Origin: an uncultured Chloroflexia bacterium
GTDB taxonomy: Bacteria; Chloroflexota; Dormibacteria; CF-121
Assembly: GCA_963795805.1 (NCBI GenBank)
Contig: CAWCIV010000004.1
Coordinates: 79,052 to 143,051 of the forward strand
Reading direction: 5' to 3'
DNA: 64,000 nucleotides
Shown here: piece after piece, positions 1-64,000 of the stretch
Numbering within the stretch: position 1 is the stretch's first letter
Layout: every line of letters starts with the position of its first letter
Made by a program: the position numbers and the translations under genes
Notes under the pieces: generated by a model
What the model saw: only the letters and a program-made list of their open reading frames with translations
Database searches by the model: none
What the model was told of the DNA's origin: nothing

Positions 1-1
1 T

Positions 2-469
2 CTGCGGAACCTCAGTGACGAGTTGATCGCGCCGGCCTACCTCCTGGTTGCGAACTGGTTGTGGGCGATGCTGCGTCGTGATCGCCGTCCCCGTCATCTT
101 CTGATCGACGAGGTTGGCCTACTCCTCGAACACGAGCCGATTCGACGTTTTCTGGTGCGACTCGCTCGTCGGATCCGGAAGTACGGCGGCAGTCTCATCC
201 TGGTAAGCCAGAACCCCGGAGACTTCTTTGAGACCAAGGACGGGGCCGTGTTGGCCAGCAACCCCAGCATCCTTTTATTGGGGTCACAGAAGCACTCGGA
301 GGCGATCAAGCTGCAAAAGGCTTACAACCTGACCGATCGCCAGGTCAATTACCTCGAGACCGCCGCTCGCGGTGACTTCCTGCTGGTCGCCGGCCCGAAC
401 CGAATCCCGGTACACATCATGGCGCCTCCATGGATGGACGAGCTCATCGTGGGGTCCCGCAGCCGCTAA
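2..469 (+). CDS. VirB4/TraC-like P-loop ATPase, C-terminal part (5' end outside window)
   Basis: Walker-B-like 'LLIDEVGLLL' followed by 'LARRIRKYGGSLILVSQNPGDF', typical of VirB4/TraC-family C-termini. The frame is open from position 2. Confidence 0.75.
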   Translation: MRNLSDELIAPAYLLVANWLWAMLRRDRRPRHLLIDEVGLLLEHEPIRRFLVRLARRIRKYGGSLILVSQNPGDFFETKDGAVLASNPSILLLGSQKHSEAIKLQKAYNLTDRQVNYLETAARGDFLLVAGPNRIPVHIMAPPWMDELIVGSRSR

Positions 470-571
470 GCAGGCTCTGCCGCGGGGGCGTTCCGTCCTC
501 GTAACGGTTTGGACGGGACCGCGATGAACGCCAATGGTTCCACGCGAAGGTAGCGTTCTGGTCACGAAACT

Positions 572-3500
572 ATGTCCTCGCCTACCCGCGCCAGGCGCGC
601 CGGGATGGTGCTGCTCGCCGCAGCCACTGCGCTGATGCTCGCCCCGGCTCCGAGCCTGGTGCAGGCCGCAGGGCCGGGCTGTGCGACGCCAGGGTCGGCT
701 GGGACGGCCACGATCACCGGGGTCGTCAACACCTATTACCCGGGTACCGCCACCGTCGCTGCCGGGGCGACGACCATCACCCTCGGCACCGCGACCGGCT
801 CCGTCACGCCAATCGCGATCGGGGACCTCGTGCTGGTGATCCAGATGCAGGATGCCGCCATCGACTCGACCAACACCGGCGCCTACGGCAACGGCGTCGC
901 TGGCGATCCGGCGACCGGATCAACCTCTCTCAATAGTGCCGGGCTCTACGAATACGCGGTCGCCACGAGCGCGGTGCCACTCGCCGGCGGCAGCCTGACC
1001 GTCAGTAGCGGACTCATCAATGCGTACACCCAGGCAGCCCCGACCGCGACGCAGGGTCAGCGTGACTTCCAGGTCATCCGGGTGCCCCAATATGTGGCGG
1101 CGACACTGGGCGCCGGCCTGACGGCGGGGCCCTTCAACGGCTCAACCGGGGGCGTGCTGGTGATCGATGTGGACGGGGCCCTCAACCTCAATGGCAACAC
1201 GGCCAGCGTCAACCAGGAAGGCTTCCGGGCTGGCCTCGGCCGGCAGCTCGCCGGCGCGGCCGCCGGGGGAACCGGGACCGACTACGTGAATCTCAGCGCC
1301 AACCCATTCCACGGGCAGAAGGGCGAAGGGATCGCCGGAACGCCGCAGTATCTCTACGACTCCCGAACCGGCACCACCGTGAACAACGGGGCCGATGGCT
1401 ACCCGAACGGGAGCACCGCGCGAGGCGCCCCGGGAACCGCGGGCGGTGGCGGCACCGACCCACATCCGTCAGGAAATGACGAGAACACCGGTGGCGGTGG
1501 GGGCGCGAACGGCGGCGCCGGCGGCATGGGTGGCAACTCGTGGAAGTCCAACATCGCCGTGGGCGGCTTCGGTGGGACGGCATTTCCCGCCACCGCGGCG
1601 CGTGTCACGGCCGGCGCCGGCGGTGGCGCGGGTTCTCGAAACAACTCCGGCGCCATCGTGAATGCGAGCAGCGGCGGCAACGGCGGCGGCATCGTGATGA
1701 TCCGCGCCGGAAGCGTGACCGGCGCTGGCAGCATCACGGCGAACGGCGGGTCAGGCATTGGGCCCGACAACGACGGCGGCGGTGGGGGTGGCGCCGGCGG
1801 CACCGTCGTGGTCGTGACGCAGACCGGCGGACTCGGCGGGCTGACCGTCAGCGCGCAGGGTGGTGCCGGCACGAATGCCTGGGCGGCGGATGCCGGCGGG
1901 CCGGCCGACTACCACGGGCCTGGTGGTGGCGGCGGCGGCGGTCTCGTCCTCACGAGCAGCGTCGCCGGAAGCACAAACGTTGCGGGCGGCACCAACGGGA
2001 CCACGACGACGGATAGAAACGCCTACGGGGCCACCCCTGGAGGCATCGGGTCGCAAGCGGCGATTACCGCCGGCCAGGTCCCCGGCGCCGGGTCGGGCGC
2101 CGCCTGCACCTCAGATCTCACGCTTTCCAAGACCCACACCGACCCGCTGGTTCGCGGCGGGACGGGTGTCTACACGCTAACCGCGAATAACGTCGGCGGA
2201 ACGGCCACCAGCGGCACGACCACGGTGACCGATACGTTGCCCGCCGGCTTGACGCCGACGGCGGCCAGCGGCAGCGGCTGGACCTGCGGCATTGCCACGC
2301 AAACGGTGACCTGTACCAGCACAGCAGCCATTGCCAGCAACGCGTCCTTTCCCGCAATCTCCATGACGGTCGCGGTGGCTCAGTCGGCGCCGGCGTCCTT
2401 GACGAATACGGCCACCGTCTCGGGGGGCGGCGAAGTCAACACCGCGAACGACAGCGCCAGCGACCCGACCACGACGGTCGCCCGAGCCGATGTCGCGGTG
2501 ACCAAGATCGCGAGCAGCGGGACCGTGATGGTGGGCTCGAACGTCGACTTCACCGTGACCGCCTTAAACAACGGCCCGTCCGACGCCACGGGCGTCCAGG
2601 TCACCGACCAATTGCCGGCCGGCCTCTCGTTGGTGTCGGCCACAACGATCAGCGGCAGCTACACGCCCGCGACCGGCGTCTGGAACATCGGCTCGCTGCC
2701 GAGCGGCGCGACCGTGACCTTGACGCTGACGGCCAGGGTCACGGCGACTGGATCGCTGACCAACACCGCGCGCAAGACCGCGGAAACGGAGACCGACCCT
2801 AATTCGGCAAACGACACCGCCAGCGTCACCATTACCGGACAAGCCTCGGACCTGACCCTCGCGAAGTCGCACGTCGGGTCGTTTGTCCGCGGGTCGAGTG
2901 GCACCTACAGCCTGGTCGCCAGCAACAGCGGATCGGCAGCGACGGCCGGACTCGTGACGGTGACCGATACCTTGCCCGCCGGGCTTACCCCGACCAGCGC
3001 AACGGGAACCGGCTGGAGCTGCGGCACCGCGGGTCAGACGGTCACCTGCACCCGCTCTGATGCGCTTCCGATTGCTACGTCCTATCCGGCGATCTCGGTG
3101 AACGTCACCGTCTTGCAAACAGCTACCAATAGCGTGACGAACAGTGCCACGATCGGCGGTGGGGGTGAGGTCAACACCGCCAACGACACCGCGACTGACC
3201 CGACCGCCGTGACATCCAGCGCCGACATTGGTGTCGCGAAGACCGCCAGCAGCGGCACGGCGACGGTCGGGTCGACCGTCCAGTTCACCATTACCGCGAC
3301 GAACACGGGTCCGTCGGATGCCAGCGCTATTGTCGTCACGGACCAGCTTCCTGCCGGCACGAGCTTCCTTCAGGCGAGCGCCACCGTCGGGACCTATAGC
3401 GGCGGTACCGGGCTGTGGACCATTGGCGCGCTTCCCAACGGCGGATCGGCAGTCCTGACGATCACGGCAACGGTGACGACCACCGGCGCTCACACCAATA

Positions 3501-5101
3501 CGGCAACCAAGACCGGGGAGAACGAGCCGGATCCCAACGTCAGCAACGATTCATCGAGCGCCACGGTCAATGGTCTGGGGCCTGATCTGACCATCTCGCT
3601 CAGTCATGTGGATCCGTTCGTGCGAGGTACGACGGGCAGCTACAGCGTGGTCGCGAGCAACGTCGGAACGGCATCCACCAGCGGACTGGTGACTGTCACC
3701 GACACCGTTCCGGCTGGCCTGACGCCGACCGCGGCCTCCGGAACCGGCTGGGCGTGCAGCATCGCCGGCCAGGTCGTGACCTGCACGCGCTCTGACGCGC
3801 TCGCTGCTGGTGGCACGTATCCACCGATCGGACTCACGGTCGCCGTGTTGCAGACCGCGCCCAGCACGGTCATCGACAGCGTGACCATCGCCGGTGGCGG
3901 CGAGACAAACCTCGCGAACGATACCGCCACCGACCCGGCGACGATCGCCTCGCTCGCCGACGTGGCCGTGCTCAAGACTGCCAGCAGTGGGTCGGTGACC
4001 ATTGGCTCGAACGTCACGTTCACGGTCACGGCCCACAACGCCGGCCCGTCGAATGCAACCGGCGTCCAGGTGAGCGATCTGCTCCCATCGGGCCTGACCC
4101 TGGTCACGGCCACCCCAAGCGCGGGCACCTATACCGCGGGCAGCGGGGTCTGGACCATCGGGCCCATCCCCAACGGGTCGTCGGCGAGCCTGGTGGTGGT
4201 GGCAACGGTGACCGCGACCGGAACGATTACCAATACGGCGACGAAGTCGGCGGAAAACGAGTCCGATCCGAATACGACCAATAACAGCGCCAGCGCCGCG
4301 ATCAGTGGCCAGCCCACCGCCGTCGTGCCAGGCCCACCGCCCAGCGGGATGGCCATGGTCGCGAACCATCAGGGCCCTGCCTGGCCAGCGCTTCTGCTGG
4401 CAGGAGGCTTGTTCCTCTTGGTGCTCGTGCTCCTGGCGGTCCGCCGGCGGTCGCTTCACCTCTTCCTGGCGGCTGCAGGCCTGGCGGCCGGCACAAGCCT
4501 GATGCTGAGCGCCCCGGCGCAACCGCTGACCGCGACGCGCGCACTCAGCCTCCACGCCGCGACGACGGTGGCATCGGACATCCAGGTCTACGGAAAGACG
4601 ATCTCGATTCAGAAACCGATCGTTGAGAGTCGTCCAACCCTGCATCAAGCAACCGGACCCATCACACCCACTCGCATTCGCATTCCCGCCCTCAACCTCG
4701 ACACGACGGTGGAGGCGGTCGGGGTCAACCGTCAGGGTGCGATGGACGTGCCGAGCAACATCTGGGACGCCGCATGGCTGCAGACTGGAGCCCGTCCCGG
4801 CGCGGCGGGCCAGGCCGTCATCGATGGCCACCTGGATAGTGTCGCGGGAAAGGCCGTCTTCATCGACCTGCACCGGCTCACGCCCGGCGACATGATCTAC
4901 GTGTCAGACGGTTCGGGTGGCGAGTTGACCTTCCGCGTCACGGCCACGCAGGTTGCGCCGCTCAATGGCTTTCCCGCGCTCAAGGTCTTCGGGCCATCGA
5001 AGGGACGACTCCTCAACCTGATCACGTGCGCCGGCAAGTACGACACCGTGCACCGGACTTATGATCACCGACTGATCGTCTTCACGACGCTGGCTGCCTA
5101 G
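572..5101 (+). CDS. Secreted Gly-rich / 6x DUF11-repeat surface protein fused to a C-terminal class F sortase domain
   Basis: Signal peptide, Gly-rich region, six DUF11-like modules (DLxxxK...VTDxLP...TN), then PPPSG + TM + RRR, a second hydrophobic segment, and a sortase domain with GHLD, LITC and YDHRL motifs. Confidence 0.88.
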   Translation: MSSPTRARRAGMVLLAAATALMLAPAPSLVQAAGPGCATPGSAGTATITGVVNTYYPGTATVAAGATTITLGTATGSVTPIAIGDLVLVIQMQDAAIDSTNTGAYGNGVAGDPATGSTSLNSAGLYEYAVATSAVPLAGGSLTVSSGLINAYTQAAPTATQGQRDFQVIRVPQYVAATLGAGLTAGPFNGSTGGVLVIDVDGALNLNGNTASVNQEGFRAGLGRQLAGAAAGGTGTDYVNLSANPFHGQKGEGIAGTPQYLYDSRTGTTVNNGADGYPNGSTARGAPGTAGGGGTDPHPSGNDENTGGGGGANGGAGGMGGNSWKSNIAVGGFGGTAFPATAARVTAGAGGGAGSRNNSGAIVNASSGGNGGGIVMIRAGSVTGAGSITANGGSGIGPDNDGGGGGGAGGTVVVVTQTGGLGGLTVSAQGGAGTNAWAADAGGPADYHGPGGGGGGGLVLTSSVAGSTNVAGGTNGTTTTDRNAYGATPGGIGSQAAITAGQVPGAGSGAACTSDLTLSKTHTDPLVRGGTGVYTLTANNVGGTATSGTTTVTDTLPAGLTPTAASGSGWTCGIATQTVTCTSTAAIASNASFPAISMTVAVAQSAPASLTNTATVSGGGEVNTANDSASDPTTTVARADVAVTKIASSGTVMVGSNVDFTVTALNNGPSDATGVQVTDQLPAGLSLVSATTISGSYTPATGVWNIGSLPSGATVTLTLTARVTATGSLTNTARKTAETETDPNSANDTASVTITGQASDLTLAKSHVGSFVRGSSGTYSLVASNSGSAATAGLVTVTDTLPAGLTPTSATGTGWSCGTAGQTVTCTRSDALPIATSYPAISVNVTVLQTATNSVTNSATIGGGGEVNTANDTATDPTAVTSSADIGVAKTASSGTATVGSTVQFTITATNTGPSDASAIVVTDQLPAGTSFLQASATVGTYSGGTGLWTIGALPNGGSAVLTITATVTTTGAHTNTATKTGENEPDPNVSNDSSSATVNGLGPDLTISLSHVDPFVRGTTGSYSVVASNVGTASTSGLVTVTDTVPAGLTPTAASGTGWACSIAGQVVTCTRSDALAAGGTYPPIGLTVAVLQTAPSTVIDSVTIAGGGETNLANDTATDPATIASLADVAVLKTASSGSVTIGSNVTFTVTAHNAGPSNATGVQVSDLLPSGLTLVTATPSAGTYTAGSGVWTIGPIPNGSSASLVVVATVTATGTITNTATKSAENESDPNTTNNSASAAISGQPTAVVPGPPPSGMAMVANHQGPAWPALLLAGGLFLLVLVLLAVRRRSLHLFLAAAGLAAGTSLMLSAPAQPLTATRALSLHAATTVASDIQVYGKTISIQKPIVESRPTLHQATGPITPTRIRIPALNLDTTVEAVGVNRQGAMDVPSNIWDAAWLQTGARPGAAGQAVIDGHLDSVAGKAVFIDLHRLTPGDMIYVSDGSGGELTFRVTATQVAPLNGFPALKVFGPSKGRLLNLITCAGKYDTVHRTYDHRLIVFTTLAA
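2111..4310 (+). repeat. Three tandem A-B pairs of DUF11-like modules (period about 735 bp)
   Basis: A modules start near 2111, 2847 and 3581 (with a WxC...VTC Cys pair). B modules start near 2486, 3221 and 3956 (NxGPSxA, GxWxIG motifs). Confidence 0.85.
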
Positions 5102-5143
5102 GTTTGTGGCTGAGTGCCTTGTACAGGCTTACGCAATGGCGGC

Positions 5144-5539
5144 TTAGCGCACGGCGCGCAGGGCGAGCTTGATATCCGACACGCCGAGGTAGGCGCTGAC
5201 TCGCCGGGCGCTTCCGCCTGATCCCAGATAGGCGTAGTCGATGTTGACGCTGGCCTCCCGCAGCTTGTGCGCGACCACGCCGAGGCTGCCCGGCTTGTCG
5301 GGGAGGACGACATGGAGCACGTCCTCCTCGCTCGTTTCCCACTCGTGCTCAGCAAAGACCTTCTTTGCAGCAGCCGGCTTGTCGACGATCATCCGGATGG
5401 TTCCGTGATTCTCATCGAGCGTGGCCATGGCCATGAAGGCCAGGATGTTGACCTTCTTTGCGCCCAGCGCCGAGCCGATGATTCCCAGCATGCCCGGGCG
5501 ATTGTCGACGTGCGCCGTCAGTTGCTTTGCCCTGGGCAT
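5144..5539 (-). CDS. ACT domain-containing protein (tandem ACT)
   Basis: Two ACT-like repeats: 'VDNRPGMLGIIGSALGAKKVNI' and 'LPDKPGSLGVVAHKLREASVNI'. Confidence 0.85.
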   Translation of the reverse strand: MPRAKQLTAHVDNRPGMLGIIGSALGAKKVNILAFMAMATLDENHGTIRMIVDKPAAAKKVFAEHEWETSEEDVLHVVLPDKPGSLGVVAHKLREASVNIDYAYLGSGGSARRVSAYLGVSDIKLALRAVR

Positions 5540-5844
5540 GTGTAGGGCTATCCTAGGCCCTGCGGGTTTCGCTTACTTCGCGGCGACGGTGACCTTGTTC
5601 GAGGCGGCGCTCTCCAGGCCTGCGGCGCGCCCGGTCACGTAGTACGTGTATGTCGCCCCGCCAGTCAAGCCGGAGTCAGTAAAGGTCGTTGTGGTCAGGC
5701 CGGCCTTGATCAGGGTCCAGGCACCACTCCCCGCCATACGGTAGAGCGCGAAGGTCTTGTCACCGGCAGCTGCTTTCCAGCTAAGGGTGATCTTGTGTCC
5801 GGACTGCGCCGTTGCAGTCAATCCGGTCGGCGCCGCGGGTAGCA

Positions 5845-8135
5845 CACGTATCAACGTCTGCGCCGTCAGCGTTCCGAGGTGCGCCGTGACCGTGCCGGTC
5901 CCCGCGGACGCGGCGCTCGCCACGAAGGTCGTTCCGCTCCCGGTGGCAGCCGACAGGGTGCCCGGTGTGCCGGTGCTCAGCGACCACGTCGCGGCGCCCG
6001 AGCTCACTGCATTGCCGTACGCATCAGTTGCCGAGGCCGATAACGCCGCCGTCTTGCCGACCGCGAGCGTGACACCTGTCGGCGATACGGCGAGGGCGCT
6101 CGGCGGCCCTGCGTTGACCGTCAGGCTGGCAGTCGCGGTCTTTCCCTGGCTCGTCGCTGTCACGGTATGGGCTCCGGCCGCGGTGGCGGTGCAGGCAGCG
6201 TTCGTGCAGCTGCCGTCCGGCCCGATGCTGTAGCCGGTCCCCGCGGCGGGTCCCAGGTCATTGCCGTACTGGTCGAAGGCCTCCGCAGCGTAGGCCTGCG
6301 ACCCACCGGCCGTAATCGTTGCGGTCGCCGGCGTCAAGCGGATGTGGTCCAGGCTGCCGGCGTTCACAGTGAGCGAGGCGGTCGCGGTTTTGCCACTGGA
6401 GTTCGCCGTTACGGTGTGGGTGCCTGCCACGGTGGCGGTGCAGGTCGCGCCGTTGCACAACCCGTCCGGCGCGATGCTATAGCCGGTCCCCGCGGCGGGT
6501 CCCAGGTCATTGCCGTACTGGTCGAAGGCCTCCGCAGCGTAGGCCTGCGACCCACCGGCCGTAATCGTTGCGCTACCCGGGGACATAGCGATGTGATCGA
6601 CCGTGGCGGGTGTCACGCTCAATGTCGCTGTCGCTGACTTGCCCCCATCGGCTGCGGTCACCGTGTGGCTTCCGGGCAGCGACGCCGTGCAGGTCGCGCC
6701 GGAGCACGAGCCATCCGGCGTGATCGTGAACGCGCTCGTCGTGGTCTGGCCGCCGAGGTCATTCCCGTATTGGTCGAAGCCCTCGACCGCATAGGTCTGA
6801 ATGCCTCCGGCAATGATCGTCGCTGTCGCGGGCGTCAGGACAAGATGATCTAGCGGCCCGACCGTCACGGTTTGCTGGGTGGTCGTGGTGAGGCCCAGGT
6901 AGGTCGCGGTCACGGTGTAGACGCCCGGCGTCGTTGCGCTGCAAAGGTTGCCGGTGCAGGCGGTGGTCGGCGGCCCGATCGTGAGACCGAAGCCGCTGGT
7001 GATATTCGAGAACGTGGCATTGAAGTACTGGTCATCGCCGTACAGGGCATACGCCTGACCGACGCCCGCTGCGGTGGTCTGCATCCGAGGATTCAGATGA
7101 ATGGTGGCGGTTGGGCCCGCGCTCACAGTCAAGCTAGCCGTGGCCGTCGCTCCAGATGCGCTTGCCGTCACGGTGTGAGGGCCCGCCTTGGTGGCGGAGC
7201 ACGATCCGACGACGCACGATCCATCCGGCGTGATGCTCAGGGTGGCTGCCCCGGCGGGGCCGAGGTCATTCCCGTACTGGTCGTAGCCCTCCATGTTGAA
7301 CGCCTGGGCGGTGCCGGCCGCGACCGCCGCGGTTGCAGGCGTGAGTGCCATATGGTCGAAGGCAGAGGCCGTCACCGTTAGGGAGGCGGTACCCGTCGGC
7401 CCGGGCCCACTTGGGCCACTCAGCGGTGCCGGATACCGTATGGGTGCCCGTTCGGGTGGCTCCGCAGCTGGCGGATGTGCAGCTGCCATCGGGTGCGACG
7501 CTGAAGTTCGTTGACGCGGTGACATCACCGACGCTGTTGCCGTACTGGTCGAATGCCGAGGCGGCGAAGGTCGCCGCTCCGCCCGCGGTGATCGTGGCCG
7601 ATGCGGGCGTGATCGCCAGCCTGGCTGCTGGGCCCGGCGTGATGGTCAGGGTGGCCGTCGCGGTCATACCACTGGACAAGGCGGTAACGGTATGCGGACC
7701 GGCGACCGTCGCAGTGCAGGAGCCGGAGGTGCAGGAACCATCGGGGCTGATCGAGTAGGCTGCCCCGAGCTGAACCATGTAGTTGATTTGGTTGCCGTAC
7801 TGGTCGAAGTACAGGACGGAGTACGGTTCCTGGTCGCCGGCACGGATCGTCCAGCTGCTCGGCGAGAGCGCGATGTGGTCGGCCGCAGCCGCCGTCACGT
7901 TGAGGGTGGCGGTCCCGAAGGCCGCGGCGGCTTGTCCCGTCACTTGCTGGCTGCCGGCCTTCGTGCTCGTGCAGACGTTCGCCGTGCACGTACCCTGGCT
8001 GATCGAGAAGGTGACGTGGTTGGTGTAATCGCCGGCATCCTGCCCGTAGGCGTCATAGGCTTCCGCACCGTAGGCCTGCGTTCCACCGGCCGCCATGGTC
8101 ACGCCTGGGGGCGTGATAACGAGATGGTCAATCGG
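5845..8135 (-). repeat. Nine ~83-aa Ig-like repeats (DHxxLTP...FDQYGN...PDGxCxxxxCTAT...HTVTA...TATAxLTV)
   Basis: Read directly from the two translations. Eight of the nine copies have a CxxxxC pair. Confidence 0.85.
6231..6572. repeat. 93-bp perfect direct repeat (6231-6323 = 6480-6572), spacing 249 bp
   Basis: Base-by-base identity from tagccggtcc to gtaatcgttgcg in both copies. Confidence 0.9.
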
Positions 8136-9746
8136 GCCAGGCGTGGCGCCGCCGATGAGCGCGACACTGTGGGGGCTTCCCGGCGTGGTGTCGTTGATCG
8201 TCAAAGTGCCGTTGCGGGGGCCATAGGCGCTGGGGGTAAACGTCACCAGGACCTGGCACCCTCCACCGTTGTTGAGCGGGCCGCAACTGGAGCTTGCCGT
8301 GTAGTCACCCGACGCCGTGACACTCGAAATCGTGACCGGGCCGGCAAAGTTGTCGCTGATCGCGACCGGGACCGTGGTGCTGGTGCCCAGGCTCTTGACG
8401 CCAAAGTTCACGTTGCCGGGCGCAATCCCGAGGGCGCTGCCGAACAGCGTGAGAGTATCGCCGGCCGGCACGGCCAGGTAGCCGCCGCCAGTTCCGAGAC
8501 CGGCAAGGGGGGCCGAGGCATTTTGTTCGTCGGGTGCCTTGATCGGAGCGCCGACGGCGGCCGACCAGGTTTGTTTCCCGGTGGAGGCGTCGATCCCGAA
8601 GATGTTGCCGAGCGTAGACCCGATATAAACGGTGCCATTGACGACGATCGGAGCAGTCGACAGTGAGGCGTCACCGGTGAAACTCCAGAGCGATGCGTTT
8701 GTCGCGAGGTCAACCGCCTGAAGTGTTGAACCATTCAGGAAAAATCCGGTCGAACCACTGAATGCGGGCGCAACGCTCGCATTGAAGGTGCCGAGGTTCG
8801 CCCCTGTCCCCGCGTCGAGGACCGTGTTGCCGCGGGCGGCGTCACGGACGTAGAGCTTGCCGTTGTAGAGGACGGCGGTCTTTCCGCCGCCACCTTCACA
8901 ACCCGTGGCATGGTGCCAGAGGAGGGCGCCGGTCAGGGGTTCGAAGTCATAGGTTTGTGCGCAGGCGTAGGAAACGTAGACGCCCGAGTTCGTGACGACC
9001 GGGGTGCTGTGGTCGCCATTCATCACCGAGGCCTGCCAGGCAATCGCGCCGGTGGCCTCGTGAATTGCGTACAGGGTGCCGCCCGATCCGGCGCCGCTGG
9101 TGTAGACGAGGTCGGAGTTTGATCCAAAGATCGACCCCGAGGGCGGTGAGGTGAAGCTGGTCTGACCGGGAAGCTGCGTGGCCCACTGGCTGGCGCCACT
9201 CTGGGCATCGAAAGCCTGCATCTGACCGGTCGAGTTAATGGTGAAGACACGTCCGTTGTCGTAGGACGCATTCGCCCAGAACGACCCGCCCAGGTCAACC
9301 GGGCCCCAGGCGATCGCACCCGTGCGGTAGTTGATCGCGTAGAGCTGCGCGTGATTGGTTGTCGGATTGGTCGTGGTGACAAAAATTCCCTCCGGGGCAA
9401 GGAGCGGATATGAGACCGGACCGCCGAGATTGAGTGTCCAGGCTGGCTGGAGTGGCGGAGCCATGGTCTGAATTCCCGGCGAACCGCCGTGCGAAGGATT
9501 GACCTGATAGGTCATGCCCTGGTCAGTCGTGGTCGTTTGCGGGTACGGGTTCCAGGCGGCCGCGGCGACCGGTTGGACGGTGATCAGGGCGAGCGCAACG
9601 GCCGCGCTGGCGCTAAGCGCCAGAGCGCGACGAATCAGCGGCGCGCCTTGCTGGCCCAACGTCATTCGGCCCAGTGAAACATCGGAACCTTGCGGCGAAG
9701 GTAACGGCCCGGCTCGGACTTCGCTTCAGTCGGCCAAAAAACTTCA

Positions 9747-9774
9747 TTGATTTTTGCCGACACGCGCATATAAT
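9747..9774 (+). promoter_or_regulatory. Sigma70-type promoter TTGATT-N16-TATAAT, overlapped by an imperfect inverted repeat (CGGCCAAAAA...TTTTTGCCG)
   Basis: AT-rich patch in the divergent intergenic region. TTGATT at 9747-9752 and TATAAT at 9769-9774. Confidence 0.65.
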
Positions 9775-9865
9775 TAGCGGCTGAAATTGCGCTGACGGTT
9801 ATCGACCGGCCGACCGTGGCGCGCGAGAGATTGTGGGGACGATCTCACGCAAAGGGGAAAAGACG

Positions 9866-10072
9866 GTGCAGGACCTCACGGAGCGTCGTAATGAGGAGGC
9901 CCGCGAAGTTCGCGATCTTCTCGCTGCCAAGTTGAAGGTCCATCCCATCTGGCTGGGCGGCCTCGACACCCAGGCGGCCCGCCACATCTACGTCTTCATC
10001 CAGTCGCTCGAGGGTCGCAAACCGTTCGGGCGCGTCCGGCGTCAGCGGGCGCCGAACCTCACGCTCGACTAG
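9866..10072 (+). CDS. Small hypothetical protein (~68 aa)
   Basis: GTG start after AAAGGGGA, GC3-rich codon usage, located downstream of the predicted promoter. Confidence 0.65.
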   Translation: MQDLTERRNEEAREVRDLLAAKLKVHPIWLGGLDTQAARHIYVFIQSLEGRKPFGRVRRQRAPNLTLD

Positions 10073-10074
10073 CC

Positions 10075-12183
10075 ATCACCCTGGAGCTCAAGGCCCTCGC
10101 CGACCAGGTCGCCGGAACCTTTACCGTGCTCGCCGGCGACCGCACGCTGCTGCGAAAGGCCGCCTGCGCGGTCAAGGTCAATGGGACCTGGCATGCGAGC
10201 ACGGCCTCACCTCAACCACATGAGGACGCGGCGACGATCACCTGGCAAGCCGGGCCGGCGGTAGCGATCGCCCGGCTGATTCAGCACGAGGGCGGCGTCG
10301 TCATCGAATGCGAGCTGAACAATCGCGGCGAGGCCTCGCTCACCTTCAACGCCTGGCGACCCCTGGTCGTGGATGGTGGCGGCTCCGCCCTGCACGTCGG
10401 TGAGGAGCCGTGGCGAGCGAGCGCGCTGATCAACGGCTACCAATCCTGGGACTACGCCGGTATCCATCCGCTGGACGAGGCGATCAAGGAGGGCGACCGA
10501 AACCCGCCCGCCTACTCCTGGTGGACCGCAGCCATTTGTGACGGACAGGCAATGTTCGTGGCCCAGGTGTTGAAAGCTCGGCGCTTCGCCACGGTTTTCA
10601 CCTGGCGCTATCACCGCGATCAGCACCCTGACGACACGCTGCCCACCGACATCCCCAACTTCGTCGCGGAGCAGCACGGCTCCCCCCTGTCGCAGCCGGA
10701 ACAGCGCAGCGGCATGCCGGAGGCCTTGCAGCTCGAGGTCCCGCCTGGCGAAGGGATCGTCTCCGACCCGGTCCTGCTGGTCTATGGCGAGGACGGTACG
10801 GCGACGCTGCGCAAGGCGATCGCGCTCGCCGGCCGGGCCTCCAGTGCCTGCAGCTATCCGGTGGTGCCCCGCGGCTGGTGCAGCTGGTACCACCTCGGGC
10901 TGGGGGTCACCGCCGAGGACATCGCCCGGCACGCGGCCTTTGTCGCGAAGCGATTTCCCGAGCTGGCGAAAACGACCGGCTCGGGGCACCGGCCGATCAT
11001 CCAGCTCGACGATGGCTGGATGCCACGCTGGCAGCGTTGGGGCGACTGGGTCGCGAATGAATACTTCTCGCAGGGGCTGAAGGCGCTGGCCAGTTCGGTG
11101 CGACGCCACCGGCTGGAGAGCGGCATCTGGCTCGCGCCGTTCCACGTGGCGGCCGACTCCCAGCTGGCGCAGGCGCATCCCGACTGGCTGGTGACGACCG
11201 ACGCCGGGCAACCCCTCGTCGACCCGCGGCTCAACCGTGCCTACCACGTGCTCGATCCCACGCACCCCGAGGCGGTCAAGTTTCTCGAAGACCTGTTTCG
11301 CGGCCTTCGCAAGGACGGCTTCACCTATTTCAAGCTGGACTTCCTGTACGGCGCCGCCTACGAAGGGCGCCGGCACGATGCGGAGGTGACCGGGACGCAG
11401 GCGCTCCGGCTCGGCCTGAAGAAGATCTTCGACGCGGTGAACCCGCCGGGCAAGCCGGAGGAGGCCTTCATCCTCGCCTGCGGCGCGCCCCTGCTCCCGA
11501 TCGTGGGCCTCGTCCACGGCAGCCGCACCGGCGGCGACGTTGGTGCCCCGCAAATGGTCGATGGCAAAGTGGCGCCGCCCTACATCGGATTCGCGCTGAT
11601 CCTCTCCATGGCCCGCAACCAGGCGGCGCGGCTCTTTTTCGACCACAGCCTCTTCATCGTCGACGCCGACGTCGTGATGGCCGCCTCGCCGCAGCTCACG
11701 CCCGACCAGGCGCGCGTGATGATCACGATTGCCGCGCTCTCCGGCGGCATCTTCATGCTGAGCGACGACCTCGAGACGCTGCCGCCCGATCGACTGGCGC
11801 TGCTGCGGAACCCGAATGTCCTGGGCCTGGTCGGCGGCCCCGCCGCGGAACCGGTGCACCTCTTCAGCGCGCCGGACCGCGAGGCATCCGACCACTGGTA
11901 CGCCTCACCGCAGGAACTCCCGCCGCTGTGGGTGCGGGCCGACGCCGATGGGACATTCATCGCGGCGGTCTACAACTGGAGTGACCAGGCGCGGCCGTAC
12001 CGCCTCCGGTTCGCCGAGGTCACCGGTGCCGGGGGTGCCTTTACGATCGTCGATCTCTGGTCTCATCGACGCGGCGGACGCAGCCTCGGCGTGCGAACGG
12101 ACGGCCTCCGCTTGCGCCTGGCGCCGCACAGTGTGCGACTACTTAAAATGGAACCCACAACGGCCGGGCCGCCGCGGTCCTGA
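10075..12183 (+). CDS. Glycoside hydrolase family 36 (alpha-galactosidase-like)
   Basis: Motifs GWCSWY, QLDDGW, GIWLAPF and YFKLDF. The track starts it at GTG 10126, but in-frame high-GC3 codons begin at ATC 10075 / CTG 10081, so the start is uncertain. Confidence 0.85.
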   Translation: MTLELKALADQVAGTFTVLAGDRTLLRKAACAVKVNGTWHASTASPQPHEDAATITWQAGPAVAIARLIQHEGGVVIECELNNRGEASLTFNAWRPLVVDGGGSALHVGEEPWRASALINGYQSWDYAGIHPLDEAIKEGDRNPPAYSWWTAAICDGQAMFVAQVLKARRFATVFTWRYHRDQHPDDTLPTDIPNFVAEQHGSPLSQPEQRSGMPEALQLEVPPGEGIVSDPVLLVYGEDGTATLRKAIALAGRASSACSYPVVPRGWCSWYHLGLGVTAEDIARHAAFVAKRFPELAKTTGSGHRPIIQLDDGWMPRWQRWGDWVANEYFSQGLKALASSVRRHRLESGIWLAPFHVAADSQLAQAHPDWLVTTDAGQPLVDPRLNRAYHVLDPTHPEAVKFLEDLFRGLRKDGFTYFKLDFLYGAAYEGRRHDAEVTGTQALRLGLKKIFDAVNPPGKPEEAFILACGAPLLPIVGLVHGSRTGGDVGAPQMVDGKVAPPYIGFALILSMARNQAARLFFDHSLFIVDADVVMAASPQLTPDQARVMITIAALSGGIFMLSDDLETLPPDRLALLRNPNVLGLVGGPAAEPVHLFSAPDREASDHWYASPQELPPLWVRADADGTFIAAVYNWSDQARPYRLRFAEVTGAGGAFTIVDLWSHRRGGRSLGVRTDGLRLRLAPHSVRLLKMEPTTAGPPRS

Positions 12184-12204
12184 CCGCCACCCAGATCCAA
12201 AATC

Positions 12205-12825
12205 ATGCGTCGCGTGCTCTTTTTTCGTGTCTACGACGTGCTGCCCGCCCGGCTCCCGGAGCTGGAGCGCGACACGCGCGATTTCGCCCGCAGCCGAGCC
12301 TGGAGGGGCGATGGCTTCTGGCTGGCAACCTCCCTGACCACCTCGCTCTTCGAGGCGGAGTACTTCCGCCACGCCAGCGAGGAGGAAGGGCCAGCGCTGT
12401 CGGGCGCGGGCTTTATCCGGTTGCTCGGCGATGAGACCGACGCGATCGCCTCGCTCTACTTCCTCAACGACGTCTCGCAGCGCTTCCACGGCCGTGCCGT
12501 GCTGAAAGACGAGGAGAACCCGATCGCCAAGCTTCGCAACCTCGACATCCGGCAAGGACGGCTCCCGTCGGGGATGCCGATCGAGGACGTGCTCGCCGCG
12601 CGGCCCGTGATCAAGAAGCTGGAGGGCGAGGCGATCACGTTTTATCCGCCGACGTACCGGCCGAACCCGTACTTTCGCCGGGACAAGCCCGGCATGTGGG
12701 GCTTCAGCCTCAAGGGTGGGATCCGTGATTTTGCCCCATCGTTCCTGGAAGCCGAGGCGGAGGCGATGCGGATCTATCGCGGGTTCCGGCACATCAAGCG
12801 CGATTTCGAAGACCTCGAGCCATGA
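12205..12825 (+). CDS. Hypothetical protein
   Basis: 206-aa ORF with typical codon bias. ATGA overlap with the next gene. No family recognised. Confidence 0.75.
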   Translation: MRRVLFFRVYDVLPARLPELERDTRDFARSRAWRGDGFWLATSLTTSLFEAEYFRHASEEEGPALSGAGFIRLLGDETDAIASLYFLNDVSQRFHGRAVLKDEENPIAKLRNLDIRQGRLPSGMPIEDVLAARPVIKKLEGEAITFYPPTYRPNPYFRRDKPGMWGFSLKGGIRDFAPSFLEAEAEAMRIYRGFRHIKRDFEDLEP

Positions 12826-13688
12826 CCGACGCCACCGTCACCCTCAAGACCGCCGACGGGCTCGACCTGCACGTCCGGCGCTGGCAGGACCCGGCCGTCC
12901 CGCGGGTGTGGACCTTCGTCGTCGTGCATGGGCTGGGCGAGCACAGCGGCCGTTACCAGCGGTTCGCCGAATGGTTCACCGGGCATGGCGCGACGGTGTA
13001 CGCGATGGACCTGCGCGGCCACGGCCGGAGCGGCGGACCCCGCGGGCACACGCCCAGCCTGGACGCCTTGATCGACGACATCGACCGGGTGGTGAAATAC
13101 GCGCGCGACGAGAGCGGCGGCCCGGTGGTGCTGGTCGCCCATTCCTTCGGCGGGCTGCTCGGGATCGCCTATGCGTTGCGTCATCCCGATCACATCGACC
13201 GGGCCGTCTTCAGCGCGCCGGCGTTGAAGGTCAAGGCCAAGGTGCCCGCCTGGAAGCGCGCCGTCGCCGGGGTGCTTCCACGGATCGCGCCGCGTGCCGC
13301 CCTTTCCAACGAGGTCGACCCGGCCATCCTCAGTCACGACCCGGCGGTCGGCCCCGCCTACGCCAGCGACCCGCTGGTCCACAACCGGATCACGGCCGGC
13401 CTCTATGGGACGACGTTCGCCCAGGGCGAGGCGATCATCGCGCGAGCCGGCGAGCTTCGGCTCCCGTTCCTGCTGCAGCACGGTTCGCAGGACCAGCTCA
13501 TCGATCCCGGCGGCAGCCAGCGGTTCTTCGCCCGCGCCACGGCGCCGGAGCGTGCCTTCTGCCTCTATCCCGGCATGTACCACGAGATCTATAACGAGGT
13601 CGAGCAGGAGATGGTCTTCCAGGACATCGAAAGCTGGCTGACGCAACGCACCGAGGCGCACCTGACCGGCTGGAATCCTCCGCCCTGA
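12822..13688 (+). CDS. Alpha/beta hydrolase (lysophospholipase / monoacylglycerol lipase family)
   Basis: HGLGEHSGRY, DLRGHGRS, nucleophile elbow AHSFG, and C-terminal YPGMYHEIYNE. Confidence 0.9.
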   Translation: MTDATVTLKTADGLDLHVRRWQDPAVPRVWTFVVVHGLGEHSGRYQRFAEWFTGHGATVYAMDLRGHGRSGGPRGHTPSLDALIDDIDRVVKYARDESGGPVVLVAHSFGGLLGIAYALRHPDHIDRAVFSAPALKVKAKVPAWKRAVAGVLPRIAPRAALSNEVDPAILSHDPAVGPAYASDPLVHNRITAGLYGTTFAQGEAIIARAGELRLPFLLQHGSQDQLIDPGGSQRFFARATAPERAFCLYPGMYHEIYNEVEQEMVFQDIESWLTQRTEAHLTGWNPPP

Positions 13689-13704
13689 TCGCGACGCCAG
13701 AGCC

Positions 13705-14163
13705 GTGCGGGTCGTGATCCAGCGGGTCACCGAGGCCTCGGTGACCTGGGAGGGCGGCGCGTCGTCGATCGGCGCCGGCTTCTGCATCCTGGTTGGCGTC
13801 GCGGACACGGACACCGAGCGGGATGCCGACTACCTTGCCGAGAAGATCCTCAAGCTGCGGGTCTTCAGTGACGACGCCGGGAAATTCAACCTGAGCGCGA
13901 CGCAGGTGGGTGGCAGCCTGCTGGTGATCTCGCAGTTCACGCTCTTTGCCGATGCGCGAGGCCAGAATCGGCCCAGCTTTCTCAAGGCGGCACGGCCCGA
14001 GGTTGGACAGCCGCTGCTGGACCGGTTCATCGACCGGCTGCGGACCAGCGGCCTCCGGGTCGAGGCCGGCTCCTTCGGCGCGCAGATGGCGGTGCGGCTG
14101 GTGAATGACGGCCCGGTGACCCTGGTCCTCAGCACCGACGACTGGCAGACGCGCATCGGCTGA
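13705..14163 (+). CDS. dtd: D-aminoacyl-tRNA deacylase
   Basis: MRVVIQRV, SQFTL and NDGPVT signature motifs. Confidence 0.95.
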   Translation: MRVVIQRVTEASVTWEGGASSIGAGFCILVGVADTDTERDADYLAEKILKLRVFSDDAGKFNLSATQVGGSLLVISQFTLFADARGQNRPSFLKAARPEVGQPLLDRFIDRLRTSGLRVEAGSFGAQMAVRLVNDGPVTLVLSTDDWQTRIG

Positions 14164-14317
14164 GTGGCGGTCCGCCTACGCGGCACGCCGTAGGGTCCTG
14201 TCACTTGATTGTGGCGGCGGGTTGCTGCCGGAACACAAGGGGCTATCGAATCGTGACGCTACGAAAGTCGCAATGTTGCGCAGAGAAGCCGGCGATAGCC
14301 TATGGGCGAGGAATCCA

Positions 14318-14923
14318 ATGGTGACCCAGATGACGAACCGGCTGCTCGCGACGGTGATGGCGTTCGCCGTCAGCACAGGCATCGCGGCCCACGCGGCGAA
14401 GGACCCGGGCCATGCGCTGCCGGGCGTCACGGTGACGGCGGTGGCGGGCCCGACCGTGCCGGGGCACACCGTCGCGGCGCCGAGGGTGACCGTCACCGTG
14501 CAGACGGTCAGCCTGCCGGCGGCCACCTCGCTGCCGCAGGCGGTGCAGGTTGCCGCCAACCACGTCAGCGATGCGGCGACCGCCGCGGTCGATCCCACCG
14601 CCGCCGTTCGGGCCGCCTTCCAGCGTGACCACGTCGCCCTGGAGCACCTTCGTCAGCTCGGTTCCGGACTGAACAGCCGGGGCCGCCAGGCGTTCAACCA
14701 GCGCATCTCCGACAACGAGGCGCGGCTGGTGGACATTGAAAAGACGGCGCTGGCTTCGAGGACGCAGGCCGCCTCCAGCATCAAAGACATGGATAGCCTG
14801 GTCGCATCGGTCAACGGGTTACTTAAGGCCGAGCTCGCCCGGGAGCGCGACCAGAAGTCCGGCGACACCAGGTCCGGCGACAACAAGTCGGGCTTAAACC
14901 AGAATCACCAGTCGGAGAACTAA
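14318..14923 (+). CDS. Secreted hypothetical protein
   Basis: ATG at 14318 after GAGGA, signal-peptide-like N-terminus, helical C-terminal half. Confidence 0.65.
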   Translation: MVTQMTNRLLATVMAFAVSTGIAAHAAKDPGHALPGVTVTAVAGPTVPGHTVAAPRVTVTVQTVSLPAATSLPQAVQVAANHVSDAATAAVDPTAAVRAAFQRDHVALEHLRQLGSGLNSRGRQAFNQRISDNEARLVDIEKTALASRTQAASSIKDMDSLVASVNGLLKAELARERDQKSGDTRSGDNKSGLNQNHQSEN

Positions 14924-15555
14924 GCCGCGCTCGTCGCCATACGCCGTCCCCACCGCAGCCGAAGCGCAAGGTACCCGGCCGTCACGAGCGGCAGAAATAA
15001 GATGACGAACGTCAGGACCGCGGCCTCGATGCCCTGCAAGACGGACGGACCCTGGCAGCTACTGGAGATCACCTTGCCCGCGGCGTCAGTGACCGAGGAG
15101 CAGCTGCTGCTGGTGCCATGGGAAGCGATGGCGCCTAACAATCCCACGCCGATGTAGCCGCCCGGGGGCAGCAGTGTCCCAATCAGTTTGTCGCGCCAGT
15201 TCCAGGCCGGCGATATCCAGAGAAGAAGCACGCCGATCGGCCAGAAGAACGGCACGAGGATCACCGCCGCGATTTCGAGCGCGCCGGGCCGAAGGGCCGA
15301 TGGCAGCTGTGGCTCGCGCAGGCCGAGACGCTCGCGCGCGTCGCTGACCACGACCGATGGCTCACCGAGCCGGTCGAGAATGTTGAGGATCGACGCGTCG
15401 CTTTCGGGCTCGGTCTCGCGAGCGCGGGCCTCCGCGATGTGGGCGCGCATGTCATCGATCAGCTCGGCACGCGGGCTTTTGGGAAGATCCGCGGCAGCGG
15501 TCGACAGGCGAGCGAGATAGCCGTCGATCAACTGGTCGGCATGCGGGGCGGTCAT
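14920..15555 (-). CDS. PadR-associated membrane protein (HAAS / DUF1700-like)
   Basis: 'YLARL...ELIDDMRAHIAEA...ILDRLGEPS' N-terminus plus TM segments. Coupled to the padR gene. Confidence 0.8.
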   Translation of the reverse strand: MTAPHADQLIDGYLARLSTAAADLPKSPRAELIDDMRAHIAEARARETEPESDASILNILDRLGEPSVVVSDARERLGLREPQLPSALRPGALEIAAVILVPFFWPIGVLLLWISPAWNWRDKLIGTLLPPGGYIGVGLLGAIASHGTSSSCSSVTDAAGKVISSSCQGPSVLQGIEAAVLTFVILFLPLVTAGYLALRLRWGRRMATSAA

Positions 15556-15890
15556 GATTTCTTCGCCTCCTGAAGGATTCCGTCGACGGCGGCGCGGAAG
15601 CTCGTCCACTCATTCTTGAAAGCCGTCAACGCGCGCCGGCCCTCGGCGGTCAGCTCGTAGTAGCGACGCGGAGGTCCGTCCGTCGACTCCCGCCATTCGG
15701 TCTTCACCAGCCCATCGCGGCGGAGCCGGCTGAGCAGCGGGTAGAGCGTCCCCTCCGTGGTCAGCATGCCGGTCTTCCCGAGAGCGTCGATCAGGTCGAA
15801 GGCGTAGCGGGGCGTCTCTCGCATCAGCGCAAGCACGCAATACTCCAGTGCTCCCCGGCGCATCTGGCTGACCAGGCCGTCGGTAGCCAC
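15552..15890 (-). CDS. PadR-family transcriptional regulator
   Basis: QMRRGALEYCVLAL, EGTLYPLLSRL and GPPRRYYELT motifs. GTG start at 15890. Confidence 0.92.
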   Translation of the reverse strand: MATDGLVSQMRRGALEYCVLALMRETPRYAFDLIDALGKTGMLTTEGTLYPLLSRLRRDGLVKTEWRESTDGPPRRYYELTAEGRRALTAFKNEWTSFRAAVDGILQEAKKS

Positions 15891-15912
15891 AAGTGCAAGG
15901 TAGCACAAGCAT

Positions 15913-15927
15913 CCTTGTAGCGCAAGG
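15913..15927. promoter_or_regulatory. Palindrome CCTTG-N5-CAAGG, candidate PadR operator
   Basis: Perfect 5-bp inverted repeat just upstream of the padR -10 element in the padR/capA divergent region. Confidence 0.45.
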
Positions 15928-15993
15928 GACTGACAGAAATTGTTACCGCTTCGCCAGTTGGACCCGGTCCAAGTCGTGTATCCTACCGGCGGT

Positions 15994-17091
15994 TTGCGTC
16001 CCCGGTCCTTTGCCCTTCTGCTCGTGCCGATCCTGGGTGCCTGCACGGGCGGGCCCACCGGGAGCGTCGGAGCCAGCGGCTCGCCCGTCGGCGCCGTTTC
16101 CACGCTCAAGCCGACTCCTACGCCCACGCCGGTCCCAACCCCGCCGCCCTTGAGCCTGGCCAGCGTGTTCGGCGCTGGGAAGCCCGACCTCTCGGTTGTC
16201 GATCAGAGCAAACTTCGGGTGCTGATCGCCACGGGGGATGTGATCCCCGCCCGCGAGGTCAACTACCAGGTGCTGCTCCACAAGGACTTCCTCTATCCCT
16301 GGCTAAAGACTGCCGATTACTTGAAGACGGGCGACCTGCTCTTCATCAACCTCGAATCACCCCTGCTCAAGCGCTGCCCCACGACCCGCAGCGGCTTCAC
16401 GTTCTGCGGCGATGCCCGCTCGATCGCGGGCCTCGACTATGCCGGCGTCAACGTCGCCAACCTGGCAAACAATCACTCGACCAACTATGGCCCGGCCGGG
16501 ACGAGTGAAACGATCGCGCTGCTGGGCCAGCACGGCATCGGCGTTTCGGGAAACGGGTTATCCGTGGTTCGCGATATTCGCGGAATCAAATTCGGGTTCA
16601 TCGGCTTCAACGGCGTTGGGACGCATATCGATCGAGCCGAGCTCAAGCGCGAAATCGACCTGGTCCGGCCAGCCTGCGACGTCCTCGTGGTCGCCTTTCA
16701 CTGGGGCAAGGAATACGAGCTGCTTCCGACGGTCGGCCCGGGCATCGCGCCGGATAACCCGCGCGACATTGGCCACCTCGCCGTCGACCTGGGCGCCGAC
16801 CTCGTGGTCGGAAATCATCCGCACTGGGTGCAGCCGGTCGAGATCTATCACAACCGGCTGATCGCGTACGCGCATGGCAACTTCATCTTCGACCAGATGT
16901 GGTCGCAGGAGACGCGCGAGGGCGTGGTCGGCCGCTACACCTTCTATGGCACCCAGCTCGTCCGCGTCGATTACAAGCCGCTCGTCATCGACGGCTACGC
17001 CCAGCCACGCTGGCTCGACGAGACCACCGGTGAGGGGAAGGCGATCATCGACCGGATGTCGAAGGCCTCGGACCAGCTCGCCGCCGGCTAG
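15994..17091 (+). CDS. CapA-family (metallophosphoesterase-fold) lipoprotein
   Basis: Lipobox-like LGAC, and motifs GDV, NLESP, NLANNHS, FHWG, GNHPHW and HGNFIFDQ. Confidence 0.88.
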   Translation: MRPRSFALLLVPILGACTGGPTGSVGASGSPVGAVSTLKPTPTPTPVPTPPPLSLASVFGAGKPDLSVVDQSKLRVLIATGDVIPAREVNYQVLLHKDFLYPWLKTADYLKTGDLLFINLESPLLKRCPTTRSGFTFCGDARSIAGLDYAGVNVANLANNHSTNYGPAGTSETIALLGQHGIGVSGNGLSVVRDIRGIKFGFIGFNGVGTHIDRAELKREIDLVRPACDVLVVAFHWGKEYELLPTVGPGIAPDNPRDIGHLAVDLGADLVVGNHPHWVQPVEIYHNRLIAYAHGNFIFDQMWSQETREGVVGRYTFYGTQLVRVDYKPLVIDGYAQPRWLDETTGEGKAIIDRMSKASDQLAAG

Positions 17092-18188
17092 CGATCAGTC
17101 GCGGCCTCCCTCGACGTCTCGCTGGAGCTGACGACGCGCTCGCGAACCGTGTCGCCCCGGTAGACGGCGAGATACCGCTCGGCCATGTGCCGCGGACTGA
17201 ATCGCTCGCGGGCAACTTCGGCGCACCGGACCGGATCGATCTGGTCGAGGCGGCTGGCCGCCGCCACCAGGCCGTCGACGTCGTCGGCCAGGAACCCGGT
17301 CACGCCGTCCTCGATCAACTCCGGCGCTGATCCCGTCCGAAGCGCCACGATCGGCGTCCCGACGACCATGCATTCGACCATCGCGAGCCCGAACGGCTCG
17401 GGCCACTGCAGCGGGAAGATCCCGGCGGCCGCCCGCGAGATCAGCCGGGCTTTCTCGGCGCCAGCCACGTTCGGGTAGTACTCGACGGTCCGGCCGAGGT
17501 GGGGTTCGACCTCGTCCTCGAAGTAGCGCTCCCCCTCACCGCTACGCTCCACCTTCCCGGCGAGGATGAGCTTACGCCCGGTCCTGCGGGCGACCTCGAT
17601 CGCCAGGTGCTGGCCCTTGTCGGGCGTGATCCGAGCAACCTCGATCAGGTAACGCTCGCGGCTATGCGCGGGTGGTGCCGCCGGAATCTCGACCGCGTTG
17701 GGGACGACGGCCGCCACCTTGACCGCCGGCGCGGTGGCTGCCTGGCTGGCGCTGATCGCGCAGAGGCGGACCCGGTCCTCGATCTCCCGGTAGAAGGCGC
17801 AGTAGGGCTCCAGCAACTCCCCGTGAATCGTGTGGACGACGACTGGGGCAACTCCCGAATGCAGGGCGAGGAGCGTCCCGACCAGGCTGGAGTGCTCATG
17901 AATGACATCGAAGCGCTCGCCCGCAAGCCGGCGGTAGACGCGGGCCAGGTAGGTGTCGAGCCGCGGCCACTCATGGGCGCCACCCAGGTCCCTCACCCAG
18001 CGTGCATCCCCCACCGCCACGACCCCCGGCCCGGATCCCTCTGCCCCGAACACGACGACGTCGTGGCCCATCCGGCGAAGCTCGGTGTGGAGCAGGTGGA
18101 CGACGAGTTCCGTGCCTCCGTAGCCGCGCGGCGGCAGCGGATACCACGGCGGAGCCACGAGCGCGATACGGAGCGGGTCCGATGCGAT
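17088..18188 (-). CDS. Glycosyltransferase family 4
   Basis: RIALVAPPWYPLPPRGYGGTE and WPEPFGLAMVE. Probable ATC start at 18188, 6 nt after GGAGGT. The open frame extends to 18257. Confidence 0.9.
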   Translation of the reverse strand: MASDPLRIALVAPPWYPLPPRGYGGTELVVHLLHTELRRMGHDVVVFGAEGSGPGVVAVGDARWVRDLGGAHEWPRLDTYLARVYRRLAGERFDVIHEHSSLVGTLLALHSGVAPVVVHTIHGELLEPYCAFYREIEDRVRLCAISASQAATAPAVKVAAVVPNAVEIPAAPPAHSRERYLIEVARITPDKGQHLAIEVARRTGRKLILAGKVERSGEGERYFEDEVEPHLGRTVEYYPNVAGAEKARLISRAAAGIFPLQWPEPFGLAMVECMVVGTPIVALRTGSAPELIEDGVTGFLADDVDGLVAAASRLDQIDPVRCAEVARERFSPRHMAERYLAVYRGDTVRERVVSSSETSREAATDR

Positions 18189-18350
18189 GAGCGCACCTCC
18201 AGGTGCCGGGTTCCCCTCCCCCGGGACACTCCGATCATATCGGCTGGACGGTGGCACTCCACCCGCATAAAACGTGATAGCGGTTCGTCAGGCTGTCGGA
18301 GTCTCCCAGATGGTGTTAATTGCTGAGTCCGTCGCGGTACAGTTGTGTCA

Positions 18351-20240
18351 GTGACCGACGCGCTCAACCTGCTGCAGTACGCGGTCAGCGCCGGGTTCGT
18401 GGGAATCAGCATCCTCATCCTGGTCGACTGGCTCCGCTACCGGGAGCGGAGCCGCGGCTACCTTGCCCTCGCCATCGGGCTCCTCGGGGTTACCTCGCTC
18501 ATCGGTCGCGTTACCCCGCTGGCCGGGCACAGCGTCAGCGGCATCCTGTCGGCACTGGCCCTGGTGGCCTTCATGGCGTCGGGCTACATGCTCCTCATCT
18601 TCCGCGACACCTTCGTCCCGCTGACCGGGCGCCTTCGCCTCGGGGCGCTGGTTGCCGTCGTGGCGGCCACCGTTTTCGAGGTCATCGTGGTCCCGCCGGG
18701 CACCACGCAGTCGACCTGGCTTCAGAGCGCGGCGGTCCTTGTCCTCATCCTCGTTTGGGCCGGATGCGTGCTGGAGCCGATCGTCCGGTTATGGTTGGCC
18801 TCCCGTGGACGGCCTGCCGTCCAACGGGCCCGGCTCCGGGCACTCAGCGCCGGCTATGCGGGGCTGGTTGCCGTGCTTCTCATCGCCGGCATCGGCGGGT
18901 CGGCCGCCTCGACGCCGCTGGTCCAGCTGATCATCCAGGTGGTCGCCCTCCTGGCGATCCCGCTGCTCTACGCCGGCTTCGCGCCCCCGCGCTGGCTGCG
19001 CCGGACCTGGCGTGACGCGGAGGAGGGTGAGCTGCGCGGCGCCATCCAGGACCTGCTGCTCTTCAGCCCGGACCGTGCCACCCTGGCGACCCGCGGCGCG
19101 GAATGGGCTCGACGGCTGGTGGGGGCCGACGGGGTCGCCGTCATCGAGCCGAATGGCGACCTGCTCGCCATCCAGGGAATGCACGGGGACGATGCCCGCC
19201 AGCTTGCGTCGCATGGCGATCCCAAGGGGCAGCCCACGCTGGTTGCGGGGGAAGGCTCCAACCGGCCGAACGCCATCGTGATCCGCCTCCCGCTCGACAC
19301 CGGCCCGGGCGCCCTCGTGGTCAGGTCGGGGCCGTTCACGCCGTTCTTCGGCACCGACGAGATGAACCGCCTCTGGTACTACGCGACGAACATCACCGCG
19401 GCCCTCGACCGGGCCCGAGTGACGGAGCGGATGGCCACGCTGGAGAAGACCAAGTCGCAGTTCCTGAACCTGGCCTCCCACGAGCTGCGCAGCCCCCTCG
19501 GCGTGATCAATGGGTACCTCTCCATGCTGGAACAGGGCTCGCTCGGCCAGCTCAAGGATTCAGGCGTACGCGCCATCGAGGTGCTGAAAGCCAAAGCCCT
19601 CGAGATGAATATGCTGGTGGCCCAGATGCTCGAGGCGGCCCGCCTCGAGGACGGCCGCCTCGCGCTCAAGCGCGATCGACTGGACCTCCGTCGGATCGCC
19701 AGGGAGGCGACCGAGGGCATCAAGCCGCTGGTCACCAACCGGCACCGCCTCGTCCTCGACAATGCCTCGGACCCAGTGCCGATCGTCGGTGATGAGGACC
19801 GCCTGGTGACGATCATCACCAACTTGCTGGAGAACGCGATCAAGTACTCGCCGCAGGGCGGCACGATCCAGTGCACCGTCCTGCAGGATGGCGGAGCGGG
19901 GGTTATCAAGGTGCGGGATGACGGCGTCGGGATCGGGGAGGAGGATTTACCGCGGCTGTTCAACCGCTTCGAGCGCATCCGCAATCGAGAGACCAGCCAC
20001 GTCGGGGGGACTGGACTCGGCCTGTACCTCTCCCGCGAGCTCGCCCGCCAGCACGGCGGGGATCTGCTGGTGGATTCGAAACCGGGGAAGGGCAGCACCT
20101 TCACACTGACCATGCCGATCGCCGACCAGCGCCCCGAGGTTGACCCCGAGGCCATCCCCTCGCCCGAGCCCGCGCCTGCCGCCGCCGAAGCGCCGAGGCT
20201 GCGCGTCGTGCCGGGAGGCGACGCCGACCTTACGGCGTAA
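18351..20240 (+). CDS. Membrane sensor histidine kinase (orphan)
   Basis: Multiple N-terminal TM helices, H-box LASHELRSPL, and N, G1 and G2 boxes (NLLENAIKYS, DDGVGI, GTGLGL). Confidence 0.92.
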   Translation: MTDALNLLQYAVSAGFVGISILILVDWLRYRERSRGYLALAIGLLGVTSLIGRVTPLAGHSVSGILSALALVAFMASGYMLLIFRDTFVPLTGRLRLGALVAVVAATVFEVIVVPPGTTQSTWLQSAAVLVLILVWAGCVLEPIVRLWLASRGRPAVQRARLRALSAGYAGLVAVLLIAGIGGSAASTPLVQLIIQVVALLAIPLLYAGFAPPRWLRRTWRDAEEGELRGAIQDLLLFSPDRATLATRGAEWARRLVGADGVAVIEPNGDLLAIQGMHGDDARQLASHGDPKGQPTLVAGEGSNRPNAIVIRLPLDTGPGALVVRSGPFTPFFGTDEMNRLWYYATNITAALDRARVTERMATLEKTKSQFLNLASHELRSPLGVINGYLSMLEQGSLGQLKDSGVRAIEVLKAKALEMNMLVAQMLEAARLEDGRLALKRDRLDLRRIAREATEGIKPLVTNRHRLVLDNASDPVPIVGDEDRLVTIITNLLENAIKYSPQGGTIQCTVLQDGGAGVIKVRDDGVGIGEEDLPRLFNRFERIRNRETSHVGGTGLGLYLSRELARQHGGDLLVDSKPGKGSTFTLTMPIADQRPEVDPEAIPSPEPAPAAAEAPRLRVVPGGDADLTA

Positions 20241-20715
20241 CCAGGTTCCAGCTCGGGTAGTGGCCGAGCGTGTCGCCCGATTTCTTGTCGTTGTGGAAGA
20301 AGTAGAGCGGGAGACCCTTGTAGGTAATCTGCAGGCTGCCATCGTCACGGGTGATGGTCGCCAGCGCTCCGGTCACGCCGGGCCCCCCGGTCGGCGTCTG
20401 CCCGGAGGGCACCGTGAGGGGTGGCCAGATGGTGGCGCATCCGCCCTTGCAGGCGCTGACGCCGGGGGAATCGCTGCTGAAGGTATAGACCGTCATCATG
20501 CTCGACGCAGCGACCAGGATCGTCCCGTTGCTCCCGACCGTCTGCGCGAGCACCACGGGGCTCGCGCTCGCTGCCGGCGTCGGGCTGGGCGTCGACGCTG
20601 CGGTCGCGGTGGGGCTTGGTGTTGCGGAAGAGCCTTGTGCGGCCTGGCTTCCGCAGGCGGCCAGCGCGCCAGCCAGCGCGAGTGAAGCGATCGATGCGCG
20701 CCAATTGATGACCAT
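20230..20715 (-). CDS. Predicted lipoprotein, COG4315 / Yx(FWY)xxD repeat family
   Basis: Lipobox LAAC, then TVYTFSSD...C...C...WPPL and YKGLPLYFFHND. Confidence 0.85.
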   Translation of the reverse strand: MVINWRASIASLALAGALAACGSQAAQGSSATPSPTATAASTPSPTPAASASPVVLAQTVGSNGTILVAASSMMTVYTFSSDSPGVSACKGGCATIWPPLTVPSGQTPTGGPGVTGALATITRDDGSLQITYKGLPLYFFHNDKKSGDTLGHYPSWNLVTP

Positions 20716-20720
20716 GCCCA

Positions 20721-20742
20721 GATAACTACGACGACCCGTTAC
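20721..20742 (-). promoter_or_regulatory. Candidate ECF-type promoter GTAAC-N8-GTA-N2-TATC
   Basis: The same spaced motif lies upstream of the ECF sigma gene at 23995-24016. Confidence 0.35.
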
Positions 20743-20758
20743 AGCGGAGCGGAGGGCG

Positions 20759-22669
20759 CTATCGGGTCAGCGATTCTCCCGCGGGCTCTGATTCGGTGAT
20801 CGCACGGCGGATGCGACCGGCGACGCCGGCAGCGTCGAGGCCAAGCTGAGTGAACAGCTCCGCCTGCGAACCCTGCTGGATAAAGGTGTCGGGCACGCCG
20901 ATCGCGGTCACCGGGATGCCGAGCGGGGCGAGGACCTCCGCGACCGCCGATCCGAAGCCGCCGCTGACCACGTTGTCCTCGAGCGTCACGATCGTCGGAT
21001 GGCGCCGTGCCCAGGTCTCCAGCCGCGGATCGAGCGGCTTGATGTAGCGGGCGTTGACCACGGTGATGGCTACCCCATCCTTCTCGAGGATCGTCGCCGT
21101 CTCCCTCGCGACCGACACCATCTTGCCGGTGGCGAGCAGCAGCGCCGCGCCGCCCTGGCGAAGGATCTCCCACTCGCCGACTGCGAGCACGCGCGGCGCT
21201 TGCGCGACGCCCTCGATGACGGCGCCCTTCGGAAACCGGATCGCGAACGGACCGGAATCCTGCAAGGTGACGGCGGTGTGCAGCAGGTCGCGCAACTCCT
21301 GCGCATCACTGGCGGCGGCCAGCGTCAGACCGGGCATCGCCCGCAGAAAGGTCAGGTCGAAGATCCCGTGATGCGACGGCCCGTCATCCCCCGTGATCCC
21401 GGCGCGATCGAGCGCGAAGATCACCGGGAGGCGGTGCAGGCAGACGTCCATCATCACCTGGTCCAGCGCGCGCTGCAGGAACGTCGAGTAGACGACGACG
21501 ACCGGTCGGAGCTTTGCCATGGCGAGCCCGGCGGCAAAGGTCACGGCATGCTGCTCCGCGATCCCGACGTCGAAGAATCGATCCGGAAACCGGTTGAGGA
21601 AGGGCCCCAACCCGGCACTGCTGCCCATGGCGGCCGTGATCGCAACCAGCCGCGGATCCTTCTCGGCCTCGGCGACGAGCGCCTCGCCGAAGACGTCGGT
21701 ATACAAGACCTTGCGACTCAGCGGCTTGGCCGTCACCAGGTCGAACGCGCTCGGACTGTGGAAGTGGTCGATCTCATCCTGCTCGGCGGGGCCGTACCCG
21801 CGGCCTTTGGTGGTGATGACGTGGACCGCCACCGGGCCGCCAAGCCGCTTGACCTGGGTCAACGTTCGCTCGATGTCGCCGATGTTGTGACCGTCGATCG
21901 GCCCCGAATACTTGATGCCGAGATACTCGAACAGGCTGCGCGGGGAAATCAGCTCCTTGAGCCCTTCCTTGATGCGGCGGCCGGCCTCCAGCGCTTTGCC
22001 TCCTGCCGGCACCGCGCGCAGGATGCGGTCAACCCGATTCTTGGTCCGGTGGTAGCTGGGGTTGAGCACGGTCAGCTGTTGCGCCAGGTGTTGGGCCAGG
22101 CCGCCAACCGTCGGAGCATAGGAGCGGCCGTTGTCGTTGAGGATGATGATGACCGGCGTCTTGCGGTGCCCGATATTGTTGAGCGCCTCGTAGGCCATCC
22201 CGCCCGTCAGTGCGCCGTCACCGACGACCACGACGACATGGCCGCTGTCCCCCTGCCGTCGCAGCGCCTCGGCCATACCCGACGCATAGCTGAGCCCGGT
22301 TGAGGCGTGGCTGTTCTCGATGAAGTCGTGCTCGCTTTCCGTCCGGTTTGGATAACCGCTCATGCCGCCCAGCTTTCGAAGCCGCCCGAACCCGCTCCGG
22401 GGCCGGGTGAGCAGCTTGTGGACGTAGGCCTGATGTCCGGTGTCGAAGAGAATGCGATCCGTCGGGCTGTTGAAGACGCGGTGAATCGCCAGCGTGAGTT
22501 CCACCACACCCAGGTTCGGTCCGAGGTGGCCGCCGGTTTTCGACACGGTCTCGATCAGGAACTGGCGGATCTCTTCGGCCAGCGCCTGCATCTCCGCCTC
22601 GCTGAGGGCGCGCAGGTCCGCCGGGCTTTGTACCCGATCGAGGATGGGCGTTTTTGCGCTATCGGTCAT
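20759..22669 (-). CDS. dxs: 1-deoxy-D-xylulose-5-phosphate synthase
   Basis: GGHLGPNLG, FDTGHQAYVHK, GDGALTGGMAYEALNN and DVGIAEQHAV. Confidence 0.97.
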   Translation of the reverse strand: MTDSAKTPILDRVQSPADLRALSEAEMQALAEEIRQFLIETVSKTGGHLGPNLGVVELTLAIHRVFNSPTDRILFDTGHQAYVHKLLTRPRSGFGRLRKLGGMSGYPNRTESEHDFIENSHASTGLSYASGMAEALRRQGDSGHVVVVVGDGALTGGMAYEALNNIGHRKTPVIIILNDNGRSYAPTVGGLAQHLAQQLTVLNPSYHRTKNRVDRILRAVPAGGKALEAGRRIKEGLKELISPRSLFEYLGIKYSGPIDGHNIGDIERTLTQVKRLGGPVAVHVITTKGRGYGPAEQDEIDHFHSPSAFDLVTAKPLSRKVLYTDVFGEALVAEAEKDPRLVAITAAMGSSAGLGPFLNRFPDRFFDVGIAEQHAVTFAAGLAMAKLRPVVVVYSTFLQRALDQVMMDVCLHRLPVIFALDRAGITGDDGPSHHGIFDLTFLRAMPGLTLAAASDAQELRDLLHTAVTLQDSGPFAIRFPKGAVIEGVAQAPRVLAVGEWEILRQGGAALLLATGKMVSVARETATILEKDGVAITVVNARYIKPLDPRLETWARRHPTIVTLEDNVVSGGFGSAVAEVLAPLGIPVTAIGVPDTFIQQGSQAELFTQLGLDAAGVAGRIRRAITESEPAGESLTR

Positions 22670-22754
22670 ATCCGTAAATCGAGTCTAAACGAGAAGGTGC
22701 GCCACCTCGTACGTCGGCATCAACGGCCGGCGGGGCCGTTTGGTTACCGGGCGG

Positions 22755-23426
22755 TCAGACGGTGTAGACCTGCACCTTGCCGGCCGCGACCCGAACCTGC
22801 AACGTCGGGAGGGGCGGCAGCGGACTCGTGTACTGGTCGGTGGGCTGCCCGCTCTTTTCGAAGGTGGCGCCGTGGCACGGGCATTCGAAGCGATCCCGGA
22901 ACTTGCTGTAGTTCAGGATGCAGCCCATGTGCGTGCAGACAGCCGACAGGCCCTTGACCTCCTGCCCGGTTCGTACCAGAAAACCTTCGATCGCGCCGGA
23001 CCGGAAGGCGACCGGCGTTCCCTCGGGCAGATCGGTGACGGCTTTCACGGTTTGCCAGCTTCCCTTCTCGACCAGGAGCTGACCCCCGACGGGCGGTTTC
23101 GGCTTCATCAGCTGGTCGACGCCGACCGCGGCCGCCACGCCGGCGGCTAGCCCGCTGGCCCCGGCCAGCAGCATCGAACGCCGGCTGTGTCGCGCGACGG
23201 CGGGCTTCTCCGGCGACCGCTCCTTGACCCATTCACCGATCGACCCCTGCATCCTGGCCAGAAAGTCGCTCGATGGCAATCCAGCCCCGGGCTTGGCGGC
23301 GTGCAGCATGGCGGCGGTCTGGCGGGCGCCCAGTGCATCCTGGTCGGCCAGCGGGGTGCGCTCCGGCCGGCGGTCCTGCACGATGTCCTCGACGTACTGA
23401 TCGAGCTGCTCGGGATCGTCGTTCAC
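22755..23426 (-). CDS. Rieske [2Fe-2S] protein with ~80-aa N-terminal extension and internal twin-arginine / TM segment (putative anti-sigma factor)
   Basis: CTHMGC and CPCH motifs, and SRRSMLL followed by a hydrophobic helix. GTGA overlap with the ECF sigma gene. Confidence 0.85.
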   Translation of the reverse strand: MNDDPEQLDQYVEDIVQDRRPERTPLADQDALGARQTAAMLHAAKPGAGLPSSDFLARMQGSIGEWVKERSPEKPAVARHSRRSMLLAGASGLAAGVAAAVGVDQLMKPKPPVGGQLLVEKGSWQTVKAVTDLPEGTPVAFRSGAIEGFLVRTGQEVKGLSAVCTHMGCILNYSKFRDRFECPCHGATFEKSGQPTDQYTSPLPPLPTLQVRVAAGKVQVYTV

Positions 23427-23983
23427 GGCGTCCTCCCCCGCTCGCGGCCGGCCCGGTTGAGGGCACGGAACTGCAAGACCTTGACGTTCGTCTCGCTCAA
23501 GTTCAGTTCGTGGGCGGTTTCCCGCACGGAATAGCCGCGGAGAAAGCGGAGCTCGAGCACCCGCCGGTACTGATCGGGCAGGGTGGCAAGCAAGGCATCG
23601 ACCCGCTGGGCGGCCTCGAGGTTCTCGCGCGTCATCGGCCCCCTGGAGATATCCTCGTCGATCCCAGTGGTGTCCTCCGCGTAGTACTCGCGCCAGTGGT
23701 CGGCCAGGGTTGTCTGGGCGACCCGGTACAGCCAGCTCCGCAGCTCCGGAACCGACACGTCGCTGCGCATCCCGTGGATCGCCTTCATGAATACCTTCGA
23801 GGTGAGATCTTCCGCGTCGGCGCGGTTACCGACCCGGCTGTAAACGTACTGGTAGATGGCAGTGACGTGCGTCTGGTAGGCCCAGGTCAGATGCTCCTGA
23901 TCAGCCGCGCCGGGCCGGGGAAGCGCCACGACTTTGGGGGAACTCGCCAGCGCCGGGGCTCCGACCGGGTCTTCTTCTCGCAT
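23423..23983 (-). CDS. ECF RNA polymerase sigma-70 factor
   Basis: Region 2 (IYQYVYSRVGNRADAEDLTSKVF, SWLYRVA) and region 4 (LPDQYRRVLELRF...NVKVLQFRAL). Confidence 0.93.
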   Translation of the reverse strand: MREEDPVGAPALASSPKVVALPRPGAADQEHLTWAYQTHVTAIYQYVYSRVGNRADAEDLTSKVFMKAIHGMRSDVSVPELRSWLYRVAQTTLADHWREYYAEDTTGIDEDISRGPMTRENLEAAQRVDALLATLPDQYRRVLELRFLRGYSVRETAHELNLSETNVKVLQFRALNRAGRERGRTP

Positions 23984-23994
23984 CCGCTCCCGCT

Positions 23995-24016
23995 GTTATA
24001 TACCGGTCAGGGTTAC
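23995..24016 (-). promoter_or_regulatory. Candidate autoregulatory ECF promoter GTAAC-N8-GTA-N2-TAAC
   Basis: Lies 11 nt upstream of the sigma ATG. A matching motif sits at 20721-20742. Confidence 0.35.
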
Positions 24017-24081
24017 GCTGCGCGGCTTCCGGGAATACTGATCAATGGAAATTGCTTAGCTATCATGGAGCCGCATTGCCG

Positions 24082-25074
24082 ATGGACAAGGACCGCGACT
24101 ACGACGTCATCATCATCGGCGCCGGGCCGGCGGGCCTGACCGCCGCCCTGTACGCCGGTCGCGCGCGGGTCAAGACCGTGCTGCTGGAGCGGGGTGTGCC
24201 CGGTGGGCAGTTGCTGAACACGGACGCCATCGAGGACTACCCGGGATTCGATCACATCACGGGCGTCGAGCTGGCCCAACGCATGGCGGAGCAGGTGACC
24301 AAGTTCGGGGTCGCCCTGGAGACGACCGGCGTGACGGCCATCCGGTCGCATGGCAACAAGAAAGTCGTTGAAACCGAGAACGGTTCGTACACCGCCGACT
24401 TCGTCATCCTGACCGCCGGCGGCTCGCCGAAAAAGCTTGGTATCCCCGGGGAAGACGAGTTCCAGGGCCACGGGGTATCCCAATGCGCCGTCTGTGATGG
24501 CGCCTTCTTCAAAAACGAGGAGGTGGCGGTCATCGGCGGCGGCGACGCCGCGGTCGAGGAAGCCGTCTTCCTCACCCGCTACTGCAAGAAGGTCTACCTC
24601 ATCCACCGGCGCGACACCTTTCGCGCCCAGGCGATCCTGGTCGAAGCGGCCCGCCAAAATCCCAACGTCGAGATCATCATGAACACGGTCGTCACCGAGG
24701 TCACCGGGCACGACGGCCAGGTCACGGGGATCACCATCAAGGACGTCACGACGGGAGCCATGCGACCGCTGCCGGTTACCGGCGTCTTCGTCTTCGTCGG
24801 GTTCCTCCCGAACACCCAGTTCTTCGACCACCGCGACCACGTCGAGCACGACCCGCTGGGATTCCTGACGACCGACGCCACCATGCAGACGAGCGTGCCC
24901 GGGGTCTACGCGGCCGGCGACGTGCGCTCCCAGCTGACGCGCCAGATCACCACGGCGGTGGGCGATGCCACGACCGCGGCCATCGACGCCGTCAAAAAGC
25001 TCGAGCTCCGCAAGCATCAGCCGACGCCCGTCCCGGTCGATGCCTACGGGTCAACCCACCCAACCGAAAGCTAG
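24082..25074 (+). CDS. trxB: Thioredoxin-disulfide reductase
   Basis: GAGPAG FAD motif, CAVC active site, GGGDAAVEEA and YAAGDV. Confidence 0.95.
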   Translation: MDKDRDYDVIIIGAGPAGLTAALYAGRARVKTVLLERGVPGGQLLNTDAIEDYPGFDHITGVELAQRMAEQVTKFGVALETTGVTAIRSHGNKKVVETENGSYTADFVILTAGGSPKKLGIPGEDEFQGHGVSQCAVCDGAFFKNEEVAVIGGGDAAVEEAVFLTRYCKKVYLIHRRDTFRAQAILVEAARQNPNVEIIMNTVVTEVTGHDGQVTGITIKDVTTGAMRPLPVTGVFVFVGFLPNTQFFDHRDHVEHDPLGFLTTDATMQTSVPGVYAAGDVRSQLTRQITTAVGDATTAAIDAVKKLELRKHQPTPVPVDAYGSTHPTES

Positions 25075-26692
25075 CCTCGATCGCCGGCCCGGTCACAAGG
25101 GACCGGCCGTGGTCGCCCTCGCCCTGATCGCCCTTGCTCTTCGCCTTCTCGGGCTGAACTTCGGCTTGCCGGCGATCTACCGGCCCGATGAGAACGTGAC
25201 CGTGGGGCGCGCCATGGGCCTGCTCCACGGGGTGCTCGACCCCCACTTCGCCGACTGGCCTCACCTGTTTTTCAATCTCTCGGCGGCCTGGCTCGCCCCG
25301 CTGCGCCTCGCCGGTGTCGTCTCCGACCAGCCCTCGGCGCACCTGTGGGTGCGGGCGCTGAGCGCGGTGCTCGGGACGCTGACGGTGCTCCTGGTGGTGG
25401 ACTTCGGACGCCGGGCCTACGGCTGGAGCGCCGGATTGATCGCGGGCGTCGCGCTGGCGGTCGCCTTTCTCCCGGTGCGCGACAGTCATTTCGGCACGCC
25501 CGACGGAGCCCTCGCCCTCGCGGCCACCGGCGCACTGTATGTCGCCTACCGCACCGCTCACTCCCGCGGGAGGAGTCCACTGCTCCTGAATGGTGTCGCG
25601 CTCGGGGTCGCCGCCAGCCTGAAGTACAACGGGGCGATCGTCTTCCTTGCCGCCCTCGCCAGCCAGGTATGGCGGGCGCGGACGGAGGGCTCCACCCTGT
25701 GGCCGGCCGCGAAGCGCCTGGTCGTGATCGGCGTGGTCGGGCTGACGACCCTGGTGCTGACCTCGCCGTTCCTGGTCGTCGATCCAGCCATGACACAGCA
25801 CGGCCTCGGGTACATCGTTTCGCACCTCGCCAGCGAGACCGTGCCGGAGATCGGCTTTGTCCGGCTGATCCTCGCCCTCTGGTATGGGCTCGACCCGGGA
25901 CTCTTCCTTTTGGTGTTGGCCGGCGCCGGTTACGCTGCCTGGCGCCGCACGCTGGCCGACTGGATCGTCCTGGCCTTCCTCGTCCCCTTTTACCTCGTCA
26001 TCGGCACCGGCCATTCCGCATTTTTCCGCTACGCGGATCCACTGATTCCGGCGCTCACCCTGCTCGCCGGCCGGGCGGCGGCGGACCTGGTCAACGCCAT
26101 CACAACGCGTCGCGTGCGAGCCCTGGCGGTCGCGGCGATCGTCACCATCATCGCGCTGCCGTCGCTCATCCACGACCTTCGCTTCGACACGCTGATCCTG
26201 GAACCGGATACCCGGACACTCGCCTACACCTGGTTGAACGACCATGTGCCCGGCGGAGCCCTGGTTGCGATTCCGTACAAGCCAGGGCCGGCCCACGACC
26301 AGGCGATGGTCGACAGCCGGGCGCAGAGCCTTGGCGCGACCGACCCATACGTGGCGTCGTTCCTCGAGAACCGGCTCGAAACCAGGTATCGCATTCGCGA
26401 TCTCTCCGAGGACGACTTGCAGGTAGCGACCCTGGCCGATCTCCGCGCCGCTGGCGTCACGATGGTCGTCGTCGCCCGAAAGCGTCCCGATCTCGGCTGC
26501 GCCGGGCCGACCCCGCTCGAACGGCAGCTCCAGTCGAAGGCACGCCTGGCCGCCAGTTTCAATCCAACAGCGTCCGGCTGCCCAACCGACGCCGTCTTCG
26601 ACCCGATCGATACCTATTACGTGCCGCTCGCCGGCTACGCCGGCTCTCAGCGACCCGGGCCCCCGATCCGGATCTATGCGCTTGGAGATTGA
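25040..26692 (+). CDS. Glycosyltransferase family 39 / PMT-like (GT-C) membrane protein
   Basis: RPDE acidic motif in the first loop, many TM helices, SLKY motif. The start (ATG 25040 or GTG near 25109) is uncertain. Confidence 0.8.
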   Translation: MPTGQPTQPKASLDRRPGHKGPAVVALALIALALRLLGLNFGLPAIYRPDENVTVGRAMGLLHGVLDPHFADWPHLFFNLSAAWLAPLRLAGVVSDQPSAHLWVRALSAVLGTLTVLLVVDFGRRAYGWSAGLIAGVALAVAFLPVRDSHFGTPDGALALAATGALYVAYRTAHSRGRSPLLLNGVALGVAASLKYNGAIVFLAALASQVWRARTEGSTLWPAAKRLVVIGVVGLTTLVLTSPFLVVDPAMTQHGLGYIVSHLASETVPEIGFVRLILALWYGLDPGLFLLVLAGAGYAAWRRTLADWIVLAFLVPFYLVIGTGHSAFFRYADPLIPALTLLAGRAAADLVNAITTRRVRALAVAAIVTIIALPSLIHDLRFDTLILEPDTRTLAYTWLNDHVPGGALVAIPYKPGPAHDQAMVDSRAQSLGATDPYVASFLENRLETRYRIRDLSEDDLQVATLADLRAAGVTMVVVARKRPDLGCAGPTPLERQLQSKARLAASFNPTASGCPTDAVFDPIDTYYVPLAGYAGSQRPGPPIRIYALGD

Positions 26693-26732
26693 CGGTTTGG
26701 TCCGGCGGTGCTCCCGCTTTATAGTGGGATGA

Positions 26733-27059
26733 GTGAACCTGATCGCCCTGATCAAAGAGCGCGCGAAGTACTACAAGTGCCTCGCCTGTTCCCAGGCGCT
26801 CGCCGACTGTGACGTGAACCTGCTCAACGAGAGCGACGGGCACTGCACGGTCGAGGTCACCTGCGCCAATTGTGGCGTCAGTTTCGTCGCGGTGCTCCTG
26901 CTCAAGAAGGCCAAGCATCCGGACGGGCTTCCGCGTGCGGCAAAGGCGGGACCGATCAGCGGTGACGAGTTGCTCGACGTCCACCAGGAGCTGCAGTCGT
27001 TCAACGCGCCGCTGAAGGAGCTGGTCCGCTGGCGGCGGACGCACCCACAGACCTCCTAG
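26733..27059 (+). CDS. Hypothetical protein with two CxxC motifs (putative Zn-binding)
   Basis: CLAC and CANC motifs, and C-terminal PISGDELLDVH. Confidence 0.8.
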   Translation: MNLIALIKERAKYYKCLACSQALADCDVNLLNESDGHCTVEVTCANCGVSFVAVLLLKKAKHPDGLPRAAKAGPISGDELLDVHQELQSFNAPLKELVRWRRTHPQTS

Positions 27060-27091
27060 CCCGGTTCCGACCCAAACCTAGAATGACGACC

Positions 27092-28249
27092 ATGGTCTAT
27101 CTCGACCATTCCGCCACGACGCCGCTCGACCCGGAGGTCCTCCAGGCGATGATGCCGTACCTCACCGGAGAGTTTGGCAATGCCTCGAGCGTCTACGGCC
27201 TGGGCCAGCGAGCGCGCCAGGCCATTGACCAGGCGCGGGACGAGGTGGCGGCATTCTATGGGGTAGCCGCCAAGGAGGTCATCTTCACCTCGGGCGGGAC
27301 CGAGGGCGATAACTTTGCCTTCCGGGGCATCGCCGAGCGCAATGCCGACCGAGGCCGGCACGTCATCACCTCGACCATCGAGCATGACGCCGTCCTCCGC
27401 TCGGCCGACGAGCTCGAGCGCGAAGGCTTCGAGGTCACGCGGCTGCCGGTGGACCGGACCGGGTTGGTCGACCCGATGGATCTGGAACGCGCCCTTCGAA
27501 AGGACACCATCCTGGTCAGCATCATGATGGCGAATAACGAGATCGGGACGATCGAGCCGATCGCGGAACTGGTCGCGCTCACCCGCAATCACAGTGCTGC
27601 CTACTTTCACACCGATGCCGTGCAAGCCACCGGCAAGATCCCAATCTCGGTGGAGGGGCTCGGCGTCGATCTCCTATCGATGTCGGCGCACAAGCTGCAC
27701 GGCCCGAAGGGGGTCGGCGCGCTGATCGTGAGGTCCGGCGTCCGGGTGCAACCGCAAATCGTCGGCGGCGGGCACGAGCGGAACCGGCGGGCGGGCACGG
27801 AAAACGTGGCCGGCATCGTGGGGTTAGCCAGGGCCCTGACCATCGCCCATCGGGATCTCGCCAAAAACACGGAGCACCTGACGAGGTTGCGCGACCGCTT
27901 GATCGAGGGCGTGCTCGACCGCATTCCCCGCGCCGAGCTGACCGGCCATCCGACCAAGCGGCTTCCCCATCACGCGAGCTTCCTGTTCCAGGGCGTCGAG
28001 GGGGAATCGCTCCTGCTCCAACTCGACATGGAGGGGATCGCCGCCTCGTCCGGCTCGGCCTGTACCTCCGGATCGCTGGAGCCCAGTCATGTCATCCTGG
28101 CGCTCGGCTATCCGCGAGACCGTGCGCTGGGGAGCCTCCGGCTGTCCGTGGGCAAGGACACCTCCGACGAGGACATCGACCTGGTCCTGGATCGCCTCCC
28201 CGGCATGGTCGCCCGCCTGCGAACGATGGCGCCGATCTCCGCGGCATGA
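27092..28249 (+). CDS. iscS: Cysteine desulfurase (IscS/NifS family)
   Basis: YLDHSATT, HTDAVQA, SAHKLHGPKG (PLP Lys) and SSGSACTS (catalytic Cys). Confidence 0.95.
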   Translation: MVYLDHSATTPLDPEVLQAMMPYLTGEFGNASSVYGLGQRARQAIDQARDEVAAFYGVAAKEVIFTSGGTEGDNFAFRGIAERNADRGRHVITSTIEHDAVLRSADELEREGFEVTRLPVDRTGLVDPMDLERALRKDTILVSIMMANNEIGTIEPIAELVALTRNHSAAYFHTDAVQATGKIPISVEGLGVDLLSMSAHKLHGPKGVGALIVRSGVRVQPQIVGGGHERNRRAGTENVAGIVGLARALTIAHRDLAKNTEHLTRLRDRLIEGVLDRIPRAELTGHPTKRLPHHASFLFQGVEGESLLLQLDMEGIAASSGSACTSGSLEPSHVILALGYPRDRALGSLRLSVGKDTSDEDIDLVLDRLPGMVARLRTMAPISAA

Positions 28250-28259
28250 GCGCCGGTTG

Positions 28260-28634
28260 ATGGCGCAGCGGTTTTACACGCCGGAGGAAGCCAACGCCCT
28301 GCTACCAGCGGTCCGCCCGGTGGTTGAGCGGATCCGTCACGCGCAGCGGACCCTGGCCGCGGACACGTCGGTGGCGGTGGTTGCGGAGAAGGCCAGCCAC
28401 AATGGCGGCGGGCTCCCGAGCCGGCAGGTTGGCGAGCAGACACGGGCGCTCGAACGAGATCTCCGGCAATTGGATGAATGGGGGATCGTGCTCCGCGACC
28501 CGAGCGTGGGCTTGATCGATTTCTTCTGGCAGCGTGAGAGTGAGACGGTCTTCCTCTGCTGGAAGCTGGGCGAGGCCCGCGTCGAGTGGTGGCACCCGGT
28601 CCAAACCGGGATTGCCGGACGCACCCGGCTCTAG
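28260..28634 (+). CDS. DUF2203-family protein
   Basis: FYTPEEANALLP...GLIDFF...FLCWKLGE pattern. ATG at 28260. Confidence 0.85.
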   Translation: MAQRFYTPEEANALLPAVRPVVERIRHAQRTLAADTSVAVVAEKASHNGGGLPSRQVGEQTRALERDLRQLDEWGIVLRDPSVGLIDFFWQRESETVFLCWKLGEARVEWWHPVQTGIAGRTRL

Positions 28635-28644
28635 TTGATGCCTC

Positions 28645-29743
28645 CTAGGGGGTTCGGAACAGAAGGGCGAGCAGGCCGAGGAGGTGGAGCATCCCGCTGA
28701 TGGTGAGCCCGATGATCCCCAGCAACCGCCCGTTCTTGGCGCGTTCTTCGCCCTGCACGCGGTCCGGTGCCTTGCGAATCTCGCGTAACGCGGTCCGCGC
28801 GAAAACGATCGACAGGATGCCGGTCACGATCGGAACCAGCGGAATGAAGAAGAGGACGACCGTGACCACCCCCAGGCCCATCGCCTGGCGGGCGTTGCGG
28901 TCGACCGGTCGGAAGCGGTGAGACGCCCTCGCGTTCCGCGAGCTGATCGAGCGCCGCCAGCGGCCCGTTGGTCGCGACGACGTCGGGCAAGGCACGCCGC
29001 AGGGCCGGCTCGGCGCTCGCCGCGAGCGCCTGCCGACGCGCCACCGGCAACTCCTCCCGGCGGGCCGCGTAGGCGACCACCAACCGCCGCAGGGCCTGGT
29101 CCAGGCCGCCGTGCTCGGCCGGCGACGGCACTGCCGCGGTGCCCGTCGGCACATCGCCCGGTTGCGCCCAGATCGAGACAGGTGCGGGTTGGGCGTTGAT
29201 TGGCTGCGGAAAGGCCGCCCCGGTCGATGGTGCGCTCGACAGATCGTGCAAGCTAATCCGCTGACGGTCGCGCACCACCACGGTACCGGCGGCGAAGTCC
29301 CCGAGGCGTTTGCCGCGGGCGTTGACGAAGAGGGTAATGATCCCGACGCCGTAGAAGACGGGCAGGAAGTCGACGATCCGAATCAGGTTGCGCGTTGCCG
29401 CCTGGCCTACCGTGATCGGCTGACCCTGGTCCCCGACCACCCGGAGCCGGGCCGCGCGCTTTCCCAGTGTTTGCCCGGAGAGGACCGCCTCGCTGATCAG
29501 AAAGTATCCGGCGAAGAGGATGAAGCCGAGGATCAATCCGAAGAGCACCGCGACCTGGGCCGAATTGAGGATGACGCCGATCGCGATCGCGCCGATGAGG
29601 ATCACGACGCCGATGGCGAGGAGGATCAAGGCGTCGACGAGTTGGGCCAGAAAGCGGCTGCCGATCCCGGCGATCTCGTACTCAAACGCGACCCGTTCCG
29701 GGGTGGCGATGACGAGGTCGTCCGATTGATCCGGGGGTCGCAC
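28645..29743 (-). pseudogene. RDD-family protein with C-terminal DUF4190-like membrane segment, +1 frameshift near 28911
   Basis: RDD motifs (GSRFLAQLVD, GQTLGKR, RLGDFAAGT). Deleting one C in CTTCCGA gives EGVSPLRPVDRNARQAMGLGV..., joining the hydrophobic C-terminus of ORF 28645-29154. Confidence 0.75.
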
Positions 29744-29799
29744 GGGGTGCAGTGTACTGCTGGCAAGGTCGGAACCCTGCGCTGCGTCATGATTGCTGT

Positions 29800-30762
29800 A
29801 TGCGCGCCGACGATTTCGTGACCCGCCGGCGGCCGGAGTGGGAACGGCTGGAGGCACTCCTCGGCAGGACCGGGACCAGTCGGTTCGGCGGGCTGCGTCC
29901 GACCGAGGTCCTGGCGCTCGCGGGCCTTTACCGGCGGGCGACCGCCGACCTGGCTCGAGCGAAACGTGACTGGCCGAACGCGCCGGTGGCCGGATACCTC
30001 AACGGGCTGGTGGCACGCGGCCATGCCGCCGTCTACCAGTCAGGCGGCAACCTCCGGCAGCGGATCGCGACCTTCTATGGCCTGACGCTCCCGCAGACCT
30101 ATCGCGCCTCGGGTCGATACATGCTGGCGGCGGCGGCCTTGCTGTTTGGGCCGGCGATCATTGCCTTCATCGCGATCCGGCTGGACCCGCGGCTTGCCTA
30201 CGCCCTGGTCCCCGCCCAGATTGTCCAGCTGGTTCACAATCACCAGCTCTGGACGCAGATCCCGGCGTCGGAGCGGCCGCTGATGGCCGGCGTGATCATG
30301 ACGAACAACATCAATGTCTCGATCCTGGCCTTCGCCTTCGGCGTCCTGCTCGGACTCCCCACGATCTACATCTTGATGACCAATGGGATCCAGCTCGGCG
30401 GCCTGCTCGGCCTGACCAGCGCCTACGGCATCGGTGGCGGCCTGCTGGATTTCGTCATCGCGCACGGCGTGATCGAGCTGTCGGTCGTGGTGGCGGCCGG
30501 CGCCTCGGGCCTGATGATGGGCTGGGCCCTCGTCATGCCGGGCGCCTACCGGCGGCGGGACGCGCTCGTGCTGGCGGCGCGCAAATCGGTGATCATCCTC
30601 GCCGGGCTCGCGCCGCTCCTGATCATCGCCGGCATCATCGAAGGCAACCTGAGCCCGTCCACCGCGCCGACGGCGGTGAAGGCCGCGGTTGGCCTGACCT
30701 CAGGCGTGCTCCTCTACACCTACCTGCTGCGAACCGGCCGTCCCAAGCGTCAGCCCGGGTAA
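29800..30762 (+). CDS. SpoIIM / DUF95-family membrane protein
   Basis: EWERLEALL...[25 protein letters not shown] and IIEGNLSP. Confidence 0.9.
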
Positions 30763-32696
30763 GCGGCGAGGAAGATCGGCCCGTTCACGACTTTCTCAGC
30801 GTGACCGTCCGCCCGGACGAGCAGGATCCCATCGACATCGCCGCTCGAGTTGGGGTTTCCCACCGCGACCATGAACGCGGTGCCGTTTGGTTGCGGCAGC
30901 GCCACCACCGGTAGCTGGCCGGTCGCGGCCGGGTTGCCGCCCAGACGCCAGCGCACCGTCCCGCGATGCCAGTCCAGCAGCCTGATTTCGCCCGGCGTTT
31001 GGACCATAAAGGACGGTGCGGTGACGACCAACGATCCATCCCAGGAGAAGGCGATCACCCGCTGATCGGTCAACCGCGCGACGACGCCTCCGTCACTCAG
31101 GCGGCGGATGACCGTCGCCGAGGGACCAGGGCCAAGGTTGCTCTCCGCGACGTAGCGGCCGTCGCGCGAGCCAACCAGCATCTGTGACGAGTTCGTGTAT
31201 GCGTGGCTGTACAGGGTGCGGCCCGTCGAAAGCGCGATCACGCGCACGTCGAGGTATCCGCCCTGCACCTGCTGGCCGAGGATGGCGCGATCCGCCAGGT
31301 CGCTGCAAGCGATCAGCGCGTAGCCGCTCTGGCGTCCAATCGGGCCAAGCGTGACCACCCGGCGCGCGGCGCCCCCGACCTTGCCCACGGCGAGCCACTG
31401 GGTCGGATTCGCGTTGGCGCCACCGGGATCAAAGCCGATCTCGCAATACCGGCCCGGAACATCCGACCAGACCGCGCCGAAGTATTGGCGGTCTGATACC
31501 GCGCGCCCCTGCCGGTCCATCGCGACGCCCGTGCCGTCCATCAATTGGAACCAGGACCCGTCCGCATTCTGGTGCGTGTTCCCACGCGCGTAAACTGAGC
31601 CGACCATCGCGCCGCTCCAGTCGAGGGCGGTGAAGCGAGTCGGGTCGCCGGACGGCGACAGCCACGGGCTGGAGGTCGAGTACCACACCACCGGGACTCC
31701 ATCAGGCGGCGCGCCGGCTTCCGTGAGGAAGGTCCAGGTTCGGTGAATTCGGGCTGTCGGATCGGTCGACCCGACGGTGACGTCAGCGGCGTACTGGGTC
31801 CGCGGCTGGAGATCGGAATAGCGAACCGACCATGTCGCGCCGCTCCAGACGCCGGGCGCAAGCGTCGCCGGCGGCTGCAGCGTGATGACCGGGTCGCTGC
31901 TTGGGCGCCGGCTGAAGCCGATACTCAGCTGGCCGTAGCGCGCGACCGTGCCGGCGCCATCGATCGGTTCCAGCCGAGCGAGTCGTGGCGGTCCCTCGGC
32001 TACGAAGGTCCAGCGTTTGACGAAGTGTCCGGTGTCATGAAGGTGGCTCTGGTACTGCGCGTCCAGCACGAGCTCATAGCGCTGGCCGAAGTGCAGGCCG
32101 CTGTATTCGATGAGGAGCGTGCTTCCGTCCCAGAAGGTCACATGCTGGTTCCCGTCCGAAGGCTGATGCGTGAGCGTCGGCGTGCCAAGCGGGCGGCGGG
32201 CGAACTGAACCCGAAACTGTCCATCCACTCCGACTTCGCGGGCGCCCGCCGGCGGCGCCAGGTCCGAAATCGTCGGCGCGGCGGCTGCCAGCGCGTCCGA
32301 CCGGGTTCGCTGCAGCTGCACCAGCCCCGCGGCGGCAAGGATCAGCACCGCCAGCCCGAGGGCGGTGAGACGGGAGCGGGCCGGCCGCGAGGTGTACTGC
32401 CGATCTTCGACCGCATCCAGGATTCGCAGGTGCAGGTCACGGGAAACGCGCTGGTCTCGTGGCGGAAGCGTCTGCAGGAGCGGGCCCGCCGTCCTGCCAC
32501 CGGCCAGCTTGCGGATCGCCGCACACAGTCTCGACTCGATGTCCTGCCCGCGTGAGGTCAGGACATCGGCAAGGGCCTGCTCGGTGATCCGCTCAGCTCG
32601 TGGCTCGTCCTGAACGAGCGTGCGGGCGTAGCCGAAGACCCGATCCTCGTATTCGCGCACCGGCGCTTCGAACGATTCCCGACTCTGCGGTTCCAG
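30750..32696 (-). CDS. Membrane protein: sigma-region-2-like N-terminus, one TM, two Ig-like domains and a beta-propeller-like C-terminus
   Basis: CTG at 32696, 5 nt after GGAGG. N-terminus [29 protein letters not shown] near residues 110-130. Ig-like repeats end in WTFxT/A. Confidence 0.7.
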
Positions 32697-32727
32697 ATTG
32701 GCCTCCCACCGGGCGATCTACTGACAG

Positions 32728-32753
32728 AACGCAGCCGAGGGTCGGAAGTTACA
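32728..32753 (-). promoter_or_regulatory. Candidate ECF-type promoter TGTAAC-N16-CGTT
   Basis: Matches the AAC-N16-CGT pattern of Bacillus-type ECF promoters. It lies about 30 nt upstream of the CTG start. Confidence 0.35.
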
Positions 32754-32854
32754 GGAGATACCATCAAAGAACCGTATGGAACCACAGGTCATCACTCGAG
32801 TCCTAAACGACCCGCCTGTCGAGGAATTACGGGTCCCCATCGGGTATACCTCGC

Positions 32855-33937
32855 GTGGCTGAGTCGCTATCTGAGCAGTCGAGCTTCTTGAATCGGCTGA
32901 CCGCATCATGCCTTGGGACATTCGACATGGCCACGATGTACCTCGGCCTGCAGCTGGGCCTCTACCGGTCCCTCACCGACGGTGGCCCAGCCACCTCGAG
33001 CGAGCTTGCTAGCCGGACTGCGACCGTCGAACGCTATGTTCGGGAATGGCTGGAACAGCAGACCGTGACCGGTGTCTTGCAGGTTGAGGACGCCGGCGCC
33101 GAGGCCGTCGTCCGTCGTTACTCGATTCCCACCGCGCACGCCGAGATCCTTTTGGATGCCGACAGCCTGAACTATATGGGCGCCTACCCGCAGCAGATGA
33201 TCAGCACCCTGGCACCCTTGCCTTCGCTCGTGAAAGCCTTTCGCCAGGGTGGAGGCGTACCGTACGAGGCTTACGGCCAGGACTGCCGCGGAGGCATTGC
33301 GGCGGGTAATCGCGTCGCCTTCATCAACCTGCTCGGTAGCAAGTGGTTTCCCGCGATCCCGGAGCTCGACGCCCGGCTGCGTGCCGATCCACCGGCACGC
33401 ATCGCCGACGTCGGATGCGGCTTCGGCTGGTCGGCCATCAGCATCGCCCGTGCCTACCCGCGCGTGCGCGTCGACGGCCTGGATTTGGACGAGTCGTCGG
33501 TGCGTGCGGCGCAACAAAACGCCAGGGACTCGGGCGTCGCGGATCGCGTCACGTTTGCCGTCCGCGATGCGGCCGACCCGGCCCTCACCGACAGGTACGA
33601 CCTCGTCGTCGCCTTCGAGACCATCCATGACATGGCGCGACCGGTGGAGGCGCTCCACGCGATGCGGCGCCTCGCGGCAGACCGCGGCATGGTCCTGGTG
33701 GTCGATGAGCGCGTCAACGAGACGTTCACCGTCGATCCGGGCGACATCGAACGGCTCTATTACGGCTTCAGCATCCTCCATTGCTTGCCCGCCGGGATGG
33801 ACGCCCGACCCTCAGCCGCAACCGGCACCGTCATGCGCCCGGCGACCTTGCGGTCGTACGCCCAGAAGGCAGGCTTCAGGGACATCGAGGAGCTTCCAAT
33901 CGAATTCGACTTCTGGCGCTTCTACCGGTTGTCGTAA
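32855..33937 (+). CDS. Class I SAM-dependent methyltransferase with N-terminal winged-helix domain
   Basis: GLQLGLYRSL, ERYVREWL, ADVGCGFGW and FETIHDMARP. Confidence 0.9.
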   Translation: MAESLSEQSSFLNRLTASCLGTFDMATMYLGLQLGLYRSLTDGGPATSSELASRTATVERYVREWLEQQTVTGVLQVEDAGAEAVVRRYSIPTAHAEILLDADSLNYMGAYPQQMISTLAPLPSLVKAFRQGGGVPYEAYGQDCRGGIAAGNRVAFINLLGSKWFPAIPELDARLRADPPARIADVGCGFGWSAISIARAYPRVRVDGLDLDESSVRAAQQNARDSGVADRVTFAVRDAADPALTDRYDLVVAFETIHDMARPVEALHAMRRLAADRGMVLVVDERVNETFTVDPGDIERLYYGFSILHCLPAGMDARPSAATGTVMRPATLRSYAQKAGFRDIEELPIEFDFWRFYRLS

Positions 33938-33973
33938 GCATCAACCGATGGGCGCTGGATGCTGGCGATCAAG

Positions 33974-35290
33974 CTATAGGAGTGCGCGCTCTTTGAGCTC
34001 GAGGTAGCGCTCGACCAGCGCCGGGCTCAGCTTGCCGGCCTCGACGTCAAGGCCCAGGACGCCGCCCTTGCGGAGGGCCTCGAAGCTTTCGCGGCGGGCG
34101 GAGAGCAGCTCCTCGGCGGCCGCCCACTCGTAGCTTCGCGCGGCGCGGTCGATCGGGGCGTCACGCGCCGCCAGCACCTCGGGGTCGGCCATCGCGACGA
34201 CCATCACGAGGTGACGCTGGCTGAGCCGGATGGCATGCGCGACGAGATCGCGCGAGGCTTCCGGGTCGAGGACGTCGGTGAGCACCACGATCAGGGTGCG
34301 GCGGTTCAGGCGAAAGGCGAGTTGCGAGAAGGCCTCGCCGAAGTCCGGTTCGGTGTACTCCGCCTTGACGTCGTAGAGCACCCGGTTCAGCTGACTCACC
34401 TGGGCCGGCCCGCGCTGCGGCGCGACGAATTTCCGAATCTCGTCGGCGAAGGTGACCATGCCCACCCGATCGCCCTGACTCTGCGCCACCCAGGCCAGCA
34501 GCAAGGCGGCATTGACGGCATGGTCGAGCTTGGTCAGGAGTCCGGCGGGCGCCGTCATCAACCGGCCGCAGTCAAGGGCGATCACCGCCTGCTGACCGCG
34601 CTCGGCCTCGACCTCCATGACCACCGGGCTGTCCCGGCGGGCCGTCGCCTTCCAGCTGATGCGCCGGATCTCATCGCCCGGCAGGTAGTCGCGCAATCCC
34701 GCGAACGCGGTCGTCGCGCCGGGCGGGCGGGCGCGGCGGAGGCCCTGCATGAACCGCATGCCGCGGCGCAGCGTCAGCTGGTATCGCTTGATGGCGAGCA
34801 CGCTCGGGTAGACCGCGGCCGCCTCCGCAGCCGGGATCCGGACCTGCCGCAGCAACCAGCCACCCTCGCGCCAGCAGCGCACGTCCACGGGACCGAAATG
34901 GTAGGCCCCGCGATGCGGGGGTTGGACGAGGTATTCGACGGTGAGAAACCCCTCGTGATCAAACCGGGTGGGGATGACCCGCAGGTCCGGTCGCAGGTCG
35001 GCGGGGACGTGGTCGGCAACCTCGGCCGGGAGTCCTGCCGCGGCGGCGTGGCCCACGACCACCTGGACGGCCTGCCGTTCCCCGAGCGAGAACGGTTGCG
35101 GCAGGACGCGGCTTGCCGCGAACCCGCGCCGGCGTGGCAGGCGCCGTCCGTCGGCGACGACCAGCCCGACCAGCACGGCGTGGTAGCCGATCACGAGCAA
35201 CCAGGAAAGCGGACTCAGCAGCACGAGCACCACTGAGAGGGCGCCAACAAGCAACGCGAGGAGAAGACGCGGTTGTGGCGCCAGCGACAT
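33974..35290 (-). CDS. DUF58-family protein (MoxR partner)
   Basis: FAGLRDYLPGDEIRRISWKATARR, DCGRLM, and LDHAVNAALLL. Confidence 0.92.
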   Translation of the reverse strand: MSLAPQPRLLLALLVGALSVVLVLLSPLSWLLVIGYHAVLVGLVVADGRRLPRRRGFAASRVLPQPFSLGERQAVQVVVGHAAAAGLPAEVADHVPADLRPDLRVIPTRFDHEGFLTVEYLVQPPHRGAYHFGPVDVRCWREGGWLLRQVRIPAAEAAAVYPSVLAIKRYQLTLRRGMRFMQGLRRARPPGATTAFAGLRDYLPGDEIRRISWKATARRDSPVVMEVEAERGQQAVIALDCGRLMTAPAGLLTKLDHAVNAALLLAWVAQSQGDRVGMVTFADEIRKFVAPQRGPAQVSQLNRVLYDVKAEYTEPDFGEAFSQLAFRLNRRTLIVVLTDVLDPEASRDLVAHAIRLSQRHLVMVVAMADPEVLAARDAPIDRAARSYEWAAAEELLSARRESFEALRKGGVLGLDVEAGKLSPALVERYLELKERALL

Positions 35291-36237
35291 CAGCGCGGGG
35301 GCGTGACGCGAGCGATGATCGAGTCGAGCAGGCTGTCAGCGGTCTGGCCGCCGACCTCCGCCTCCGGGCGCAGCAGCAAGCGGTGTCGGAAGGTGGGCCG
35401 AAGCAGGCCCTTCACATCGTCGGGTGTGACGTAGTCGCGCGAATCGAAGGCCGCCGCCGCTTTCGAGGCGAGCAGCAGCAGCACCTCGGCGCGCGGGCTC
35501 GCGCCCAGCACCAGCTCTTGAGACTGTCGCGTTGAGACCGCGAGCTCGATGATGTATCGACGGAGCTTCTCGTCGACCACGACCCTGGCCACCTCCGCGC
35601 GACATTCCATGATCGAGGCGGTGTCGATCACGGGCTGAACCCCGGCGGCTATCGGGTCTTTGAGCTCGATCCCCGAATCCCAGCGACGCAAGACCTCGAG
35701 CTCCTGTTCCGGCGTGGGGTAGCCGAGCACGGCCTTGAACAGGAACCGATCCTGTTGTGCTTCAGGCAGTGGATAGGTCCCCTCGTACTCAATCGGATTC
35801 TGCGTGGCGAGCACCAGGAACGGATCCGGCAGCGGCAACTGCTGGCCCTCGAGGCTGACCCCGTGTTCCTCCATTGCCTCGAGCAGGGCGGACTGGACCT
35901 TGGCCGGGGCGCGGTTGATCTCGTCGGCAAGCAGGATGTTGGTAAAGATCGGCCCCTGGCGGACCCGGAACGATCGCGACTGCAGGTCGTAGATGGCGGT
36001 TCCCACGATGTCGGCGGGCATCAGGTCGGGAGTGAATTGGATGCGTCCGTACTGCACCGACAGCAACCGGGCCACCGTCTTGGCGAGCAGCGTTTTGCCC
36101 ACGCCGGGGACACCCTCCAGCAGGACATGGCCTCGCGCCATGACGGCGAGGGCGCAGAGGCGCACCGCATCGTCCTGACCGACGACCGCTTTGGCCGCTT
36201 CCGTTCGAAACCGTTGGTAAAAGTCGGCGGCTTTCAT
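35290..36237 (-). CDS. MoxR-family AAA+ ATPase
   Basis: EGVPGVGKT, IQFTPDLMPAD, DEINRAP and ATQNPIEYEGTYPLPEAQ. Confidence 0.96.
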   Translation of the reverse strand: MKAADFYQRFRTEAAKAVVGQDDAVRLCALAVMARGHVLLEGVPGVGKTLLAKTVARLLSVQYGRIQFTPDLMPADIVGTAIYDLQSRSFRVRQGPIFTNILLADEINRAPAKVQSALLEAMEEHGVSLEGQQLPLPDPFLVLATQNPIEYEGTYPLPEAQQDRFLFKAVLGYPTPEQELEVLRRWDSGIELKDPIAAGVQPVIDTASIMECRAEVARVVVDEKLRRYIIELAVSTRQSQELVLGASPRAEVLLLLASKAAAAFDSRDYVTPDDVKGLLRPTFRHRLLLRPEAEVGGQTADSLLDSIIARVTPPR

Positions 36238-37385
36238 CCGGGCTCCTTTCTGCTGACGTTGGATGCTAGTGGATAGGCCAGGTCATGCAGTCGGCGGGCG
36301 GCGTCCAGGACCGAAGCTTCGCTGTCGGTCGCGCGAGGCAGGTCGGCCTCGATCCCCGTCAGGTCGCGGCTCACGGACGGCGCCCGGGTGGCCACGGCAT
36401 GCTCGAAGTCCGACGTGGGCGCGCCGGCTCCAAGGCCAACCCGTTCGGCGATCGCCCGTCGGGTCGCCGTCCGCAGCGTCTCCAGGGTGACCGCGCGGGC
36501 GCCGGTGCGATGGAGCAGGCTGCCGATGGCGGCCGCATATTCGGCGGAGGACCGATCCCTTACCGAGTGCAGCGAGATGGCGGGACCAAATGCCCGGCCG
36601 CGCAGAGCCAGGCCCGCGAAGAGCACGATCACCGCCCAGACGAGCGCCGCACCCCAGGGGGTGGCCATCCACGCGGTCTGGGGTGACCCCGCGGCGGCCG
36701 CGCCATGATGAAACTCGTCGAAGAGCACCTGGCTCCCGGCCGGGGCAAGCGCGATCAGGTCGGCGGCGAAGCGGCCGTTGTCGGGTTTCCCGAGGTACCC
36801 ATTGGCGAGGATCAGCGGGTCGGTCATGGCCAGGAGCTGGCCCTGCCCGACGGTTTGTCGAATGGCGATCGCCTGGTTGGTCGCGTTGACCAGCACGGTG
36901 ACCTGGCTAGGGGATGGTTTCAGCCAGTCCGTCGGCGTGCCACCTTCAACGTGCTGCACGCCACCGAAGATGGGCGCCGGAGCATTGGCCGTCGCCGATC
37001 CGCCTAACGGATTCGGCCGCGTCCCGCGATGAATGCCAAACTGCGTGTCCAGCTGTGGCTCAGCCTGTTCGTCGGCATAGACGGCAATGCCGCCCGCGGT
37101 CAGCCAGCTGCTGACCTGTTGGGCCTCGGCGGCACTGAACCCGCTGGTGGGCGTAAAGATCAGCAACAAGCCCGGGCTCGAGGGCAGCGTGAAGTCGCCT
37201 TCGACGGTCGCGGTCGGGTGCCCGAGCGCCTGCGCGTAGAGGCGCAGCGCGGACGTGCCTCCCGGCCCGTCGCTGTCGGACCGGTGCTCGGGCGAGTCGC
37301 CGGAACCGGATGGGCCGCGGAGCAGGACAAGAACGGCCACCAGCAAGGCGAGCCCACCGAGCACGGCCCAGCCGCGACGCCTCAT
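36234..37385 (-). CDS. DUF4350-family protein
   Basis: N-terminal TM, GPGGTSAL, DPLILANGYL and VLFDEFHHG. Confidence 0.85.
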   Translation of the reverse strand: MRRRGWAVLGGLALLVAVLVLLRGPSGSGDSPEHRSDSDGPGGTSALRLYAQALGHPTATVEGDFTLPSSPGLLLIFTPTSGFSAAEAQQVSSWLTAGGIAVYADEQAEPQLDTQFGIHRGTRPNPLGGSATANAPAPIFGGVQHVEGGTPTDWLKPSPSQVTVLVNATNQAIAIRQTVGQGQLLAMTDPLILANGYLGKPDNGRFAADLIALAPAGSQVLFDEFHHGAAAAGSPQTAWMATPWGAALVWAVIVLFAGLALRGRAFGPAISLHSVRDRSSAEYAAAIGSLLHRTGARAVTLETLRTATRRAIAERVGLGAGAPTSDFEHAVATRAPSVSRDLTGIEADLPRATDSEASVLDAARRLHDLAYPLASNVSRKEPG

Positions 37386-38294
37386 GCCGCGACCTGGCGG
37401 TAGGGGGCAGCGGCTTCCGCCGCGCGGGCATAGATGGTCGCATCAGCCGGACGGTGCCCATAGATAGCCTCCTCGAACAGGCGCAGCAGGGGCTGCAACG
37501 TGTCGCGACGATCGGACCGCGCGAACAGCTCGCGGACGGTGAGGGGACTCCGCACCCAGGCCTGTTCCCCGCTGATGCGAACCGCGACGCCCCCGGCGAG
37601 CATCCTGATCGCTCCCCGATAGTCCCCGGCCGCCGCGAGCCGGTCCGCCTCGCCGAAGAAGTCGGCGGGCGCCCGCTGCACCGGACCCCGGGAGCGCGCC
37701 CCTGGCCTCACCGCCGCCGCCGCTCAGGCCGCTGCGGAGCACCAGCACCACCAGCGCCAGGATGATGAACAGGGCCAGGGCCAGGATGAGGAGGATTGGC
37801 AGGTGAAGATGCAGGTTCTGGACACCGAGCCGATTCAGCAGCCAGGCAATCGCCTTGACCACGGTGCCGAGGACCAGCTCAGGGATCGAGGGGGCGGTTG
37901 TCAGATTGGAGTAGCGGGGCATCGAGAGCGTGCGGCCGAGAGCCTGCGACGCCAGCGCTGGATCCGGCGTGTCGACTCGTCCCTGCAACGCCGCGTAGAG
38001 CGCCTGCAGCCGCTGGTCGGCATCGACCAGGCGCGGCGGCTCTGCCCGCAGGTCGGCGAGGATCTCGGGCTGTCCATTCCCGGTCGCCTCGGTCAGCACG
38101 GTGATCGCCTGGGTTCGCGACGGCGAATCCCCGCGCTCAGCGAACTGGACGAGCGTCAGGGCGCGGTGGATGGCGTTGGCGTAATCGTCGGCGGTGCCGG
38201 CAGCCGCAACCGGACCGGGGCGCCCCAGGAGCACGACGACAGCGAGGACGATGCAGAGTCCGGCCCGGGCCGGACGGCCGCTAGGCGGGCGCAG
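37382..38294 (-). pseudogene. DUF4129-family membrane protein with +1 frameshift near 37711
   Basis: The signal peptide, helical and TM part lie in the frame of ORF 37443-38573. The DUF4129-like tail (GDYRGAIR...TVRE...FEEAIYG) lies in ORF 37382-37711. Probable CTG start at 38294. Confidence 0.72.
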
Positions 38295-39225
38295 TGCCTG
38301 GGGTGGTCTGCCTGGCGAGCTGGTCGAGGTCGACGCCTTCTTTACGCACCCGAAGATCAAGATAGAGCATCGTAACGGCGATCGGGGAGATCGCGCCGAC
38401 GACCGCACTGACCAGGGCGGAAACCACGGTGACCGCCGCCGCCCGGACGTCGTCACTGAGGCCGGGCACGAGCGCGGCGATGCCGGTAAAGAGGGCGCCG
38501 ATCGCGGATTGGATGATCGAAACGAGGATGCCCACCAGCAGCAGAATGCCGGCGGTACGCCACCAGTTGCCACTCACCAGCGCAAAGCTCCGCTGGAGCG
38601 ACCGCGCGGGGTTGACCCGCTCGGCGAGGAGCACCGCGTAGGCCAGGGTCCAGCGGACCAACAGCCAGACGATGAAGACGAAGGCCGCGAGCCCGCCAAG
38701 GATTCCGATCGCCACCGCGACCGCGTTCGCCTTGAGGGCGATGAAGATGACGACCAGGATGCCGACCACGAGGATGGCCCCCACCGCGGGGAGGCCGCTC
38801 AGGATGGCGGTGCCGAGAATGCCGAAATAGCGGCGCAGCGTGCCGAGCAGAACGGAGCCCACCGTTTCCGTGTGCCCGGCGGCGAGCGAGGTGGCCGCAT
38901 AGTAGATGGCCCCCAGCGTGAGCGGTAGCAGCAGGAGGGCGATGGGAAAGGTCAGGAAGTAGATCGGCGAGAACTGCGGCTGACGAGACTGGAGGGCCTG
39001 CAACGCGGCGGGATCATTCGAATTCTGGATCAGTTGCTGGAAGTAGGAGAAGTTATTCGCCCGGTAGGAGCCTGAGATCAGGGTGACGACCAGGGTGGGC
39101 AAAATGACCGCCAGGGAAACGCCGGCAATAACCGCGAAGTGGCGGCGGTACAGCTTGAAGGACTCGTCGAGCAGCTCCCCCAGGGGCATCGGCCGAAGGC
39201 GCACGGGCGTGCCAGCGGTTCCCAC
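38281..39225 (-). CDS. Integral membrane protein (GDPD membrane-domain / DUF7544-like)
   Basis: LRPMPLGELLDESFKLYRRHF, SLQRSFALVSGNWWR and LYLDLRVRKEG. GTG at 39225. Confidence 0.85.
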   Translation of the reverse strand: MGTAGTPVRLRPMPLGELLDESFKLYRRHFAVIAGVSLAVILPTLVVTLISGSYRANNFSYFQQLIQNSNDPAALQALQSRQPQFSPIYFLTFPIALLLLPLTLGAIYYAATSLAAGHTETVGSVLLGTLRRYFGILGTAILSGLPAVGAILVVGILVVIFIALKANAVAVAIGILGGLAAFVFIVWLLVRWTLAYAVLLAERVNPARSLQRSFALVSGNWWRTAGILLLVGILVSIIQSAIGALFTGIAALVPGLSDDVRAAAVTVVSALVSAVVGAISPIAVTMLYLDLRVRKEGVDLDQLARQTTPGTAPA

Positions 39226-39226
39226 G

Positions 39227-39451
39227 TCAGTTGGAGCAGGCGCAACCGCCGCCGCAGCCGCAACCACCCGACGTCGAGCCGCTCGCCTTCGATGCCGACT
39301 CGCCGCCAGTGACCGCGAACATCGAGAAGAGCGCCCTGGTCCTGGTGCCCTCGCAGGAGGGGCAGACCTGCCGCTCGTCGCGGCTTGCGAAGGTGCCGAG
39401 CACCTCAAACGTATGCCGGCAGGTCAGGCATGAGAACTCGTAAATCGGCAC
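39227..39451 (-). CDS. FmdB-family zinc-ribbon protein
   Basis: MPIYEFSCLTC...CPSC with a Cys/Gly-rich tail. Confidence 0.9.
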   Translation of the reverse strand: MPIYEFSCLTCRHTFEVLGTFASRDERQVCPSCEGTRTRALFSMFAVTGGESASKASGSTSGGCGCGGGCACSN

Positions 39452-39456
39452 CTACT

Positions 39457-39463
39457 TATTGTA
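39457..39463. promoter_or_regulatory. Overlapping divergent -10 hexamers (TATTGT on +, TACAAT on -) for rsmG and the fmdB-like gene
   Basis: Each hexamer ends 6 nt before its GTG start, within a 17-bp intergenic gap. Confidence 0.6.
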
Positions 39464-39468
39464 GAGAG

Positions 39469-40098
39469 GTGCCTGATCCGGTGACGCGCTATGCGCAGCT
39501 CCTGCTCGACTGGAACCACACCGTCAACCTGACCGGAGCCCGGACGAGGGCCGAGGTCGAGCGCCACATCCGGGACGCCTACCGACTGCTCGAGGTGTCG
39601 TGGGAGGGGATCCAGCGCGCGGTGGACATCGGCAGCGGCGGCGGCCTGCCGGCGATCCCCCTGGCGCTGCGCCTGCCCGAGGTCGAATTCAGCCTTCTCG
39701 AGGCCAATACTCGCAAGTGCGCCTTCCTGCAGCAGGTCGCCATCACCCTCGAGCTGGCAAATGTCCGGGTGCTGCCGGGTCGGGCGGAGGAACTCGCCCG
39801 CCGGCCCGAGTTGCGGGAGCAATTCGATCGGGCGATCTCACGGGCGGTGGCGAAGCCGCCGGTTCTGCTGGAGCTGGCCCTTCCCTTCGTTAGAACCGGT
39901 GGAGACCTGCTTGCAGAAGTCAGCGAATTCGATCCAGAACCGCTCAGCGGGGTGGCCCGGCTGCTCGGCGGTGGCTCGCCGCGTCTTCGGCGCGGATCAA
40001 CCGGCGCGGACGCCATCCTCGAGATCGACAAGATCGGGCCGACGCCATCGGGTTACCCTCGGCGTACCGGCGTGCCAAACCGGAAGCCCCTGGCGTAA
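39469..40098 (+). CDS. rsmG: 16S rRNA (guanine527-N7)-methyltransferase
   Basis: WNHTVNLTG, DIGSGGGLPAIPL, RKCAFL and FDRAISRAV. Confidence 0.92.
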   Translation: MPDPVTRYAQLLLDWNHTVNLTGARTRAEVERHIRDAYRLLEVSWEGIQRAVDIGSGGGLPAIPLALRLPEVEFSLLEANTRKCAFLQQVAITLELANVRVLPGRAEELARRPELREQFDRAISRAVAKPPVLLELALPFVRTGGDLLAEVSEFDPEPLSGVARLLGGGSPRLRRGSTGADAILEIDKIGPTPSGYPRRTGVPNRKPLA

Positions 40099-40128
40099 CT
40101 TCGCCGACGACGGGGGCGTTTCACTCCC

Positions 40129-40992
40129 ATGAGGCCGGCCCTCCGCCTGATCCCCCTGATGGTTATCGGCGCCGTCGCGGCCTTCCTGCTGGTTGGGCCG
40201 CTGACATCTCTTCTCAAGACCCACGCCGTGGCGGGCCGGCCTCAACCCTCCGCCAGCGCGACCATCGACCCGCATGCCGCACCGACCAGCTGCCCGGCAT
40301 CGCTGCCCATGCCGAAATCGGCAGCCGCGACGGCTCCAGTCGCCGCGCCGGTATTTCCCACTCCGGTCTGGGTGAACATTCCCCTTGGCGTCAACCTCCG
40401 ATCGGCACCATCCGCGGCAAGCACGAGGATCGCAACCCTGTCGCAGGGCACGCAGGCGGTGGCCGATAGCCGCATCACGGACGCCGCCGGGGATCCCTGG
40501 TACCACGTCAAGGTGGGCAGCCAGATCGGATACGTTCGGGCCGACTTCACGGCGACCACCGCGCTGCATCCCGTGAGCGGGACGGGATGGTCGCTGATGC
40601 TCCCGCAGGATCTCATCGCAAAGACGACCGACCCGTCGCTGATGGTGATGGGGCGCGCTGGTGACGACCTTCCCTTCCTGACCGTCCAGACCTCCAGCAC
40701 CGGTACCCTGGCGCTTCCGGTGCCTGCCACCGTCCGGGCGGATCTGGCTCCGGTCCAGGACCACAACGCGACGATCCAGGTCTGGAACTACACCGTGGTC
40801 GAGCAGGTCTCGCGCGTCGCCCTCGACACCTGCAAGGTCCCGACGGCCTGGGCGCGTGCCGACCAGGGCTGGCCCTACCAGGCATCGGTCTTCGTGCATA
40901 CGGCGACTCGTGATTACGAGTTCTACTTCCTGACCAGTGACCCCACGTCGCCGCTCGTCAGGCAGGTCCTGGACAGCATCTCGCTATTCTGA
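40129..40992 (+). CDS. Membrane-anchored SH3b-domain protein
   Basis: N-terminal TM, then VNLRSAPS...WYHVKVGSQIGYVRADF. Confidence 0.82.
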   Translation: MRPALRLIPLMVIGAVAAFLLVGPLTSLLKTHAVAGRPQPSASATIDPHAAPTSCPASLPMPKSAAATAPVAAPVFPTPVWVNIPLGVNLRSAPSAASTRIATLSQGTQAVADSRITDAAGDPWYHVKVGSQIGYVRADFTATTALHPVSGTGWSLMLPQDLIAKTTDPSLMVMGRAGDDLPFLTVQTSSTGTLALPVPATVRADLAPVQDHNATIQVWNYTVVEQVSRVALDTCKVPTAWARADQGWPYQASVFVHTATRDYEFYFLTSDPTSPLVRQVLDSISLF

Positions 40993-40996
40993 GTCG

Positions 40997-41764
40997 GTGA
41001 CGGCACAGCGGTGGGAACGAGCCGCCGAGCAGTACGCGACCGGCGAGCATAAGTCCGGCGACGAACTTCCCCTCGCGGTCAAATTCGCCGCCCCGCAGCC
41101 GACTGACCGGGTCCTCGATATCGGCGCCGGAGCCGGCCACATGGCCTTGGCGCTCGCCCCACACGTCAAGTCGGTGGTCCTGACGGACCCGGTCGGTGCC
41201 ATGCTCGACGCGGCGCGCGGCGTCTTCGGCAACGCCGGCCAGACCAACGCCGAGTTCGTCAAGGCCGCCGCCGAGACGCTACCGTTCGATGAAGCGTCGT
41301 TCGACATCGTCACCTCGCGCCTGGCGGCGCATCATTTTGACGACCTCCCCGGTGCGTTGCGGGAAATCGAGCGCGTCCTCAAGCCGGGTGGCGTCTTCGT
41401 GCTGGTTGACACCGTCGCGCCCGACCACGGGGAAACTGGCCGCTTCCTGCATGAAGTCGAGAGCCTGCGGGATCCGACGCACCGCCACACGCTCACCGAG
41501 GACGCGTGGGTGCGGCTGATCGAAGCGGGCGGCTACCGGATCGAGCAGAAAGGCATGGTGCGAAAGGCCCACGACTTCGAGCCCTGGCTGGAGCGCGGCG
41601 GCGAGGACGCGGCGACCATGGCCCGCGTCAGGGAGCGCTTCCTCAACGCCCCGCCTGCGGCTGCCGCCGCATTCGCCGTGGTCGTCGCGGACGGCAAGGT
41701 TCGGTCGTTCACCGACTTCAAGCTGGTGCTCGGCGCCCGCCAGGCTCGGCCCAGGAACTATTGA
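40997..41764 (+). CDS. Class I SAM-dependent methyltransferase
   Basis: VLDIGAGAGH, AETLPFDEASFDIVTSRLAAHHF and LRDPTH. Confidence 0.9.
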   Translation: MTAQRWERAAEQYATGEHKSGDELPLAVKFAAPQPTDRVLDIGAGAGHMALALAPHVKSVVLTDPVGAMLDAARGVFGNAGQTNAEFVKAAAETLPFDEASFDIVTSRLAAHHFDDLPGALREIERVLKPGGVFVLVDTVAPDHGETGRFLHEVESLRDPTHRHTLTEDAWVRLIEAGGYRIEQKGMVRKAHDFEPWLERGGEDAATMARVRERFLNAPPAAAAAFAVVVADGKVRSFTDFKLVLGARQARPRNY

Positions 41765-41771
41765 TCCAAAC

Positions 41772-43052
41772 TTATCGACGCTCGGCACGGACGAGGATCC
41801 ACGCCGTGTTGGTGTGGAGGACATCGCGTTTCACACCCGAGGCCGGATCCACTTCCAGAATGGCTGGCCCGCCCCACGACGAGGCATAAAGCGCGGCCCC
41901 ATCGTCGCTCATGACCACGCTTTCGATGCCCGGATCGCTCAGCAGCGGTCGATCCAGCGTTAGAGCTGGCACATCAATCGACACGGTGCCGGTACTGCCA
42001 GTTGCAACCAGGATCCGGTCATTCATCGCCAACGCCGCCGATCCAATCTGGACGCCCTTGGCAACCGCATCCACGAGGGGGCCAGGCTTTTGGGAGGTGA
42101 GCGGCGTCGGGTTGAACGAGCTCGCAGAGCTAACCTCGTTCGATGGTCCGTCGGATGTGACGTCAATCCGGGCCACTTTTCCAAGGGTCGGGTTTACTGC
42201 GAATAACTCCCTGCCGTCCTTCTTTATCGCCAATGACCACATCATTTGCTCGTCACGCGTTCCGCCCAGCGGCAGATCGATGCACCAGGCGAACGTTTGG
42301 TCGAGATTGAGCGCGTGGACAAAGGCTCCGGTTTTTTCGTTGATGTACAGGCTGTACTGCCAGCCGCCGTCGGGAGCGAAGACACCCGAGATGCGCGTCC
42401 CGGTCATCGACGCGCTCGCGATCTCGCGTTTATCAACGATGACCTGCGGCTGCAGGCCGCCGAGCGCGACGTCGTACCGACGGACGCGGTAGTGGCCCGG
42501 TTGGACCGCGGCGAGGCTTTCGATGAGGTAGAGCCGCTGGCCATCATTACTCATCGCGTCGAAGTCGAAATCGCCAGGGAGCACGACTCGTCGCGGATGC
42601 TGGTCGAAACTGGTCGACACCAGCATGAAGCTCGTCTCGCGTGTCTGGGCAACGCTCCGGAGCGCCAGCCATTTGCCATTGGGGGACAGTCCACCGGTCA
42701 TGCCGGAGGGATCAGCGATTGGAAGATCGAACCAGCCGTCGAAGGAGACCTGCGACACCACCTGGGCCGTGTGCACGTCAATGGCCTGAAGACTCGTTCG
42801 GCGGTTGTCGTGCTTGACGGCGTAGAGCCGGGACCAGTCTGGCGAGGGCGTTCCAACCGGCAGTGACTGTTCGACCCTGCCGGTCGCGGCGTCGATGACG
42901 TCGAGGGGCGCGTTCGCAAGCTGCGCGTTCCGTGCGTAGAGGACATACCCGCTCGTTTGCGCGGCGGCGGTCGAAACACTCGACGTGGTCGCGCACCCGG
43001 TCAGAACAATCGCGGAGGCCGCAACGGCCGCCATACCTCGGATCATCGTCAT
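41772..43052 (-). CDS. Lipoprotein with beta-propeller-like repeats
   Basis: Lipobox LTGC, and repeated SPD/SPN/APD-GxW turns. Confidence 0.75.
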   Translation of the reverse strand: MTMIRGMAAVAASAIVLTGCATTSSVSTAAAQTSGYVLYARNAQLANAPLDVIDAATGRVEQSLPVGTPSPDWSRLYAVKHDNRRTSLQAIDVHTAQVVSQVSFDGWFDLPIADPSGMTGGLSPNGKWLALRSVAQTRETSFMLVSTSFDQHPRRVVLPGDFDFDAMSNDGQRLYLIESLAAVQPGHYRVRRYDVALGGLQPQVIVDKREIASASMTGTRISGVFAPDGGWQYSLYINEKTGAFVHALNLDQTFAWCIDLPLGGTRDEQMMWSLAIKKDGRELFAVNPTLGKVARIDVTSDGPSNEVSSASSFNPTPLTSQKPGPLVDAVAKGVQIGSAALAMNDRILVATGSTGTVSIDVPALTLDRPLLSDPGIESVVMSDDGAALYASSWGGPAILEVDPASGVKRDVLHTNTAWILVRAERR

Positions 43053-43071
43053 GATTACCCTCCGCCTCTAC

Positions 43072-43097
43072 TACACCGGCCGAGGCGTCGGGGTTCC
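43072..43097 (-). promoter_or_regulatory. ECF-type promoter GGAAC-N16-GTGTA upstream of the lipoprotein gene
   Basis: GGAACcCCGacgcctCGGCCGGTGTA. It shares 19 of 26 positions with the motif upstream of the neighbouring sigma gene. Confidence 0.7.
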
Positions 43098-43113
43098 AGC
43101 CGCCGGGGACGGC

Positions 43114-43881
43114 CTAGTCAGTCGAGTTCGCGAGCGCGAGGGCCGCGGCTTTACTGAGGCCCGACTCGATCCGGATCGTCAACGAGCCCTGATCCCAGAG
43201 CACCGTGTTGCCGGCCAGACGGAACGTGTCCTCCTGGGGCACGCCCTGCGTATCGAGGAAGAAGAAGCCGTGCGGCTTCCCGCCGATCCAGTAGCCCGGG
43301 CTGGCGTTGATGTTGACCGGCTCGAGCGTCGCATCGGGGCCGAGCTCCTTCATGAAGAAGTCGGGTTGAACCCGTCCGGGGAACTCGATCAGCAGCGCGC
43401 CAACGCCCGTCTTCCCGGCCTGCGGCAGATCCTGGCTCGGATTCCAGACGAGCGCCACTGCATGACGATCGACAGGCTGGACGAGGTAGACGGCATCCGG
43501 AGGCCCGAGCGAATGGGGATAGGCAATGGCATACGGCAGCGCACCCTGCGCGGCGGCAAAGGTGCTGGGCTGGCCGAGGTTCAGGCGCTGGCCGGCTGAT
43601 CCACCGCGCGTGCTGCCAGGGGACGCGAGGCTGGGAACGCGCTGGATGAGAACACCCTTCAGTCCAAAGAACCCGGCGATTGCGTCGCGCGTCGTTGGAA
43701 ACGCCAGCAGCGCCCCGATTGCCACGACCAGGATGGCCGCCGCGATCGCGAGACGGCGCGGATCGAAATAGGGTGGGCGGGCCGGCGACAACCGCCGGCG
43801 GACGCTGACCACGAACGCTGGCGTTTCCGGGAACTGGATCGCCTGCCCGAGTTCGCTGAGGCGCTGCTCCAGGTCAGCCAT
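43114..43881 (-). CDS. Putative membrane anti-sigma factor
   Basis: Start overlaps the sigma stop. N-terminal LEQRLSELG..FPETP segment, one TM, and an extracytoplasmic domain. Confidence 0.75.
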   Translation of the reverse strand: MADLEQRLSELGQAIQFPETPAFVVSVRRRLSPARPPYFDPRRLAIAAAILVVAIGALLAFPTTRDAIAGFFGLKGVLIQRVPSLASPGSTRGGSAGQRLNLGQPSTFAAAQGALPYAIAYPHSLGPPDAVYLVQPVDRHAVALVWNPSQDLPQAGKTGVGALLIEFPGRVQPDFFMKELGPDATLEPVNINASPGYWIGGKPHGFFFLDTQGVPQEDTFRLAGNTVLWDQGSLTIRIESGLSKAAALALANSTD

Positions 43882-44434
43882 CGCGGCCTCCCAGTTGCTC
43901 TCGAAGGCGGTCGAGCGCCCGCGACAATCGCGATTTGACGGTGCCTTCCGGCCAACCCAGGACTCCCGCGCTCTCGTCCGATGACAGGTCGAGGAAATAC
44001 CGGCAGGCGATGACAAGCCGGTCCTCATGGCGAAGGGTATTAACGGCACGGAGGAGCTCCGCACGCTCCTCCGTGGCCACGGCCAGGCTCTCGGGTGATG
44101 GGGCCGCACCACCCGTGCCCAGCTGGTCGGCAACGCGCAACGAGAGATCGATGCGGCGGCCCGAGCCGCGACGCTGGTTGCGGGCTTCGTTGGCGACGAT
44201 CTGGAGGATCCACGGCCGGAAGCTCGCGCCCGGGCGAAAGCGGGCAAGGGCGCGGAAGGCCTTGACGAATGCCTCCTGGCAGGCGTCCTGCGCGTCGGCC
44301 TCGGACTGGGCGATCAGATAGGCAGTGCGAAAGGACACGGTTGAATAACGCTCCACAAGTTGCTCGTAGGCGTTGACATCGCCGGCACGCGCTCGATCGA
44401 TAAGCTGCGACTCCTCCAGTGGACGGCCCTCCAC
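43874..44434 (-). CDS. ECF RNA polymerase sigma-70 factor
   Basis: AYEQLVERY...DAQDACQEAF, FRPWILQIVANEARN and GTVKSRLSRA. The start is either GTG 44434 or CTG 44419 (after GGAGG). Confidence 0.93.
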   Translation of the reverse strand: MEGRPLEESQLIDRARAGDVNAYEQLVERYSTVSFRTAYLIAQSEADAQDACQEAFVKAFRALARFRPGASFRPWILQIVANEARNQRRGSGRRIDLSLRVADQLGTGGAAPSPESLAVATEERAELLRAVNTLRHEDRLVIACRYFLDLSSDESAGVLGWPEGTVKSRLSRALDRLREQLGGRDG

Positions 44435-44456
44435 CGAGTTACTACCCTGCGATCTA

Positions 44457-44482
44457 TACACCGGCCGCGCTACCGGCGTTCC
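44457..44482 (-). promoter_or_regulatory. ECF-type autoregulatory promoter GGAAC-N16-GTGTA
   Basis: GGAACgCCGgtagcgCGGCCGGTGTA, with identical spacing to the copy at 43072-43097. Confidence 0.7.
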
Positions 44483-44485
44483 GTT

Positions 44486-45973
44486 CTAGGCGCCCAGTCC
44501 CCTGATCGCGGCTTCGACGGCCGCGCGTTCGTCCCACGGCTGCTTTCCGCGACCCACCAGGATGCTTCGCTCATGTCCCTTGCCGGCTAAGAGAATGGTG
44601 TCCCCGGGTGCCGCGCGGCGGACCGCATGGGCGATCCCCTTTTGCCGGTCTTCGATGCGGGCATAGTTGACGCCGACCTTCCAGCCGACCTCTTCGGCGC
44701 CGGCAGCGATCTCGTCGAGGATCACCCCGGCGTCTTCCTCGCGCGGATCCTCGTTGGTGAAGACGGCGTAGTCGCTGAGACGGGCCGCGATCTCGCCCAT
44801 CCAGGGCCGCTTCTCTCGATCGCGATCGCCTGCGCTCCCGAAGACGGCGATCAGCTTGCCGCTGGTCACCGGCCGCAATTCGCGCAGGACCTTTTCCAGG
44901 CTCTGTGGGGTGTGGGCGTAGTCGATGATGACGGCGAAGGGCTGGCCGAGATCGACCCGTTCCATCCGGCCACTGACGCCGGTGTAGGTCTCGAGACCTT
45001 TGCGGATCTCGTCGAGGGAGAGGCCGAGCGCAATGCCGGTGGCCGCGGCCGCGAGCGCGTTGGCGGCGTTCCAGCGCCCACTCACGGCGAGGTGGAACGC
45101 CAGCGGGCCGAGTGGCGTGGTCGCCTCGACCTGGAGGCCCTCGGCCGACGGCTCCACCCGCTGCGCCTTGAGGTCGGCATCGAGCTGGACGCCGTAGGTC
45201 ATCTGCCGCGCGATCGGCCGGCGGACGAGGTAGCCGTAGCTCGGGTCGTCGCGGTTCAGAATCGCGGTCTTTGCCAATCCCTTCGGCGCACTCTGGGCGG
45301 TGAGATCGATCAACGATGCCTTCGCCTCGCGATACGCCTCGATGGTCCGGTGGAAGTCCAGGTGCTCATGGGCGATGTTGGTAAAGACGGCGACGTCATA
45401 GTCACAGCCGCTCACCCGCTGCAGAGCCAGCCCGTGCGAGCTCGTTTCGATGACGACGTCCTGGATGCCTGAATCGCGCATCCTGGCCAGCTGCTCCTGG
45501 ATCTCGAGGGCCTCGAGCGTCGTCTGCCGTGAGTCGTTGGCGTTGATCTCCGTGCCGAGGCGGATGTCAACGGTGCTCATCGATCCGGCGCGCCGGCCAC
45601 TGCTCAGCAGCATGTGCTGGATCATGGTGGTGGTGGTGGTCTTGCCATCCGTCCCCGTCACGCCGATGACCACCATGGCCCGCGTCGGATGATGGAAGAA
45701 CGCGCTCGAGATCAGGGCCAGCGCACGCCGGGTGTCGGCGACCACCACCTGCGGCCAGGCGGTCCCGGTTTGTCGCTGCACCACGGCAACCGCGGCGCCG
45801 TCGCGGAGGGCCGTCTCCACGTAGCGATGGCCGTCCGTGTGCTCGCCGGGAATGGCGACGAAGCAATCGCCCGGGCGCACCCGCCGCGAGTCGTAACAAA
45901 CCCCGGTCACGTCGGGGTCGGCGGGCGGCGCTTCGATGACGGCGACGCCCGCAAGCAACTCGCTCAGCTTCAC
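44486..45973 (-). CDS. murE: UDP-N-acetylmuramoyl-L-alanyl-D-glutamate--diamino acid ligase
   Basis: GVTGTDGKTTT, ETSSHGL, FTNIAHEHLDFH, DYAHTP and LLAGKGHE. Confidence 0.96.
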   Translation of the reverse strand: MKLSELLAGVAVIEAPPADPDVTGVCYDSRRVRPGDCFVAIPGEHTDGHRYVETALRDGAAVAVVQRQTGTAWPQVVVADTRRALALISSAFFHHPTRAMVVIGVTGTDGKTTTTTMIQHMLLSSGRRAGSMSTVDIRLGTEINANDSRQTTLEALEIQEQLARMRDSGIQDVVIETSSHGLALQRVSGCDYDVAVFTNIAHEHLDFHRTIEAYREAKASLIDLTAQSAPKGLAKTAILNRDDPSYGYLVRRPIARQMTYGVQLDADLKAQRVEPSAEGLQVEATTPLGPLAFHLAVSGRWNAANALAAAATGIALGLSLDEIRKGLETYTGVSGRMERVDLGQPFAVIIDYAHTPQSLEKVLRELRPVTSGKLIAVFGSAGDRDREKRPWMGEIAARLSDYAVFTNEDPREEDAGVILDEIAAGAEEVGWKVGVNYARIEDRQKGIAHAVRRAAPGDTILLAGKGHERSILVGRGKQPWDERAAVEAAIRGLGA

Positions 45974-45980
45974 GATCGTG

Positions 45981-45990
45981 ATGCTACGCT
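45981..45990. promoter_or_regulatory. Overlapping divergent -10 hexamers (TAGCAT on -, TACGCT on +) for murE and folP
   Basis: The hexamers end 7 and 6 nt before the murE GTG (45973) and folP TTG (45997), within a 23-bp gap. Confidence 0.65.
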
Positions 45991-45996
45991 CAGCCC

Positions 45997-46842
45997 TTGG
46001 TGGTCAGGCTCCGCCGCGATCCCCTTCGCATCGGCGCGTTCGAATTCGACTGGGGCTCGCGCACCTACGTGATGGGCATCGTCAACGTCACGCCCGATTC
46101 CTTCTCGGGAGATGGGGTCACCTCGGTGGAGGCGGCGCTGAAGCGCGCGCTGCAGATGGAGTCCGACGGTGCCGACCTGATCGATGTGGGAGCCGAGTCC
46201 ACACGGCCGGAAACCTGGGCAGGGCCGGGGCTCCCGGAGGCGGAAGAGATCGCACGAGTCCTCCCGGTGATCGAGGCGATCACGCGCGCGGTCCGGCTGC
46301 CGGTCTCGGTCGATACGTACAAGGCGGCGGTGGCACGGCAGGCCATTGCAGCCGGTGCCACGATCGTCAACGACGTCTTCGCCCTGCGCCGCGACCCGGC
46401 GATGGCGGCGGTGGTTGCCGAGGCAGGCGTGCCCGTGATCCTGATGCACAACGGGGTGTCACCGGGAGGCGATCTGGTCAACGAGATCCGCCGCGGGCTC
46501 GAAGACAGCATCGCGCTTGGCACCGGCGCCGGGATCGACCGCGAGCGGATCCTCATCGATCCGGGGATCGGCTTCGGGAAAGACCGCGAGGGAAACCTGG
46601 AGATCGTCCGACGGCTGGCCGAGTTTCGCGCGCTCGACTGTCCCATCCTCGTTGGTCCGTCCCGCAAGTCGTTCATTGGCAAGACCCTCGACCTGCCCGT
46701 CGGCGAACGACTCGAGGGAACGGCGGCCGCGGTCGCGCTCAGCATCGCCGGCGGCGCCGACGTCGTCCGCGTGCACGACGCCCGGGCGATGGTCCGCGTG
46801 GCACGGATGGCCGACGCGATCGTGCGAGGAACGCCCTCATGA
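45997..46842 (+). CDS. folP: Dihydropteroate synthase
   Basis: MGIVNVTPDSFS, DVGAESTRP, SVDTYK, DPGIGFGK and SRKSFIG. Confidence 0.96.
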   Translation: MVVRLRRDPLRIGAFEFDWGSRTYVMGIVNVTPDSFSGDGVTSVEAALKRALQMESDGADLIDVGAESTRPETWAGPGLPEAEEIARVLPVIEAITRAVRLPVSVDTYKAAVARQAIAAGATIVNDVFALRRDPAMAAVVAEAGVPVILMHNGVSPGGDLVNEIRRGLEDSIALGTGAGIDRERILIDPGIGFGKDREGNLEIVRRLAEFRALDCPILVGPSRKSFIGKTLDLPVGERLEGTAAAVALSIAGGADVVRVHDARAMVRVARMADAIVRGTPS

Positions 46843-47237
46843 CGCGGGCCTGGCTCGCCCTGGGGAGCAACCTCGGGGACCGGGCCGCGTACCTGGCGGC
46901 GACACGCAACGGGTTGGCCCGCGAGGGCATCGCCGTGGTCCGCGCCTCGGAGGTGGCCGAGACCGAGCCGGTTGGGATCGTCTCCCAGCCGCGCTTCCTC
47001 AACCAGGTGCTCGAGGTGGAGACGGCCCTCGAACCACGGCCCCTGCTTGACACGATCAAGCGTCTCGAGACGGATCTCGGGCGGCAGCCCCGCCAGCGCT
47101 GGGGTCCGCGGGAGATCGACATCGACATCCTTCGCTACGACGAGCGGTCGGTGGACGAGCCGGGGCTCAAGATCCCGCATCCCGAGCTGCGGAACCGGCC
47201 ATTCCTGCAGACGCTCCTTGCCGAGGTTGACTCCTGA
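46839..47237 (+). CDS. folK: 2-amino-4-hydroxy-6-hydroxymethyldihydropteridine diphosphokinase
   Basis: ATGA overlap with folP. ALGSNLGDR, FLNQV, WGPREIDIDIL and IPHP. It is the C-terminal part of track ORF 45936-47237. Confidence 0.95.
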   Translation: MTRAWLALGSNLGDRAAYLAATRNGLAREGIAVVRASEVAETEPVGIVSQPRFLNQVLEVETALEPRPLLDTIKRLETDLGRQPRQRWGPREIDIDILRYDERSVDEPGLKIPHPELRNRPFLQTLLAEVDS

Positions 47238-48373
47238 CAGGGCCGCCGCTACGCGTTGCCTGGCTGGGACACCAGAGCGGCCGCTCTGGGGACGGTCTGC
47301 TGACCTATTCCCGCGAGACGGTCGCCGGACTTCGGTCGCGTGGGGTCAAGGTGTTCTTCGTGCATCACGGCGATCTCGGAACCGCGACCGACGACACGAT
47401 CGCCTTGAAGTCGCTGACGAGCAGCCATCGCTACATCATCTCGTCGCCACGGACCAAGCGGACCATCACCGAGCTCCTGCGCCGGGAGCGCGTCGACCTG
47501 GTGCATGTGAGCCTGAGCTTCTCCACGCTGATCGACTTCGGTCTTCCCGAGCTCTGTCACGAGCTCGGTCTGCCGGTGGTCGCTACCTTTCATGTCCCGT
47601 ACGACTCACGCTTCTCACTCTGGCAGGGAATCAGTACCGCCCTCTACCGCTTCTACTCGCAGTCACTCGCCAGCTACGACCGGGTCGTGATCTTTTCCGA
47701 GCAACAGAAGACCTTGCTGGTGCATTACGGCGTCCCCGAGGCCAACATCGCGGTGATTCCCAATGGGGTCGACGTGGCCAAGTACACGCCCGGCCCAAGC
47801 GCCTTTGCACAGGGGATGGGCGCGGGGACCCTGATCGGCTACCTCGGGCGCATCGACCCGGAGAAGAATGTCGACACGCTCCTGCGCGCGTTCCAGGACC
47901 TCGATCCGCCGGAGGAGGTCAAGCTGGTGCTGGTTGGCAGCGGAAGTGACCGCCGCCGTCTCACCCGCCGGTTCGCCGGCGAGCGCGTGGTCTTCACCGG
48001 GCAGGTGATCGACGAGGCCGAGCGGATCGGGATGCTGCGCGCCATGGACATCTTTGTCCTGCCATCAACCGTCGAAGGACTCTCACTCTCGTTGCTGGAG
48101 GCCATGGCGTGCGGTGTCGCCCCGGTGGCGACCGACGTCGGGTCCGATGGCGAGGCGATTCGCAACGCCGGCATCGTTCTGGACCCGCGCGACCTGGAGA
48201 GCCAGCTTCGCCTCGCGCTCCGGACGCTGCTGGAATTTCCGGACTTCCGCGCTGAATTGGGGCGGCGGGCGCGCGCCCGCGCGTTAGAGCGCTACAGCCT
48301 CGAGGACAACCTCGAGCGTCTGCTCGCGGTCTACCGCGAGCTGCGACCGGCGGCTGACGTCGCGGTCTCCTGA
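47234..48373 (+). CDS. Glycosyltransferase family 4
   Basis: The in-frame N-terminus (PLRVAWLGHQ..GDGLLTYSRE) begins at CTG 47234, overlapping the folK TGA. Also EGLSLSLLEAMACG. Confidence 0.9.
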   Translation: MTGPPLRVAWLGHQSGRSGDGLLTYSRETVAGLRSRGVKVFFVHHGDLGTATDDTIALKSLTSSHRYIISSPRTKRTITELLRRERVDLVHVSLSFSTLIDFGLPELCHELGLPVVATFHVPYDSRFSLWQGISTALYRFYSQSLASYDRVVIFSEQQKTLLVHYGVPEANIAVIPNGVDVAKYTPGPSAFAQGMGAGTLIGYLGRIDPEKNVDTLLRAFQDLDPPEEVKLVLVGSGSDRRRLTRRFAGERVVFTGQVIDEAERIGMLRAMDIFVLPSTVEGLSLSLLEAMACGVAPVATDVGSDGEAIRNAGIVLDPRDLESQLRLALRTLLEFPDFRAELGRRARARALERYSLEDNLERLLAVYRELRPAADVAVS

Positions 48374-48460
48374 GTCTTGACGGCGTCCCCAGCCTTTGCC
48401 CGTCGGTGACAGGGGAACATCTGATGGGAACTGATTGGCCGCCCCGTTATTCGTGGAGGG

Positions 48461-49090
48461 ATGGGCGAAAGGGTTTGCCGCCGCTGTGGGTTGTCATATC
48501 CGGCGGGCTACGCCGCCTGCCTGCAATGCGGCCGACCCCTGGGCGGGCGTGGCGGATCAGGCGGCGGCGCCGTGTTCGGCAAGCTCCTGCTGATCATCGG
48601 AATCGGGATCAGCATGGCGAGCATCGCGGGGTTGCTCCTGGGCGCCACGACCGGCACGCCCGACCGGATCACGGCGGCCGATGGAAGCTTCTCCGTGAAG
48701 CCACCGGCGGCCTGGCATCGCAGCGATGTCAATTTCAGCACCGGCGTCAAACCGTTGCTGGCGTTGCTGGGTCCGACAGAGGAAAGCCTGCCGGCCCGTT
48801 TCGTCGTGAGCATTCATCCAGGCCCGTACCTGTCAATGGCCGAGATCATGTCCACCTGGCCGAAGAATGGTGGATCGGGTGGTATTCCAGGACCGCCTTC
48901 CAACAGCATGCTCGATGGCGTCCCCGACATCACCGCGGAGGGCTCGGAGGGACCGAATCGGATCGAGTGGGCGATCGTCGATCATGGGGGTCAAACCTAC
49001 GAGGTGATCTTCTTCGCTCCGGAGCGGGAGTTCGACCACCTGCGCTCCGACGGCTTCGACCCCATCATCGCCTCCTGGCACTGGAACTAA
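48461..49090 (+). CDS. Zinc-ribbon + TM + PsbP-like domain protein (paralog 1)
   Basis: CRRC...CLQC, one TM, DGSFSVKPP, and C-terminal GFDPIIASWHWN. Confidence 0.7.
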   Translation: MGERVCRRCGLSYPAGYAACLQCGRPLGGRGGSGGGAVFGKLLLIIGIGISMASIAGLLLGATTGTPDRITAADGSFSVKPPAAWHRSDVNFSTGVKPLLALLGPTEESLPARFVVSIHPGPYLSMAEIMSTWPKNGGSGGIPGPPSNSMLDGVPDITAEGSEGPNRIEWAIVDHGGQTYEVIFFAPEREFDHLRSDGFDPIIASWHWN

Positions 49091-49145
49091 CGGCGCGGCC
49101 GGTGACGGGAATCGATCGACAGTCACGTTAATCGCCTCAGCAGCC

Positions 49146-49895
49146 ATGGGCGATAAGGTGTGCCGGAATTGCTGGAGCTGGTACCCGGCCACCCATCTGG
49201 TCTGCCCAAAGTGCCGGATCCGCCTGACCGCGGCCGAGGCGAACCCTCCTCCAGCCATCGAAGCGGTCCCATCCGCGCCCACCCAGGAACCCGCGGCCAG
49301 TGCGTCTGGGCCAACCGTTCCGATACCGGCCGAGGCGGCTCCGGCGGAGTCGGGGCTGCTCAGCAGCCTGAGCAGCAAGGTCACGGTGGCCGCCGGCGCC
49401 GTTGTTCTTGTTGCCATCTTCGTTCTGTTGCTCGGGGCCCGATACTTCAGTCCGGTCTCCGCCACGGACGGAAGCTTTTCCGTCAAGGCGCCGTCCGGCT
49501 GGACCGCGACCAGCGATTTCAAGTTTTCCTCGGGTGAGAAACCCCTGCTCGCGCTCGTCGGTCCCATTCAGGATGGCCTCCAGGCGCATTTTCTTGTCGC
49601 CCAGTACCCGGGTGGCTATATCCCTATGAGCGAGATCGAAGCAGCCTGGCCGAGGCTAGTCGAAACCCAGGGAGCCGGACAGAACGGGGCGCCGGGGCCG
49701 CTATCGAAGGCAACGCTCGATGGCGCACCGGCCATCACCTCCGACTCCTCAATCGCAAAGGCTCGCATCGAATTTGTCGTGGTGGACCACGCCAACAAGA
49801 CCTACTTCGTGTGGTTCACCGGGGCCGCCAGCACGTTCGCCGACCTGCGTAGCAGCGGTTTCGACCGGATCGTTGCGTCCTGGCACTGGAACTGA
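49146..49895 (+). CDS. Zinc-ribbon + TM + PsbP-like domain protein (paralog 2)
   Basis: CRNC...CPKC, one TM, DGSFSVKAP, and C-terminal GFDRIVASWHWN. Confidence 0.7.
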   Translation: MGDKVCRNCWSWYPATHLVCPKCRIRLTAAEANPPPAIEAVPSAPTQEPAASASGPTVPIPAEAAPAESGLLSSLSSKVTVAAGAVVLVAIFVLLLGARYFSPVSATDGSFSVKAPSGWTATSDFKFSSGEKPLLALVGPIQDGLQAHFLVAQYPGGYIPMSEIEAAWPRLVETQGAGQNGAPGPLSKATLDGAPAITSDSSIAKARIEFVVVDHANKTYFVWFTGAASTFADLRSSGFDRIVASWHWN

Positions 49896-49913
49896 CGGCG
49901 AGCCCGATCTGGA

Positions 49914-50624
49914 CTAGGCGACTCTCCCGGCGCTGGTGAAGCGGTAGCCGATGCCGGGCACCGCCAGGATGAAAAAGGGATGCGAGGGATCCTGCTCGAT
50001 CTTCCGGCGCAGGTTGCGGATGTGGACGTCGATGACCCGGGTTTCGATTGGATACTCGTAGCCCCAGACATGGTTGAGAATTTTTTCGCGGGAGAGCACC
50101 TTGCCGGCGTTGGCGGCGAGAAACGCGAGCAGATCGAACTCGGTGTGCGTGAGCATGACCTCGGCCGACTCGTGGAAGACGCGGCGCTCATTGAGATCGA
50201 TGACCAGCTCCTTGAACTCCAGCCGTCCCTGGTTGACAGCCTCCTCTTCCTGTCGCGCCTTTCGCAGGTGGGCCGCGATCCGCGCGAGGAGCTCGCGCGT
50301 GCGGAACGGCTTGGTGATGTAATCGTCGGCGCCGATCTCGAGACCGACCACGACGTCGATCTCTTCCGTCTTGGCACTGAGAATGATGATGGGCACGCGC
50401 AAGCCCGCTTTGCGGATGTCGCGGCATACGTCGAAGCCCGAGACGTCCGGCAGCATGACGTCGAGCAGGATCAGGTCCGGCTTGCTCACCTCGAGCCGGC
50501 GCATCGCCTCGCCACCAGTCTCGGCTTCGACGACCTCGTACCCCTCTTTCTCCAGGGCAAGGTGGATCGCCTTGCGGATCATGGCCTCGTCGTCGACGAT
50601 CAGAATCTTCTTGGCTGGCGGCAT
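49914..50624 (-). CDS. OmpR/PhoB-family response regulator (WalR-like)
   Basis: ILIVDDE, LLDVMLP, GADDYITKPF and VIDVHIRNLRRKIE. Confidence 0.95.
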   Translation of the reverse strand: MPPAKKILIVDDEAMIRKAIHLALEKEGYEVVEAETGGEAMRRLEVSKPDLILLDVMLPDVSGFDVCRDIRKAGLRVPIIILSAKTEEIDVVVGLEIGADDYITKPFRTRELLARIAAHLRKARQEEEAVNQGRLEFKELVIDLNERRVFHESAEVMLTHTEFDLLAFLAANAGKVLSREKILNHVWGYEYPIETRVIDVHIRNLRRKIEQDPSHPFFILAVPGIGYRFTSAGRVA

Positions 50625-51766
50625 CAGCGGGCTCCGGCGGCGACACGCGTGACCGGCACAATCCGGCGGCGTTGCCGGGCGGCGCCCGCCGGGCTCGTTT
50701 CAGCACGCGGGACCGTCACGATGAACACGCTGCCCTTCCCATGCTCGCTGCGGACCTGGACCTGGCCGCCGAGCATCGTCACAAGGTTGCGCACGATGTA
50801 CAGCCCAAGGCCGGTTCCGGACACCCGCCGCACCGCCGGGTCATCGGCGCGGTAGAACTTCTCGAAGAGGCGCGCCAGATGTTCCTCGCGGATTCCGACT
50901 CCCTGGTCTCTAACCTCGAACCTCACAACCGCCTGGTCGCCACGAACGCTGAGTTTGATCCGGGTTCCGGGCTCGGAATATTTTATGGCATTGCTGACGA
51001 GGTTGACGAGAATCTGGTGAAGCTTGCGCGCCTCACCGAAAACCGGCGGGATATCCTCGGGCACGCGGCAGGTCAGGCTGCGTCCCTTGAGCATGGGCCG
51101 CAACTCCTCGCAGACGTGCTTGACAACCGGCGCGACGTCGACGCGCGAAAAGTCGACCGACACGCGGCCCGAATCGATCCGGCTGACCGCGAGGATGTCC
51201 CCGATCAGCCGGTCCATCCGGTCCGCCTGGCCATGCAGATCCGTGAGAAGCTCACGCCGCTGCGCCTCGGTCAGCTCGAAGTCGAGCAGCAGCTCGCTCA
51301 GGCCCTTGAGCGTCGTGAGCGGCGTCTTGAGCTCGTGCGAGGCGGCCAGCATCAAGGCATCCCTGGCCTCGATCGTTTCCAGCTCGGGCGTCACATCATG
51401 GATGGCGATCACGGCTCCGTCCGGCGTCTTGCCTCGCGAGCGGAGCGCCGAGACCGAGTAGGAGACGCGGACCGGGTCGTCGCTGGTCCGCAGCCGGAAC
51501 AGATAGGCGAAATGCGTGTTGACCGACGCGCCCAGTCGCAGGGTGCGCCTAAGGGCGCCGTTTGGCGCACACAGGTTGACACCGGTTTCGGTCCGGATTT
51601 CCAGGATGTCAGCCGCCGGGCGACCGACCGCGTCGCCGCGGAGCCACCCGGTCAACCGCTCCGCGACGGCGTTCATCGATTGCACCGTCGCCTCGCGGTC
51701 GACGACGATCAGTGCCTGGGGGAACTGCTCAAACGCCTGGTCGGAAAGCGTCCGTTCCCGCGCCAT
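50624..51766 (-). CDS. Cytoplasmic PAS-domain sensor histidine kinase
   Basis: N-terminal PAS, ASHELKTPL, NLVSNAIKYS and GTGLGL. No TM seen. Confidence 0.93.
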   Translation of the reverse strand: MARERTLSDQAFEQFPQALIVVDREATVQSMNAVAERLTGWLRGDAVGRPAADILEIRTETGVNLCAPNGALRRTLRLGASVNTHFAYLFRLRTSDDPVRVSYSVSALRSRGKTPDGAVIAIHDVTPELETIEARDALMLAASHELKTPLTTLKGLSELLLDFELTEAQRRELLTDLHGQADRMDRLIGDILAVSRIDSGRVSVDFSRVDVAPVVKHVCEELRPMLKGRSLTCRVPEDIPPVFGEARKLHQILVNLVSNAIKYSEPGTRIKLSVRGDQAVVRFEVRDQGVGIREEHLARLFEKFYRADDPAVRRVSGTGLGLYIVRNLVTMLGGQVQVRSEHGKGSVFIVTVPRAETSPAGAARQRRRIVPVTRVAAGAR

Positions 51767-52792
51767 TCAGCGCAGTATAGGCGGGCGTATGCGCGCCTTC
51801 ACCTGCTGCAGGCGGCGCTCGAGACGATAGGACGCGGGCCGTAGGACCCGCTCGTAGAGGCCCACGTAACGGACGGTTTCGCCGCCGAAGCCGGTCTTGA
51901 ACCGGTAGAGGCCGAACCACGGATGGTCCGGGGCCGGCTCCTCCGGGATGCCCCACCAGTCGTACGTGTCGCAACCGAGCGCCCGGAAATCGAGCATCGC
52001 CTGCCAGTGCAGGAGGTAATTGGGCATCAGCTCCCGCTTCAGGTCGGTCGAGCCCCCAAAGAGGTAGTACGCGGTCTTGCCGAAGCGGAAGACCATGATG
52101 CCGCCGAGGGCGTCGCCCTCGTGAAAGGCGAGGTAGATTCGGATCTCATCGCGCGGCTCGAACAGGTCGAGGCACGCCTGGTAATACGCAACACCGGGGA
52201 GATGAATCCCCTGTCGTTTGGCCGTGTCGCTGGCCAGCCGGGCGAAGGTCGTCACGTCGCGCGACGCCTGGACCGTCACCCCCTTCCGCTCTGCGAGGGA
52301 CAGGTTGTAGCGCGTCTTGGGTTTGAAGCCGGCGCGCAGCGCCTCCGGCGTCCCACCGATCGGGAGGAGCCGGGTGGCTTCAGGCTGAACCGGCCGGCCG
52401 TTGGTGAAGCCGCGGCCCTCGAAGAACGCCGGCCATTCATCGCCCACCCGGGCATTGGGCTCGACCCGGAGCGCCAGACCGCGGCCGCTGCGCGCGCGCC
52501 GCTCGAGCTCATCGAGGGCCGTCAGCCGCTCCGCTTCGATGACGGCCGGCCCGCGCGGGACATAATAGACGGCCCCGCCGGGTAGCAGGCTCGGGTTTCG
52601 CTGCAGCGAGCACACCCCGGCGCGACCGTGGTGGAAGGCGAGGCGCTCGATGCTCCAGCCGAACCGTGACTGCAGCACGCCCCAGGTCCAACTCTGCAGC
52701 AGGTTGCCTTCGGGCTGCGCGAGCAGGAGCCGATCCCATTCCTGCGCCCCGATGGCGTCGCCGTCGGTGACGACGAGCGAGGGATCAGACAA
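51767..52792 (-). CDS. FemABX-family peptidyltransferase (lipid II aminoacyltransferase-like)
   Basis: LLQSWTWG, YYVPRGP, FKPKTRYNL, YDWWG and GLYRFKTGFGG. Confidence 0.88.
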   Translation of the reverse strand: MSDPSLVVTDGDAIGAQEWDRLLLAQPEGNLLQSWTWGVLQSRFGWSIERLAFHHGRAGVCSLQRNPSLLPGGAVYYVPRGPAVIEAERLTALDELERRARSGRGLALRVEPNARVGDEWPAFFEGRGFTNGRPVQPEATRLLPIGGTPEALRAGFKPKTRYNLSLAERKGVTVQASRDVTTFARLASDTAKRQGIHLPGVAYYQACLDLFEPRDEIRIYLAFHEGDALGGIMVFRFGKTAYYLFGGSTDLKRELMPNYLLHWQAMLDFRALGCDTYDWWGIPEEPAPDHPWFGLYRFKTGFGGETVRYVGLYERVLRPASYRLERRLQQVKARIRPPILR

Positions 52793-53804
52793 ACTCTGGC
52801 TGGCCGGCTCGCGCGAATCGTTCCGCCAGCCTGAGCGTCATGGCCGCCGCTCGGTTGACGGGAAGGTCGTAGATGCCCAGGTAGCGAACGAACTCACCGT
52901 TGAAACGCGACTTGAACACGTAGTAGCCGTAGCCGGGGTGCCCGGGCTGCGGATCGACCGGCACGCCCCACATGTCGTAGGTGGTGCAGCCGCGCTGCTG
53001 GGCGTCCTGGATGGCGCGCCAGTGCAGCACGTACCCGGTCTTGAGATCCTTGCCTTCGCTGCTGGTGCCGCCAAACAGGTAGATAAGCCGATGCCCGAAG
53101 AAGAGCATCACCGCCCCCGCGAGGAGGTGCTCGTCGTGGCGCGCCAGGTAGACGGCCACCTGTCCGCGCTCCCGAAAGAGCGCAAGCAGATCCTGGTAAT
53201 AGCCGCGCGACCGGATCTTGAAGCCCTCGCGGCTGGCGGTCTCCTGGAGGAGGCCGTAAAAGTGATCCATCGCGGCGCTCGCTTCGGACGCCTCGACCCG
53301 AATGCCCGCCCGCTCCCCGGCCCGAATGTTTCGCCGGGTGGATTCCTTCAACCGCTTCAGGGCGTCGTCGCCGCCGCTGATGTCGACGCGCATGGTGGCC
53401 TGGTGCTGGATCGCATGCCGCCCGGGTCGTGCACCGGCCGCCTCGAGCGCCGCGCGCTGCGCATCCAGGGTCCACTCCGGGTCGACCTTGAGAACGGTGC
53501 CGCCGTCGGCCGCCAACCGCTCGCGAAGCGCTTGCCAGAATCCGGGCCACTCCTCGAGCCGGTTGTCGAGTACGGGGCCGCGGGGCGCGTAGTCGAGGGC
53601 GAGGCCGCCTGGCAAGCCTCGACGCAAAACCGAGATCGCGGCCAGTGGCCGGTCACCGTCCGCCCAGAAATAGCGCGTGACCCGCCATCCGTAACGGGCT
53701 TTCAGACTTCCCCAGGCCCAGGCCTGCAGCAGGGAGCCGTCCCGCGCCTGGGAGACGAAGCCGTCCCACGCCGAGGGGTCGGCGCAGGTTCTCAGTTCCG
53801 GCAC
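52785..53804 (-). CDS. FemABX-family peptidyltransferase
   Basis: LLQAWAWG, YAPRGP, STRRNIR, YDMWG and YYVFKSRFNG. Confidence 0.88.
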   Translation of the reverse strand: MPELRTCADPSAWDGFVSQARDGSLLQAWAWGSLKARYGWRVTRYFWADGDRPLAAISVLRRGLPGGLALDYAPRGPVLDNRLEEWPGFWQALRERLAADGGTVLKVDPEWTLDAQRAALEAAGARPGRHAIQHQATMRVDISGGDDALKRLKESTRRNIRAGERAGIRVEASEASAAMDHFYGLLQETASREGFKIRSRGYYQDLLALFRERGQVAVYLARHDEHLLAGAVMLFFGHRLIYLFGGTSSEGKDLKTGYVLHWRAIQDAQQRGCTTYDMWGVPVDPQPGHPGYGYYVFKSRFNGEFVRYLGIYDLPVNRAAAMTLRLAERFARAGQPEFV

Positions 53805-53917
53805 TCGGTAGAGCTTACCCGGGATGGCCCACGCCAGCGCCCCGTTCTTAGCTTCGGAATCCTATTTGGCCTGTGCTAGCATGGGGAAATCTCGGGGCAG
53901 TGGAGGCTTTTGGACAG

Positions 53918-55435
53918 GTGAGTTCCACAGAGCAGGCGCCGAGGCTTCTGGACTACAAGGGCACGCTTAGCGAAACCCCACTCTTATCACTCTTACAGTC
54001 CATGCAAGCCCAGCGCGCGACAGGTACACTTCAAGTCCGTCACGGTGGAGAGGCGTTTTCGCTGTTCTTCCTGTTCGGACACCTCTTTCACGCCTTCGGA
54101 GATGGTAGCCAGGGCGAGGATGCCGTCTTTGCCCCGCTGGGCTGGCAGCAGGGCGACTACTCCTTCGATCCCAAGTCCAAGTTGCCGACCGAAGAAACCA
54201 TCACCGCTCCCACCGCCGACATCCTCGCCGAGGCAAAGCGGCGTGGCGTTCCCGGGAGCCAGAACGGCGGACAGCCGGCGCCCGGCCGGGCTGCGACGGC
54301 TCCACCACCGGCGGCCCCAGCCGCAACCCCGGTTCCCGCGGCGACGGCGCCTCCCGCGCCAGCATCGGAGCGCCAGGTCGTGAGTAGCAGCCAGCCCGTG
54401 GCCCCCCATGAGCCGGCGCAGGACGGACCGCCGACCACCGAGCTCTACCCCCTGCCGGTTGGCAAGCTCGTCTACGAGTCACTCAAGACGGCGTTCGTCG
54501 ACTTCCCCAAATTGCTGCGCTCGCTGAGCGCGGACCGCCTGACCGGTTACCTCCGGCTGACCGGCTCGGCCTCGCGCGGCATGATCCTCTTCTACCAGGG
54601 CAGCCTGATCGAAAGCTTCTACGACGGCGGCGCCGTCGTGACAACCGGCCGCAACGCCTTCTCCCTGTTCAAGAACGACGTCGATCGCGGCGAGGGCAGC
54701 ATGGACGTGATCGAGCTGACCGCCGAGGTCGTTACGGCCATTTACCAGTTGCTCACCGCCCCCACCATTCTCCAGGGACTGCTGGCCCGCTTCGTCGATG
54801 TGCGGGCGCTGCTGCAGTACCTCCAGGAGGAGCAACTGCACGGCAGCCTGCTGGTACGCGCCCCCGAGGAGATGGGGATCGTCCTCCTCCGCGGCGGGCA
54901 CTTGCTCGGTGCCTTCACCCGCGGTCAACCGCAGCTCGTCCAGGATCCGGAGATCGTCACCCGGCTCTGCGCCGACCCCAAAACGCGGATCGAGGTCAAG
55001 GCGGTCGCCGACCTCGAGGAGCCGGAATCGGTCAGCCTGGAAGAGATGCTGGCGATGGCACCCTCGATCCCGGCAACCGTTTACCGGCCGAACCCGGCGC
55101 CCGTCCAGGGCGCAGCGGTCCAGGCGCCGACGGCGCCGCGCGCGGCCGCCTCTGCCCCCGCCTACCAAACGCCGGTCGCCGAGCCCGCGCGCGGGGGCGC
55201 GGAGCCGGAGATCGACTGGCAATCGCTCATGAACGAGCTCAATTCCATGGCCGACAACGCGCTACAGAACCGCTCCAAGAAGGTCAAAGAGATGCTGGCC
55301 TCGACCGAGCACAGTCTCGATGCGCTCGATCGGACCCTCGACCGCATCTCCCAGACGTCGATCATGTTCGTCGACCCGGCACGCCTTACCAACCTCGCCA
55401 ACGAGATGCGTCAGGTCGTCGAAGAACAGCGCTAG
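53918..55435 (+). CDS. Multi-DUF4388 (PATAN-like) domain protein
   Basis: GTLSETPLLSLLQ..TGTLQV, plus two further copies (FVDFPKLL..TGYLRL; FVDVRALL..HGSLLV), with Pro/Ala linkers. Confidence 0.75.
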   Translation: MSSTEQAPRLLDYKGTLSETPLLSLLQSMQAQRATGTLQVRHGGEAFSLFFLFGHLFHAFGDGSQGEDAVFAPLGWQQGDYSFDPKSKLPTEETITAPTADILAEAKRRGVPGSQNGGQPAPGRAATAPPPAAPAATPVPAATAPPAPASERQVVSSSQPVAPHEPAQDGPPTTELYPLPVGKLVYESLKTAFVDFPKLLRSLSADRLTGYLRLTGSASRGMILFYQGSLIESFYDGGAVVTTGRNAFSLFKNDVDRGEGSMDVIELTAEVVTAIYQLLTAPTILQGLLARFVDVRALLQYLQEEQLHGSLLVRAPEEMGIVLLRGGHLLGAFTRGQPQLVQDPEIVTRLCADPKTRIEVKAVADLEEPESVSLEEMLAMAPSIPATVYRPNPAPVQGAAVQAPTAPRAAASAPAYQTPVAEPARGGAEPEIDWQSLMNELNSMADNALQNRSKKVKEMLASTEHSLDALDRTLDRISQTSIMFVDPARLTNLANEMRQVVEEQR

Positions 55436-57149
55436 CCGACAGCCCTCGAGGGCGCGGCGGGCGAACCTGGTCCTCCTGGCGCTGGTCGCGCCGCTGATCA
55501 GCGCCGCGTGCGCCATCAACCCGCCGCGGATCGTCGCCATCACGCCGGCACGCGACGCAACCGAAGTCGGCACCAACCAGCAGATCCAGATCGGGTTCGA
55601 CCGGGCGATGAATCATCCGTCGGTCGAATCGCGCTTTGAGTTGCAGCCAAAGCTCGCCGGTTGCGAGGTGACCCCCCGCGACTGCGGCTTCGCCTGGACG
55701 AATAACACGCTGGTGTACCAGCACGCCCATGTCAATCTCGAGCTCTCGACGACCTACACGGTGAGGCTGAAGGGCGGCTACGCAGACGCCAGCGGCCAGG
55801 CGAACTCGCTCGATCACTCCTGGCATTTCTCCACCGAAGGCCGGCCGTCGCTGGCTGCCGTAGATCCGCCCGACAACGCCACCGCCATCGGTCTGGACCG
55901 AAACATCGTCCTGACCTTCAGCCGGCCGATGAAGCCCGACAGCATGCAGGCTGGAGTTCAGCTGACGCCGGACACGCCCTTTTTGATCAGGACCCGGCCC
56001 GGCGGTGATACCTCGCAGTTCGAGATCATCCCGCAAGCCTTACTGCAACCGAACCAGTCCTACACGGTCTCCGTCGACCGCCCGGTCGACGTTCACGGCA
56101 ACGCGATCTTCGGCCGGGTGCAGAGCCGCTTCAAGACGGGCCCCTTCGCCCTCAGCCGGAAGATCGGCTACCTGATCGGGCAGCGTGACCAACCCGCCTT
56201 CGGCGTCGCCGTCGTCGACCCGCACGCGGACACCTTCCTCAACCGGTCCACGCCGAAGCTGGCCTGGAAGCTGGCCGACCAGGCGGTCGTCACCGATGCC
56301 ATCCTTTCCTTCGACTGGGCGCCCGATGGCCGGCGACTGGTCGTGGTCGATGCCCCTCGCGCGGCCACCGAAGGCGCGATCCGGATCGAGGACCTCTCGA
56401 CCGGGCAGGACATCACGCTCGCGATCCACGCCTCGGATGTCTATTGGTCGCCCGACGGCAGCATCGTCTACCTCACGAACGGCATCCTGCACCGCTTCCG
56501 GCCCGCCACGCTGGAGGACGCGGCCCTGACGGATCCGGCCGACGGTCGGGTCGTCACGCCGCTGACGTTCAGCCCCGACGGGAAGTCGATCGCCTACGCG
56601 GCGACCGATGCCCTGGGAGCGAATCATGTCTGGATCCTGAATGTCGACTTGCGAACCCGCTTCCGGCCACCAGGCCTCGACGATCCCGCCGACCACCCGG
56701 CGTGGTCGCTCGACGGGACCCGGCTGGCCTTCAGGCGGCTGGCCAGTGGCGGGCCGGCCCTCTGGATCTACGATCTCTCGGCCAGCGGCGCGAACGCCTA
56801 TCGCCGGGCGGCCGCCATCGACCTGACCGGCGCCGCCTGGCTCAACGACAACAGCACGCTGATCGCGGCGGCCGGCACCGGATCGAGCGGCGTGCTCTCC
56901 CGGGTGAACATCTTTTCCGCGGGCGAGGCGGGCGGCGTGGTCAAGGTGACGGGGACCAAGGAGGCGCCCAACGGCTCGACGCCCGCAACGCCCGCCTACG
57001 ACCGTCGGGTCGCCTACGTCGGGGTCATCGACCAGCTCCCGCAGATCTTCGTGATGAACGGGGATGGATCCCGGCCGCAGCAACTGTCCGAGTGGGAGGC
57101 CGACTTCCCCTATACCGGCCTGTCGCCGAACTGGACCGCGAGCGGATAA
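55320..57149 (+). CDS. Lipoprotein with two Ig-like (Big_5-type) domains and TolB/PD40-like propeller (true start uncertain, probably near 55440-55467)
   Basis: Lipobox ISAAC, IGFDRAMN / LTFSRPMK, and repeated WSPDG / FSPDG. Confidence 0.8.
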   Translation: MRSIGPSTASPRRRSCSSTRHALPTSPTRCVRSSKNSASRQPSRARRANLVLLALVAPLISAACAINPPRIVAITPARDATEVGTNQQIQIGFDRAMNHPSVESRFELQPKLAGCEVTPRDCGFAWTNNTLVYQHAHVNLELSTTYTVRLKGGYADASGQANSLDHSWHFSTEGRPSLAAVDPPDNATAIGLDRNIVLTFSRPMKPDSMQAGVQLTPDTPFLIRTRPGGDTSQFEIIPQALLQPNQSYTVSVDRPVDVHGNAIFGRVQSRFKTGPFALSRKIGYLIGQRDQPAFGVAVVDPHADTFLNRSTPKLAWKLADQAVVTDAILSFDWAPDGRRLVVVDAPRAATEGAIRIEDLSTGQDITLAIHASDVYWSPDGSIVYLTNGILHRFRPATLEDAALTDPADGRVVTPLTFSPDGKSIAYAATDALGANHVWILNVDLRTRFRPPGLDDPADHPAWSLDGTRLAFRRLASGGPALWIYDLSASGANAYRRAAAIDLTGAAWLNDNSTLIAAAGTGSSGVLSRVNIFSAGEAGGVVKVTGTKEAPNGSTPATPAYDRRVAYVGVIDQLPQIFVMNGDGSRPQQLSEWEADFPYTGLSPNWTASG

Positions 57150-57159
57150 GGCTCGCGCC

Positions 57160-58425
57160 CTACGCGGCGAGCGGCAGCGCGTCGTCCGCCACCACCGCGA
57201 CCGGCAGCGGTGGCCTGAGGTAGTTCGCATGGAAATACGCCCGCACCATCACGGTCGCCACCATGGCGGCGGCCATCAGCACGGCCGATGACCAGAACGG
57301 GATGCCCGCCTGGATGCCGTACATCCAGCCGCCAACCGGATAGGCAAGCGCGGCGGCCGCGCCGGTCACGAGCGCAAACAGCCCATAGCCTTTCGCCATC
57401 GCCGCGTCCGGGAGGACCTCGCCCACAACCGCCGTCATGACATGCCGGAATGACCAGAAGGCCCCTCGCAGGAAGAACGCGAGGATGAGGACCGCAAGCG
57501 CGCGGGTGGAGAAGAGGAGGACCGCCGAGAGGACGTAGACCGCTTCGAACAGGACGATGATCGTGACCGAGCCAAGCGACCGGCGCAGCCGCGCGAGGCT
57601 GAGTCCGACCAGCACCGAGCCAAGATAGAGGCCGCCCATCAGGATCCCGATCCAGAGGTTGTCGACACGGCCGAAGTCCCGCGCATACAGCGCGGTGTAC
57701 GTCCACGGGAGAAAGATGATCGCCGTCACGAGCGTGAACAGTGAGAGCAGCACCATGTAGGCGGGATACCGGAGGAGGTCCTGGTAGCGGACCGCCCGGG
57801 CGGCCTTGGCCGGTTGCGCCTTGTGGGGCAGGAATGTAATGCACACCGTGGCCAGGACGTAGAAGCCGAAGGAGGCCCAGAAGAGCGCGTAGAGGGGCGC
57901 GATCTGGGCCAGCCAGCCGGTCAGGAGGCTGGAGGCGATCAGGCCGATCGAGTACGCCGACATGACGGTGGTCATGACCAGGGCGATGCGGTCACGGGGC
58001 ACGCCGATGGTCAAGTAGACGCTGATCGCCGGGGCGTTGATCACCGACGCCTGGAGGAAGACCATGCCCACCGCCGTCCAGGCCCAGTGCGGGGCAATCG
58101 CAAAGAACAGCGGGGCGGGAATCGCGATAATCCAGCCGGCAATGATCGTTTTCCGGAGGCTATGGTGCTCCGCCAGGCGAGTCCCCGGGATCATGACCAG
58201 GGTCGCCACCACCATCGCGACCGCGGCCAGCAGCCCGATCTCGACGGCGCTGGCGCCGAGTTGGCGCTGGTAAATCGCGCCAAAGGCGACAAAGGGGCCC
58301 GCGCCCAGGCCCGAAAGCCCCTGGGCGAAGAAGAGCAGCCACGCCCCCCGGTCGATCTGCGGCCTGACTTCCGGGCGGTGGCCGCCGGTGGATGGCCGTG
58401 GCACCGGCACGCGAAGGGGGAGCAC
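57160..58425 (-). CDS. Major facilitator superfamily transporter
   Basis: About 12 hydrophobic segments and MFS motif-A-like GTRLAEHHSLRK. Confidence 0.85.
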   Translation of the reverse strand: MLPLRVPVPRPSTGGHRPEVRPQIDRGAWLLFFAQGLSGLGAGPFVAFGAIYQRQLGASAVEIGLLAAVAMVVATLVMIPGTRLAEHHSLRKTIIAGWIIAIPAPLFFAIAPHWAWTAVGMVFLQASVINAPAISVYLTIGVPRDRIALVMTTVMSAYSIGLIASSLLTGWLAQIAPLYALFWASFGFYVLATVCITFLPHKAQPAKAARAVRYQDLLRYPAYMVLLSLFTLVTAIIFLPWTYTALYARDFGRVDNLWIGILMGGLYLGSVLVGLSLARLRRSLGSVTIIVLFEAVYVLSAVLLFSTRALAVLILAFFLRGAFWSFRHVMTAVVGEVLPDAAMAKGYGLFALVTGAAAALAYPVGGWMYGIQAGIPFWSSAVLMAAAMVATVMVRAYFHANYLRPPLPVAVVADDALPLAA

Positions 58426-58499
58426 ATCCGTATATCGGGGCGGTTGGCCGGTCCCGGTGGCCGATCAGGCGACGATGCCGTAAAAGAGTCGGCCGGGGG

Positions 58500-60755
58500 T
58501 CAGGCGGCGCTGCGACCCTCGGCGGCAGCCCCCGGCTCTCCCAGGTTGACCCGTCGGTACAGATGCCTGAGGGGGGCCGGCGCCCACCAGTTCGCCCGGC
58601 CGAGCAGCCTCATCAGCGCCGGCACGATCAGCGCCCGCACCAGGGTGGCGTCGATCGCGACCGCGATCGCCAGCCCGAGGCCGATCGACTTGATGACGAC
58701 GACGTCGGCCAGCCCGAACGCGAGGAAGACCGCCACCATGATGGCGGCGGCGCCCGTGATCAGCCGTCCACTCCGCTCGAGCCCCTCGGCGATGGCCGCG
58801 GTCGTATCGCCCGAGCGGCGATATTCCTCCTGGATCCGGCTGATGAGCAGGACCTCGTAGTCCATCGAGAGGCCGAAGACGATACAGAAGAGGAGGACGG
58901 GCACCGACGGGTCGAGCGCGGCCGGGGTGAAGTTCAGCAGCGAGCTGAGGTGTCCCTGTTGGAAAATCCAGACCAGGGCGCCGAAGGATGCCCCGATCGA
59001 GAGGATGTTCATGATCACCGCCTTGAGCGGCAGCACGACCGAGCCGGTCAGGAGGAAGAGCACCAGATAGGTCACCAGGAGGACGTAGCCGACCGCCAGC
59101 GGGATCCGCTGCACGATGAAATCGGTGAAGTCGATGTCGAAGGCGGCGACCAGCATCTGGCTCCCCGACGGCGCGCTCAGGCTTCGCAGGGAGTGGACGA
59201 TGGCGCGCGCGCCGGTGCTCTCCGCCTTCTCCTTGGTGACCACCGAAAGCACGGCAATATGCTGCCCGACGCTCTGGTGCACCGCCTCGGCCACCCGGGT
59301 TGGGAGCTGGCTCGGCGCTTGGACCAGGAGCGCCTGGTACTCGGCTCGGCTTGTCGCCGGGTCGACGTTGACCGCGCTTTCAACCTGCTCGACGCCCGGA
59401 ATGCGGCCGACCTGGCGGCTGAGGTCGTAGAGGGCACCGATCCGAGCCGGGGTGAGCGGGTTCCCGTCCGGGTAATTGATCACGACATCGAAGCGGGTCT
59501 GGCCCTGCCCGGGAAACTTCTGCAGCAGGTCATAGCCGCGCCGCGATTCGGCCGACGGTGGCAGCATCCCGACGTCGCCGTTGGCGATCTGGATCTGCAG
59601 GACCGGCGAGGCGAGCAGGGCGAGGACCGCCACGACCGGCACCAGCACCAGGAACGGCCGTCGCATCACCCAGGTGGCGAGGGCGTGCCAGAAGCCCCGG
59701 CCTTCGGGGCGGCGGGGAAGGGGGAGGCGGACCCAGTTCACGCGGTGGCCGAGGATGGCGAGCAGGGCGCCCAGGAAGGTCAGCGCATAGAGCACCGCGA
59801 TCGCCACCACGATGGCGCCGGCGAACCCCATCGAAGCCAGGAAGGATCCCTGGAAGAAGAGCATCGCGCTCAAGCCAATCGCGACCGTGATGCCGGAGAA
59901 CAGGACGGCTCGCCCGGAGGTCGCCATGGCGGCGGCCAGCGCGTCCTCGACGGAGCTCTGCTTGGGGAGCTCCTCGCGAAACCGGTTGACGATGAAGAGC
60001 GAATAGTCGATGGCGACCCCGAGGCCGATCAGGGTGACGATGTTCTGGGCGTAGGTCGAGACGTCGGTGACCCGTGACAGTAACCCGACGCCGGCCAGCC
60101 CGCCGACGACGGCCAGGCCTCCGACCCCCAGCGGCAGCAACATGCTGATCACCGTGGCGAAGACGATCAGGAGCAGCGGGACGACCAGCGCCAGGGAGAT
60201 GATCTCGGCCCGGCTCAGGTCGGCGGCCAGATACTTGTCGAACTCGTAGCCGATCGCGACGCTCCCGGTGCCGTAGACCACGAGGTGATCGGAGCGGACC
60301 TCCGAACGCAGCGACGGGTACAAGCTCCGCGCCGTCGCGTAGTCGTCTTTCAGGGAGACGACGGCAAACGCATGATGCTGGTCTAACGAGGTCAGCGCCC
60401 GGGCCTGGTCCGGCAGGCCGTCGTATGGCGTCGTAACGCTCTTGACCCGTGAATCCGCACGGAGCGGTTGGAGCGCCGCCAGCATCGCCTGCTTGAACGC
60501 CGCATCGCTGACCCGCATGGAATCACTGCCAAAGACCAGCTCGAAGGATGAGCCGGCGCCACTCTGCGGCAGCTCGTTCTGCATCAGGGTGAGGGCGCGT
60601 CCCGATTCGGTCTTGCTGCCGCCGCTGTTCTTCAAGGTCCCGCCGTGGCTGAGCGAGAGGATCGACGCCACGAGCAGCACGGTCGAAGCGGCGAGGACCA
60701 GCCACCGGAAGCGGTAGACCAGGTGACCCCAGCGTTCCAGCACGATCAATGTCAA
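58500..60755 (-). CDS. MMPL (RND-family) transporter
   Basis: GLGVAIDYSLFIVNRFREEL, FGLSMDYEVLLISRIQEEY and DATLVRALIVPA. Confidence 0.93.
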   Translation of the reverse strand: MTLIVLERWGHLVYRFRWLVLAASTVLLVASILSLSHGGTLKNSGGSKTESGRALTLMQNELPQSGAGSSFELVFGSDSMRVSDAAFKQAMLAALQPLRADSRVKSVTTPYDGLPDQARALTSLDQHHAFAVVSLKDDYATARSLYPSLRSEVRSDHLVVYGTGSVAIGYEFDKYLAADLSRAEIISLALVVPLLLIVFATVISMLLPLGVGGLAVVGGLAGVGLLSRVTDVSTYAQNIVTLIGLGVAIDYSLFIVNRFREELPKQSSVEDALAAAMATSGRAVLFSGITVAIGLSAMLFFQGSFLASMGFAGAIVVAIAVLYALTFLGALLAILGHRVNWVRLPLPRRPEGRGFWHALATWVMRRPFLVLVPVVAVLALLASPVLQIQIANGDVGMLPPSAESRRGYDLLQKFPGQGQTRFDVVINYPDGNPLTPARIGALYDLSRQVGRIPGVEQVESAVNVDPATSRAEYQALLVQAPSQLPTRVAEAVHQSVGQHIAVLSVVTKEKAESTGARAIVHSLRSLSAPSGSQMLVAAFDIDFTDFIVQRIPLAVGYVLLVTYLVLFLLTGSVVLPLKAVIMNILSIGASFGALVWIFQQGHLSSLLNFTPAALDPSVPVLLFCIVFGLSMDYEVLLISRIQEEYRRSGDTTAAIAEGLERSGRLITGAAAIMVAVFLAFGLADVVVIKSIGLGLAIAVAIDATLVRALIVPALMRLLGRANWWAPAPLRHLYRRVNLGEPGAAAEGRSAA

Positions 60756-60799
60756 GCTTACGCGGCCGTCAACGCCGAACTCGGGGTGCCGCCGGGATC

Positions 60800-62068
60800 C
60801 TAGCCGGCGACGGCGGGGGCCAGCGCCGGCTGGCGCGGCGCTGCGTATTCGACGAGCAGACGGTCAACGGTCGACTGCCAGGTGAACTGGGTCGCCACCA
60901 GCCGGCTGCGCCGGCTGAAGCAGCGCCGCAGCTCCTCATCGGAGAGGAGCCGCGCGATCCGATCCGCGTAGCGGGCGGGATCGCGGGAGACCAGCGTGTA
61001 GCCGGTCAGCCCATCCTTGACGATCGTCGGGAGACCGCCGACCCGGGCGGCGACCACCGGGGTGCCGCAGGCTTCGGCTTCGAGGGCCACCAGGCCGAAG
61101 GACTCGCTGTAGGAGGGGACGACACAGACCGAGGCCAGGTTCAGGTAGGTCGCCAGCGTCGGCTGGTCAACCGCTCCGACGAACCGAACCTGGGAGGCGA
61201 TGCCAAGCTCGCGCGCGAGCGCCTCGAGGCGGGCGCGCTCGCCTCCGGTCGCTCGGCTCTCGGAGGCGCCGTTCTGGCTGTCGCCGCCGATGATGACCAG
61301 CGCCAGGGGAGCGGCGACCATCCCGTCGTTGGCCAGGATGCCGAAGGCCCGGACCAGCGTCTCGGCACCCTTGAGGCGCTCCAGGCGGCCGGCAAACATG
61401 ATCACCCGGGCCTCGCCCAGTCCCAGCTCTGCTCGAAGGGTCTCGCTCGGCCTCGGCCCGAAGAGCCGGAGGTCAACGCCGGGCGGCACCACCGCGACCT
61501 TGTTCCGGGACGCCCCGTAGAGGCGCACCAGGTCGTCGGCTTCCTGCACGCTGGACGCGATCAGCCGGTCGCTGTTGCGGACCACGCCCTGCTCGACCGC
61601 GATCCGGTGATCCGGCTCCAGCACGGCGCCCTCGGCGGCCTGCTCGTTCTTGACCCGCGCCAGGGTGTGGAAGGTGTGGAACCAGGGGAGCTTCCACTCG
61701 TCCCGCAGGCGGGACCCGGCCCAGCCGGAGAGCCAGTAGTGACTGTGGACCAGGCTGTACTCGCGCTTCCGCCGCCGCTGCTCCAAAAGGACGGCCTCGG
61801 TGAAGGTCGGCAGCAGGTCGAAGAGCCGGTCCTTGCCGACCGAGGTGGCCGGCCCGGCCTTGATCTGGGTGACCCAGCTGTTGGCGCCCAGCCGCACCCG
61901 GTCGGGGCCGTCGGCCGAGGCGCGCCGGGTAAAGACCTCCGTTGGGATCCCCCGCCGGCCCAGCTCCTGGCAGACGGCGCGGATGTACACGTTCATGCCG
62001 CCGTTCTCGCCCGACCCGAGGTCGGCGATCGGCGACGCGTGCATACTGACGATCGCGAGCGGCTTCAC
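60800..62068 (-). CDS. MshA-like GT4 glycosyltransferase (D-inositol-3-phosphate glycosyltransferase family)
   Basis: HASP..GGMNVY, HSHYWLSG, HTFHTLA.VK and PSYSESFGLVALEA. Confidence 0.8.
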   Translation of the reverse strand: MKPLAIVSMHASPIADLGSGENGGMNVYIRAVCQELGRRGIPTEVFTRRASADGPDRVRLGANSWVTQIKAGPATSVGKDRLFDLLPTFTEAVLLEQRRRKREYSLVHSHYWLSGWAGSRLRDEWKLPWFHTFHTLARVKNEQAAEGAVLEPDHRIAVEQGVVRNSDRLIASSVQEADDLVRLYGASRNKVAVVPPGVDLRLFGPRPSETLRAELGLGEARVIMFAGRLERLKGAETLVRAFGILANDGMVAAPLALVIIGGDSQNGASESRATGGERARLEALARELGIASQVRFVGAVDQPTLATYLNLASVCVVPSYSESFGLVALEAEACGTPVVAARVGGLPTIVKDGLTGYTLVSRDPARYADRIARLLSDEELRRCFSRRSRLVATQFTWQSTVDRLLVEYAAPRQPALAPAVAG

Positions 62069-62269
62069 AAACTCTCCTTGCTACGCGGCTGTCCCTTCAT
62101 TAACGCCGGTTCAGTGCCGCCCGGTCAACTTCAAAGCGGTACAAGGCCAGCGCGATCCGGCAGCAACTCTGCTCGAGTGCGGCGACGGTCCGTCACCGGG
62201 CAGCCTGTGCTACGGTTATCGAAATCTTAGCCACCCTGGCCTGAAAGCAAACCTGCTCATACCATTCAT

Positions 62270-63268
62270 CTGAAGCCAGTCAACCCGCTCCGGCGCTTCC
62301 AGCTGCCCCTCCTGATCCTCACGCTCGTCTTCTGCTACGGCGTGATCGGCTACATGGTGATCGAGCGCTGGAACTTCATCGACGCCCTGTACATGGTGGT
62401 CACCACCGTGGCGACGGTCGGCTACCAGGAGGTTCATCCGCTCGGCACCGTGGGTCGGGTCTTCACCATGACGGTGATCGTCAGCGGGGTCGGCACCATG
62501 CTCTACACCCTGGGAATCTTCGGCGAGCTGCTGGTCGATGGGCAGCTCGCTCGGTACGCTAGGATGCGCGGCATGGAGCGCCGGATCACGGACCTGAAGG
62601 AGCACTTCATCGTCTGCGGATACGGCCGGATGGGGACCCGCGTGGCCCAGGAGTTCCGCCAGCTGGACACGCCCTTCGTCGTGGTGGAAAGCAACAGCGC
62701 CTCGCTCGACCGCCTGCGCAGCGCTGAAATCCTCTACGTCGAAGGTGACGCCACCTCGGACGAGTCGTTGCTCAGGGCCGGCATCCTCCGCGCCAAGGGA
62801 CTCGTGACCGCGGTGGACTCCGACGAGCGGAATGTGTTCATCACGCTCACGGCCCGGGCTCTCAACCCGGCCCTCTTCATCGTGGCCCGCTCCTCGTTCC
62901 CGGATTCGGTCGAGAAGCTGCGCCGCGCGGGCGCCAATCAGGTCGTGTCTCCTTACTTGATGGGGGCCCATCGGATGGCGGCGCTGGCCGTGCGGCCGGT
63001 TGCCGTCGACGTCCTCGATTCCGTCCTGAACGGCGAGAACATCGACCTCGTCGTGGAGGAGATGCTGGTCCCGTCGGCGTCCAGGCTGCTGGGCCGGTCA
63101 CTCGCCGAGTCCGGTATGCGCGAGGCGGGAGCCAACATCCTGGCCATCCGCAAGCGCAGCGGCCAGTTGCGCATCAACCCGCCCGACAGCCAGGTCCTGG
63201 AAAGCGACGACCTGCTGGTCGCGATCGGGACCCGCGCGCAGATGAGCGCGGCAGAACGCCTCCTCTGA
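62270..63268 (+). CDS. Two-TM ion channel with RCK (TrkA-N / TrkA-C) domains
   Basis: TM1 (FQLPLLILTLVFCYGVIGY) requires a start upstream of the track GTG 62342, with CTG 62270 in frame. Also pore TVGYQ, CGYGRMG, and GDAT. Confidence 0.88.
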   Translation: MKPVNPLRRFQLPLLILTLVFCYGVIGYMVIERWNFIDALYMVVTTVATVGYQEVHPLGTVGRVFTMTVIVSGVGTMLYTLGIFGELLVDGQLARYARMRGMERRITDLKEHFIVCGYGRMGTRVAQEFRQLDTPFVVVESNSASLDRLRSAEILYVEGDATSDESLLRAGILRAKGLVTAVDSDERNVFITLTARALNPALFIVARSSFPDSVEKLRRAGANQVVSPYLMGAHRMAALAVRPVAVDVLDSVLNGENIDLVVEEMLVPSASRLLGRSLAESGMREAGANILAIRKRSGQLRINPPDSQVLESDDLLVAIGTRAQMSAAERLL

Positions 63269-64000
63269 CGGAGCCCGGCCGGCTCCTCTTCCTCTTCTCG
63301 GACACGGGAGCCGGACATCGTGCCGCCGCCGAGGCCGTCGCCGCCGCCACCGAACGGCGCTACCCCGGCCGCTTTTTGATCGACCTCTACGACCCGATGT
63401 CCGACCATGCCCTGCTCGCGGGCCGGCTGACCGCGCTCTACGGGCCGATCACCCGCCGGCTGCCCCTCCTCTGGGCCGCCTCGTACCACCTCACCAACAT
63501 GGAGCCGACGGTCCGCCTCTTCCAGCACTCCATCGGCCGGGGCCTGCGCCGAAAGCTCCGGCGGGTCCTTGCGCCGGAACCGGTCCTGGTCGCAAGCTTC
63601 CACCCGCTGCTCAACCACGTGGCGAGCGAGGTCATCCCGGCCGGGATTCCGCGCGTCACGGTCATCACGGACTGGATCGATTTTCACCGGGCCTGGACCG
63701 ATCTGCCGGCCGATTGCATCATCTGTCCGTCGGAGGCCGCCGTTGAGCTCTGCCGCAAGCGCGGGGTCCCAGCCGGCCGCCTGGCCCGGGCCGGACTGCC
63801 CATCCATCCCCGCTTCAAGGACGCGATGCAACGGTATCCGACCAAGGTGGCTGCCCGGCAGGCGCTGCGGCTACGGCCGCACGCCCCCACCGTGCTGCTC
63901 GCGGGCGGCGGGGACGGCACCGAGCCCCTCGGGAAATACGCGGCCGCCCTGGCTCAATCCAGGGACGATGTCCAGGTCCTCGCCGTCTGTGGGCGGAATG
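63265..64000 (+). CDS. MGDG synthase / UgtP-like diacylglycerol glycosyltransferase (3' end outside window; absent from ORF track)
   Basis: Manual translation from CTG 63265: MTEPGRLLFLFSDTGAGHRAAAEA...SFHPLLNH...VTVITD..FHRAW...GLPIHPRF...LLAGGGDG. Confidence 0.88.
   Translation, partial: MTEPGRLLFLFSDTGAGHRAAAEAVAAATERRYPGRFLIDLYDPMSDHALLAGRLTALYGPITRRLPLLWAASYHLTNMEPTVRLFQHSIGRGLRRKLRRVLAPEPVLVASFHPLLNHVASEVIPAGIPRVTVITDWIDFHRAWTDLPADCIICPSEAAVELCRKRGVPAGRLARAGLPIHPRFKDAMQRYPTKVAARQALRLRPHAPTVLLAGGGDGTEPLGKYAAALAQSRDDVQVLAVCGRN

Follow-up and report, generated by a model that had tools for sequence, protein, structure and literature searches.

The closest known arrangements to the one described here are complete ECF sigma factors fused to anti-sigma-like membrane parts, and one class of sigma mimic, PhyR. 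PhyR is the anti-anti-sigma factor of the alphaproteobacterial general stress response, and binds NepR in trans after phosphorylation. The sigma/anti-sigma hybrid proteins comprise IutY of Pseudomonas putida (ECF243) and actinobacterial members of ECF48, ECF52 and ECF53, such as SCO4117 (PMC8999054). In anti-sigma factors, helix 4, or the second helix of the class II proteins, binds sigma regions 2.1-2.2 by way of a flexible linker (PMC7406223), and acidic residues in the DAED-type motif of region 2.2 are needed for binding of the sigma factor to beta-prime (PMC8999054).

Here we describe a membrane protein that is conserved among Dormibacteria, uncultured bacteria of soil, and is encoded in the window, the whole 64,000-nucleotide stretch of DNA that was analysed. 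A search of the literature returned no description of a conserved protein in which only the anti-sigma-binding half of sigma2 is fused to an anti-sigma factor.

Gene, promoter and ectodomain

The gene (30750-32696, reverse strand) starts with CTG and encodes a single-pass membrane protein of 648 aa. The features of the locus are collected in Table 1. A call restricted to canonical starts gives 30750..32660, with a GTG start and 636 aa, and the frame is open to 32717. The CTG and the Shine-Dalgarno sequence are kept in loci L002 and L031, L029 has an ATG at the same codon, and the downstream GTG of the window is GTT in L002. Together with the M-E-P-Q/R beginnings of the homologues, these observations establish 30750-32696 as the real coding region. 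The 12 codons from CTG to GTG differ from those of L002 by two synonymous and no non-synonymous changes. The N-terminus is missing from many database entries of the family, which is explained by the CTG start (L002, L031). Gene callers thereby clip the sigma-like domain, and the family is hidden among 'hypothetical' or 'Ig-like domain' proteins.

Table 1. Positions of the gene, its signals and the segments of the encoded protein in the window.
Feature	Position	Strand	Basis
ECF-type promoter: TGTAAC (-35, 32748-32753), 16-nt spacer, CGTT (-10, 32728-32731)	32728..32753	-	Read directly
Shine-Dalgarno sequence GGGAGG, 5 nt 5' of CTG	32702..32707	-	Read in sequence; same layout in L002 and L031
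CTG initiation codon, non-canonical	32694..32696	-	Homologues begin M-E-P-Q/R at that codon
Whole coding sequence, 648 aa and stop codon	30750..32696	-	ORF reading and homologue starts
Sigma-derived segment, ECF regions 2.1-2.2, two helices, RAER replacing the DAED-type motif	32553..32696	-	HMM, hhalign, AF2
Third helix, origin ambiguous: degenerate sigma 2.3/2.4 or first helix of an anti-sigma (veLEeRL motif)	32502..32540	-	hhalign, HMM
Flexible linker, poorly conserved	32442..32501	-	AF2 coil 73-92; low alignment conservation; dN/dS 0.29
Juxtamembrane anti-sigma-type helix, acidic, most conserved cytoplasmic element	32391..32441	-	BLASTP, conservation, dN/dS 0.10
Single transmembrane helix, RPARSR before it on the cytoplasmic side	32313..32369	-	Sequence; AF2 helix 119-146
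Two tandem Ig-like (Big_5 / LdtMt2-type) domains, extracytoplasmic	31713..32279	-	Pfam PF13205 E 9e-7; Foldseek
C-terminal beta-propeller (TolB/YVTN-like), two invariant cysteines C425 and C471	30753..31712	-	Foldseek TolB, YVTN, Lp49

The initial annotation had pointed to a TGTAAC-N16-CGTT element upstream of the gene, and the element is indeed found at 32753-32728. A GTAAC-N16/17-CGTT motif is equally placed in seven of the eight orthologous loci and degenerate in L033. In the organism's own genome the same motif lies 5' of the ECF-A operon, of the ECF-B operon and of a lipoprotein gene, and in L030 it lies 5' of the sigma gene. Genome-wide, the organism carries five copies against ~1.6 expected from base composition, by our own estimate. 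In four relatives the counts equalled those of a reversed-pattern control, with no genome-wide excess, and the promoter evidence is therefore one of position and not of number. A single motif match in genome G191 was intragenic and was dismissed. The window's other ECF module (43.9-44.5 kb) was rejected as the driver, as its motif, GGAAC-N16/17-GTGTA, differs. Judged by the conserved ECF-type promoter, the gene is most likely still under the control of a stress-type ECF sigma factor.

Within the window the gene is monocistronic. Its neighbours are a methyltransferase gene in divergent orientation and a SpoIIM-like gene in convergent orientation. It is an orphan, with no adjacent sigma gene, in seven of the eight loci examined, and is thus not encoded beside a sigma factor as anti-sigma factors are. 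Only in L030 is a sigma/anti-sigma pair found upstream of the orthologue, in the order DUF58, promoter, DRSWF-type sigma, anti-sigma, promoter, orthologue; this pair represents the closest sigma and anti-sigma genes.

The transmembrane segment, two Ig-like domains and propeller that had been read from the sequence at the outset were confirmed by AF2, Foldseek and the Pfam Big_5 match. Foldseek aligned the Ig-like domains with domains A and B of LdtMt2 (E ~1e-9). Genuine anti-sigma factors and lipoproteins have ectodomains paralogous to the propeller, of which the genome contains six paralogues, and such kinship of regulon proteins with anti-sigma ectodomains is seen repeatedly in the organism's own genome. 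Searches of Pfam and NCBIfam returned only Big_5 and a sub-threshold match to TIGR02985.

Sigma and anti-sigma relationships of the cytoplasmic domain

The cytoplasmic part measures only ~110 aa and is modelled by AF2 as a compact four-helix domain (pTM 0.74, helix 4 pLDDT ~90). Its first ~48 residues, with helices at 13-34 and 38-54 of the model, are homologous to ECF sigma regions 2.1-2.2, as indicated by hhalign against an ECF alignment (98.8%, E 8.4e-17). The resemblance to sigma region 2 that had been noted by eye is thus borne out by hhalign, by a family HMM and by a reciprocal sigma2 HMM, which matches the target with an E of 6e-9. In the organism's own genome, the family profile matched nine ECF sigma factors (E 1.9e-9 to 1e-5), the four best of which form one paralogue group; from the PDB it matched sigma2 of SigE (E 2.3e-4) and of SigR (E 1.7e-3). 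Among 1.84e9 proteins the best match outside the family is P0037, an ECF sigma factor of the DRSWFEPL type (E 1e-11). All ten other matches tested proved to be ECF sigma factors bearing Sigma70_r2, eight of them with a region-4 match as well.

All HMM significance is confined to 50 columns, corresponding to regions 2.1-2.2. The sigma2 domain is detected by hhalign and by the sigma2 HMM, although a Pfam search of the target gave no match to Sigma70_r2. A single-sequence phmmer search of the N-terminus against the organism's own ORFs retrieved no sigma factor, family profiles alone succeeding. Foldseek with the N-terminal model returned nothing significant (best E 2.7), with ECF sigma factors or PhyR making up 8 of 24 weak matches, and a word-based homologue search with residues 8-125 found no other architecture carrying the domain. 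The initial annotation had aligned the N-terminus with both true sigma factors of the window; the one at 43877-44485 was matched, weakly (E 0.0034), and the other was not.

The segment departs from true sigma factors at the residues on which transcription depends. In region 2.2, the DAED-equivalent motif has R, H, Q, P or L at its fourth position in 16 of 16 members, compared with E or D in 7 of 7 parent-type sigma factors, which makes a decoy role towards core RNA polymerase, one of the functions first suggested, unlikely. The determinants of regions 2.3/2.4 (W-L..., N...D..R) are absent, the matching helix reading LE.RL.A..RKLA. Neither a sigma4 HMM nor Pfam Sigma70_r4 matched the target, so that the early statement that region 4 is missing holds. 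The further proposal of a sigma4-less sigma factor is unlikely, because both sigma4 and the region 2.3/2.4 determinants are lacking.

The third helix can be read in two ways. On the one hand, hhalign carries the sigma alignment on across it, and in the model it forms, with the two helices before it, a sigma2-like bundle of three helices (SigW, r.m.s.d. 1.7 Å over 66 columns, not significant). On the other hand, a third-helix HMM favours anti-sigma N-termini over sigma 2.3/2.4 segments, with scores of about zero or below for true 2.3/2.4 segments, and hhalign against seven anti-sigma factors aligns the third helix with their first helix (probability 60%, E 9e-5 for the whole cytoplasmic domain). 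An hhalign comparison of the N-terminal alignment with a four-sequence anti-sigma alignment found nothing. If the third helix is the sigma4-binding helix of an anti-sigma factor, some anti-sigma activity could be left.

From residue ~81, counted from the CTG, to the C-terminus the protein is homologous to a genuine anti-sigma factor of 500 aa, that of L030 (BLASTP 2e-78). The juxtamembrane helix (helix 4) aligns with the second cytoplasmic helix of that protein, with the BLASTP alignment beginning at residue 88. BLASTP also matched the organism's own anti-sigma-A (7e-21). The target is thus related to proteins whose genes lie immediately 3' of an ECF sigma gene and overlap it, and the anti-sigma-like segment noted initially is substantiated by homology. 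Pfam and NCBIfam contained no recognised anti-sigma domain (ASDI/zf-HC2, RskA, FecR and similar) matching at E <= 10. Helix 4 has invariant L, H, I, D, E and Q residues. Its net charge is -1 to -4 in 20 of 20 members, compared with 0 to +4 in the anti-sigma factors of seven true sigma/anti-sigma pairs, these being net charges and not mapped contacts.

The same architecture occurs in at least 16 clusters at 50% identity. The search for such homologues, proposed in the initial annotation, located them on independent contigs from NCBI, JGI, ENA and Logan, and orthologues with as little as 38-39% identity retain the invariant N-terminal residues. The sigma remnant is under purifying selection, with a dN/dS of 0.17 for residues 1-48, compared with 0.10 for helix 4 and 0.21 overall. 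We looked for obligate co-occurrence with DRSWF-type or ECF-C-type sigma factors and found none: G191 and G128, of the same genus, have the gene and no DRSWF-type sigma factor (MAGs 91-94% complete), while G017 has a DRSWF-type sigma factor and lacks the gene.

Proposed origin and alternative explanations

With both halves homologous to their respective parents, the ECF-type promoter conserved and the remnant under purifying selection, we give roughly an even chance to the view that the protein is a self-occupied pseudo-sigma/anti-sigma receptor, still ECF-regulated, left over from a gene fusion and no longer able to activate genes. The sigma/anti-sigma chimera proposed at the outset is borne out by the profile statistics and by the parent-like operon of L030. 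The ancestral operon would have encoded a 'DRSWFEPL'-type ECF sigma factor and a single-pass anti-sigma factor with Ig and propeller ectodomains. Since the L030 pair lies directly 5' of the orthologue, a tandem duplication of this operon is suggested, followed by an in-frame deletion in one copy that joined sigma regions 2.1-2.2 to the anti-sigma factor. The 5' end of the sigma gene would have survived together with its promoter and atypical CTG start, and the linker, sigma4 and probably regions 2.3/2.4 would have been lost. The arrangement of the L030 pair, found beside only one of eight orthologues, could nevertheless be secondary. In another sigma gene of the organism (C1:11612-13693), a frameshift falls between sigma2 and sigma4, and the frame then continues into the gene for its anti-sigma factor.

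In the resulting protein, the sigma remnant would no longer bind RNA polymerase and would instead be the built-in partner of the juxtamembrane anti-sigma helix. A contact between helix 4 and the remnant in cis is what we infer, and the charges fit such same-chain pairing, as helix 4 has turned acidic while the remnant has become less acidic. The cytoplasmic domain would thus form a closed complex that occupies itself and is kept apart by its charges from the parent sigma and anti-sigma factors. Helix 4 also has a polar face whose residues (H, D, E, Q) are strictly conserved, a hint that its partner may be something other than the remnant. Rather than a transcription factor, the protein would be an ECF-induced envelope receptor whose working part is the propeller and Ig ectodomain. 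Most plausibly, this ectodomain would provide feedback by competing with its paralogues on anti-sigma factors for a shared envelope ligand or protease; alternatively, it may have an envelope role of its own.

Instead of being occupied in cis, the remnant might act in trans as a sigma mimic, or anti-anti-sigma factor, that attaches to the helix with which genuine anti-sigma factors bind sigma2 and so frees their ECF sigma factor, a reading that we consider rather unlikely. It would possibly be freed by regulated intramembrane proteolysis, as a counterpart of the PhyR/NepR partner switch that works through proteolysis or at the membrane, and because the gene is itself ECF-induced, positive feedback would follow. 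PhyR offers a precedent for degenerate sigma domains as decoys, and Pfam PhyR_sigma2 matches occur on related sigma factors; the remnant, however, is only half of what PhyR uses and has no sigma4-like part. It does retain regions 2.1-2.2, exactly the surface contacted by anti-sigma helices (PMC7406223), but its own tethered helix would compete for this surface in cis. The promoter common to the ECF-A and ECF-B operons, the position beside a sigma/anti-sigma pair in L030 and the purifying selection on the remnant would all suit a trans-acting mimic, whereas the persistence of the gene without the parent sigma type, and its absence from one genome having that type, would not. Region 2.2 of the remnant is also less acidic than in true sigma factors, while true anti-sigma helices are neutral to basic, and its affinity for these helices should therefore be below that of a real sigma factor. 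With a matching charge change in the tethered helix and presence uncoupled from the parent sigma type, the initial suggestion of a decoy for anti-sigma factors is not favoured. It seems improbable that an envelope signal received by the ectodomain, through a conformational change or regulated proteolysis, would make the protein's own helix let go, so that the fragment captures an anti-sigma helix or blocks a sigma-binding site. We likewise regard it as unlikely that the protein is a working anti-sigma factor resembling class II, with the third helix (veLEeRL) binding sigma4, helix 4 binding sigma2 and the remnant tuning affinity or stability. The strong homology to a genuine anti-sigma factor from helix 4 onwards would agree with this, as would the sigma-dependent promoter, which anti-sigma factors in autoregulated operons share, but the gene is mostly an orphan without a neighbouring sigma gene, its presence is uncoupled from DRSWF-type sigma factors, and no Pfam or NCBIfam anti-sigma model matches. 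The preference of the third-helix HMM for anti-sigma N-termini and the 60% hhalign alignment from third helix to membrane are countered by hhalign and AF2, which place this helix within the sigma2-like bundle. Moreover, helix 4 is acidic while region 2.2 of the candidate partner sigma factors is strongly acidic, a charge pattern that argues against binding of the target to a parent-type sigma factor.

Split ECF sigma factors exist, as in SigO-RsoA of Bacillus subtilis (PMC7826278), and a released sigma2-like fragment could in principle join a separate sigma4-only protein in the same style, or act without sigma4. This is very unlikely, given that the acidic core-binding residue (role per PMC8999054) is lost throughout the family and the conserved W and N..D..R of regions 2.3/2.4 are absent. 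The few sigma4-only HMM matches in the genome score weakly and fall on long proteins, as is typical of other HTH families, none of them being convincing, and no sigma4-only gene is adjacent in any locus examined. An artefact or decaying pseudogene, that is, a recent collapse or mis-assembly of a sigma and anti-sigma pair with a functionless N-terminal part, can hardly be credited. The frameshifted sigma gene described above shows how a sigma frame can run into its anti-sigma gene, and the N-terminally short database entries might seem to point the same way, but these are accounted for by the CTG start. The collapsed gene pair that the initial annotation had set against its own reading does not apply, as the architecture recurs on independent contigs from four sources and across the clusters, its N-terminal residues stay invariant in the most divergent orthologues, and the remnant evolves with a low dN/dS.

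Comparison with described systems

SigO-RsoA shows that sigma2-type and sigma4-type parts can sit on separate polypeptides (PMC7826278). RsoA, however, is small, soluble and encoded beside its partner, whereas the target is a large membrane receptor with no sigma4 partner gene nearby. With class II (CnrY-like) single-pass anti-sigma factors, and with helix 4 of class I, it shares a juxtamembrane helix on a flexible linker (PMC7406223), and from this helix to the C-terminus it is homologous to genuine anti-sigma factors encoded downstream of DRSWF-type ECF genes. It differs from both in that it carries a covalently attached sigma surface, has an acidic helix in place of a neutral or basic one, and mostly lacks an adjacent sigma gene.

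Like IutY and the ECF48/52/53 hybrids, the target stems from, or amounts to, the fusion of a sigma and an anti-sigma factor, with one polypeptide running from an N-terminus of sigma origin through a transmembrane segment to an extracytoplasmic sensor. In those hybrids sigma2 and sigma4 are both complete, and proteolysis is thought to release the proteins to act as sigma factors; in the target, only regions 2.1-2.2 are recognisable, sigma4 is gone and the core-binding acidic residue is lost. If the preferred reading, in which the remnant is held in cis, is correct, a sigma/anti-sigma pair has been retired into a self-contained receptor while staying in the ECF regulon, and its natural charge-swapped interface could guide the design of orthogonal sigma/anti-sigma pairs. 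Were the remnant instead to act in trans, the protein would be a partner switch built into a single membrane-bound chain, which would represent a new regulatory principle and a form of ECF control undescribed so far.

With PhyR the target has in common a degenerate sigma-like domain that no longer serves transcription and would engage an anti-sigma helix, PhyR engaging a helix pair. A receiver domain, a sigma4-like part and a Pfam PhyR_sigma2 match were sought in the target and were absent. PhyR is soluble and made up of sigma2- and sigma4-like halves with a receiver domain, whereas the target carries half a sigma2, is anchored in the membrane and holds an anti-sigma-type helix in the same chain.

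Start codon and sigma-like N-terminus

The target frame is open on the minus strand from 32717 down to the stop at 30750-30752, and its earliest canonical start is a GTG at 32660. The N-terminus of the aligned homologues, M-E-P-Q/R-(S/A)-R-x-S-F-E-A-P, coincides with a CTG further upstream. The equivalent codon is ATG in the L029 orthologue, and the L031 orthologue has GGAGGG-N5-CTG. In L002, from a same-genus genome (69% identity), the CTG and its Shine-Dalgarno sequence are kept and the window's GTG is GTT; the 12 codons from CTG to GTG differ there by two synonymous changes only. For residues 1-48, dN/dS is 0.17. Based on the homologue N-termini, the conserved CTG and Shine-Dalgarno sequence and the constrained upstream codons, the coding sequence is assigned to 30750-32696 (648 amino acids, CTG-initiated). 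Many database entries of the family are therefore N-terminally truncated, among them P0005, the L002 gene with its start placed at an internal Met. The public gene calls P0003, P0004, P0005, P0007, P0009 and P0011-P0013 are short by 28 to 87 alignment columns, which leaves the sigma-like domain partly or wholly missing; non-canonical start codons are the evident cause.

Pfam reports only Big_5 for the target, NCBIfam gives a sub-threshold sigma-70 match, and single-sequence phmmer with the N-terminus returned no match. A family HMM (116 columns, 12 full-length members) matched nine ECF sigmas among the 25,034 ORFs of the own genome, every time in region 2 (best E-values 1.9e-9, 1.6e-8, 5.9e-6 and 1.1e-5), its whole significance residing in the first 50 columns, which are regions 2.1-2.2. 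Against PDB sequences, the family alignment matched Mycobacterium tuberculosis SigE and the sigma2 domain of Streptomyces coelicolor SigR. Among 1.84 billion representatives scanned, the matches outside the family were sigma-sized, with protein P0037 at the top (E 1e-11); all ten that were tested carry Sigma70_r2, and eight also match region 4. P0037 and the four best own-genome matches fall into a single ECF subgroup, whose N-terminal motif is D-R-S/A-W-F-E/D-P-L (DRSWF-type). The resemblance to sigma region 2 that the initial annotation had drawn by eye is borne out by hhalign against 15 ECF sigmas (probability 98.8%, E 8.4e-17, 75 columns) and by the reciprocal search with a sigma2 HMM (E 6e-9), and the sigma4 HMM gave no match in the target, as that annotation had also held. 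By these profile comparisons the sigma-like N-terminus is real.

The target is the only sigma2-positive ORF of its genome without sigma4, a frameshifted sigma gene aside. In that DRSWF-type gene (C1:11612-13693, outside the window), sigma2 and sigma4 (C1:11661-12170) lie in different frames, and the sigma2 frame continues into a downstream anti-sigma gene with a BNR/Ycf48-like propeller; the frameshift, which may be genuine or an error of assembly, makes the locus look like a sigma2/anti-sigma fusion. The DRSWF-type sigma genes ECF-A (C2:229698 region) and L030:1936-1938 have an apparent CTG start after a strong Shine-Dalgarno sequence (GAAAGGGGG or GGGAGG) and no canonical start from promoter to region 2.1; as called, these genes are truncated or begin at the wrong codon. 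Starting at CTG may be characteristic of this sigma lineage and have passed from it to the fusion gene.

Anti-sigma half and receptor architecture

The AF2 model (pLDDT 84) places two β-sandwich domains and then a large β domain after the transmembrane helix. By Foldseek, the sandwiches resemble the paired Ig-like domains of LdtMt2, and the C-terminal portion resembles β-propellers of the TolB/YVTN type, in keeping with the receptor layout first proposed. The third helix is ambiguous in origin: the hhalign sigma alignment continues across it as region 2.3/2.4, whereas it carries the veLEeRL motif of anti-sigma N-termini and scores higher against those than against true 2.3/2.4 segments. By homology, the rest of the chain corresponds to an anti-sigma factor. 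It aligns with the 500-residue anti-sigma of the related contig L030 (E 2e-78, 35% identity) from that protein's second, juxtamembrane helix to its C-terminus. The initial annotation's reading of the target as a chimera is correct. The propeller matches the entire ectodomain of the anti-sigma downstream of ECF-A (29% identity, E 7e-21). Counting the target, this domain occurs in six paralogous proteins of the own genome; the other five are two anti-sigmas, two lipoproteins and one further protein. Several cluster around ECF-A (C2:223099-231166).

Features of the target, its L030 counterpart and the propeller-paralogue cluster
Feature	Position	Strand	Basis or sequence
Predicted ECF-type promoter of target	32753-32728	-	sequence; TGTAAC-N16-CGTT
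CTG start codon of target	32694-32696	-	homologue alignment; 5 nt past perfect GGGAGG
Predicted helices	residues 13-34, 38-54, 60-72		AF2
Predicted coil	residues 73-92		AF2
Predicted juxtamembrane helix	residues 93-109		AF2
Predicted TM helix	residues 119-146		AF2
L030 promoter ahead of sigma gene			TGTAAC-N16-CGTTGTG
L030 promoter ahead of orthologue P0019			GTAAC-N17-CGTT
Cluster: lipoprotein	C2:231166-230075
Cluster: ECF-A and anti-sigma-A	between C2:231166-230075 and C2:227994-226516
Cluster: further propeller protein	C2:227994-226516
Cluster: second lipoprotein	C2:223099-224184

Promoter, neighbourhood and origin

The upstream element noted earlier recurs as GTAAC-N16/17-CGTT at the equivalent site in seven of eight orthologous loci (two genera, several metagenomes), L033 retaining the -35 element only. 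Five exact copies of TGTAAC-N16-CGTT occur in the own genome. Apart from the target's own, they include copies directly upstream of two DRSWF-type operons, ECF-A and ECF-B, and one directly upstream of a lipoprotein gene. The latter gene precedes a third ECF/anti-sigma pair, in which the anti-sigma carries this propeller as well. Motif counts in relatives are no higher than control, and the promoter argument therefore rests on position and conservation; on these grounds the target is very probably ECF-dependent. The window's other ECF module has a different motif, GGAAC-N16/17-GTGTA, which lies upstream of its sigma gene and likewise of its gene for a propeller lipoprotein (44457-44500 and 43072-43110, minus strand).

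L030 carries, in order, DUF58, a promoter, a DRSWF-type sigma nearly identical to P0037, the 500-residue anti-sigma (two short cytoplasmic helices, TM, one Ig domain, propeller), a promoter and the target orthologue P0019. The closest relatives of the target's two halves are thus adjacent genes immediately upstream of one orthologue, which suggests an origin by duplication of a sigma/anti-sigma operon and in-frame fusion with deletion of sigma4. None of the papers searched was found to describe a sigma/anti-sigma fusion that lacks sigma4. The pair adjoins the orthologue in one of eight loci; in the others the gene lies immediately after the MoxR/DUF58 cluster or after a small lineage-specific insert. 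Within a conserved synteny (MoxR, DUF58, target, SpoIIM-like, RDD, DUF2203, aminotransferase), the slot between DUF58 and target is a variable insertion point: it holds a methyltransferase-like gene in the window (32855-33937, plus strand), MarR and a luciferase-like gene in L031 and the sigma/anti-sigma pair in L030, and is empty in L004, L029, L032 and L033.

A possible self-occupied receptor

The initial annotation had proposed that the sigma-like fragment acts as a decoy or as a sigma4-less sigma. Neither function is favoured. The acidic residues of the ECF region 2.2 DAED motif are described as necessary for binding to beta-prime (PMC8999054); at the fourth position of the motif, 7/7 DRSWF-type sigmas have E/D and 16/16 target-family members have R/H/Q/P/L. 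The target also lacks sigma4 and the signature of region 2.3/2.4. These losses, together with the uncoupled occurrence and the charge shifts described below, make it unlikely that the target works as a sigma, as a decoy for core RNAP or as a partner dedicated to the parental pair. Its presence is uncoupled from DRSWF-type sigmas: two same-genus genomes keep the gene yet have none (best match 29% identical, of a different type), and one genome has a 90%-identical ECF-A but not the gene. The family is small and lineage-restricted: it comprises about 16 clusters at 50% identity, and among 201 sampled genomes of the phylum it was present in 4, all from one family; the source organism itself is an uncultured MAG. 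With genomes assigned to another genus (G017:C37:37637-38146 and G137:C17:30316-30834) the window genome shares a 90%-identical ECF-A and 67-69%-identical ECF-C, and the same-genus genomes G191 and G128 have no close copies. These sigma modules appear mobile or quickly lost.

The most likely reading, at about even odds in our estimate, takes the target as a self-occupied pseudo-sigma/anti-sigma receptor that would remain under ECF control and work through its ectodomain. Competition with the paralogous anti-sigmas at the ectodomain level would be a plausible role, and is suggested by a second own-genome instance in which a gene with the ECF motif is paralogous to the ectodomain of an anti-sigma. 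A lipoprotein preceded by TGTAAC-N16-CGTT matches, over its last 100 residues, the C-terminal ectodomain end of anti-sigma-B (42% identity, E 4e-18; C4:1281500-1282114 and C4:583243-584799 compared), and lipoprotein and motif are conserved in G191 (L028).

Relative to true pairs, of which the sets are small, the charges of the two cytoplasmic elements have moved in opposite directions. Mean net charge of the region 2.2 segment is -1.75 in the family versus -3.4 in true sigmas, and the net charge of the juxtamembrane helix is -1 to -4 in 20/20 members versus 0 to +4 in 7/7 true anti-sigmas. These opposite shifts fit an intramolecular pair that has co-adapted and is insulated from its parent proteins. 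Anti-sigmas of classes I and II bind exactly regions 2.1-2.2 through a membrane-proximal helix on a flexible linker (PMC7406223); the target holds both elements in one chain with a 20-residue coil between them, and its N-terminal model is compact (pTM 0.74).
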